Assembly (NCBI GenBank): GCA_964035545.1
Contig: OZ037766.1
Location: forward strand, 14,994,722-15,058,721
Source of the DNA: Bugula neritina
Taxonomy: Eukaryota; Animalia; Bryozoa
DNA: 64,000 nucleotides
Direction of reading: 5' to 3'
Under the pieces are notes generated by a model. The model searched no databases. It saw nothing but the letters and a program-made list of their open reading frames with translations, and was not told the DNA's origin. This document shows, one piece after another, positions 1 to 64,000 of the stretch. Both the position numbers and the translations under genes were made by a program. Each line of letters starts with the position of its first letter. Position 1 is the stretch's first letter.

Positions 1-242
1 ATGAAATTGGTGCTGTGACCAAACTTTTTAGTTTTAATTACTTGTTTCAATTCCTTTAGCAAAAATTTTAGTTTTTCTCAAATTAGAACAGTTCACAATC
101 AGACTTTGCAATAAAAGTTTTTATCTTAGCTTGATTTGCAATTAAGCTCCAAAATACCAATAAATTTTCATGTAGGTAAGAAAGTGTACACTTCACATAA
201 ATTTCCTTTCCATATTTTATGATGTCGACTGTCATGTATATT

Positions 243-3200
243 TTAGGAAGTTGTAGTTTCTGTTAAAGTTTCTTTATTACCTACACTGGAATAAACTGGG
301 TGTTCATATACAGTTTCATAGCTTTCATTGCTTAGGATTTTGTAAATCGTGCTGCGCCAATGTTCATAGTTTGCAAAGCTCGTTTTTATTACTTCGAGAA
401 TGAACTGCTGTGGAAGAGATGTTACAGGAAAGTCAGAGAGGCTTTCCTTGGCTAATATTGCAGCATACTCATGCTGACTAAAGGGCATGATATGGTAGTC
501 TTTGGGTCTTTTACCAAGATCAGTCACATGGCGCTTGTACCAATCATCATATTCATTCTTCATTTCCTACAAGAGACAAAAGTCTGCATACCAAATGATA
601 TTTTACAAAACATCTCACCAATGGTGAAGTTTTAGTTTAGTATGCAAGTTCCCTATTGACATATCACTTGATAGACTGAAGGCCAAGTAAACTAGAAGAG
701 AAGTTGAGATTAACTGCACATAAAACCCTACAAATCCTATTATAATATCTTTTTAAGGCAGAATTGTACAAATATTTTGTAATTGATTGTGCAGGTTGCT
801 TGAGAATCTTTTACCAACATGCGATAGGCAACACTTTACCCTGGTAACTTAATCCTTCGGCAAAGGAGTAGCTGCCTTCAACTAATATTATAATCTAATG
901 TAGTCGGCCATTTTCTATGTTAGAGCCATAGCTTTTGATATTACTTAATAGATAAAAACCGCTTTTTTCTTCTTCAAGACCTACACATAAATTGTGCTCG
1001 GATATACCTCCTAAAATGCTGAAAATTTTGAAACTTCATTGCAAGCTTGTTTTCACAGTAAATATTAAGGCTTTAGTTAGATATTACAAAAAGAAAATTA
1101 TAATTCATCTGAAAGATAGTAAATTAAAATGAAATTATGATCAATATTTAGGCTTTTATATTTTGGATAAATAATATTAATGAAACTATCTGCTGCTATT
1201 TTAATTATTTGGCCATTAGCTGCTACTTTAATACTTTATTTTAGAGGTCTAAAATACTACTTAATTAAATATCTGGCATTCATATTTCTTTTCATCCATA
1301 TCACTGCGAAAGACAAAATTACAATGGCACATTATTTTGATGTTTTTTTTATATAAAATGTAATGAAAGCTTTCCCTACAGACAATAAACTAACCTCTTT
1401 GCTGACTGGTGGAATTTTCTCAGAAATAAAAGCTGCAGCTAGTTCTGCCTGAAAGCTGAGTTGGTAGAGTGCCACAACAAGTGTGTTGAGTCCAATATAG
1501 TACAGACTTGGGTGATCAATATCTACCATCATTCTATAGATATTAGTCACATGACCATCCGTTACTGTTGGTCTGCATCTGTCACTTAGAAATGGGAAGT
1601 GATACCTAAAAGGATGGTAATGAAAGCGGGATTAAAAGGCAGAAAATTTGCAGGTAATTGTGTGACTGTCCACATATATGTAACACACAATTCCTCAGCA
1701 CATGGGCACATGGGCCTCAGCTTGAACGCTTATGTATTGTAGCAGTACAACAGCTCAAGTGTTAGAGAGCCATGCAAAAATCCTTTCATGCTAGGGAGAG
1801 GTTGGTGGAGTAGTGCTGTGGAGATTATTTTATTATCGACCTTTAAATTACACTAGCTGCCATAGATAGTTGAAAATGAAAAAAATATTTATCAGCTTAA
1901 AAATGATTGTATCTTATATACTAATAACTTGAATATATTTAAGCCACATAAATCGCTGCTGAACTGTTTAATCAATCGTTAATGGCATCTGAAATAGGAG
2001 CAAATAATGTGAGCTGGTACACTTAAAAGCCAGCCAGATGTAAATATAGACTCAGTATGTCTAAAAATAGAAAATCCATGAAAATTCAAGGTTTTACAGG
2101 AGAATTTTGAAAAGAAAAATAAACATGAATTACAAATGCACTAAAGGACTTACAATCCTAAGGAAATATGTGCACTACCAACTTGTTTCGGTAAAATAGA
2201 AACAATGCTCATTAAAGAAAGTTGTAGTAAATTAAAGCAGCTCGGGCCTAGAACCTGCTCCTTCGAAGTATTTGCATACCTCAACGGTGTTATTTAATTT
2301 TCTGGCTAAAGATAGGTCAACAAATTTAATAGTTCAATAAATTTGCAAATACAGCAGCTTGCTAATTTTGAAGGGCTTGATTTGAGCAAATTGTTTAGGT
2401 AGGCTTATTTAACTAAAGTAACGTAAATAGTATGTTTAGAAGTGATGATTGCTTGCCCTGTATAAGCATTAGTGTTCAACTGTCAACCTTATAACATTTG
2501 TAAGAAAAAACCTTAAATTTATTTTTTGTTAAATCATGGTAAAGAATTACTATTCCCATTTTTAATAAGTCACATGGAATAAAAGCTTTCAATTAATTTT
2601 TCTAATCAAATTTCTATACACATGCTATTATACTAATATTATTTTGCATATTATATCTTAGTGTGTTTGCATAAGTTTCAAAACATAAAACGTTATACAA
2701 ATCTCTGATGATATATTAGTTCTAAAAAAGGATTCAAAGGCAGTTTTATTTGAATTTAGAATTATATTTTTAAAAGAACAGACACCTAATTTATAATTGA
2801 GCATTCATCAACTTACTCATAGCCTGTAGCAAATAGAATGATATCTGCCTGTATAACTCTACCATCATTTAGTATTATATCATCCCCACTTATCTCAGAT
2901 ATGTCGGTAACTTTCTCTGTATTGTCAGGAAGAGGAGAAGCTATCAGTGGGTTGTGATGACTGAAATAAATCTGCAACACAAACACTACTCTACAACAAA
3001 TTAAGAGAGAGCTCTTTTGCAGCTTGCAGTTGAATGAGAACCTTTATAATTGATGCCATGAGAGTTCAGCATTCACTGTATAGTGAACGCTGAAGTCGCA
3101 TGTTTCAAATATTTTCTTTTACATCTTAATATAAAATTACACTATGTCACCTGAGTTTCTTTCTTTGTTGAAAAATCTATTCTATTTGAGTTAAACTGAG

Positions 3201-6200
3201 AGAAGCACATTTATTCACAAGGTTATCAAATTTTTAATTTGATTATGAAAAAAAATGTTTACAACGTTTTACACTTCTAAAATAAAGACCAGATAGTTGC
3301 TAATGCTTGCTTTCAAACTTTACTGTACTTACAGTAAAATAGTCCTAATAATAAATCTTAATAATAGTCCTAATAGTCTAAAATAGTCAGTCTTAAGACA
3401 TTCAATAAGCACTCTAGATAGTTGCAAAACAAACCAAAACATAGCATAGTTAATAAAAAGGGTAATAGTGAAAAATAAGTTTGATTATAAAATTCTGCAG
3501 ATTTTATAATGAAAACCTTGTACTTCTGTTGTACTTCACACTTAGGCTATATAGTAATCCTTGATATTATATGTTCAAGCGAGCGAAATTTTTACATAAA
3601 TGGAAGGTAAAAATGCAACAGCTAGTATTCCATTTTTTGCTAAAGCCTGCGGCATTTGCATATGCTGTACCTTTTTAGGAGCAGACTTCATATGAAAGAG
3701 TATATCTAAGCCGGACACTTTTCCACCGACAATCAAAACCGTCTTTCCTTTAAAATATTCTGGAGATTGATAGTAGATGCTGTGCATTGTCTCCCCGGTG
3801 TATGTTTTCATTCCTTTGACATCTGGAATGTGAGGCTTTTCATGATGTCTAGTATTAATTATAGAAACAAAATAATAAACATAACTATGTTTAAACTACC
3901 CTATATGTTTGTTCAATCTATGTGTGCTCTGTCTTTTAGTTAATCTTGTGTAGTCAATAAAAATCGGCGTTTTACACAAAAACATATTCAACTTTTGCAT
4001 TAATGATGTATTATGCAATGGCATGCTTGAAACAAAACAGTTTATAAGTAGGTATATGTCATTTTTGTAAAATAAAAAAGGTATAGCAAATATTTCTGAT
4101 CATGTTGTTGTGTTTTTTAGGTTTGTTATTTTAGTCATTTCAGCTATTAGGTCTTGTAACTTTAATGCATTTTAAAAAATACTGATATGCTTCAGTAAAA
4201 CGTTCAAGTACCGGTAATGTATCATAATATAGATTATTAAACTACCCGTTGCAAATCACGACTGCATCAAACTTCTGTGTTCTGACAACTCCATTTGTTT
4301 CATTTCGCGTAGTCACACACCATCTTTCTTCTTCATTTTCTGTTGTGCAAGGGTCCACTTCTAATACTCGGTGTCGGAACTAGAAATGATAACAATCAGC
4401 ATATTGGGTCAGATTGAGTAGAGGGCAGCCTGAAATGAGCTTGAGGTTCAGTATTAATTGATACAGTTCATTACATTTGTCTCATTTTGATTTACCATGT
4501 TAACAGAACAGCTTTCATAGAGTTATAGTTACACAAAAGTTACAGAACATTGAAATAAATTACTGCATGTATCGGTAGTAATAGTAGTTTCACCACCTGT
4601 TCAGGTAACAGCAAAATCAGGAAATACTCAAAGTACCATTACATGGAGGTAATTTCTGCACAGACAATTAGCTAAAACTATGCACAGATGGTAAAAAGTT
4701 CTTGCAGTAGTGATATAATTTGTTGGGTATTATTTAGTGAGTACACATTTTTAATTTCTGTTTTACATTTATTCCAATCAATTAAAACTATTGAGAATGA
4801 GATTTCAAAATGAAATAGTTTATAAAGTGGGGCAGCAAAGCGATTGGCCAATACAACTGGTCACTCAAGTTTTGCTCATCACCTTGTGTGTGGCAGCTGT
4901 TTTCACTGCATAGGATTATCGCATTCAAAATTCTGATTCATGCAGCAAAACCTTTATGCTTATCTTCAATTTTTAATACCTATATAACATATTGTGGTGG
5001 CTCGTAGAGCTACCAGCAACACAATACGCAAGGTTGCGTATTGACCCGGAACGATGTACTAGCCAATTAGCTAAGCTGCTTAGGAGTGATAGTAGCAGCT
5101 TCGCGCTACTAGCTCAGTTGAGGATAGTGCTGTAAATTAAATAGACGTGCGTATTATTACTGTTGTATATTAGATTTTATTATGTATTCTTGTATTCAAA
5201 TATAACGATATCTACTCGACTTATCTCGGTGAAGTTTCTCTAGTAATAAATAGACTCTCTTGGTTGCACATCGACCCTAAAACTGAAAATCATAACAGTG
5301 GTGGCAGCGGTGGGATAGTGTACATCAAAGATGGAGACTGAAAATGCTAGAATGCAACCATCCCCAGTAGAAGGTGAGCGTAGAAATGATGTTAATCCTG
5401 TGAATCGTGAGGGAGAAGAAGCTTATAGATATTGCTTGAAAGCTCCCACCTTTACTGGGTCAGAGGATGTCGAACAGTTTATACAAGAATTTAGAGAGGT
5501 AATGGAGATTGCTCAATGGCTGCATAGAGTGGCCCTTATCCAATTGCGGAGAGCGTTGACGAAACAAGCCAAGCCGTACGGAGTGGGAACGGACGTAAAC
5601 GGGATACTGGCTGCGCTGCGGGCCCGTTTTGGCATCTCCACAATAGACGCTAGGACCAAGCTAGAGAGAATGTGCCGCACCCCGCGGACCTCGCTGCAAG
5701 AACATGCCGCGACGGTGAAGAAACTGGCGCAGATTGCGTATAGCGATCTGCCAGCACAACACCAAGAGCGTTACACCTATGACGCCTTTGTCCAGTCACT
5801 AAACGACCTGGGCCTACACCATCAACTACGAGCTAAAGGGATAACCAGAATAGAGGATGCCCTGAAGGCTGGAGAAGCTTACCTGTTGGCTACCCAAATG
5901 CATCGAGCACAACGAAACCCACCAGTAGTTGGAGTCAGCGCTGCCAGGGCTACGACAGGTCCCGAAGCCCTCCCGCTGGAAGCCGAAGTGGACCGTATGG
6001 TAGAGATGCTGGGACAACTGGTAACAATTCTGGCCGGTGCTGGCCCCGGTCAGGCCCTGCGGGTGCCCCCAACACCTGTGGGGCAGGGCTGGAGTAGTGC
6101 TGGTCAGGACCAGGGACAGAAAGGACGACCCCAATACCAGGGGGCGTTAAACTGTCACGGCCCGCGGACGCTCTCCCTCCCCGCGGGCCGCAACTGAAGG

Positions 6201-9200
6201 AGTCTGGTGGGACACGCCGTCGTCCGTCCGTACGGACACGACGGAACACTCCCCCCGAGTGGCAGGTACCACGCAGGACTAGCAGGCCCGCACAACGGCC
6301 AAGTACCTTCTCCCTGCCACTCGCCAACCGGTTCCACCGGTTACCTCGGGAAGAGGAGCCCGCCACTGAAATGGAGCCGGAAGGCCCAGTGGAGAGCCCC
6401 AAACCCCGCCGGCACCAACCTCGCCGCCGGAAACCCCGTAAACCACGGGTGAAACCCCCGCTGTCCTACCAATCTAGGACAGCACATGCGGGGGGGGGGT
6501 GAAAGTACAACCACATGGAGAGAGCTATTTCCTACCTGGAAAGGTGGCCGGTAACGCAGTCACTTTCCTGCTCGACTCCGGTTGTACTACCAACCTTCTC
6601 AGTCGTAGAGTCTTTGAGGCACTGCCCCGCCGGGACAGGGATAGAGTACGACCGTATACAGGGGAACATGGCACCCTGGCAGACGGGTCATGTATTCCCT
6701 TCTACGGTATTATCGAGCTCCCTGGGCGTGTCCGAGACCAGGCTGTACAGGAGACTTTTGTCATAAGCCAACTGGGGGAAGATGCTATCCTCGGAATGCC
6801 CTTCTTGAAGCAACACCAGTGCCGAATAGACTTCAGCAAGTCGGTGGTGCTGATGGGCGTGCGAGAACTCGCCTGTGTGGATAAGTTTGGGCGTCCTCTG
6901 GTGGGCGGTGTTCAGGTAGTTCGAAACTGCACCGTGCCTGGACGCTCCAGAGCTACTATCCACTGCCGAGTGAACAGCAACCGGATAGCCAGGCTCGGGG
7001 TCGTTGAAGGCGCGCACGAAAGGATCCAACTCGCTAGTAGTTTAAACCGACTAACTGAGCGAGGGGAGGTCTTAGTGCAGTGTGTCAACCCCTTTACCGA
7101 GCCCATTGAGCTCCCAGCTGGGTCAATGCTGGGCCGGTTCCACTCCGTCCAGGAAGAGGACGTGGGCCCGTCGCTGGGTGACGCGACGGAGACACCCCCT
7201 CGACACCCTACTCAGGGGCGAGGGGCAGTTCCAACACATCTCCGGGAGTTATATGAAACAGCCTGTGGCGGCTGCGCGAGCAACAAGGAACGCCAAGCGA
7301 TGGCGAAGTTGCTACGCGACTACGGTGATGTGTTCAGCAGCGGAGATCATGACGTGGGGCTGACTGGAGTTGTCAGACACGAAATACCGCTGACTGCAGG
7401 GACAGTCCCTGTCCGGCAACCCACACGCAGGCTGGGGCCGGAAAAAGAGAAGGAGGTTAACCGACAAGTACGGGATCTTCTGGACCGCGGCCTCATAGAG
7501 CCCGCCCATAGTGCGTGGAGCTCACCGGTCGTACTGGTCCAGAAGAAAGACGGCAGTTGGCGGTTCTGTGTGGATTATCATAAACTCAATAACGTAACCA
7601 TACAGGACGCCTACCCTCTACCTCGTATTGACGAGTCATTGGACGCCCTAGCCGGCAGCAAGTACTTCAGTACATTAGACTTGCTGAGTGGCTATTGGCA
7701 GGTCCCTCTGAGTCCCGACGCCCAGGAGAAAGCGGCGTTTATCACACGAGACGGGTTGTGGAAGTGGAAGGTGCTGCCCTTCGGGTTAACCTCCGCCCCA
7801 GCCACCTTCCAAAGGCTGATGGAACAAGTCCTTAGCGGGCTCCATTGGAAGACACTGCTGGTCTACCTCGATGATGTCATCGTGATCTCCCCAGACTTCG
7901 AGACGCATGTCAGTCGTCTGCAGGAGGTTTTCGAGAGACTCCGAGGTGCCGGTCTTAAGCTCAAACCTTCCAAGTGCGCTCTATTGCAGCCGGAGGTCAA
8001 GTACCTGGGGCACGTTGTCGGTCGAAACGGCGTGGCAACGGATCCCGAAAAGGTACGGGCGATAGAAGACTGGGTCACCCCCCAAGACTTGACCGGACTC
8101 CGGGCTTTCTTGGGGCTGGTAGGGTATTACAGGCAATACATACCGGACTTTGCGGGCATAGCACAGCCGTTAAACCGGCTCACCGCAAAGGGAGTGACGT
8201 GGCAGTGGACCCCAGTCGAACAAGGAGCGTTCGACCGCCTCAAGGGCTGCCTGCTAACGGCGCCCATCTTGGCCTACCCAGACCCCACTCTGGAGTACAT
8301 CCTCGACACGGACGCCAGTGACCAAAATGTTGGCGCTGTGCTGTCTCAAGTGCAGGAAGGCCGAGAGGTAGTAGTAGCCTACTACAGCAAGTCTCTCTCA
8401 CCCGCTGAATGAAATTACTGCACTACCCGCAAGGAGCTGCTGGCAGTAATCAAGTCAGTGAAGCACTTCAGACCATACCTATACGGCAGGAAGTTCCGGC
8501 TGCGTACGGATCATGCCTCGCTGATCTGGCTGTGCAAGAGAGCAGAGCCCTCCAGCCAGGTCGCCCGGTGGCTCGAAATCCTAGCTGAATTCTCCTACCG
8601 GATCGAACATCGACCGGGCAGGAGACACAGCAATGCGGATGGTTTGAGCCGCCGACCTGATGGAGGTTGCAAACAGTGTCTCAACATCGAGAGGAGGGAC
8701 GGAGGTCCCCCGCGATGTGAGTTAGAGACGCTGGCTCGCCATGGAGCACCGTTTGACTGGGACCAGGGTCAACTCAGACAGGAGGTTGACGAGTCCCCGG
8801 AGGTTGTACAAAACCTCCGCGCCAACCCTGTACTGGCCGATAATGTCCGAGAGCTGAAGAAGCTCCAGGAAGAGCTACCTGGAGTAGTGGCAGACATATA
8901 TCGGGCCAAAAAGGAAGGGCGACGACCCAGCGAGGAACGCATAAGACAGGGATGTGCCGAGTTCCGGCTATACTGTCAGCGTTGTGACTCGCTGCGGATC
9001 GGGCAGGATGGTCTACTGACCATTTCTCTAGCTGCCAGTGGCAGACACCCGGAAAGGAAGAGGGTGGTCTGTCCCACTGCCATCCGCCGGGAGCTGATTT
9101 GGGACACTCACAAACAGGCCCACGCAGGGGTCAAGAGAGTGATCTCCAAATTACGGCTCCGGTGGTATTGGCCACAAATGGAGCGTGACGTCCGACTCAG

Positions 9201-12200
9201 AGTCAAACAGTGTGAGATCTGCCAGGCCAGTAAGCATAGCCGTCCCCCTGGTGAAGCAGGACGGCGGAGGCTATATGCTGGTAGGCCCTGGCAAGTAGTC
9301 GCTGTAGACCTAGTTGGACCCATGCCCCTGACCCCCAGAGGCAATAGTTGGATCTTAGTACTGACCGACCACTTTACTAGGTGGGCGGACGCTCTGGCTA
9401 TCCCAGATGCGTCAGCCCCAACAGTGGCCAGGGCACTAGACCAACATGTATTCTGTTATTTTGGTCTCCTCGAACAGATACACTCTGATCAAGGCGCTCA
9501 ATTCCAGTCTCAACTGATGAGCGACCTTTGCCACCCCTGGGGAGTAAATCAGAGCCGGACCACCCCCTACCACCCTCAAGGTAACGGGGTGGTGGAGCGC
9601 AACAACCGGATGCTAGGTGATGCGCTCCGGAGTCTCCTCCTCGGACGAGGCCAAGAGGAATGGGATACGGTGTTGCCGCAAGTCATGCGTGCATACCGTA
9701 GCACCCCACACACCAGTACTGGTGAGACCCCAAACCTCTTGATGCTCGAGAGAGAGACTCGTGTCCCTGACCATCTTACCTACCACGTTCCAGAGCAAGA
9801 CAACTCGGTTCACGAGTATGCCAGTGAACTAGTGGAACGGATGAAGGCCGCACACGATATACTGCGCGAACAGCAGTGGAAGGTGCGGCACGAAGATTCC
9901 GATGAACCACCTCTCTACCAAACGGGAGATAAGGTGTGGATGGTCAATTACCGTAGGCGTCGCGGACAGGCTGACAAACTAAAGCCTAAGTTCGTAGGAC
10001 CCTACGTGATCGTCGAGGCTATGCCCAATCATACGTACAAGATTGAGCGCTCAGGACAGGTGTCTATCCAGAATGAGTCTCGCTTGAAACCGTATTGGGC
10101 TAGCCCCGACGCGGTGAGAGAAGCCCCCCCGTTGTTGGAGCCTAGGAGGCAGACAACAACATGCGGGCGACGGCGGCATGGACCTGAATACGAAGTGGTC
10201 ATACCGCCGGAAGAAAACTTGGTGAGAGAAGAGCGGCAGCTTTTGCCAACGGAAGCGTGTCCGCCACCGCCAAGTCTAATTCCATCACTTCCAGAAACCG
10301 AGCCGGTTCCGGAAGTGCAAACCCCCACGGAGGGAGGGGCTCCATCCGGAGAACAAGAAGAGGTGACCGCTAACGGTGAAGTAGAGACGCCATTAGAGGC
10401 CCCTACTAACGAACCGGCGAGCGTGTCACCCCCCCTAGAACGGGGACAGCGTACGAGGAAACCCCCACCATATTTAAAAGACTTCGTATGTGACTGCATT
10501 AGAAGCGGCACACATGAAAGTCTAGGGGAAAACCGTACGATAAAATGTTGGAGTTGTGAACCCCACGCAAATATCAACTTTTGCGAGGGCGGAATAGTGG
10601 GAGGAATTAATGCGCGTATAGCAAATAGTTCCGACCTCGTGCCTCAGAAACGATGCTCAGCCTTTTCTTATGCTGACATCGCCAGAGGCAGACGTATATC
10701 ACAACCAGCTCCAATCTTACCAAGAACGTTGAGTATGGACATTAATACCGAGTTCACAGGTAAGCCAGTATAAGTCTTGTATTCCTATCCATGGAAACGG
10801 GCTCGATGCCAGTAAATTCTGAACTAATTCAACAGATTGAATCAGAATTACTGGGAACCACGTTTCACGTGAAGGACAATGAAGACACTGTAATGGCCGA
10901 TGGTCTGTTAGACCTGGAGCTAGACACTGTTCTTGGTCAGTCCACACATGATTCACTGGTTCCTCGAGTGCATTCTAAAAGTTGTGACTCTCAGGCTAGT
11001 AACAGTCGACCGTCGCTAGAATTATGTTGTAAAGATCCACCGCGATCTAACAATAATTCTACTTTTGTAGACACACTCGCGCCCGTCTCTCCGGGCATGC
11101 CTTCTCTAGAGATGGCATGGGACCCAGAGCCGGCCCCACCAACTTCCACAACCGGACAACTGCCACCCCAGTTGGAAGCAACCTCTAACTGGATTACCCC
11201 TGCCACAGAAAAAGAGATTAAGACTCATAGAGGAGGTGACAGTAACCGCGAATGCCGCCTATGTCAGCAGCGGTTTACAACCCATCGTAGGCTGAGAGTC
11301 CACTTGCCGCAGCATTACATCACAACGTTCTGCCCCTGCGGAGAATATAGTTACAATCGTGATTATCTACTGCGTCACCAACGCACTATGCAGTGCTTTC
11401 AAGGACACGTCTATGAAGTAGACAAAGCATCATATCCCGCATTCCTTAACGCCATCAGACCCCTCATCACTGACTCAGCTCGGCTGTCTCGCCTGGAGCA
11501 AGGCTTTCCCTCCCCTCGACCCATCATCTCTGAAACCATGGATAAGCATACAAAATCAACTAACTCCCCACCTCCCAGTCCTATACGTCAACCGCATACA
11601 CTTCCCCGTGTCGTACTACAGAGGGTAGACACGAAGGCGTATACACTCCCTCCCCCACTTCCATCTTCAGAACGGAAACGACACAGACAGCAGACCTTCT
11701 CTCGTTCATCCCCTCTGGCCCGCAACTTACGTGAAGTAGAAGCTAGGGCCCGTGACCTGGAGCAAGAAGTGTACAGACTGGCACCGCGCGTGCATGCTGC
11801 ATCCAGTGAGCTCAAGTATCTACAGGAATCTATTAAACGCATGAGGCGGGCGGCCCACGACTAACATGAATCCATCTCCAACTCCATACCACTCTTCCCC
11901 CCTACCTCTCTGTGGCATTCCCTCCCGTTATGGTGGCACGTACTCTACATGTAAATAGGACTTTCTTTTACATACTTGCATCATTCATTGTGCATATATT
12001 TTTTATATATACCTGTATCTCTAATCAGTTGGCTCTTATATATACTTTTGTATCATTCTCTCTCTGCCCACTGATGTATAAGTTTTTTTTATGTGAATTA
12101 TATTTTTTATCAGAAAGAGGGCTTTCTGCTGGAGGGGGCAGTGTGGTGGCTCGTAGAGCTACCAGCAACACAATACGCAAGGTTGCGTATTGACCCGGAA

Positions 12201-15200
12201 CGATGTACTAGCCAATTAGCTAAGCTGCTTAGGAGTGATAGTAGCAGCTTCGCGCTACTAGCTCAGTTGAGGATAGTGCTGTAAATTAAATAGACGTGCG
12301 TATTATTACTGTTGTATATTAGATTTTATTATGTATTCTTGTATTCAAATATAACGATATCTACTCGACTTATCTCGGTGAAGTTTCTCTAGTAATAAAT
12401 AGACTCTCTTGGTTGCACATCGACCCTAAAACTGAAAATCATAACAATATACCCGTGGTCTAGGGGTTAAACACCGGCTTTCCATGGACCAATCTCAGAT
12501 CGATCTCAGCGAGATCGATCCATGGAAAGACGCCAAAGATCGATCTCCGTCGATCTGAGCTGGTCGGTCTGTGGAGCTCGAACTCAGATCGATCTCATGT
12601 CAATAAGACCATGGAAAGACGCCAGATCGATCTAAGAAGTAGAAAAAGACTGCGCGCTACAATGTTGTCTGCTAATAAAAATGTTAACTTATTGATAATT
12701 ACTAAGCAAAGTATTAAATAATTATGATAGCCACCTTTTCAGATGCCAAAACTTTGACTTTTAGTACAATGATTAAGAAAACTCAATTATATGCAGTAGA
12801 AGGTAAAAAAATGGGATAATTTAAATTGAATTTAAATGACTATTAAAACTTAGTTTCATTAGCTATTTTCTTTGTAATTTTAAGCCTAACAGTCCTGTAA
12901 GTTTATTAATAATATGCAAGACAGCCATTAATTTTATATAAGCTGTCAAGCTAAAAAATTAAAAAATTTTAAATTGGCCAAATTACCATACACTGAAAGC
13001 TTTGCTGCGTATAGTTTATAGCTGGGATTAAATTTTAGACTACGACCATCTTGTTTTCGACAGTAGCAGCTTTAATCTCTCAAATAGGTGAACAAATTAT
13101 ACTTTTAAAGTATCCTTCACTTAAGAGGAGGCAACTTCTCGAGATCGATCTGACATCTCATGGAAAAACGATCGATCTGAGCACATTTCTGAGATCGGTA
13201 CATGGAAAGCCCGTGAAAGCGTTTGCCTAATAAGCATGAAGGTCATAGGTTCAGCCTAGACAAAGGCCATTGGTGATACTAGGAAGAGCATCCAGTCATA
13301 TTGCTCCTGTGCCTCATCTTAAGTCCTTAGTCCGATTTAACAAAAACCCTTTCCATCAGGGTTTTCTCACAGGGATAGCGATTATAAACTTGCGTGAGTT
13401 TGTTCCTGCTACGCGAATAGGACAAAGCGGAGACAGGTGAGTATAGAAAAAAATAACATATACGTTAGGAATCTTTCAAGCAATCAGTTATGTAATTTAA
13501 TCTTACTCTTGCATTTTTAGCCCAAATATGATAGTCTTTCTCAGCAGACTGAAGCACTTGGCATCCTGATAGTGTTGGGTTTGCATGTTACTTTATAAAA
13601 AGAGTAATTTTAAGCTATGCAAAGTTATACAGTTATTACCAATTATGTAACATTTGGTAATATCTTTATTGCGTATTGCTCAAGTTACGGTATTGCTCCT
13701 TATATACAGTATATGCCTAGGTTTTGTTGTATTTTATATACTAAATTGAAAATATTTTGTCTTTTGTGTTTTAGGATTTTCTAATAATAAAAAGAATTTA
13801 GAAATTTTAAATAATGACCACTCTGACTACACTCAAATCTCTTTGTTATGGGAAACTTTTATGCTGTCAGCTAAAGCAATTGAAATGCTCAATCAGCCAT
13901 CACAGCCTTGAAAGGCCTTGAGATTCGAAGGATCCAAAGATATCACAAAGGGTTAAAGGGCATATTACATCAATTATCTTTTTTTGTCAACATCAGAGTA
14001 TGAAATTAAGTTACTGCACTGCCTATAACTGACTCAGTTTGACAAATAACAGACATCAGAAATTATTTGGCCTGGTCAAAACTTATTTTATTATACGATA
14101 CTATTGTCATACAATTAGGCTAGTGTTGTTAAATGCAAATAATTATAGTATACCTCATGAGGTCAGGAGATGCTGAACCCTCAATTTATTGTATTACAGT
14201 TTTAAATGAAAATGAAGAAAACAATGTACTTCAGTTGTTTTGGAGTTTGGGATCGCCGAAATTTGAGAAATAGATTATTCCCTAAGCCTCTAGCACAATA
14301 AGCTGATGTATTTCCAGACACTGGATGTCAAAAATGGCTAAATGTTAAAATAGTACCATGTTACTATTAACACATGAAAACCATCCGAATTCTGATAAAG
14401 TACTAGGGTAAGGCATTCACCACTACTTAATAATTACTCAAACAGAGAGTCTACACCCAAATTAAACAAGTGATTTTCAATCAAACCTCTTGTGATGATG
14501 GCTCTGAATCCATATAAGTTCAATTCAAGAGAGATAATACTATTTTTAAATTGGTATAACATAAATGGAGCAATGACCAATAATTTAATTAAGAATATAA
14601 AGTTAATCATAATATGTTATAAGTAAATAAAAGTTTAAATATATCTTTACGGCTAGTACGACTTCATTAAAAATAAATAAACAAGGAACATGTTCGTTTA
14701 CTACCTACTTTACTTATCTGAATTAGCAAAATAAACGTAGACTTCAAATACTACTGTACCTGTCTTTAGAGCTGAAAATGGATACAGTAGTACCCGAAAT
14801 ATCAGTTTACTTTGTTCATTTAGATCATTAAAGTAGTAAACAAAATGTTTTTTGTCTATTTTTTCTTAATAAATCAGAGTTATGCACACTTCACCATATC
14901 GACTGAATATCTCACCTGTATATATTGATGCATATTAAATTTCTTGGAGTAATCCTCTATATATTGCAGATACTGAGAGTGATAGATGTAGGACTCTTTC
15001 ACCTCAACACCCAGACTGTCCGCAAATCCACATACAGCTTTGTATGAGTTGGTTCTACGATTTAGTATAAAACTAGAACATTTGGCTGCAAAATGCAGAG
15101 TAGACAGCAAAGCTACCTGAACATAATAGTAAAGACAACGTTGGGTTCCCTGGGTGCTGTTAGCTGGTGCTATCTTATTAAAACTTTTTAATTAAAATAT

Positions 15201-16091
15201 AATATATGTTCACATACTTGTTTTAAAACCTACAAAAGCATAACTTAAATAGCTAGACTTGCAACTACCAATGGCTGTTTGTGCCATGTGTGCATCGCAG
15301 TTGCTAGCTTTTACAAGGCTGTGATCTTATAACCTAAAACTGCAATATTCAAGTTTTTTCGGTGGCCAAAATTATGCTCTCTAAGTATACCATGACATAG
15401 TTGCAACTGCACCGACAATTAGCCTTCCCAGCAATGCTGAAAAGTTGACTGGAACCCCATTCTAAGTCATTGTAAATCTGATGACAGCAGGAGCAACAGA
15501 TATCATAACTACAATGGCTTAACCATGTAAGAAGTTAATACAATGTAAAGCTAGTAGTGCAGTGTGCATAAACATTAAAAACTAAAATATTGCCATCTAT
15601 TTAGCAAATTTTTATGCAAATTAGACAGCATTATAGCATGACATGGCTGTTTCAAGAAAAGAACTAATAGCGACACAAATTTGCAAGGCCAGGTCAAGGT
15701 ATTGACTATTAGATGTGTTGAGAGTGTTTTTGTAAGCATATAAGGTAACATTATTCACACTACAGTTGCTTTAAAGTAGCCAATAAGGTCAGCTATGATT
15801 GTATACTGAGTCAACATTGATGATGAAAAATATCAACTTTTTCATTAATGACAGTGGAATACCTAAATATCATAAAATATAAATATATCAAGTTGACCAT
15901 GTAAAAGTTTTAACTTACTGTAATCCATCATACATGGGAGAAGTCTTATAAGGATCCCTGTTCACCCACAATCCACCTACTCTGTCGCTCACTTCATATG
16001 CAGTTATATTAACTTTATCTTTATATTTAAGAAGAGACCTTATAGCTGCCAGCCCTGAAGCTCCTGCCCCTATCACTACCACTTCTTTCAT
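243..16091 (-). CDS. Flavin-containing monooxygenase (class B FMO), 7 coding exons, about 437 aa
   Basis: Hand-spliced GT-AG exons with consistent phases: 16091-15919, 15054-14916, 4379-4246, 3848-3671, 2971-2817, 1605-1395, 566-243 (1314 nt, open frame). Motifs: FAD-binding [35 protein letters not shown]-identifying [16 protein letters not shown]-binding [15 protein letters not shown]. Confidence 0.93.
4993..5297 (+). repeat. 5' LTR (305 bp)
   Basis: TGTGGTGG...CATAACA, no differences from 12142-12446 by eye; AATAAA near 5245. Confidence 0.97.
5299..5316 (+). promoter_or_regulatory. Primer binding site, tRNA-Leu
   Basis: TGGTGGCAGCGGTGGGAT lies 1 nt after the LTR and is complementary to the 3' end of eukaryotic tRNA-Leu (…ATCCCACCGCTGCCACCA). 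Confidence 0.85.
5331..6197 (+). CDS. gag: Gag (288 aa), no CCHC zinc knuckle
   Basis: First ORF after the PBS; retrotransposon capsid-like motifs ([26 protein letters not shown]…LAQIAY, FVQSL). Confidence 0.88.
   Translation: METENARMQPSPVEGERRNDVNPVNREGEEAYRYCLKAPTFTGSEDVEQFIQEFREVMEIAQWLHRVALIQLRRALTKQAKPYGVGTDVNGILAALRARFGISTIDARTKLERMCRTPRTSLQEHAATVKKLAQIAYSDLPAQHQERYTYDAFVQSLNDLGLHHQLRAKGITRIEDALKAGEAYLLATQMHRAQRNPPVVGVSAARATTGPEALPLEAEVDRMVEMLGQLVTILAGAGPGQALRVPPTPVGQGWSSAGQDQGQKGRPQYQGALNCHGPRTLSLPAGRN
6146..6190 (+). promoter_or_regulatory. Putative -1 ribosomal frameshift signal (gag-pol)
   Basis: G TTA AAC heptamer in the gag frame (6146-6152), 5-nt spacer, perfect 10-bp GC stem (6158-6167 with 6181-6190); the -1 frame stays open to about 6499. 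Confidence 0.75.
6146..10773 (+). pseudogene. pol: Pol polyprotein (aspartic protease, RT, RNase H, integrase), interrupted by a frame break at G10 (6490-6499) and TGA at 8410-8412
   Basis: LLDSGC protease; WRFCVDY, LPFGL and YLDDV RT; DTDAS and ELLAV RNase H; HHCC plus VDLVGP/HSDQG/VERNN integrase; GPY motif. ORFs 6499-8412 and 8458-10773 share one frame. Confidence 0.93.
10791..11864 (+). CDS. Gypsy ORF3, 357 aa, C2H2-type zinc finger protein with C-terminal coiled coil (not env-like)
   Basis: Uninterrupted ATG-initiated ORF inside the element; [21 protein letters not shown] and [22 protein letters not shown]; heptad-like C-terminus; no signal peptide or hydrophobic TM segment visible. Confidence 0.8.
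   Translation: METGSMPVNSELIQQIESELLGTTFHVKDNEDTVMADGLLDLELDTVLGQSTHDSLVPRVHSKSCDSQASNSRPSLELCCKDPPRSNNNSTFVDTLAPVSPGMPSLEMAWDPEPAPPTSTTGQLPPQLEATSNWITPATEKEIKTHRGGDSNRECRLCQQRFTTHRRLRVHLPQHYITTFCPCGEYSYNRDYLLRHQRTMQCFQGHVYEVDKASYPAFLNAIRPLITDSARLSRLEQGFPSPRPIISETMDKHTKSTNSPPPSPIRQPHTLPRVVLQRVDTKAYTLPPPLPSSERKRHRQQTFSRSSPLARNLREVEARARDLEQEVYRLAPRVHAASSELKYLQESIKRMRRAAHD
12131..12141 (+). promoter_or_regulatory. Polypurine tract
   Basis: GGAGGGGGCAG directly before the 3' LTR. Confidence 0.9.
12142..12446 (+). repeat. 3' LTR (305 bp)
   Basis: Direct repeat of 4993-5297, followed by TSD ATAT. Confidence 0.97.
12453..13452 (+). mobile_element. tRNA-derived SINE, split by a MITE
   Basis: A-box-like GTGGTCTAGGGGTTAAA resumes after the MITE as GCGTTTGCC…GGTTCAG (B-box-like); A-rich tail; 11-bp TSD ATAACATATAC; related copies at about 49380-49535 (-) and 50465-50572 (+). 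Confidence 0.75.
12472..13215. mobile_element. Non-autonomous TIR DNA transposon (MITE), 744 bp
   Basis: About 28-bp imperfect TIRs (CACCGGCTTTCCATGGACCAATCTCAGA / TCTGAGATCGGTACATGGAAAGCCCGTG), 3-bp TSD AAA, subterminal GATCGATC and CATGGAAA repeats, no ORF. Confidence 0.85.
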
Positions 16092-17151
16092 AGTCCTCCA
16101 GCAGTTGGTTACTAGTGAGTGTTATACTAAACTGATCACAGGCTGAACGACTTTCGATTGAGTTGTTTTTCATGAACTGATTACCAGCATAATCATAAAA
16201 GGCAGTAAGCTAGGGTCAATAACCTGTAACAAAACATCTAGCGTACTAGTTTTTGCCATGCAACAATGCACATGTTCGCATAGCACTGCTGTTCTTATAA
16301 ATGGTCCCTGGATATCGATATTGTGGAAACTTTCAAAATTAACATTCCAAGTACTGACCATGTGTACACAGCCTGTAAGCATTGAATAACAGGTTGGCTT
16401 AAAAAAGCTTAAGTTATGAAATAAGGTCAAGGTTAAGTATCATATGAAGGCTGAGGGTAAACAGCACTTCTCGTGATCTGAATCAGACTACTACACCTAA
16501 GAACAATATTCATATTACGAATACAATTAACAGTGTGCCACAACAAAACTATTGTACCAATTAGGTAATGCTACTGAGTTGATTTGTTTTAACTTCACTT
16601 TAGCTCTTACAGAAAGCAAAGTAATACTAAATAATATATCACAGGAGCAGAACAATGCTACTGTGTCATACAAATTCGGTAAATTGACAAAATCTTTAGA
16701 GCTCATTGTGAGTGAAAGTTGATGTGGAGTGAATAAGAAGTGAATAGTTTGGTGGCAACACAAACTTGTAGTTTAGAGAGCAGCAGCTAGACTAGAAATT
16801 GGAAACCTATAATGGTCATCGGTGATGTAAAGAATGTCTGTCATTCAGTCATAATTTACCTTATGATATTTAAGCAAGCAGTCCTTTGCCTGCCTCAAAC
16901 TTCTAACCATAACTGGAAGGGTTCACAAGAATGAAGACTTAATAAAAAAATATGTGAGTTTTAAGTAACTTTTAATCTTCACCTAGAAAAAAATAAGAAA
17001 CTTTAAAACTATATATGCTATAGTCAATGGAACAAATATTTAGTTTCTCAAATTTGTAAGTAGATATATCTTTTATTTTGAACGACTAAATTATAAAAGC
17101 AACTATTGTAGTTTCAGTTTCAGCAGTTGTGGTGAACCTAAACAGGCATAA

Positions 17152-17372
17152 CTAACAGCTCTTTACTAACTGCATAGGATATTTTCTGAAATGAAAACAG
17201 TAGCTAGTTCTGCATGAAAACTAGCCTGATTAGATGTTGCTATAAAGTTGTTGAGTCTAATATAGTACAGGCTGGGGTGACTACATTCACATCATTCTAT
17301 GAATGTTAGCCCCATGATCATATTTTATTTCCAGCTTCTGCATGCATCACTCAGAAATGGGAAATTAAACTA
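17152..17372 (-). pseudogene. Degenerate copy of FMO exon 6
   Basis: Colinear nucleotide similarity to 1390-1607 (FPFLSD.CR, HPSLYYI.LN, F.AELA) with stops and frameshifts. Confidence 0.8.
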
Positions 17373-18340
17373 ATGGGGAAGCAAACAGATCTAGTTCAGT
17401 CATTACAGTTTTAAGTGCAGATTACATTTGATAGAAATTATCTTTGCTAGACACTAACCCACCAACATTCAACTATGTACTGTGTTACTGTGTCTGTTTT
17501 TAACCCTTTAATCTTTGGAAGGTTTGTTTTTTCACAATGGCTATAGTTGTTAGTTTTAACACTCATGAAATGTTTATATTAAACAAATTATGCTTACTAT
17601 GCAGTTGTATTGCTTTAAATGTAGTAAACACAAATTTGAAATATTAGGGCTTATTATGCATTTCTTCATTAATATTATTTACATAACAATTTAAAATGTT
17701 CAATTTATAGCATTTCAGTGAATGAAGAAAAGTACTACATACTATGCAAGGTGTAGCAGGAGAGACTCTCTGCTAAGCCTGATATTTGTGAAATGTTTTG
17801 CTAGTAGTTGCCTGTTGCTCAATGTAAAATACCTGCATGTATGTTAATCAATATATATGTTGGAAGTAGAGTGAGAACACACCAGCAAATAGACCAAATA
17901 TAAATTAGAAACAATGATTTATTCCTAAATTACCTAATTATCTAGTTTACATGGCACAAAACATCAGTAATACTGTAATACTACATCAACAGTGTGCTTC
18001 TTACTTTATGTTTAAGTCCTGAATTGTCTATAATCTCATGGACGATGTTGTGAAAAGAGAAAATATGCAAAAATACTTTTATTACACTAAAATACATAAA
18101 GTTTAAAACAAAACAAAAAGACTGCTAATAGTTTACTATTACTTGTCTTTATATTATATTGGAGTTGTGAGTTGTGTCACATAATAATGATTAGTTGTGT
18201 TTACATAAATGTGTATAATACAAGTAAACATATGTATAAATAAACAGGTTTCATTTTATCAAATTGATAAGTTAAACATTTTTCTGCGTCAAACCGGATA
18301 TTAGCTCAACTAATGTAAATATGGAAAGTCTGTGTTTATT

Positions 18341-21300
18341 TTAAAATTTATCTGCTTGCAGTGCTTTATCTCTCACACTTTTCACTTTTTCAATTCTTAA
18401 TTCTAAATGCTCACACTCTCTCTGTAGCTCTTCTTTTCTCCTCACAGATTCCTCTACCTATAAAAATAGGTTATATTTATTATATAATTATATTAGAATA
18501 TCAAAATATAATAATACTACTTGACATAGTCAAATTGACAATATCTGGAGATACACAAATGGCTGCTAACAATTCACCAAAAAGATATCATGATTTATAG
18601 CTTTATTCAAGGGCTTGCAACTTCTAAAAACAGTACGTTAGCTACAAAAATATAGATGAAAGAAATTGATTAAATGAGGAAATCTCTCATAAAACTTAGA
18701 AAGAAGATCATATTACTACACCTGTATGCCAGAAATTAAATGAAAAACTCGCTACTAGTTAGAGAGTAGTGCCACTTGAAATGAGTATTTAAGAAGCCCT
18801 AGCAGCTGTTGTAAGTACATTACATAATGTAAACATAGTAATCGGCTGTCAATACTCTATAGGGCCACACTTTTTCATGTCTATACAAAATTTAGTAGAA
18901 AAACTTTAAATATTAGCCAATAATACAATTATGAATGCTGTAGTGCTACAGTTACATAATATTATACCAGAAGACAACAGTTTGCAGAAAAACAGAAATA
19001 AAATCAGTCTGGGTCCATTTGGAAAAAAAGTCTCAATCCATATTCAAAAGTATATTATTAGCACATTGATGTTGATGACTGCATATTATAAGTCTTCACC
19101 TATCTTTTCTCTGCTTCTCTGCCCTGTTCAAGTAGCGGGGGGGGGGGGGGAGGAAAGCTGCATATTATAAGTATTATTATAAGTTAAATGGCTGTTCACT
19201 CATCATCAGCCATATCAACTTATTGTCTAATATACCTGTCTACTTATTCTCCTGTTATCACTTTTCAATCTTTGCTTCATTTTCTCCGTATCTTCATACA
19301 CCTCTCTATGTCGATGCATTTGAGCCTCTAATCTTAGTAACTGTATTAAAACCTCATAGTATTATTAAGTTGAATATCTGCAGATGTTATGCATATTTTC
19401 AGCACTATAACCATTTCAATTTTGTGATCAGTAAACCACTATACAGGGTATTATATAAATAGAGAAATCTAGATTTGAGTATGATGGTATTATACATGTA
19501 CTATATGCACTCATACCACACACAGCTCATCAAGACACCATGTCTACTAATACTAAAGTAAAAAGAGTATTCAATGTTATATAGAAATAATGTAGAGAGC
19601 TGTTTAGCATGTTTCCATGGTTACACAAGGGTAACTGTTGATGCCAAAATAAACATCCAGTTAGAATTTTCAACATTACCAGCCTGGTCTGAGGTGAAAA
19701 GCTGCTACATTTAAGGCATTAAGTTTCTTTGTACAGACATTTCAACTACGAATAATAGTAGGCTGGTTGTTGTCAGTAATCATCGGTTTATATAGCTCTT
19801 GTGAGACAAATAAAATTCATGTAACTGTTGAAAATTAATTACCATGCTATCTATTGCTATAACCACTGTGAGCGTATTATATAAAATTTTATTGTCATTA
19901 AAATATCTATAATATACTTGATAAGCTATTCTTTTTACCTGATTTTCTAAAGAATCTATTTTTAAGTTAGCCTGAATGGCATCTTGCTTGTGTTTAGCTA
20001 ATATGAAGTTTTGTTCTCTTTCAAACTGTGCAACTTCAGCAGCAGTGCAAGTAGACTGTGACTTTGAGGGTTGTCTGCACCTGGTAGCATTTTCTTTCCT
20101 TATCTCCACCAATTCTTGCTTTGATTCATCCAACTGTATGTAAATGAATTTAGGAATAGATAACTGACTTTGAGCAATAAATGAACAGAACGCATTTAAT
20201 TTATCCCATCATTTGACAAAGTGCATTTATCAAAAAATATCATTGTTTTATAATAAAAATTATGTATACCAAGTTATACTAAAATTTCTAGGTTATATAA
20301 ATTAAGACTTGATTTATATAACATAAAATAAAAAACAAAATAAATGTCAAAATTATGCACACTCTAAGGCATGTTCTTAATAACCGACTAACATAAGAAA
20401 CTTACAGTCATAGTAATACAGCATCCTATGATATCTATGTCTATATGGGATATATACTGTATGTGGTCAAAAGTAAACCTGAAGTATAGTTTCATGCGGT
20501 TTATGCAAATATAATAATAACTTCTTGCTTATGCACTGTCCTAATTATAAAAACTTTCTACTTTTAGCATTCATCCATCATAAATAATCATTGTAAAATT
20601 GGTGTATATTAAGCAAAGCTTTTAAAAGTAGAGAAGCATGAACATGACCAGCTGATATTTCAGTAAAACTATTTTAAACTATGTACATCAAGCTATCACT
20701 TATATGATAGCAATAGTATTCATTATTCTACACGTGTATTGTGATGGTTTACTAGTATTGTGCAATCATGTTTATAATCACTGCACTCACTACTTACTTC
20801 TGACTTAACCGTTTCATTTTCTTTGATTAGTCCTCTAACTCTTTCATCTATAAATAGATAGATATACATAATATACCCATCAGCTACTATCATTTGCATG
20901 TGCTATTTTTACCTTAGACAATTTCTCTTACTTACCGCATAATTCTTACATATTACCCCTGCATTTAATGCTAAGCTAGATAAAACATGAATCATATCAA
21001 TTACTGCCTAAAAATTACTTTGTTATGTAACCTGTTGCAAATTATAAAATGAAAGATCAAAATAATATATGAAATTGTTTGAATAACTACAATCTTAGTC
21101 TCTAAATACATGTATTGCACAATTACAAGCAGCACACTATAATGCTTCCTAATTACCTAATGTGAGCAAAGAACTAGTGCCTTGAATGATCTGTTGTAGT
21201 CTATCATCCACCTCGTTAGATCTACCTCCTTCTTCAACATTGCTGCTATCCAGTGAAACCATGATCATTTTATTATCCTGTAAAAGTTATCTAGTATTAT

Positions 21301-23963
21301 AAACAAGATTTAATAGTTATTTAATGGTAAACATTGGGCTAACATGCTATTTACAATGCTTGTTTGCAATATAATGTAATTGCCTAAACAATTATCTCTA
21401 AAGAAGAATCATTATTTTAAATCTATTTACTTTTGATAATGAAACTGGCATTTGATGGAGTTGTAAAACCATGATATACATTTTATGATCGCATAAAGAA
21501 CTACAAAATTTAGAAAGCTAATTTATGCAGCATGTATGATAGTATCAATAGTACAACAAATAAATATATTGTTGCATGTTCATAATCCACTAAGATTGGA
21601 AATACATGTTCATTTTTTGGTACTACAGTTTTGGTCACCATAACTAAATAGTTTATGGCACCAACTATCGTACATTGTTGCTACTGTTAGATTTTACTTT
21701 GTAGATATTATAAATGCTGCAGTAAACCGTGCAGGTGGGGTCTAGATATATCAAAATTTAAAAGACATTAGATTGAATCTAGATCTACACCCCAACATGG
21801 CAGCCAGTTATAGTACTTGGCATGCTACTCCTTTGTATGAACAAAAAAACAGGTGTTGCAGCAAAGTAGTTTCTAGAAAGTGACTAAAGCTAAATGCATA
21901 GGAGTAAAAACAAAGGCCACACTTTAATGAGTTGATCCCTTTCAGATATCATATCCTTCATTCGGCTTATTTGTATATCTAGCAGAAGTTGCTTCCTCTT
22001 CTCTTCTTCTATGCTCCTAATCCACGCCTTTAGTTCTAATGCTACCAACTGTTTTCTCTCTGTTTCTCCAACTAGTTTATCCTAAAATGATCAGAATATA
22101 TTTTATTGTAGTGATCAGCGGGTTAACTTAACAAGCCTTAGTTCAAGGATGTTTTATTGTACATCCACAACAAATACAAGGGCTAAAGGCCCAGGAGCTG
22201 GTAAATTAGGATATAAATATAAGAGCCATGCTTCGTGTCAACTTATTGCTGACATAGAATTTACTGTACCAGAAATTTACTGTATTCTACTTATTTCAAC
22301 ACTTCACTGTGTGCTAAATTTGCATAAATTAATAGCAACATTCAACAGTTACAAATAATATGTTTTGGATTTTATTTGTGTGTCCATTACTGCTTAAGGG
22401 CTTGTGTGTACAGTGTGTGTACAGTGTGCTTACAGTGTACGTACAGTGTGTGTACAGTGTGTGCACAGTGTACGCACAGTGTGTGTAGGGTGTGTGTACA
22501 GTGTGCGTACACTGTGATCTGCAACTACTTATTAGCTTATTAACTTGCAGCAGAAAAACGTTAGACTGCTTTGATATGTTGTTTAAGCCAAGAAAATTGA
22601 TTTTATTAAACATTTGAAATCTAAGAAAATATTTTTAAACTTTTTAACGCAGATGCTTAGTTTAACTTGAATTTTTTTTTAAAATATGAGAAATTATAAA
22701 TTATTAATGACAAAACTTTCAACACTTGATAGGCCATAGGGCATTACAATTAAACCAAGATTTAAAAAGTTTTAACATTTTTGAAAAATATGTGACATGT
22801 ACAACTAAAAGTAATGTCTTTATTGCTTTCTTATAGATATTGAGATATGTCTATATACGCCTCGTTTATGTGATATTCGGTGCCAGCAAATCAAAAAGCA
22901 AGTATAAATCAGTATATCTCACCTGTACATCATCCACTTGGTAATATAGAGCCTGCTTCTCATTGTCTAGCTGGGCATTGCTTACCATGCTTTGTGTGTA
23001 TCTATGTTGTAGCTCTTTCAATATTGCCTAAACATTACAAACTATCTATACATAATAGTGATCTAACATTTAGCTACATGTATGAGAGGAAAAAATTAAC
23101 ATTCTAGTAGTGGGTATGTTGTTTTCTTAACAATGGATTTAAGTTTCCTATGCATGGACTGTGTACATAAGCTGTATATTTGGGCTAACACTTTGTAAAA
23201 CCGAATTTTACTTTGCTATATTTATTCTGCTATTGATATAGATTTTAGTTATGTTTCATTGGATGGGTTTTTTGCCAAAAACTGACTGATGATCCTTAAA
23301 AATAGCTAATAACAGTTTCACTGACAATTAAATTACATATATTAATGGGATTTTGTGATTCCTTTTATGTTGGTAAATGTTTGATGTAAATTTCCTTTAT
23401 CACAATTTTTATATAGAGGACAAAAATATAATCAAATGATATTTGGTAATGGCTTATAATTGAAAATATTATGATTCATTACTATATATACTACGCAATG
23501 AATTACTATATATACTACATAATGAATTACTATATATACTACGTAATGAATTACTATATAATGCAGATAATAAAAATTACTACAAAAAGCAAAACAAAAA
23601 TCACATCTGCATCAAGAGGCACAGCGCTGGATCATAAATTGGAAAAAAAATAAAAGTTAGACTTTCAATTTTATTCTGCTTCTCCTGGAAAACTTTATTG
23701 TCAAACTTTTAGCTAGATTAGATATCGTCATATGTTTCATTTAAGATCTCGGAGCCTAAAATATGACATACCTGAATTTCTTTCTCAGTTTTATTTGAAA
23801 GGTCTATTGGCTGACTAAAGTCAATGTTTTCTAGAGAGCTCATTGTGGATGCTGTGGGTGTATGTGATATTGCTGATTTTCTCGGTCTACAACTCAAAGC
23901 CTGTTCGTTCTTCTGTCTACCCAACAAAGTTCTCCTAACACGAAGTCTACTACAGTTGTGTGG
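18341..23963 (-). CDS. Divergent LRRFIP1/2-like (Flightless-I LRR-interacting) coiled-coil protein; 5' exons unresolved
   Basis: Exons 23963-23772, 22081-about 21922 (donor uncertain), 21277-21157, 20847-20798, 20133-19939, 19340-19236, 18457-18341; the last five join in phase. Segments LDERVRGL, EREQNFILAKHK, LLRLEAQMHRHR and EELQRECEHLELRIEKVKSVR follow the order of the LRRFIP C-terminal motifs as I recall them ([50 protein letters not shown]). Confidence 0.62.
22403..22515. repeat. Degenerate about 11-bp minisatellite (TGTGTACAGTG)
   Basis: Visible tandem repetition in an intron. Confidence 0.8.
23474..23560. repeat. 24-bp tandem repeat, about 3.5 copies
   Basis: ATGAATTACTATATATACTACRYA repeated. 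Confidence 0.8.
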
Positions 23964-25122
23964 CTGAAGAAAACAGAGAGTGCACTTGAAGCTCAGGGCA
24001 TTTAATTTATAGTATGCATCAGTAATGCTAATAATATAAACATTTCGTAGATTTTTTTGGATTGTGTTAATTAGTGTTAAAGGCTGGTTTCACTTGTACA
24101 GTTTATACAATAGTAATTCATAAAGCCTCAACAATACAGCAGCTCTAATTAGTTTAGATATCATTGGTTGCTATAGTATATGTACTGCCACTGTATTCCT
24201 TGTATTCCTAGAACCTACAGAGTATTAGCTGCCAATTAAGTTCATACTCGGGTACCTGCATGCAAACGGTATTTAATCTCGGCTAATATACTACACCTGA
24301 AATGAGTGGGAATAATAATAGAGTGGCAATTAATTGATATGACAAGTTGTATAACTGCATGTATAACATATGTGCACATCTTTGAAGCTATAAAAATGAT
24401 ATACTACAAATATATATATTTATATTAAAATTGTCAGCAGTACTATACAAATCTATCAGTTTTAACTGATTACAATAGTGCAATAGGCATAGCATTGTAA
24501 AATACCAATCTTCTGCCTTAGAGATGTCACCGGACCTTTATGCAGTGATCTATCCACTTGTTTCAGGGAAATCATGTCTGAATGGGGAAAACTGCCAAAT
24601 TCGGAAAAGATTCAATTAGAATAATATACGTAGATATGTTGCTTTGAGCTAAAAATTTCTAGAATAACATTACATTGTGATCTTCATATGCAAATAAAAT
24701 GAATTTTAAAACTATTTCAAGCTCAGCTGGTTAAATAATAAGTGGTATGATGTAGTCAAGCAACGAGAATGAGTGCAAAATACCCCCTTCAATTGTAGTA
24801 TATATTCTTTAAATAACACCCTATCAGAAGCATTCTAGTACTACTGCCTGCATAAAGCTGACTGATACATGTCGGTAACCTTCAATAAAAGGCAGTTGAA
24901 CATACTTGCTTACCTAATTGGCAGTGGTTTTTTTTACAGTTATAGGTCTGGTAATGGTTGCTGCACTATACTAAAAAGATCTAAGTGGTGGAGGAAAGTT
25001 AGCTGTATTGAATTCACTCATTATAGTTTTATTTTGTATGAAAATGCACATAAATTTCACTTTATTGACAAAATAATTGTTGCAATTATATATATATATA
25101 TATATATAATTATATATATATA

Positions 25123-27082
<1,960 letters not shown>

Positions 27083-27084
27083 AA

Positions 27085-27131
27085 TCTGTGGACAGCAGCT
27101 GTTTCGGGATTTGTCCCCTCATCAGCACAGA
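27085..27131 (-). ncRNA. Minimal type I hammerhead ribozyme (Penelope-like element type)
   Basis: Minus strand reads TCTGTG-CTGATGA-G-GGGA-CAAA-TCCC-GAA-ACAG-CTG-CTGT-C-CACAGA: full catalytic core, stems I, II and III, and a GUC cleavage triplet. Confidence 0.88.
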
Positions 27132-27266
27132 ACAGAGTACCATGGCCCACACCTTCGCAATAGTAAAACTTATAGTTTTACTAAAGCATATTTAAAAGGT
27201 GTGTAAACTCAAGCCAGAGTGCTCAAGTGACTCTAGGGGTCACCTAGGAGTCACGAGCATTGCAAA

Positions 27267-27359
<93 letters not shown>

Positions 27360-27373
27360 TTTTTAATTATAGA

Positions 27374-27409
<36 letters not shown>

Positions 27410-27412
<3 letters not shown>

Positions 27413-29672
27413 ACAATAAACAATGATTGGAGTTATCGAAGAGCATCTGTACTCAAAGCCCAAGCATTCATGCCACACAGCATCTGTGCTGATACAGCAA
27501 CAATTATTCTAGAAGGTACAGTGCCTATCATTGTGAACAACACAGTAATACCCAATAACCAAGAGCTTGCACAGAATGCATTCAACTACACTGGTGGTTA
27601 TCTGCAGAAGTAGAAAGATTATTTGCAGTAGCATTACATATACTATATAGTATATAGTTACTTAACACTACTATAACCAAGTATCTAAATACTCCAGTAG
27701 GTTAAGGTAGATATTCAGACAAATGAAATCACAGAACATTAGTCTACCAACTCAACATGAGTGATGCCGAAGAAATTATCCAGCCGAAGTTCAAAAAATC
27801 AAAGTTAAAATTGAGCTATGTACTTTAGTAAATAGATAAGTTGCTACAACTCCAATGATTTAGAACTATTTCAGCAGTTACATAAACAGTTTAGTGAAGC
27901 TCTACTAAGAGTTTAATGACATTCATGTTATTTATTGTTATAATTAGTTGAGGCAGATAAAATATACAAAGTATAGAGTTGTCCCCTCTTCAAACTTGCA
28001 TACATATAATATAATGAAGTGAGGCAATGAAGCTCTTACCATTTACAACAGATTTAAGTTAGAGTCAGTAGAGCATGATGTTGAGTTTGCAGGCATGCCT
28101 GCTAAGGAAATGTAGCATAATTCAAGTAACCATGAAATTTTGAACACATATGCTTTTATGTAAAGAACGAAATATTTTAATCTAGCTAAGAATGTTCATG
28201 TAGATTTGAAAAATGTGGCTTGGAGATGCAAACCTTATCTCGAGTTAACAATTTACAATTACCAGCTAGTCACGATAATAGTTCAATTATTTTTGCTGGC
28301 ACCAATGACTCGAATTCAGCACGGGATCGGCTGGGAAGTGGTGGTGCTCGTGATGTGGGGAGCGTTTCACCTGACAACTACATAGCTATTGCTGGAGACA
28401 TTTGCAAAACATACACAATAGCATTCAAACAGAAAAAGTTGAGCAACATTTTTGTAAGTTCTTGAGATGCAGTCTTGAAGGTACTGAGCAGAACATCTAT
28501 TTTATGATGCGAGTTAACATTGATGACACGCCTGCATGAAAAATGTGACCTGGGGCCCCATATCTAGAAGCAAATATAGCAAAAAACAGTCATATCAAAA
28601 TGTAGCCCAATTAATCAGAACATCAAAATATTATGTTGACGGCATAGTACGTGGCTTTCTTGGAAAGTATGGAGACTGAAAAGCAACTAATTGCAGATAC
28701 TGAAAATGTGCTCCAAACTGCTGGGTTTGAAATCAAGAGTTGCACAGAGGAGAGAAGCTGTTTGACAGAAGAGGAAGAGGTAAAATTACTAGCCCTCTGT
28801 TGGGAAATGATGGGAAACATTGTCTTCAAATCAATTATAACAATTTGTAAGGAAGTAAGAAGAAGATTCAGATACTTAAGTCTTATAACAAATGATATTT
28901 CTAGAGATAACAAAGTTCCCCCAACTCAAAGAATGATAGCGGAAGCAATTACATAGATCTATCACTCCTTTATGCAATCCACCAATTCACATCGCAAGTC
29001 AAGATGCTTAAAATGGGAAAAGTATCAGTAAATAAATTGAAAAATAACATGGTGATGCCCAGTGATCAGAGAAATAAGTTAGTGCATTTATTTATCTCAA
29101 CAATTTGGAAACTGACAGGCTTCAATGTTAATTTCATTAACCTTGCCATTCCCGTGTAAAAGAAGCTTTTTGGTAAAAGCTTTTTGGTGAAAGCTTTTTG
29201 ATGAAAGCTTTTGGTGAAAACTTTTAGTGAAATTTTTTTAGTGAAATGTTGTTTGATGAAAGCTTTTTGGCGACAGCTTTTTGACAAAAGCTTTCAAGTG
29301 AAAGCTTTTTGAAAATAGCTTGTTGACTGTGAGCTATCAATGTTATGGTATGAGTCAGTGCAGCTCAAGAAGTAGAGCAGCAAACGTTAGCTGTATTCAC
29401 CTCCCTCATAGTTTTTCTTTTGTGTGAAGATGTATACATAACTGCGTCACTTTAGTGACAAAATAATTGTAAGTATGTTATGTTACTTTTTTGTTTTCTA
29501 AACAATAACTGTAATTGATGAGTGTAAATTAAACCAGATTATTTATACTTTCAGATTACAGTTTTATTTATATAACTATAGATTGTTGACAATAAACAAC
29601 GATTTGAGTTATCGAACAGCATCTGTATTCAGAGCATAGGCATCCGTGCCATACAGCCTTTGTGCTGACACA
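27410..29672 (+). mobile_element. Heavily deleted BEL/Pao LTR retrotransposon remnant
   Basis: Diverged direct repeats at about 27410-27498 and 29586-29672 (contain AATAAA); internal remnants YDAS, GP.L, YYVDG (YVDD), AGFEIK, KLLALCW, PTQRMI typical of BEL/Pao RT and the following region. Confidence 0.65.
29158..29312. repeat. About 14-bp tandem repeat (AAAGCTTTTTGGTG)
   Basis: About 10 degenerate copies. Confidence 0.8.
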
Positions 29673-30160
29673 TATATTAACTTTTACAATTCTAAAACCT
29701 CATGCTAGACTGCTAGAAAACTTTTTTTGTAAATTTTAATTCTACTAGAATATAATTTATATTATTTACATGGCCTGTAGTAAAGAAATTATATCGTTCA
29801 TATCAAGCTACTAGCAAAATTATAATAAATGCATTAATGTAATCATTTGGGATAGCTTCAATTTCAAGTTTCAAAATTTTAATGAGAACCTCATAAATAA
29901 ATAGTCACTTAATTTTTCAAAGTTCATAAAACGGAGTAACATCAGTTTGGTAAATAAATCATGATTCTTGCAGTAATTTATTTTAACTAGTCTGTTTTAG
30001 TTCAATGGAGACTTGTTTGTTGCTTTATAACTTACATTCTAGCAGTTGCAATAGGAACTTTGTAATAAAACAGCAACCATAAAGTTAATGCATATCAAAA
30101 TATAAGAATAATATATACTTATAGTGACATCAACAATGGTAATAGTCTCAGCCTCAGTTT

Positions 30161-30163
<3 letters not shown>

Positions 30164-30253
<90 letters not shown>
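30164..30253. repeat. (CT)n microsatellite
   Basis: Directly visible. Confidence 0.98.
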
Positions 30254-30257
<4 letters not shown>

Positions 30258-30344
30258 AAATAAAGTATGATGTCTGCTTACAAGTAAATAGGTGGCTCCA
30301 GAATCCAATCCGTGACCTGTATAGCCTATTATGTGGTTACACTA

Positions 30345-30880
30345 TGACTGTTGGCATCGGAAGTCGTCATTCATCTGAGTGTCTGTTGAGCTGAGCCTAT
30401 CCTTTCGTCCTGCTCTCAGCTCTTCTCTGTGTCTCTGGGATCCATCTTCAAAAACCTGCACACCACTATGTAACATAGATTCTCATCTAGTACTTCTGGC
30501 AGCATTCCATTCTCAGGTTTCTGTTCTGGTATGGCAGTGCTTCATGCTATCTGTGAGACAGTCCTTGAAGCACCTCATCTGTCCATTTTGGACCTCTTTT
30601 TATTTTGCAGCTTCCCATAGACTGTATAGATGTTTGTTTTTCATTTTGACCAGATGTCCGGCCCATCGCAGTCTGTTTCTTATGGCAAGACTTTATAAAA
30701 GGATTGGAATCTTTGTTTGTTGTTCGTAATTTCTTCATATGGTAATCTTCAAGGTTCTTAATATCCATATTGTAGGTGCTCCAAGCTTCTGACGCATAGA
30801 GTAGTGTTGGTATAATGATCGCTTTATACACCCTCAGTGTTGTAGCAATTTGTAAATCGTTGGTGCAATAACTTGGCTGT
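30345..30880 (-). mobile_element. RTE-clade LINE 3' fragment
   Basis: VYKAIIIPTLLYASEAW and LRWAGHL motifs, frameshifted. Confidence 0.8.
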
Positions 30881-31879
30881 AACTATTACATTAAAATTTA
30901 ACTTGGGAATAATCTTCTCGCGTTTACATTAGAACACTGTTAGATAAACTGTGAGCAATGGGGGATTTCCCCAGGGGCAGGAGATATTCCCAAGCTGAAA
31001 GTGGTTAGATGTTGCAAGTCGATTAGTATTTTAAAGCTGCTATAATCAACTTTTAAATATAATTGGTTTAAATTTTGATTGGTAAACTTGTCTAATAGCT
31101 GCCATATTTTTGAATTTTAATGTTAGAACCCTGTCAACAAAGTTAAAGTAACTGTAAACTGCGTAAAGTCAAAATGAAACATACTCAATTTGATTTTAAG
31201 TTTCATTTTGATTTTACTTCAACTTCGTTAATAAAGTCACATGAGTAGTTTTGTCAACGAAGTCAAAGTAAAATCAAAATAAATATGGGTTAGTTTCAGT
31301 TTGATTTCCTTGTATTTTATGCCAAACCTAACCTTCACTACTTTTAAAAATTATTTCGATTTCCTGATTTAATTTTACGAAACTACAAGTATTACTCTTG
31401 CTATTAGTATCAGTAATAATCATAATGATAATCACTTGGAGTGCTTTTAAAATAATAATAATATTATTGAAATATTATGCTAATTGCATTATACTTAAGG
31501 TGCAAGCCTCTAGGTTCATCTTGACTTTAATAATCATAATGATAATATGACTATGAGCACGAGACTGATTCATAGTTAAGCTAGACTATTGTCTGTCTGT
31601 GTCTTGTGTCATCAATGTAACAATAACTTTTACTATGATTATAAATTTTTGAGTTTTTTTGCTAATATTTATTAAAAAGAATCATTGGCAGTGGCCACAA
31701 GCAGTTGGAATTTGTTGCAAAGCTTAATGCTAATCTTGATGTTTTTTATGTCCACTTGACATTATTTAAATCATGTAAAAGGGTCATAATTAACTTAAAT
31801 TTGTGATTGAAAATTGTTATAATTTTAAAAATTGGTCAAAGGCAAGATGTTAGAATGGTAAAATTGACTGTAAATATTG

Positions 31880-32730
31880 AACTTCATACAACCTTCTTTT
31901 CATGAGGTCGAACACATTCATGACATTCACTTCTTGCCTTATGCTCTTGTCGGTTTTGTGCTCCTCAAGACTAATTTCCAGACAGTAATGTAGCATTCTC
32001 ATTTCACATCCACTAAATCTTTCAGGAAAGTAATTTGTCAATGGTTATGTTTCAGCATTGGTCATATCACTGTCCTATAAATACGCACATTAAGTTTCTT
32101 TGAGACATTCTTGTTACATAATACTTCAGTTAATTCTTTTTATTTATCTCAGGCTTTGCCAATGTGCACTTGTACCTCTGCCCTGCATCCTCCTTCCTGG
32201 TGAATTGTAGTCCCCAAGTATTTGAATGTGGTTCTTTGAGGCAAAATTATATGTTCAGAGCTATTGTATGTCTTTAATTTGATGCCATGGCTACCTTGTT
32301 TTGGTGGTATATTTTCAGTTTTAGACCTACTGACTTGTAAGCCCACATCCTGTAATCGCCTTCTTCAGTTTTCTAATCTTTCTTTCATATTGTTGCTACT
32401 CTCATTACATAAGACCAGATTATCTTCAAACAGCATGCTCTATGGTGTGTCTACTCACTGTCTTCCCATTGGCATCCGAGATAAGAACTGCGAAAAGTTA
32501 TGGACTCAGGGCTAAGCCTTTGTGTATTTCAACTTCCACTCTTAGTTCTCTTCTTAGTTTTTCTGCATTTGTTACTACTCTTGTTATTGTATCCTTGTGC
32601 ATGTCCCAAATGATATCAATGTAGGCTTCAGGTACACAGCGGCTTCCTTGGATAATACTATATTAGCTCTCTTGGGATGGTATCTTAGGCCTTTTCCAGG
32701 TCAACAAATACCATATATAGCTCTTTATTA
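31880..32730 (-). mobile_element. RTE-like LINE reverse transcriptase fragment
   Basis: FVDLEKA, degenerate G..QG..LSP and MLFEDN (FADD), FKYLG, EMRML remnants. Confidence 0.8.
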
Positions 32731-32779
32731 AATCTGCATATTATGTTTCTGTCAAAATGAAAGGTGCTAAAAGTAATGC

Positions 32780-34370
32780 TTATTTACAGTGAGTACATGC
32801 AGTCTATCTTGCTAACAATTGTGGCGCAATGCATAGCCATACACTGGCACACTCTCATAAGGCCTATTACAGGCTGTACTCACGAGCTGGTGAGAAAAGT
32901 GTCAAACTAGATGATGACACTCAATTCACATTCAATCTTGGATCTTCCATCTGCACTTGTCACTCTTTCGTTGCAGACTTAGATAACAAAACACTGCCAA
33001 GTCTAAATTTCCTTGAACACTTTCACTGCTGTTAGACTTTCAACTGCTCCTCAGAATGGAAGGCCAGACAATATGCTATTGTGACACACAGCCACAACCA
33101 TTTCATGTAAATTTTTAGGCCAAGTACTTTACCACATTACTCCCTTGCAAAGAGGGCTTTGTAGATGCCCGTATCATTTGGCCATGGAAGTGTGAACATG
33201 GATTTTTAGATTCTGAAACTTATTCCAATGGAGTTATTATTGCCATTGTATTGTACAAGCTCTAGCAGCAGTCAAGCATCTATGTACGCATGTCAAATCA
33301 TATGACAAAACTTGTTTTAATACCACTAGAGAAAATACTGAAGAGGTGTTCTACTGACGCCGACCTCCTTCTGTCTTGATAAACGATGGTTGTACCAGGT
33401 AGATTCATGTTTGGTTGCTGCATTTCCTCACACGATTGTGGAGGCCAATGTGGGAGTAGCAGTCGTTGTTCTCACCTATTTTGTGGAGTTGGGTTTGCAG
33501 GTAGCCCTTTTCTTCATCATGCATCATGTAGGCAGTGCGATTCTGCTTGGCTTGCCTGATGCCGCTTTTTACTGTATACGTCTAATCCTGGGATACCGAG
33601 AGGCTTTCCCATGACTGCATGTTTATTCCAGTGCTCTTCATGTCCAATTTGCAGGTCTGGAGCATTTTGAAAACTCTACATACAACATATTCTTCGGAAT
33701 GCAGCCAACATCCATTCTGCTCACATGCCTAAGCTACTATTGCAAAACATCGTTTTTGGGAATTCTGTCTTGTCATTTGATCTTGAGTAAGTGCCTCGGA
33801 CATCGGAGATTAACGCGATTTATTTGCTTTTTCTTAGTGTTTGCTGACAAATTTTTTGTCTGCAATTTTTTGTGTAGCTTGGCAATTACTGCAGAAGCTT
33901 TGGCAATCCTTGAGTTGATCTTAGGCTCAAGGGAGATGTTTGGGCTGATGGTAGACCCTAGATACTGAAATCTGTCAACTGAGTTGAGCTTCTGATTTCC
34001 TATGTGGGTGTTTCGGTTTGAGTCAGTACTCTCTCTCATCATTTCTGACTTTTTTATGCTGATGGTAAGGCCATAGTCATCACATGCAGAAGCCAGGTCT
34101 CTGAAGTGCTTTCTTTGTGTTTATTGCCAGAGCAGCATCATCAGCAATGTGAGTCTTTCTGATGGTGATCTGCCTCACCTAGGTTTTGGCTTGTAGTTTA
34201 GCAATGTTGTACAGTGTACCACCGGACTTTGAATGAAAGTAGTAAGTACTTCATTGTTCTTGAAGGCATGAGGTGATAGCATTGAAAAGAAAATTCCAAA
34301 AAGAGTTGGGGCCAGTATCCCTCTTTCACCTCTTGATGCTGGGAAACGGATCTAATGTTGTGCTGAAGAT
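32780..34370 (-). mobile_element. RTE-clade LINE fragments (probably two adjacent decayed copies)
   Basis: LAPTLFGIFFSML, ADDAAL, FQYLGSTIS…INSRIAKAS; RTE-like 3' end near 33360-33390; older remnant at 32780-33300. Confidence 0.72.
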
Positions 34371-35369
34371 TTGAGGATTTGAAATAGACTACTTCTGCTT
34401 TTTCAAAATTTGATTTTCACTTAATTCAAAAGCATTTGACCTGAATGTGTAGCGATACAATTTTCAAGGCATTGAGAGGTTTTTAAAGTATTGTATTTAG
34501 TATTGGCTATTGGCTTAATTTAATCACATTGCATAACAATTAATGATCATTAACAAAGTAAATATGCAATAATGTTGGTGAAATGTAAAAAGCAATTAGT
34601 TTGAATATAATCCTAAAAAAGGCTGTTCATATAAACAGTACAAGTATGTTTATACTTGATGTGTCGATGCAGATTCTTGACAATCTTCTGACATTAGGTA
34701 ACTGTTTAATATATAGTTTATTGCTAAAATTAGTCCTCCCATAAACTGAAAAGTTTACGCTTGTTTTTAGTGAGCCAAGTTATCTAACTTAAATTTAATC
34801 TAATGAGAAAATAGGTTTACAAAAAACTGATTAATTCTGAAATAAGTATGGTTTTGTTATTAGCACATCTTAATGCTTTTTTAAATGAGTCTTTTCTAGT
34901 TAAAAATCGTTCCAATATTATAATCAAATAGACCCCATTTGTGCAAGGTATTATTAGATCTGCTGAATCTAAGCAGAACAGCAATTTCTATGATGTTTAA
35001 CCAGACAGAATGTTTAATGAATGAGTCATGTGAATCGGAACAGCATATCAAAAGTTATTCTCTGAATATTTTATCCTTCTATAATCTATATTGTAGCATT
35101 ATCTATTTTTACAATAAATTGGACTTTTTACTTTATGAAGCAATAATTTTGAAATGTTCTGATGGTACATGTCAGACCTTGAAACTGAAAAATGGCTCAA
35201 ATGAGTGCAAATGCAAATGGTTTTTGCATACCTCTAGCAGTTCTAAAGTATTCAATAGTAGTTTCCAAATTAATATGGTCAAACCATTTATTAAACAAAT
35301 ATCCCAGAAACCTGGTTTAGAAATCATTAACTCAGAGGTACCATAATATATTTTTACCGTCAATACATT

Positions 35370-36080
35370 TTATGAATATTTCTATTTATGATGATATATT
35401 GATTGTTGTAGACTATGTGATGTAAGTAATCCTACATGAGTCCAGCTTGACAGAGGTATGGAATAAAAATATAGATACGCACTTTACTGAATAAAGCTTA
35501 ATTTTTTGTGATTATGAATATTTCTATTTATGATGATATATTGATTGTTGTAGACTATGTGATGTAAGTAATCCTACATGAGTCCAGCTTGACAGAGGTA
35601 TGGAATAAAAATATAGATACGCACTTTACTGAATAAAGCTTAATTTTTTGTGATTATGAATATTTCTATTTATGATGATATATTGATTGTTGTAGACTAT
35701 GTGATGTAAGTAATCCTACATGAGTCCAGCTTGACAGAGGTATGGAATAAAAATATAGATACGCACTTTACTGAATAAAGCTTAATTTTTTGTGATTATG
35801 AATATTTCTATTTATGATGATATATTGATTGTTGTAGACTATGTGATGTAAGTAATCCTACATGAGTCCAGCTTGACAGAGGTATGGAATAAAAATATAG
35901 ATACGCACTTTACTGAATAAAGCTTAATTTTTTGTGATTATGAATATTTCTATTTATGATGATATATTGATTGTTGTAGACTATGTGATGTAAGTAATCC
36001 TACATGAGTCCAGCTTGACAGAGGTATGGAATAAAAATATAGATACGCACTTTACTGAATAAAGCTTAATTTTTTGTGAT
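35370..36080. repeat. 142-bp tandem repeat, 5 near-identical copies
   Basis: TATGAATATTTC recurs at 35371, 35513, 35655, 35797 and 35939. Confidence 0.97.
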
Positions 36081-36234
36081 ATATGTTAACAGCTTTCGAT
36101 AATGAAGTTCATGATTTTAAAACTGTGAATTTCTTGAAGCCATATTAATATAGGATGCTTCTTGTGCATAAATAATTTTTCTTGTCATTTTAAGTAATAG
36201 AATAAAAGTGTATGATATTTTTAGTTTTAATGTC

Positions 36235-39200
36235 ATGGCTGACAAACAGGAACTTTATTGTTCTAATACCACTTGCGGAGAAATCATAAAGAAGAATAAA
36301 AAAGGAATCTATCCAAAGCGGTGTGTCGAATGTGATGAAATTGTATGTGAAGTACAAGTGTTAGAAATATTTAGATGTCCTCACTGTAGTGAGGAGTTAT
36401 TGAAGAATAAGAAAGGTCAATATCCTAAAACTTGTCCAGAATGTAATGAACCAACCAACCCTTTTGCAGCTTTAAAAGTGCAAGCAATTTATTGTTCTAA
36501 TTGTAAAGAAGAGATTTTGAAAAATGCAAAGGGAAAATATCCCAAGTTTTGTCAAGAATGTGGGAAGCCAGTGATGTCACCCAGGAACCAACATGTAGAA
36601 GAGTTGAACTGCCCTAGTTGTGGTGAAGAAAGGGTTCGATCTGTTAGAACGCAGAAGTTAGCAAACGTCTGCACTGAATGTGGTTATGATTATTCCAAAA
36701 GTAAGCTTGCAATGTATTTTGATTCAAAATTTTATAGTTATAGCTGTGAGCTACAAGTGATCAGTTGTGAATAATATTATGGTTTCAGTAAAATATTTTC
36801 TCATCCATTTCACGGACTACAAACCTTTATTCTTTAGTTAGAGATTGGAAAAGTATGAATAAAGAAATTGTCAAATGCATAATCATGAATAGTATTTCAC
36901 CCAAAAGTAATAGCTTGCATGTCTTTTTTTATATAACTTGCTTAGCTGTGTTTTCTCTTTAATATTATTGGAATGGCTGTAGATCAGAGCATGTCGGACA
37001 GCATGCTGGATAGTATGGTTACCAATACCAGCCTATCTTCTACAAGGAGTACGTCTAGGATTTCTAGCTCCCCATACAGTATGGCATCACCTAGTTCTCC
37101 AGCTAAACCAGTGACACCCTCTAAGCACCACAACAAAGCTGAGCACTCTCCTGCTCTTCAGCAGTCAGACTCTACTTGGTGAGCGATTAGTTGTATACGT
37201 GAGTGACTAGTTGTGTATGTGAGTGACTAGATGTATATGTGAGTGACTAGTTGTATATGTGAGCGATTAGTTGTGTATGTGAGTGACTAGTTGTATATGT
37301 GAGTGACTAGTTGTATATGTGAGTGACTAGATGTATATGTGAGTGACTAGCTGTATATGTGAGTGACTAGCTGTATATGTGAGTGACTAGTTGTATATGT
37401 GAGTGACTAGTTGTATATGTGAGTGACTAGTTGTATATGTGAGGTACTAGATGTATATGTGAGTGACTAGTTGTATATGTGAGGTACTAGTTGTATATGT
37501 GAGTGACTAGTTGTATATGTGAGTGATTAGTTGTATATGTGAGGTACTAGTTGTATATGTGAGTGACTAGTTGTATATGTGAATGACTAGTTGTATATGT
37601 GAGTGACTAGTTGTATATGTGAGTGACTAGTTGTATATGTGAGTGATTAGATGTATATGTGAGTGACTAGTTGTATATGTGAGTGACTAGTTGTATATGT
37701 GAGTGATTAGATGTATATGTGAGTGACTAGTTGTATATGTGAGTGACTAGTTGTATATGTGAGTGACTAGTTGTATATGTGAGTGATTAGATGTATATGT
37801 GAGTGACTAGTTGTATATGTGAGTGACTAGTTGTATATGTGAGTGATTAGATGTATATGTGAGGGACTAGCTGTATATGTGAGTGACTAGATGTATATGT
37901 GAGTGACTAGCTGTATATGTGAGTGACTAGCTGTATATGTGAGTGACTAGTTGTATATGTGAGTGACTAGTTGTATATGTGAGTGACTAGTTGTATATGT
38001 GAGGTACTAGATGTATATGTGAGTGACTATTTGTATATGTGAGGTACTAGTTGTATATGTGAGTGACTAGTTGTATATGTGAGTGACTAGTTGTATATGT
38101 GAGGTACTAGTTGTATATGTGAGTGACTAGTTGTATATGTGAATGACTAGTTGTATATGTGAGTGACTAGTTGTATATGTGAGTGACTAGTTGTATATGT
38201 GAGTGATTAGATGTATATGTGAGTGACTAGTTGTATATGTGAGTGACTAGTTGTATATGTGAGTGATTAGATGTATATGTGAGTGACTAGATGTATATGT
38301 GAGGGACTAGCTGTATGTTCTCATTACCTAATTCAATAGCGTATATGACCTTGACATTTTGATAGCTACTCTTTTTGACATGCTAATCTTTTAATGCATG
38401 TTATAGTGACACCCTAAGTTCTTACAAAACCTTACTGACTTCTCCTCAAAAAACAGGAAGTGAGGTCACACAAACTCTTCCTTTACAAGAAGATGGTCAG
38501 CTAGTACATAAAGGTAATGAAAGAAATATTATATTTTCTCATTAGAATGAAAGCAATAGGCAAGTTGTGAAAGTTTATAAAATTGCTTGAAATTTGTAGT
38601 AATTGATTTCAGCTTTAGAAAGTCTTATTGTATCGGTTTGTGTTTGTGTCTGGTTGTAAGATATGCTTTAACTACTAGCCAACTTGGCAACAGGTTTTCG
38701 AGTTTATTAACTGTCAAATCGTACCCTATAAAATGGGAAACATTAGAAATTGTATAAATAAGTAGTCACAATATAAATCAAAATTCAGAGGAACACTATG
38801 AATATTACAGAACCAAAAAATTGACATGAACTATTGTAATTCTAATAAACTTACAATATTGATGCGTGGATAAAAATCTTAGCCATCACAATACCGAAAC
38901 CGATAGTTTATTCATACAAAGAGTGTAAATATGGCGGTTTGATCATGATACACTGACTCATGCAGTACAGTGAATGAACTAGCTCTGCCAGCTAATAGTA
39001 GCTTTGGTGAAAGCTTTTGAAGCTTGAAAGCTTTAATGAATGGCTGCCTGCCAATACTTCTGGGTGGCATACCAATACACTTATATACATGATTATTGAT
39101 TATTGGTGTACATAATATTATTGGAATCTTTGCTTCTTTTGTGATATAATATGTATCAATTGTCTAATATCATAATCAATTAAGTATATTTGTTTACAGT

Positions 39201-42200
39201 TCAACTAATTGACTGCAACCAAATAGCCCTAGCTCTTATTATTATTCCATATTATGTTTCAAACTTTGGTTGTTCTACAACTGCTTTTGTTCCTTAGGTA
39301 CCCTTCTATAATTTAGGATTGCTGACTTTGTCAATCATTTATGTTACTACATAGCCCTTTAACGTTACCTGCACTCAGTATATGTTCACGGGCTATATGC
39401 AAAGTAGTGTACTCCCAAAGCTGCAATACCCTTACTGATAAAGCACAGGCACATCAATCTTGAACATCAAACTGTAAAGGAAACACTCAAAGCCGAGCAA
39501 ACAAGAGATGATATTATTTCTGCAGCTAGTTTGATAAGCAAATACCAAATTAAACTTATAATAGTTATCAGGAAAAACTATTCAGTAATTCACTATTTAT
39601 ATTAAAATCATAGTTTATCATGCAGTGATGTACTCGCCCATGAGTTTCCCAGATTTTGTATCTAAAATTGTATGTTTAAGTTACAAAATTTCAACTTCAA
39701 CAGAACTGCAACTCATTACTTATTTACAGAGAGCTATCCCATGCCTTTTATATTATCTATCAACTCTGGTGGAACTGGAACTTCCTCAACTCATGTGGGA
39801 CACTACTCATACATCCTATCTAATAAATTTCAAATTAAAAACATCCTATTGCTGATTAACATGTGAAAAATGTCATATTGAGAGTTTGGTTTGTTTTTAG
39901 TCTGCAGATGAAGTGCTTTGGTTTTTATATAGATGCATCAACAAATTTTTTTTCTACTAAATTAAAGCCCTGAGTTATAGGTTCAGGGTAATCTGCAGCA
40001 GATTATAATAATTTTCTTTTAATTAGTCAGAAAGAGAAAACAAAATTGGTTAAAATTCTATTACTCAAATGTAAGATGCCAAGGGTAAAAAGTTTCACAG
40101 CTTTAAACTCTTTGAACTGACACTTCTCTGGGAAGCTGTGTGCTCTTGACTGCATATCAGCTAATTTGAGACTACTACTAGCTTAGCACATGCCATATAG
40201 ATGTTATCTATGCTACTTCACTAGTTATTGTATTACTTGTACTAGTGTATAGGTGTGAAGCAACAAATTTTATTCACATTTCAAGCAGAGCATAGCAAAA
40301 GCATTTTCGAAATTTTAACAAGGAAGCAAATGATTTTCCTACTGAAATTGACCACCTGCCATTGATGACCCACCTGCCATTGATGACCCACCTGCCATTG
40401 ATGATCTGCTTGCAGGTGATGATCCACCTAATAGCCAGTCTGCTGGTGGAGACCTGCCTATCGATGTTGAACCATCTATTTGTGACTATCCAGTGACTGA
40501 TACTAGACCACTGGCTGATGAAGATGCACCTAGCTTGTCCAAGACTGGTAGCTTAACTAGTACTGGTAGTTTACCTAGTACTGATACCTTACCTAGTACT
40601 GGTAGTTTACCTAGTACTGATACCTTACCTAGTACTGGTACCTTACCTAGTACTGATACCTTACCTAGTACTGATACCTTACCTAGTACTGATACCTTAC
40701 CTAGTACTGGTAGCCTGCCTACTGATAAGAGTGCTCCACCTGATGGTGATATGCATTCTGAAATGTCAAGTTCCTGGTGTGTGATAGAAAATGAAACGTG
40801 AGTATATAAATTACTTATCTTTTGAATGTCATGAATATATTCCACAAGTAGAATCATTGCGTTTGGTCTCATCATAAGTTTGTAATAATTATATAACCAA
40901 GTTTTACTTGAAATGTGTGTAGCAGCAACTACACCGTGGTATTTAGACTACTTGTTAATTTTGAATTGTATTTATATTCAAGAAACATTAGTTTGTTTAA
41001 TATTTTCATTGATTGTTCTTAGTGTGTTGTGTTCACCCTATTGTCAGTTGATGTATTTCAGTGTTTGATGGAATATAATATTGTATTATAATGTAATTCC
41101 ACGTTTGTTTAGTATTTTTCGTCATTGTTGCAGTGAGAACAGAAAGACTGATAATTCTATTTCCAGACGTAAAAGAACTACACAACCAAAACAAGGCATG
41201 CTGTTTTAAAATATCCTTATAGCATTTCACACTACATTATTTATTGCTAACACTAAAATTTACATGCCTTGCTGGTCCTATTGTGATCGCAGCCGGATTG
41301 TCATTGTTTTGAATTCTAGTTGCTTACAATTCACTAACTGTTTGTTACATAAACTAAATCACTATTTTTGAGAAGCTTGGGATGCTGTGTGTTACTATTA
41401 ACTAATGCAATCTTCAACACCTAGCAAAATTGTATTACTTTGATAACACCTTAACGTTTTGCTCATTACAATTTTAAATTGATTAATTTCCCTTTGTGGT
41501 TATATCTATACATAAGTAAAATAGTGTAGTGTTGCTGCTTATTATGAAACATTGGTGTGAGCCAAAGTATGGAGAACTAAATGCTGTGCATTATACAGAT
41601 GTAATATTTTGCTTTTAAAGATATTGCAATGATCAATTTGAATGTAATTGATTCCTGAAGAGATCCCTTTAAGCAAAGCTTTTGGTTAAATGCATTAAGC
41701 TGTTGCTATGGTTGCAAAGTGTTACTATAGGTGTACATGTACCTCTTAATGTAATTTTTATCATTAGAAAACTTTTAAGTTAATGTATTTAATGTAGGTT
41801 TTGAGCTACCAAGTAACTTGCATTGAGATCTGCAACTTATGTTTATCTGTCTTATTCCTTAGCTGTTAGTAATGGAGATGTCATAGCTTCCTAATATGTA
41901 CCATATTGTGTTTATAGATACTGAGGAAGTGACTGTTAAAGCTCTGAAAATGATGCCGGACAACAAGCAGCAACATGCTTATAGTTTATCTACAAAAGCA
42001 GAAGATAGAGAATCCAGAAGTTATTTCTACAGTTATTCTGCTAGTGAAGATATGGTGGAAGCAGGCTCGAACCATTCAGATTGCATTTCTGATGTGCGAG
42101 GTTCATGGGAACAAAGAGGATATATGGGATCAGCTGGTCATGATTCAGCTAACCATTTGAAAATGAGTGAAATGTGTCCTTCAACTGTAGATGAGCTACA

Positions 42201-45200
42201 TGTATCTACAGAACCTAATAGTTTAGACCTAAGTTTTAGTATGCCTTCATTGCCATCTCATGAAAGTTTTGATAATATATCAAAGTTAGAGATTATGGAG
42301 CCAGGTTGTAACGATGAGGTCTCCATAGAACAACAGCCTGAGCCACCAGTGCAGCAGACAGAACAGCCACCAGTACAGCAGACAGAACAGCCACCAGTAC
42401 AGCAGACAGAACAGCCACCAGTACAGCAGAGAGAACAGCCACCAGTACAGCAGACAGAACAGTCACCAGTACAGCAGACAGAACAGCCACCAGTACAGCA
42501 GACAGAACAGCCGTCAGTACAGCAGACAGAACAGCCACCAGTACAGCAGACAGAACAGCCACCAGTACAGCAGACAGAACAGTCACCAGTACAGCAGACA
42601 GAACAGCCACCAGTACAACAGACAGAACGGCCACCAGTACAGCAGACAGAACAGCCACCAGTACAGCAGACAGAACAGCCACCAGTACAGCAGACAGAAC
42701 AATCACCAGTACAGCAGACAGAACACTCACCAGTACAGCAGAGAGAACAGCCACCAGTACAGCAGACAGAACAGTCACCAGTACAGCAGACAGAACAGCC
42801 TGATTCAGCGCATCCCATAACTTCTAAAGAACAGCCTGTAAATTCTGAGAAACAGCAAACAACTGATGTTCAAGTTTGGTCTAATAACCCTAAGAGCTGC
42901 CCAGATGCTCAAAGGCATAGCTTAGTTTCTTCGCAATCATTGAAAACAAAGTTTCGATACACCCCGTATTCATTGCCAGACCAGCTATCTCGAAATACAC
43001 CTACTGACCTATCGAAAATATCACCACAAAATGATGCTGAACAGCAAAACCAGCAATATCCAGGTATAGCTGTTCGCGACAGAAGTTCCATGCTGTTGCA
43101 TGAAAACTCAGTTTCTAAGGAGAAAATTGGTGACCTAATGGATCCACCGGCATCCTATGTTGAAACTAAAAGTTGCTGGGAAATTGGAGCTCCTTCATCT
43201 AATGAGCATAAAGATGATGATCTTCAGAAACAACTAGTTTTTGGACCACTTGGCAAACCTGAGGGTAAATGTTGAAGCAAAATTTCTTTAGTTGGAATCA
43301 AACTTGATGAGCTTCGTGAGCTAAATAATTATTTTGTCTAATGTGTATGTTAAGCTGCAGAGAAATGTGCTAAAATTCGATTAAGATTATGTAAGCTGTT
43401 TATTTTTTAATTTTGCAAAAATTATATAAATAACTTTGAATCCCAGCTGGAGGTTCATCTGTTAAAATTTTGAACACCCAAGTTATTTCTAATTCAAATT
43501 ATTCTACACATGCAAAGTCAATTAAGTAAACAAAATTTTGGCCCCTCTTAATTGATTTTTTTGATATGCAAGAGAAAAAAATTCTGCTTAGAATACTTGG
43601 ATATGCTTTTTACATTACATATTAAATACTTTTTAGGAGAGGTGAATGCTGCTCTAAATAAGGAAGATAGACAAGGCAAAGAAACATCAAATACTACTGG
43701 TAAAAATATTCAACTTGTTATGCTTTATCATCAGCCTGTCTATGCTAAATATAATATCTTTGTTGGTAAAATTGTGTTAATTACTTATACTATGTGTAAT
43801 AATTTTGTAATACAAATCTTAGCTAAGGATTCACTTACCAGCTATACTGAAAGCAAATATAGCAGTGATGAAGATATATCTGATCTAACCTTGAGTTCAC
43901 CTGCTGATCCTCCACTAAAGAAGCCAGCTGGAAATGGTGAGCTTGTTCTAGCATCGGTATCTAAATCTCTGCAATATTTGTATTTTGTTTTCTTTCTAGC
44001 AAGAATAATAATCATCACCTTTTGCTATTATTTAACTAGATGATGCACCTTCAAGTAACACTCGGAGTAAAAGTAAAGTTGTTGACAATGAGCAAGGACA
44101 AGCTGAAGCAGGTTAGGCTGAAATCTTATACTAAGTTATTATTGCTAAAACGTTCTTATCAAGTAAATGTTGCTTTACTGTTTTCATGTCTGTACTTGGC
44201 TAGAATTTACTGAAGTTTTCTATTAGTACTTCTACGGCCCAGATCACATTTTTATTATGACATTCTATGCTGTAGGAGGTATCTAGAGCTTATTAAAACT
44301 GCACTGTCTATTGTGTTTTTTAGATGTTGTTGCTTTGTTTATGAATATGAAATCAAAAGTAACTCAAGCCAAAGAAACACTTCAACACAAACCTGTGATT
44401 AAAAAAAGACTTAACAAAGAAGAAGAGGATAAACTATATGCAATATCCGATGAAGCTCGTAAACTTTGTAGTCTATATGAGGGAAACAAAAATAGCAGCC
44501 AAAATCAAAAAAGCAGTTTCAAAACTCAGGCTGTTGAACAATCTGAAAATGCCTTAAGAAAATTTTACAACAGACATGCCCGTGACCTAAATAAAATATT
44601 GTCCAAATGTGGATTCGAACAGGTAATACAATCAGGTTTGATAAACAGTGAAAATACAGCATTTTGAAATGCTGTCAACATTAAAACAATTTGAATTTGG
44701 TTCCATTTGATATATGTAGATGCAAAACATGTTCATTAAATTCGCTCTGCAAATGTCAATGTGTTTTGTTTCAAATAGAAATGCTGTGTTTCAGTTACAG
44801 GTAGCCGAGATTCCCTCTCATTGTCGAGCTAAACGAAAAGCTTCTCAAGTTCCACTCTTGAATAAGTAAGTCTGCGCTTCTTATACATTCATTAATAAAT
44901 GCTAGCCATTATAAAAACTTTCTGTTCTTTCTTATTTTGTCTGGGCAGCTTCTGAAAAAAAGGGTGAGATAAATGAAACAGTTTGTTGTGTTATAATAGT
45001 CAGTTCCTCTCATGAATTAGGGGAACCTATATATGCAAAGTATGTCAAAAAATTTTCAGCTTTTTCATGCAAATTTTTATTATTGTGAACCCTGGTTTCC
45101 AGATAAATCTACATTAAAATACTTAATAATGTACTGTGTTAGAAGTTGCTGAATGGGTGTAGTGGGTAGAATGACACTGAATTCTTTAAACTCTGATTTA

Positions 45201-48200
45201 ATTTTTGAATGATAAGCAAACTCTGGTTATTTCAAGTTTTTTTTTCAACAGTTTACTTGATGCTTGTATGTATATGACTGATTTATGAAATGCTATGAAG
45301 TTATAAATCTCCTATAAGCACTTCATTTTTAGTTTTGCTGGCTGTTATTTTAGTTGTGAAGGTAATAAGGGATTTTTATTGCAATCAGTGTTTAATAATA
45401 CCAAGTATAATATTTTATGCTGTTTTAAAACTCTTTCAGTCTGTTTTTAGCTTGTTCATAAGTGAGCTGAATAACAAGTAAAGCATACTGTTCAAACTTT
45501 TTATTGTTCAACAGTTTTTCTACTAATATTTTGCCTTTTACCAAAATTCTAAGTTTTCTTATTCAGAGATTTCTTAAGGACTTTTTGATGTTTCCTGTTT
45601 TGTATTGTATTATAGAAGCAGTTTGTAACGTAGATCTATACACTGATTTTATTTTATAAACTTTATAACCATACAAAAACATGGGGAATCACACACCCTG
45701 TTGCTAACATTACTTAGCTTCTGCAACAGGAGTAACATAAGCAGATATCCCAGACCTTTACTTAACATAAATGTTCTAGACTTTGTTTATATGGTAAAGT
45801 GGTATAGATATACTGTTAAAAACATTTACTTTTGTAGATTTCGTTCTTTGAAAATAACTTTCAAAGCAATACTTGCTTCATATGTTACCAACAGCTACAA
45901 AGAACAGGGCAAACAACCTTTTGTTGAAATTCGAAGTGATTTAGATTTTTTCGCTCAACCTCTCGTCTCTCTCAAGTTACAGTAAGTGCCAATACTAGAA
46001 AGTAAATAATACTTAGCTGTAATACTGTAGTTATAATTTATAAAACTACATGTATAAATGTAAAATGTTTTATAGCTAAATTGTAATTTTTTATTTATAC
46101 TTAGGCTTCCCACTTATTAAATTTGGTTGAAAGTTCTTGCTTTATTTCATGACTAGGAAAACCCATACTACACAACTTTGCTAAAACTAATGCTTATTTC
46201 CCCCCTCCCACAAGAAATATTTTATCCACCTCCTAAAGCCAGCTTTTAAACAAATTTGAAGGAAGTGACAGTGGAATATATATGAATATTTTTTATATAT
46301 ATTTTTTATTTAGGATTTTATTTGTAGTTTTGTGAACCTTGATTTATTACTTTCATCTAAAGAGTATAATATAATATCCTGATTCAGAGCTGATGGACTG
46401 TGGGTTGGAGAATGGCATATTGACCAATCTATCCCCAAAGTAGTGCAGTACAAATACATAGTTCATGATGGGAAAAAGGTTCAAGATGAAAACTATGAAT
46501 GGCTGGGTAAAACACAAGGCAAAGAGATAGTCAATCGCCATCTGGAAATTCCTGGTAATTGTTTAGTAGTGTGTTTTTTGCTTTTCAGATATGACATATT
46601 TTATGGTTCATATAATTTACAGATGAATTTGATTAAAATGTTTAAGCAATATTTATTTGTAATTAATAAACATTGTTATAAATTCTTAATTTTTCCTCCC
46701 ACAAGAAATATTTTATCCACCTCCTAAAGCCAGCTTTTAAACAAATTTGAAGGAACTGAAAATGGAATATGTATCAATATTTTATATATATATTTGTTAT
46801 TTGAAACATATTCCAATTGTGTCAACATATATATAGGTCTACAGATATTAATTTTATGTTGCATAGAGTATGCAGTTTCACTGATATGCTTGTTATATAA
46901 AATTCTAAATTTAGCAACATAATTTGTTTAGCAAAAGCTGCTGTGGTTACTTTGCACTAACTTTCTGGTGTTGGTTTGTAGACAATAACACAGATTTTGC
47001 GGTATATGATGGAGCTATCTTGATGAAAGAGTCAAAGTTTAAGCAGCTTAAATCTTACATTTTTTCTGAGAATGTAAAGGAAGAGGAACAAGAGCTAGGC
47101 ATGCTTGCCATGCTGCCTAATTGGACCGAAGAGATTACAAAAGGAACCACCATTTATGAGTTGACTAGTTGGGTGCAGCAGGCTCTTGATAGGCAAAAGG
47201 ACTGCATCACTCGATTTCATGATTACACACAGTCATATGATTCTAAAAAGGATGCAGCAGCCCAGCAGCTGGTTGATAAGGTGAGAATAACTTTTGTCTA
47301 TTAGTTTAACTGTTGTATATATTTATTTATTTGAATAAACTGTTGCAAATAGTCACACAACATTTTTTTTAAATTTCCTTCCCTCTTACGGTTGTGGTTT
47401 CATTTGATTGACGCTCACTACATCCCACTGAGCGAATGTATTTTTATTCAATGAATGAGGACAGTGTCAATGTAATGAAACCATACCCAGTACAGATTCA
47501 TTCCAAGCATAGGAATGATTGAAAAATCCATCTGCATATCCGAAAGCATTGGGGCACAATGAATGAATACAAACAATACTAGTTATTAAGTACAGTAGTC
47601 TTTCAGTATTACTGTATTGGGATGGCTAAGTGCTAACTAGCATCTAACTGTACATTCTCCCTGATCTTCTACATTACTTTGCTATTTCAATGAGTCACAA
47701 CAGTACTTTACCAATTTGGTAGTTTACGGTTTCAGGATGGCCTGTCAGCATAAACAGTATCATGGGTCATATTTGTATTAGTATCAAATAATGGAGTGAT
47801 GCTTATACTGGTGTTTTTTGGTTGAACTTTGTAGGAATATCTATTTCTACCTCAGTAGCTTCTACATTGTGATCATATGACTTCCTCTCAAATCTGATAT
47901 TTCCTACATGCCTGGTCATACCATCTATTTTTATTGTTCTATTTGATACCAATTCTGTCCTCTACCTGCTGGCCATGCTGGTGCACATTTTGCACTTGGT
48001 GGTTTACTGTATATGTGATCACCTACTTTTTTAAATGGATGTAAGTCTATCTCCCGAGACCTATAGTTACCAGAAACTTCCAGTATCCTTGGCTGATGAG
48101 TGTACATTTGTTCAACTGGTATGAGAGCTTCTATATTTGAACTGTTATTCCAAAACACCATTTGCTGTACTGAACCTGATGAACAAACTTTTATTTGTTC

Positions 48201-51200
48201 AATTGTTTTGCCATGTCTCTTTGTCACACCATTACTAGATGATTGATATGCACAACTAAATATATATTGTAGGCTACATTCCACTTGTTTAACAATCTGT
48301 TGAGCTACTCTGCTTTAAAACACTACTTGCTACTAAATTTTATATCTAGTTGCCCTTTCTTGATCTTAACAGGTTTAATCAACTAGCTTGGTTGTATGAC
48401 TGTTCTGTTATTCTATCGCTTGTTGTGGAGCACAAGTTGTGCAATGCTTTTCGGAAAATGTTCTTAGTCCTACTCATCATAAGTGACTAACAACTTTTGC
48501 TCTAATATAAACTATTCAGGAAACTAATGATAATTGTGGTATAACTTTAAGCATTATTTTGAATAAATTAACTCAAGCTTTTTTAATTCAAGTTTAGCTG
48601 CATTTTGAAATTTCATATTTTTTCATAATTAATATTTTACGTATACCTTATCGTTGATTAACTTTTAGGTTTTTAAGGGTTACCTTGACAAAGCATTTGA
48701 CACTCATAATGTAATGGTGAGCCAAAGTTCAGATGCCACTCTGGTACTTGCTTCATTAGCTGGCCTCTTGTTTGTTGGAACCAAGTGTATTGCAAGTGAT
48801 CCACTTGTGAGAACTCTAGTAGTGCGCTCTATCTCTGTTCATCTCAGATCGGCACCAAATGAGATGAAAGCAACTCCTGGCTGTGTGAAAGATTTATCAG
48901 AATTTTTACATAGTTTTCTATCCAAGTTGGATGGTGGAGAATATTTCATCAGGCAAGTAAAAGGTTGTGTGTTTCATGTTGCGTTAATCTCCAGATTTAG
49001 TTTTAATTTTTTGCTTTAATTATATTCTTTTTTTTTTAAAAGTCTGAAAACTTGTACATTTTAAGGAGCTTTTCCAGTTCTTTATTCAACTAAGTGACAA
49101 GGCATTTCGAAAACATCATTTGGAAAATGAACACTTGGAAAACTGGCAAATCACCAGTATTCGTTTTTAAATAAAGTTTTTTAATAGTCGCGGGTTCATG
49201 GAACTATTGCCATTTCTTCATTTTAATTGACTTTAATAATACTCAATAATACTCATAGTATGCGTTTAAAGAGTCTTGCAATGTTTTGTTGCACGTTTTT
49301 GTATTTAGAACAATTATTTTAAATTGGGTGCTTCCTAAAATAAACAAGCATATTCCTAATTATTCATAAAAGTTCAAGGAGAAAATTCTTCAATAGTCAC
49401 ATTCCTATGAGAAACTCTGATGGTAAGGTTTTTTCAAATTCAGCCAAGGATTTGTTTCTGGCATGGCACAGGAGTGAATTATGAACTCAAACCACTGATG
49501 TCAACCAAATCAATAGCCCAACGTTTTAGCCCGCTCCTGATAAAACTTTTTGATGTGATCTGAAAATCATCACAGAATTTAGTTAACATGTGAATATTTT
49601 AGAGATATGTATACATCTGTTCTGGAGGCTGCAAGGAATATAGAGGAGCTTAGTTATGGGAGTTGGATACTGTTCATTCCTTTACTCCACTTGTTGAGCC
49701 ACTCTCCTGAGGGAGTCTATAAACGAGGCGAGACTCGAAAGCATTCATCCTGGTGGGGTGTCACTGACATTGAGGGCATGATTCAAAGATTGAAACAGCT
49801 TCATTCCAATGTGTATGTCATTTATGATTTTAATACACCGAAAGAAATATTAGAATACGTTTTTAGCGCAGTCTAAATATTAAAGAGTAATTTTAAAAAC
49901 TTATCTCTATCAACACACAATTAAAGAACTTTGTTTACATTTGTTGCTAATTACTAATATTTACCTGGTAAGTGAAGCGTATCACTGTATCAGTTTACTA
50001 CGCTACTCATAGTAATATTCTTGCAAGAAACTCACTATAGCAATCTAACAAAGACGGAGAACCTTCAATGGAAATGTTTATCTTACAAATATTATCTTAT
50101 TTTTATTAAATTATGCTAGCTAGTTAAACTGCAGTTTTCACTTACAGCAAATTTTTAATGGAATTATGATAAACCTGTTTTAACTTTGACTTGTACAGCT
50201 TATTTTGGAAAATTTTTAAATGTCATTATGCTAACTAGACTATTGAATCGCAACGGTTTTCTCTACTACAAGTGGACTTGAAATGCCACAGGATTACATT
50301 TGTCACAAGCACATACATACCACATGCATTATATTTCAAGTCTGAGGTAAAGACTACAACCAACTGCATTTTCAGAACTTGGCTTCCAAACTAGTTTATG
50401 AGAAAAAAAGCAGCTCATTTAAGAGGTTTAGATTTTTATTTAACTATGTAACTCAGTCTAAGAAGCAGCCATATTGTAGTGGTTAGAGTTCTGGCTTAGT
50501 AAAACCAGAGGTCAGTGGTTCTAGTCCAAACAGCTTCGGTGATGTTAGGATGAGCATCCAGTCATAATTGCTTTGTCATTAATGGCATGTTGATTTACTG
50601 TTCATTAATTGGTTTGTTGGCTGTTTTAAAATTATATTATAAACAATTCAACAATATATTGTTTCATATGTAACTTTTAACCAACTAAAAATGTTTAGCC
50701 AAGTAAAAATTCATTTAAAACAAGCAGGGTATTTGTTTTTATTTTATAGAGATCACATGTGGATGTTGTATTCGAAGTATTTCTCTCCCTTCTTTGCATT
50801 GGACTCAGTCTTGCCTTACACATTTCTGGCCTTACTAAATGAAAGTCAACTTGTAAACATGCTAAATGCTACCAACGACTCAACTGGGGCTTATCTTCCA
50901 ATAGATGGCACATTTGCTTGTGCTTTGCATCATTTACCAAGAAGTTGCGATGTAAGTTGTTAATTGTTGCAGGAGTATTGTATTCTTATATTTGAATGTG
51001 TTGGTGTTTAATAATATTTTAAGTGTTTCACTTTAAAATTAGTTTTGGTGTTTTCAATTATAACTTAAAATCAAAAGCATTACTAGTTTTTTATCAATAG
51101 GCTACCACTGATTCTATTGTATAAGCTACATTTTTTGTGTTATTAACTGTTTTCAAATTATTAGTGATCTCTGAAAATATAAATATATCTGAACTGTTAT

Positions 51201-54200
51201 TAACATATACTTGTAGAAAATTTTGTCTGTCAGGTTATGATTTTATGTTTTAGAAAGAGAAAATTTTCAATTCTTTAATGGACTTTCTTAGAAAGCGTAT
51301 TGGACTATCTCAAAGGTTTGTATGTATGGGTTTTCATCAAATAATAAAATATATGTAAGCACACAAGTGGTTGATGAGGGTCTATGTGCACAGTAGCATA
51401 GCAAGTATAGCAGCCCACAGCCATAAGCAGCCAAAAGTCTACTTCAGCAAATGATCAAGCAGGCGCTTCTTTAAAGTCAGTATGAAAACCCTCGGTTTGG
51501 TGGTAAGGAAGTAATTGTAGCCCAATTTGAAAATTAGCCTGTCTATAACCACACACAGCAGTACACAGTGTGAGAGTAAGTAAAAAATCTGAATGGCTTG
51601 TTGAGGTATTGAATTGTAATGAAATTAGAGCTTATTATGGTTCATCACATTCGAGAAAGCAGATATTTGGATTATAGATAAGATGAATGAGTTATTTTTA
51701 CCTTTTGAATTATGAAGATGTATAATGAGCTTCATATGGTATATAATTCTTGTGCCATATATAATTCATTTAAGTGTGTCTTTGTTCCCTATGATTTTAA
51801 GCAATAGGATATACTACGATTGCCAAGGTTATTATGTAACAAGATTAAAATGCTAGGGGAAAGATGAAGTTTGGTATATTAAGCCAGTGCTCTTTTAGAG
51901 CTAAGCATAAATATTTTCTATATTATGTTATCAGTTTTATTTATTACCTATTGTATTGCCTAGGAATGTAAACGATAGAGCCTCAATGACTGTAAATAAA
52001 GATTGTTATTTAGGTCTCTGGTAAACTCACCATCCTGGACTGTCATCAAGTACTGTTTGGTATATATAACTTCTGTATAGCCACGATTCAATATATATTT
52101 TAGCGAGCCTCTCAAGGTAGAGCCTGGCTGTCAGCTACTTGCTGCTGAGTTGTTAGCATCTACTCAACCACAAGGCGACACATTTATCCGAGAGTACTTT
52201 TTCACAGCAGTTCAGATCTACTTGTATGTCATGGAAGCTGTTCTAGCAGATGATGAAACTTTAGCAATGAATGAACTTGGTGTGAATCTGGTGTACTCCA
52301 GTGACCGATTTTTATCTCTGTTAAATACTAACAATGTCCTAACATTTCTTACGGATGGAGAGATCAGAGTAAGTGTAATGTTATTGTTAGCAGTCAGTTT
52401 TGCCAATTGGATTTACAGATGTGTGCTTATTGTACAAAAGCAAAGGTGCCTTAGTGTGAAGTATTAATTATAGTACCCATTGGCTGCAGAATGATCTGGT
52501 TATGTAATACTTATCTTTTTTCTTTACTTACTACTAGTCAATAAATTTTACAGAAAAGTATTTATGAATGATTTGATTGATAGCATTGGACAAAATTATT
52601 TCAACAAGGATTCAGAAATGAAGATGTAAAAACTTGGTGGACATCTCTTTGCAAGAAAACATTCAAGCAGCGTTTAGAGAAGGTAAGAGATTGGAGCTTA
52701 TTCATTTTTTTATAATTGTGGAGGATTGCCATCTATTTTAATTTTTTTAAAATATAAGTTGATTTTTAAATGTGTTCTATAGAAAGAGTTTTTAAAGCTA
52801 TAAAATTACTCTAGGTATATACTAACAGATACATGAAACTCTCAAAAGTTTACTAACACATGCATACAATATAACACTCGTAACAAAATCCTTTCTTAAT
52901 GATATTATTTTTTGATGACCCTGCTTTTTGTCATTTATATATTACCTATATGCTCCAGCAACTTATGAAGTTGCAAGTATATTCCTCAAAAGGAATTGAC
53001 AATTATCCAGGGAAAATCTTTTTATTGCGACATTTTTTAAGCGTGTGAGCTGATCAGCAAAGGTTATTTTCTCCCCAACTAAAGTTTAATTTTTCTAGCT
53101 ATCCTGTGACAAGCCCATGGTAGTAGTTGACCTATATTGCTCAAAGACATTCAACACCCCTGCAATGGAAGAAACTGTTGCTGAATTGGCATTCCCTAAG
53201 GCAGAACTGCTTCTACAGGTACTTTCCAGTCTGCTTTTCAATTTAAAAATGATTATATTTTAGATGGAAAATTGATATTCTAATGTTTTAAATAGTAGTG
53301 TAAGTTATTTTTACAATTTAAGTTTAGAGACTATAACTTTGTCTGCAATTGTGAAACTTCATGAATGCCTGTGTGGCTGAAGTTCTGCTGAGTCAGAGCT
53401 CAATTAGGTTCTAGAACGGAAAAAATAATTGAAAGATTCATTTTTAGCAACTAACAAGCTTTCACTATCTCTGCTTATATGTATCATATCTATCATTACT
53501 TCAATGTATATGTTACTGAATATAGAAGACAAACAAAAAATTCCCAATGTTATGGGGGGGGGGGGGGGGTAGGGGATGTCAAAAGTTTTATTGGTGGCTT
53601 GATAGATATATTTTTAGTTGTAACTCCATTTTAAGTTGGACGTAATTTCATAGTTGTGTCCCTATTACAAGAATGAGTCATTTGCAGCCAGCTTAACATT
53701 TAAAAATATTTAGTCTGCTTTCGGATTTAAGAGGCAAGCAAAAATTGATTTGATAGCTGCAAATTTTGTGATTCAGTTGTCTAATTGGCAAGTAAAATTG
53801 TTGCCCGTAATGGTTTGGTCTCGATTTTTTAAAAATAGGTTGTAAAAATTACAGCTAAAAGCAATATTACTCTAATTCAACTAAAATATTTTGGGAATAA
53901 AAAAGCAGTTTAACTTTTTAAATTGAGTTTATAGTATTGAAATGATCTGTAAGATAAAAGCATTTCTATTAATGGCTTTTGTCAATAAATCCTCTTCACT
54001 TTTTCGTTTGATTTCCATAAGTCGTTGCTTGAAAAAAAAACATAAGTCAGCCCCCTTTTTGACAAGAAAATGGTTATTTTGAATCGTTATCGTCTTTGGA
54101 ATTATTGCACTCTTGTACAGTTGCATACATAAATCGAAACAATATTTGTAACTCATATTACTAGCCTAGCATGATCTTTAGAGAAAAACTGAATAGGTTT

Positions 54201-57200
54201 TACAATAAAGCTATTGTTATAAAACTTCTATATAATATTATGATTATTTGCTGTTATGGTTTTAGACAGGAAATGCTTCACATTTATCTTGGGCAATGCC
54301 TGAAAAGATTGGGCAACTGGTTGACCGTGCTCTATCCAGAGCTTGGGATAGTGATAAAGATGAAACGCCGCTAGTCATTGTAAAAAAGATGATCAAATGG
54401 GGGAATTTTATTTCTGTCTGGAGGTTTTACCGTAAGTTTCATCAGGTTTAACTTATGTCGTTTAACTTAATTACATTTTTAATGTCATAAATCAAAAGAC
54501 ATTTTTTTTAGTTCTTGTTGCACTTTTAGTTCCTAGGCGGCATGTCAGTACAGCATTATCAACTATCAACTTTCAACAAAATTATATAATTTTCATTTAC
54601 TGTATATATGTATATATTTATTGTATATAATGAAGGAGGCTTGAAATATATTATAAGCTTTAAAAATACTTTTAGTACAAATCTTTACTGCTAAGTGACT
54701 TATTCACATTGGTGCTTTAAAACTTTGGACAAACTTGTCATTAGTATGTTATTGTGTTGAGTGTATTTTGATACACTGAAAAAATCAAATTGCTTTGCAA
54801 TATTTTGAATTAACTTTTGTAAAAAATGTTTTGATGTGTTGTGTGGAAAGAAGGGGGGAGGCGATAACATTTATAATTTTACAAATACCTAACTTGAATT
54901 TAAAAGTTTCATGTGTTTGTCTTGCTGCAGACACTTATTTTCCAAGTAATGCATAGGTGCCTTAGTTTTCCCAATTATACCTATGCATGCGTCTCTATCA
55001 TATAGTTGTTAGTATGATGACTTACATTACACCTTGTTTCATTCCTATAGCCAATCCACTACTCATTTTGTAGTGAGGGTTGCTAGTCTAATATAACAGC
55101 CAGTTATTTTCATATTATGTGTAATGCTTTATGGATCAGGGTGGGAGTTATTAAAAGCCTATCAAGGCATTCCCAGTGTATGACTGAGCATTCTTAGGGA
55201 GTAGGCTGACTGACACTATTTTATAAGCAATTGAAAACGTACTTTTCATAAGAGTTGAAACTTCCATTGGTGGTAGCAAGCATTTATTGACAAATAAGTC
55301 AAATAACATACTTATTCACTCAATTTATTACTCATCCCAAAATTGTAACCATTGTCGATTAATTCTAACCCACTCAGCCTATATCGTTATAATTAAATTT
55401 TTTGTCAATATAGTAAATAATATATGAATAGGCATAATGATAATACAAAATTATCATCCTGGTAGAAGCATTATTTTATTTGAAAAACTTTTCTTTGTTT
55501 TACTCAACATGATTGAACTCTGCAGTGTCTTAATTAAAATGTTTTCTATTCTGAAGCATTTAGTGAAGGGAGAAAATTAATTAGTTTGCAAAATCTTGAT
55601 AACGAAATTAAATAATGACATTGGTTTATTTAATATTTAAAATTAGTCATAAACCTGTATTATTGTTTAGATAATCTTTCTGAAGACTTGAAAGATCGAA
55701 TTTCTTCTGTCAACGAGAGTCGTCTGATTCTAGCAGCTGATTCCCTGGACTCGGTATTGAGAGATATTATGAGTGGGAAGATTCTATTTAAAAACTTTAG
55801 TCACTTTTATGAAAATAAATCTAAGCTGCTAGAGCTCTGTGAAGTGTCTAAAAAGTTCTCTCTAACTGACATTGCCCAAGTGTTGGAGGTGAAGGAGGAA
55901 GGACGAAAAAGATTCCTAGAATTCAACGAACTGCTTAGTAATTTTTTGAGCTTCTGTAGTGATACAATTGCAGGTATTATATCATTATAATTTGAACTTT
56001 GGACATTTTAATTTTACATTCTACTTATAATATGCTCTGTTTGCATTTGTTGCGTCTTCAGCATAATTTGATTGACATATTATATTAGATTTGGTACAGA
56101 ATAATTGTAAACATTCGATGTGGTAACAAGTTTTTAATTTTTATATATTATCCTTTTTTAAAGCTTTTAGAACATCCTATATATGGGAGTCATTGATGCT
56201 ACAAAATCTCAACCATGATGATTGTTTATGACCGAAATAATTGTTAAATTAATGAAAGTTACTTACTATGTGAATAGATATGTTTGGCAAGATTAGTAGT
56301 AAAGTAAAAGTGCAAAAATGGTAGAGATAGTAAGTGCAGAGGTCTACTGGGAAATAGTATTGCAGTGCTAGTTGCAATGCTATACTATACTGTACTATGC
56401 TATGCTATTGTTTGGCAGATTGTCACTGATATGTCATTATAGCATCTGGTTTATTTTACCCAACCAGACGAGACACTCGTGGAGTACTCATGGAAACAGC
56501 AACAAGTTGCAGAAATGAGTTTTGAGGAAGTCCTGACAGAACAGTCTGAAATTATCTGCCCATTCTTGATTGACGAAGTGAGGGAAATCCTTGAGCCTTT
56601 CAAAATTCACAAATCTAGAACGGTCTTTTATCAGACCATGATCAGAAAACTCAAAAAGATTGAAAATGGAACTATGGATGATGTTGTTCATGCTTATCAT
56701 GAGGCCATCAACGAATATGCATCAATTGTTGCACTTTTCACCAAAGGTTAGTAACATACTGTTATATAAAGTCAGAAGATGACGAATTTAAAATTACTAA
56801 CTTGTAATAATCTTTTTCATTATTCTACGTTGTTTTTCTGTAATCACAGGTTCTATAAACATTCAACAGTTAAAGGAGTTGCAGAGCAAATATTTTGCAA
56901 ACAACCTGCAAAATCTTGTTGATGAATTGGAGCACATGCTTGAGGAAAAAGCATTTCAGGAGCGAAAGCGCCAAATAGAAATGTGCACACATCTTGACGA
57001 GTATGTGAATGGGGCCAAGACTATGTTGATGATGAAAAAGCATTTCAATTTAAAAGGAGATTTTTCCAACATGACTAGCATTCTAGAATCTGTAAGTAAA
57101 TCAAACTTAGCGAGTTTATCTGTGAAAAACTTTTAATAAAACTTGAAAAACTCAATCTTGTGAGATTATTTATTTTTACTTCAGAAGTCATTTGGTTGCC

Positions 57201-60200
57201 TAACTATTAAATTTGTTATAAAATTCTAGGAAACCCAACAAGTCGAGTTGAAGGATATAAGCCAAGAACTACTTGAAAGTGCAAACAGTATCAAGGATAT
57301 TACTCCTGCGCAAATAAGCTGCCTTGAGGCTTTTGCTGAAAGCACAGATTTTGTTGAGTGGATTCGGGAAGAAGTTCCTAGTAAGGCTCTCAATACATGA
57401 AGCTATGCTGTACTATGTAATAAGAATTTTCTCTAGTTGTACACATGTGCTTGTTATAAGCAAAATCTTGTAGTTGTTATTTTAATTTTCAAATGGATTG
57501 GCTATTAACAAGCACACGGCTTGAAAGGAATAGTTAAAAAGTACACCTTGGTAGTTTCTTTGTGTTTTTTAAGTGATAGATTTCAAGTAGAATTCTCTTG
57601 CTGAACCTTTTATTAGACTGAATCACAGAATACAGGTTTATTTTTACAGTTGATGATAGATTGTTTATATTTTGAAAGTTCATATCATCTCTATCTATCC
57701 TGTTGTAGAGAAAGACATCAGCACCTTCATTGAGTTGGCTAGCAGTACTGGTGAAGATGACTTGGCTGTGCAGAAGACGAGATATCTGCGGAACGCTTTG
57801 ACTGGATACACACCTCTGCTGTATGACTTTGAAGAAATGGAAGCTGACTATAATGTGTTTATTGAGCGATGTCAACGAGTTTGGGAAACATTGGCTCAAA
57901 ACCAAGATTTGGAGAACAACATGGTAAGCTACATTCTTTCATAGACTGTGCTCATTGTTTAGCATAGTGGTGTTTTTCTGCTGGTTGTATTGATTATTAC
58001 TAAATTTATTTTGTAGAGAGAATCTGCAGCAGAACTGGAGTGGATCAAGAGAGTCAAAAATCATTTTGGAAATGTTGAGTTAAAATCCATGGCACAAGCG
58101 ACAGCTATTAATGAAAATGGGCTCTATTATGTCGGAAATATATCTACTCACAGCAAAGATTTTAAAGTAGGTTTTACAGAATGCACTGGCTAGCTGTGCC
58201 TAAAACTGAATTTGTAGCATATGATATCAATTTCAACTTTTTAAAAGTCTTTTGTGATTTAAAAACTATAAATTATTTAACTAGGATACTTTATAGAATG
58301 TAGTATATAAATATATAAACATGTCTGGAACGATTATTCAATTCAATAACTCAATGCCCTTACTTTTTTTTATTTGATTTTCCATTTTTTATTCTGTTCT
58401 GCTCTAGCTCCTGTATACTTACTATTCTATTTAACATTATTATGTTTCAGTCTATACTCTATGAATTTCATATTCCAACAGTCGCCTAAGGATGTGATGT
58501 TGCTAAAATGTAAGCTGGAAGACAAGGGTGAAATGGTAGAGAAAACATACACCTACTCTGACTTGAAGGACTTGCAGAGTAAACTAACTCTAGTGGCAGG
58601 AGAACAGCAGAAGGATAACAAACAAACCATTCTTAAGTTTGATGCTGTAAATACTTTTTGTCATATTTGGCAATTTGGAAAAAACTTCAATTTATAAATT
58701 TTAGCTAGATTTGAATTAAAGCTATGCGTGATTATTGGAGTTACATATTAGTTTTAGTATGAAAATATGCAAACCATAATTGGTGGAGGTATTATAGTGT
58801 ACACATGTTTTACTGGTGATTCTGTATCTTCTATTCCTCTGATTTTTGGCCAACTGCAGCTATTGTTTTTACAGATGAGAGATGCAGTGGAGAATCTGGC
58901 CAAAGCCTACATTGAAATAAGGAAAGAGGGTTGTATACAGTTTGATGACATGTTGGTGATAGTTCACTGTAGACCTCAAGATACTGTTGGTATTGAAATC
59001 AAACTTCAATCCATCAACAAAGTAATGGTTGGAAAAAATAGAGAAAAGAGTGGTGGTGCTTTGACACTTTGCCAGGATCTGTACGCATATTTGAACAATT
59101 GTGTCATTGAATGGCGGAAAAATATGAATCAGTACAGAAGGTGTGCATTTAAATTATGATTGAACATATTGAACAAATACTTTTCAAACTTTCCAATTTC
59201 ATATTCTGTATTGCTATTTAGAAGTATAAAGACAAAATGCCTTTCTATTGTAATTTATCTAGTTCATAATGACTAAACTGCATATAGCAGTTATGGTTTA
59301 TAGGAAAAGAATACCAAAATATTTTTTAATCATGAAAAAATATCAATTTGTTTCATTATTTTACAAAAATTTTCAACAATTTAGTTTTCTCCAAAATCTA
59401 TAGACAAGATGGCACAGGATCATATGTTTTGCTACAATGGACTACATCTTTGATTTATTGGTGAGCATAAGTATTTTAGTTGATTTAAACTAGTATGCTT
59501 GTTTCAGTTCTCACCCCCATCTCAACTTCTATACAACTGAACAGTTGGTTGTTCTGAGGAAGGAACTTGGCCAATTCTTGGATACTAAAGATGCAAACTC
59601 TCTAACAAAGGTATTTAATGTGTTGTATTCAGCATGAGAGTAGTTACTGCCATGTTTGTCTGAATATGTATCTCTCTGTTATATCTAGCAGAAATGGCGA
59701 TTTTCAGTTGTAATAATTAATCCAATTTAGTGACAAAATGAAAACAGATACTTCATTTTGTTTGGACAAAGTTTCTTTTGCAACATGTATATGTTTTAAA
59801 CTCTATTCTGTCGTTAGATTTAGCTAATGTGTTGTATTTGTTCCAGGCTCTGCCTCTGCTAGCTCTGATATACTCAGTAGATCCAGCTCTTCTTCTCAAG
59901 TTTATCACAGAGTTTTCAAAGTTGTCAGAGGAGACAGAAGCAGAAACAGTGACCGGAAACCAGAAACCATCTATGAAGACATTTTTACCATACAACAAAA
60001 TGTCTAATTCTCAGCAAGAGCTTGTAGACAGTCTACAAGAAGAGCATGAAGACTTCGATGAATTTCTGGCAGTTCAAGCTGTCAATGAGCTGGGAGAGAA
60101 TGAGGAACTATGTAAGTTATGTTTTGTAAATATTATATTGGAATAATGCAAACTGGTTTGAAATGAAAGTATGTTGTTCCTCCATGAAAAACAAGGAATG

Positions 60201-63200
60201 CATGCTGTTGGACATGCCTTGCTACACTGAGGCATTAAACGCTTACGTAAAAATAACTCTTGTTTTTATTTTCTCCAGCTGCACCATCAAGTTTTTAACT
60301 GATTATTTACCAAAAATAAGAGATTAATCAGTCAACTTTTTCCATAGCTCGTTTTATGGAATGGATTGACACTCACACCAGGGAGCTGAAAGCAGCTGAG
60401 GAGGCAGCAAAGGAGTCTGCTCCAACTAGTCTTAAAACCTCTGAACAAATAATGAGAAGCTTAATGGAAGAGCAGTAAGTTGCAGCAATTTCATATTGTT
60501 TTAGAAATGCTAACAAATTTATAAACATTTATAGTTATTCTAAAACTAAATTATTAAAATTACTTGTCAATAATGTGTTTAATAAAGTCGTTAGCATAAA
60601 ACTCAATTTTTGAATAGCAAAATAGCGGAATAGCTATTATTCTTGCCGACACCAATTAGTCATAATAACACTTTGTTTCATCCTGTAATGTGTTTTATAC
60701 AATTAAATTATTTCATATAATGTCTGAATTACGTACATGAGTGTACATTGACTAGATGGGCATGGCTAGTAAACTCTATTGCTGTTATCTAGAACTTCTG
60801 GTCTACAAGAACAACTCGACAAATTGTGGACTGGATTCATTGAACTCACTAGCAAAAGCATCAAGGACTTTCTCAGTGTCACACATCTCGCACATGTGCT
60901 CAGCAAACTTTATGGTAGGTATATCATTTTGTTGAAAAACTACAAAGAATTTCTGGTACAGTGCTAAATTGACTTGTTGAGTTGTTAGTGATCACAAGTG
61001 TGTGACTTAAAGATATAAACCAGACATTCCGGACCCAATGCTCTTGAGCATTAAATGAAACACAGGTTGTGCATGATTGCAACTGTGAAAGTGTAGCTCA
61101 AATTATACTGACTGACACTAGCAATTGTTAGGTTTACTTTTACACACCTTATGGCCTGGTCTAATTTAAAAATTCAGCATTAGAAACTAGTACTCTTAAA
61201 ATATTCATAATTATCAGAAAAAATCAGTAATGCTTTAAATGTAATTCAGTCACACCAATGAAAACTTTGTTTACTACATTACTCATGCTTTAATTGACAG
61301 AGACAGAGAAAATAATGTCAGTCCTTTAATATGAGTGTCTACATGCTTAACTAAGTGATAAAAACTTTAATAGCACTTTTATTGATATTTCAATATCTTC
61401 CAGATACTCCTTTAAATTAAGATTTCAAACGGAAAGACAGCTAATGTGTTTGTTGTCAATTTCTACCATGTCTAATGACCGTAACAGTAATGGAGTCATT
61501 GAAGTAAATTTTTTACCTGTCATCTTGATTTAGTTTTGTGTTTAGACGTAATTAATTTAAAAGTTTTTAAATAGGACTTCTTATGCTATTTCTATTTAAT
61601 TAGTCCAGCTACCCTCGTAAGTGATCTAAATTTGTTTTTTGCAGATGCCAAAGAAAATAATCAAGCAAAGAGAAAGCTTCCTAATTGGTTACCACGTGGA
61701 AAGCCATGTCTAATTGCATCACCACAAAGTATTTCACATTATTTTATCTGGAAATATGAATAATTCTTCATTACTGTTTGTCTGTCTGTATCATCCCCAC
61801 TGCAAATGACATTTTTTATTTAGTGTATAGTAGTCCTAGAGAGCAAAAGTGACTGTTGCTGTGGGAAATGATGGTTTGCCTGTTTATTTTTGACTAAACA
61901 AATTTGTTAGCAATCAGTATGTAATGCTAAAAAGTAGTACAAAACATAGGAAAAGAAAATTATAATGAATATAATTAGCTCTATTATCAATACACATCTA
62001 TATATAATGTTTGGTCACTGGCATAAGTAAATGATTTGATATCTATTTTCTCAGATTTTTTTTCAAGTGAAATCAAAAATACTGATTTTTAGTACATGTG
62101 GTGCTCAGAACTGCTGCAGAAAATAATATTTGGTGATTTTTGTTTCTTTGTAGAATTTGTTAATATTTGTTTTCTCATAAAAAGGGTAACGAATGCAATA
62201 AATTTCAAAACGTATGGTCACTAATGCACTAATTCAACACTTACGTATCTACGCTGGAATACAGATAATATGTAAAGTGCATTAATACATCCACAATGTT
62301 TCTATATAGATAAGCTAAATGCAATTATGTTGACATTCAGGTAAAGTGTATCAAATGGTACTGACTCTGTATGAATCAGATTCCACCTACAGTTTTCCCA
62401 CCAGAAATGAAGTTCTCATATGTAACAAGAGAACTCGATGTGAAGAGGTCAGTTTATTGGTTTCTGCTGTTCATTTTTGCCACATCATAAGGATATTTTA
62501 TACTTTTAATATTAAGATAGAGTTGAATCTATTACATGTAATTTAAAAACATCAATATGACTACAATGCAAATAATTTTTTTAAATTTTGCATTACTTTC
62601 ATGCACCAGAGTTGTATTGTTTCACAAATTAAGATTAGTTGCCTTTTTTTAACAAATGCTTATGTTTTGTCATTCTCAAATTTTTATTTTCATTTTCAGG
62701 TAGCTTTGTTTCTGAACAGAGCTTTGAATGACCCTCGGTCTTTCTACTGTATGGTAAACTGTCACCTTCTGGACTATGAGGTGTGCAGAGTTGTAGAAAA
62801 CAGGCTAAGTAACACAGCAGATGATACAGTCAAAGACTATGGTCTTGCTTTCATATATGCTGAAGAGAAGCGAGATGCTAGAATACGTGCCTACTTGGAC
62901 AAACATTTGGTGAAGAACCCAGAGCTAACAGATCTTCAAAGACTATCAAATTATGTTCTGCAAATGCTGACTGTTCCTGAAGAAGTTACCAAAACAGCCT
63001 GTTCAGTGGACAAGTCAAGGTATTGCAGTTTACAACTAATATACCACTGCTTTCTTGGCGGTATTTCCTTTGTTTGTAAAAATTAACTTTTTGATAAGAT
63101 TCTTCAGTCACCATTTTTATGTTTGGGTTTCTAAATTCACAGTTTATAAAATTGATGAGTTTTCTACAGTTTTAATTTATTTGAGTTTCACCATGTTAAG

Positions 63201-64000
63201 CTGGTTAAACAAAAAAAGAACTTCTAGCTGTGGTGGTCTAATTAAATTTGCTGATTGTGTAATACTTTTCATGTGGTGACTTGATTTATGTTTGTTTTGA
63301 CTAGATCATTCTGCAGACTGATAAGATCCAGGAGGGCTGGAGTTGGCAAGTCTCTCCAGAGAGATGACTTGGTAGCTGCACTAAGAAAAGACAAGAGACT
63401 TCATGGCAAGGACATCACCATTCCTATTTATAAGGCTATCGACACTGATCACATCATTCACAGGCTGACTGAGGAACTTGGTAATGGGTACACTGATTCC
63501 CCCCACAACACCATTCATATTGACATTGCTCATGAGGTATATTTAGATCTCTTCTCTTCATTCTTTCTACTAAAACGATACTTTAATGTTTAATATTTAA
63601 TTACTTTCCGATCTCTGTTGTTTTCTGTACCTGAGCATTTAGCTGTTCTGTGAATATTTATTTAGTACATTATTGAATCCCTGACATGATAATAGCATTC
63701 ACTGCAATTTTAGGTTGATTCTGGTGTGGATGAACTTCTGTTCAACCTGATTATACTGAGAAGTATTGTAAACTCTGAAGGTGTGGTATGGCAGGCACAG
63801 AATACTCAGTACTACATTATTGAGTGCATGCCTTTCACCAGAAAGGTAAGCTGAAATTGATGGAGATGGTAAAAATACTGAATCTAACTATATTCAGTAG
63901 TATTTGTACATATTAAAAGCACATGCTTCTCATTATTATAACTTCTGTAGGATGGTAGTTGTGCTCACGAGGTGATGGAAATGTTACCAACAACCATGTG
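36235..64000 (+). CDS. RNF213: RNF213/mysterin-like giant AAA+ ATPase / E3 ligase, 5' part; continues past the window end
   Basis: Many exons, in phase where I checked (e.g. 36235-36700, 36983-37178, 38407-38512, 41919-43264, 45838-45981, 46388-46554, 46982-47280, 48669-48952, 49603-49812, 55671-55973, 62700-63019, 63305-63536). RNF213-like motifs: N-terminal CxxC…PKFCQECG, CBM20-like YKY…YE…NRHLEI, WILFIPLLH…WWG, YSDLKDLQSKLTLVAG, LNFYTTEQLV, PTRNEVLIC…EEVALFL, first AAA Walker A SRRAGVGKSL near 63330. Confidence 0.9.
37179..38312. repeat. 20-bp minisatellite (GTGAGTGACTAGTTGTATAT), about 57 copies, intronic
   Basis: Strict 20-bp register; begins at the intron's donor GT. Confidence 0.98.
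40545..40725 (+). repeat. Coding 18-bp repeat (S/TLPSTG/D), about 9-10 copies
   Basis: In frame within a likely RNF213-like exon (about 40415-40797). Confidence 0.85.
42331..42801 (+). repeat. Coding 24-bp repeat (QQTEQPPV), about 19 copies
   Basis: In frame within the large exon 41919-43264. Confidence 0.95.
47341..48450 (-). mobile_element. Decayed Gypsy 3' remnant (integrase C-terminus, PPT, probable LTR) in an RNF213-like intron
   Basis: YQSSSNGVTKR (degenerate YHPxSNGxxER), VGDHIYSKP…C…W, purine run AGAAGATCAGGGAGAA followed by TGT near 47655. Confidence 0.5.
49380..49535 (-). mobile_element. SINE copy, same family as 12453-13452
   Basis: Reverse complement matches 13300-13390 (CTCCTGTGCC…TCCTT…CCATCAG…TTTCTCA). 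Confidence 0.65.
50465..50572 (+). mobile_element. SINE 5' portion (tRNA head plus conserved block)
   Basis: TAGTGGTTAG A-box-like and GGTTCTAGTCC B-box-like motifs; GGTGATGTTAGGATGAGCATCCAGTCATA shared with 13272-13300. Confidence 0.7.

Follow-up and report, generated by a model that had tools for sequence, protein, structure and literature searches.

The Ty3/Gypsy (Metaviridae) element described here carries a third open reading frame (ORF3) in the slot downstream of pol, where retroviruses keep their envelope gene, and it is almost certain that this frame is a functional gene of the element. ORF3 is under purifying selection in sister copies and has the features of a non-envelope accessory gene; the evidence for its function is the pattern of variants together with the homologs, rather than the open frame itself. 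The encoded protein combines an acidic arm, a basic two-finger module, a basic patch and a terminal coiled coil, an arrangement that best fits a self-encoded transcription activator, and we put the probability that the product is the element's own activator at a little under one half (roughly 0.45).

The element was found in a window of 64,000 nucleotides from the bryozoan Bugula neritina (contig OZ037766.1, forward strand), and all of its features lie on the plus strand. It is complete at 7,454 bp (4993-12446), bounded by two direct LTRs of 305 bp (4993-5297 and 12142-12446) with TG...CA ends that are identical at 305 of 305 positions, the 5′ copy carrying an AATAAA at 5245, and it is flanked on both sides by the same ATAT target-site duplication (4989-4992 and 12447-12450). 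It is a very young Ty3/Gypsy insertion, with a GC content of about 55% against a host background of about 32%. Directly 3′ of the 5′ LTR is a primer-binding-site-like stretch (5299-5316), a putative match to the 3′ end of tRNA-Leu. The ORF in the gag position (5331-6197) gave no significant Pfam or PDB match, and a CCHC knuckle is absent from every frame of 5331-6530. The gap of about 280 nt between gag and pol contains a third short frame and a long run of G. The pol frame (6478-10773) encodes protease, reverse transcriptase, RNase H and an integrase with H2C2, rve and SH3 domains, and its Pfam matches fall in the Gypsy order: gag-asp_proteas, RVT_1, RT_RNaseH, Integrase_H2C2, rve and SH3_Tf2-1. 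No Chromo family is among the Pfam matches of the 3′ part of pol, the tail of which is of proline and acidic character and bears a basic motif of 10 residues. Between ORF3 and the 3′ LTR lies a T-rich untranslated stretch of 277 nt (11865-12141), ending in a purine-rich tract that adjoins the LTR. A short repeat with recurring palindromic GATCGATC units (12451-12680) begins right after the 3′ target duplication; the summed contig depth over 12443-12700 is 54,000-150,000 in all three public runs, so that this adjoining repeat is very abundant.

ORF3 (10791-11864) starts at an ATG at 10791, 17 nt after the TAA that ends pol (10771-10773), and encodes 357 aa before a stop codon ending at 11864. 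Its frame differs from that of pol and opens at 10764. When the interval between pol and the LTR was shuffled 2000 times, the longest frame obtained had 255 codons, so that none reached 357. Expression of ORF3 by frameshifting out of pol was rejected, since the two frames overlap by only 7 nt, without a slippery heptamer. Two donor-like motifs (5374 and 10760) occur in the 7.4 kb element, which is about chance level. The first 120 residues (10791-11150) are predicted by the model to be disordered and by composition are acidic (19 D/E vs 6 K/R) and rich in S, P and T (32%); their mean identity to close homologs is 56%. A conserved folded module occupies residues 122-245 (11154-11525) and consists of a Trp-helix, two fingers, a YxVD strand and helices. 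Finger 1 is a canonical C2H2 finger (C155-x2-C158-x12-H171-x3-H175; 11253-11315) and finger 2 an atypical CxC...H...C finger (C181-x-C183-x12-H196-x5-C202; 11331-11396), joined by a YITTF linker that is not of the TGEKP type. An RKRHR basic patch at residues 295-299 (11673-11687) is a candidate nuclear localisation signal, and residues 308-356 (11712-11858) form one long predicted helix or coiled coil in the model, the heptad score and the fold search. The position, composition, fingers, patch and coiled coil had been given in a preliminary description of this DNA, and all of them were recovered here. That description also placed weight on ORF3 being uninterrupted while pol is broken; an in-frame TGA (8410-8412) does break pol, splitting its RNase H match, but with identical LTRs the copy has had too little time to decay, and the intact frame is weak evidence.

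Comparison among copies is more revealing. When 402 contigs of the public run X1, in which 52% of ORF3's words occur and from which the window itself may derive, were aligned to ORF3, there were 56 variant places, and the 40 of these that were listed comprise 27 synonymous changes, 13 non-synonymous changes and no stops, 27 of the 40 being at third codon positions. For these 40 of 56 variants pN/pS is 0.155-0.215 across transition weights of 1-6 (binomial p <= 2e-6), in a count from which contigs drop rare variants. One minor indel appears among the rows listed, at a depth of 82 of 1,636. A rough gag/pol comparator gives 12 synonymous and 15 non-synonymous changes, and is unmatched, consisting of 27 rows from the best 40 of 1,577 over three runs. 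Summed contig depth, which is not a copy number, is 14,000-39,000 over ORF3; gag has a similar depth (36,000-40,000) and the left flank a far lower one (249), as fits an ORF3 that belongs to the repeated family. The suggestion that ORF3 is a selected, element-borne and non-envelope gene is thus upheld by its variants, which do not follow the pattern of neutral decay.

ORF3 also belongs to a wide family. A single-sequence search at E <= 0.001 returned 73 proteins, all unnamed and from JGI or ENA, with identities mostly around 50%, and a profile search gave 305 clusters at E <= 0.001, with 126 at E <= 1e-10 among the best 150, which were listed. Of the 73 close homologs, 52 have a complete two-finger pattern, 64 show the C-x2-C-x12-H-x3-H spacing of finger 1 and 29 match the C-terminal helix profile; in several, similarity breaks off suddenly, as expected of decayed or partial copies. 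One homolog (P0076) continues past the usual stop with residues that, by eye, resemble the translated purine tract and LTR start of the window, a similarity that was not significant by tblastn. In a diverse set of 53 rows, each less than 60% identical to the others and with 28-64% identity to the domain in the window, seven Cys/His ligand columns are conserved in 48-52 of them, the Trp in 45, and the Val-Asp strand in 51 and 49, while the fourth ligand of finger 2, Cys or His, falls in either of two neighbouring columns (36 and 17 rows). Positions 43, 44 and 46 in the helix of finger 1 are K/R in 43, 37 and 38 of the 53. Outside the core divergence is fast (linker identity 32%). The layout is conserved: of the 32 rows with an N-terminal part, 28 are net acidic there, and the heptad score exceeds the shuffled 95th percentile in 73 of 94 long-tailed proteins, by a home-made score on redundant rows. 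Downstream of the domain, 16 of 31 diverse rows have a basic patch. In three proteins (P0084, P0111 and P0235) the entire finger module is present twice in tandem. The module is not covered by any Pfam family. Pfam zf-C2H2 scores ORF3 at 15.3 bits, below its gathering cut-off of 27 bits, a C2H2-type cut-off is reached by one of 61 relatives scanned, and the ESM Atlas yielded only unnamed clusters and C2H2 leads. Judged by sequence, the module of about 120 aa (Trp-helix, C2H2 finger, CxC finger, YxVD strand) is an unnamed domain family, and the conservation of ORF3 across so wide a family lends support to the earlier idea of a distinct Gypsy lineage.

In hydropathy the protein is unlike an envelope. 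With hydropathy as a proxy for signal and transmembrane segments, the highest 19-aa Kyte-Doolittle window of ORF3 is 0.58, which leaves no transmembrane or signal-like segment, as had been noted before, and 13 close homologs peak at 0.49-0.96, under 1.0; these low peaks indicate that ORF3 is not an envelope-type protein. No env family is among the Pfam matches, and fold searches against BFVD and the PDB gave no match at E <= 0.001; such absences are compatible with homology to a viral fusion glycoprotein, and they do not show the ORF3 fold to be new. The preliminary description contrasted ORF3 with the envelope gene usual in this slot; the lack of env stands, but the novelty was overstated, since other non-envelope third ORFs of animal LTR elements have been described (PMC5408684).

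The structural models point in the direction of nucleic-acid binding. The full-length model is confident only at about residues 125-245 and 308-356, and the core modelled alone reaches a pLDDT of 93 and a pTM of 0.84. A VIA comparison aligns the two fingers weakly with tandem C2H2 fingers of DNA-binding factors, at best with a Z of 3.3 and an rmsd of 2.8 over 57 residues, Foldseek with the core gave E values of at least 0.6 and nothing at E <= 0.001, and the whole model matches only generic coiled coils (Z up to 5.7). The best sequence and fold matches of the module are tandem C2H2 DNA-binding proteins, and, as the recognition helices are also basic across the family, ORF3 is likely to bind nucleic acid. 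An acidic arm, a DNA-binding domain and a dimerising helix together are the layout of transcription activators. Working in this way, ORF3 would have its translation start at its own ATG, probably from a spliced or internally started subgenomic RNA, and would pair through its predicted C-terminal coiled coil; the basic patch would take it into the nucleus, the two-finger module would bind zinc and DNA, rather than RNA, probably at the LTR, and the acidic N-terminus would recruit host machinery and so activate transcription. The selection on ORF3, the 73-protein family, the kept metal ligands, the basic helix of finger 1 and the confident core model all favour an activator, as do the conserved acidic arm, the heptad signal, the shared start codon described below and the identity of the best matches. 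Against it, those matches are weak and the Pfam C2H2 score is below its cut-off, the unusual linker and the CxC of finger 2 mean that the module may instead bind RNA or protein, the basic patch follows the domain in only about half of the diverse rows, and the gag/pol comparator for selection is unmatched.

A further difficulty for the activator comes from the links between the module and pol in relatives, which would suit a part in integration no less well. Homologs were placed in their gene context by read-through in their protein sequences, and scans of metagenome and viral contigs found no loci carrying the module. Among 58 homologs that cover the N-terminus, 47 begin at the same Met as ORF3, 5 begin 4-5 residues later and 6 extend upstream; five of these six extensions resemble the last codons of the window's pol frame, one by BLAST (E 0.016) and four by eye. 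In P0129 the integrase-tail motif of the window (25 aa at 56% identity, E 1e-5) is in frame with the module and about 30 aa ahead of it, and in the distant P0207 cluster all three members have an in-frame RRSTRERQLP-type tail, a motif presumably typical of Gypsy integrase ends, with 35% identity over 26 aa (E 0.015) to the integrase tail of the window. The two tail-bearing rows sit on opposite sides of the midpoint of a domain tree that is unrooted, with 23 of its 57 inner branches open. With in-frame tails on both sides of that midpoint, it is probable that the module belongs with Gypsy elements throughout the family, as a separate gene in most cases and as a fusion in some. Two length-limited searches for longer fused forms (672-2000 and 675-2000 aa) returned none, which is weak evidence. 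In-frame fusion to the integrase tail in some relatives, like the host-like bryozoan carriers discussed below, had been missed by the preliminary description.

These links are the main argument for ORF3 as an integration-targeting tether, in which the module would read a DNA motif or chromatin feature and bring the integration complex to it, fused to integrase in some lineages and separate here. The near relatives with pol-like extensions, P0129 and P0207, and the spread of tails across the tree all speak for it, and there is a precedent in the chromodomain that chromoviruses carry at the C-terminus of pol, as given in the accessible text of PMC12440569 and PMC2774666. We nevertheless hold a tether to be rather unlikely, because most homologs start at their own Met, decay or frameshift can also create fusions in short, decayed copies, and a tether acting in cis would need neither an acidic arm nor a coiled coil.

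An RNA-handling factor, which would multimerise on unspliced element RNA for export in the manner of Rev, or package it in place of the missing Gag knuckle, is less probable still. It gains from the gag region without a CCHC knuckle, from the very basic fingers of ORF3 and from the precedent of CERV, a nuclear accessory protein of the C. elegans LTR retrotransposon Cer1 that is needed for export of genomic RNA, as reported in the text consulted (PMC10309623). The ORF3 fingers are however of the C2H2 class, with DNA-bound transcription factors as their best matches, the conserved acidic arm would be left unexplained, and the M and G domains of CERV are without counterpart in the ORF3 model. We consider quite improbable a counter-defence adaptor, which would not activate directly but engage silencing proteins of the host or compete with its zinc-finger repressors: the compact, atypical finger module with extra helices in the model, the fast divergence outside the core and the presence of the module in host-like bryozoan proteins, which would allow mimicry, are in keeping with such a role, but Pfam and sequence searches revealed neither an enzyme domain nor similarity to any known silencing factor, and variation within the family looks purifying rather than diversifying.

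The same module also occurs in annotated bryozoan proteins, some of which look like products of host genes. In 30 clusters that were looked up, every organism-named member is from Bugula neritina or Watersipora subatra, both bryozoans. The carriers are uncharacterised: XP_067940963.1, XP_067940964.1 and XP_067944745.1 from W. subatra, and KAF6040922.1 and KAF6040923.1, with adjacent locus tags, from B. neritina. The closest named protein to ORF3 is XP_067940963.1, with 43% identity over 111 aa, in the finger module only. XP_067940964.1 and KAF6040922.1 share the C-terminal heptad signal of ORF3, while some of the bryozoan proteins differ from it in having the module twice or in sharing an additional domain at the N-terminus. 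That domain, unnamed and about 45 aa long, is present along with the finger module in P0177, P0223 and P0235 (XP_067944745.1, KAF6040922.1 and KAF6040923.1), which are a candidate domesticated or source gene family, and two of the bryozoan module proteins are annotated with isoforms. That the N-terminal domain is common to both genera and that isoforms are annotated suggests that some of these proteins are host genes. They lie among unnamed rows of the domain tree, which, being unrooted and with open branches, cannot order capture and domestication. Elsewhere in the window, a frame of 462 aa without stops (41887-43275), in which an 8-aa Gln/Pro/Glu unit is repeated in tandem, has no Pfam match above cut-off and is possibly an exon of a host gene, and tandem arrays of nearly identical 142-nt and 20-nt units occur at 35228-36222 and from 37059 onward. 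That ORF3 is itself a recently captured host exon or a neutral passenger, useless to the element, is very improbable and largely refuted, for although annotated Watersipora and Bugula proteins carry the module, pN/pS among copies is near 0.2, identity to the closest named protein is low and confined to the module, and the frame is continuous with a start conserved across 47 homologs; an ancient capture followed by functional use may have occurred.

Taken together with an activator role for ORF3, these observations lead us to a broader proposal that we regard as doubtful: a widespread marine-invertebrate Gypsy lineage may encode its own sequence-specific transcription factor, from a new two-finger domain family. 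The factor would have alternated between standing as a third gene of its own and being fused to integrase, and bryozoans would have domesticated it into host genes, unless it was they from whom it was captured in the distant past. C2H2 zinc-finger proteins are best known for defending hosts against transposons, and simple LTR retrotransposons are generally taken to use the transcription factors of the host. A Gypsy lineage that retains a finger protein of its own under selection would count as a “complex” retrotransposon whose regulator resembles Tas or Tax, or would possess a new integration-targeting device; the unnamed domain family of hundreds of clusters would matter in either event, and the bryozoan proteins offer a testable case of gene traffic between element and host in a group whose repeats are poorly catalogued, according to the text consulted in PMC13326412.

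ORF3 itself is apparently undescribed. The word “zinc” does not occur in the main text of a survey of metazoan env-bearing Gypsy elements (PMC13524379), of the mollusc (PMC6238403) and polychaete (PMC8556966) surveys or of a review of giant transposons (PMC6431247), “zinc finger” is not among the term matches in a paper on bdelloid rotifer elements (PMC5408684), and such an ORF is not described in the portions consulted of PMC8220671, PMC12440569, PMC2774666 and PMC13326412. No description of a zinc-finger ORF3 was found in the literature searched, while supplements, Repbase, Dfam and GyDB may hold the family. Non-envelope accessory genes in animal LTR retrotransposons are already known from rotifers and from CERV, and what is new is apparently the zinc-finger case.

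Several known systems share part of this design. The foamy-virus Tas protein is a DNA-binding transactivator, and Tas and gene23 of the plant element Grande are nuclear accessory genes located between pol and the 3′ LTR; they belong to different hosts and element groups, nothing suggests that they are homologous to ORF3, and what they would have in common with it is this position and a nuclear role. The tandem C2H2 transcription factors share with finger 1 of ORF3 its canonical spacing, and in the top rows the ORF3 fingers superpose on two tandem fingers of Kaiso/ZBTB33, ZBTB7A, SALL4 and CTCF with an rmsd of 2.4-3.9 over 50-57 residues; the Z of these matches is only about 3, and the module differs in the CxC of finger 2, a noncanonical linker and extra flanking helices and strands. 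Chromoviruses resemble the relatives of ORF3 in placing a reader-type module downstream of integrase, which in some relatives is in frame with the integrase tail, whereas the present element is without a chromodomain and its module is a separate ORF in this copy. The LTR elements of bdelloid rotifers, as described in the text consulted, have non-envelope third ORFs that encode a GDSL esterase, a DEDDy exonuclease or membrane proteins, and these are like ORF3 in being family-specific extra ORFs in the env slot of animal LTR retrotransposons (PMC5408684). A parallel in make-up is CERV, likewise a non-envelope accessory protein encoded by its element, whose Cys finger, leucine zipper and basic NLS answer to the Cys-rich fingers, zipper-like helix and basic NLS candidate of ORF3. 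According to the parts of its description consulted, CERV comes from a spliced mRNA, has a zipper segment in common with GAG, a C4-type loop and M and G domains, and is without obvious homologs outside nematodes (PMC10309623). Set against that description, ORF3 is distinguished by its two C2H2-class fingers, its own ATG, its acidic arm and its C-terminal coiled coil.
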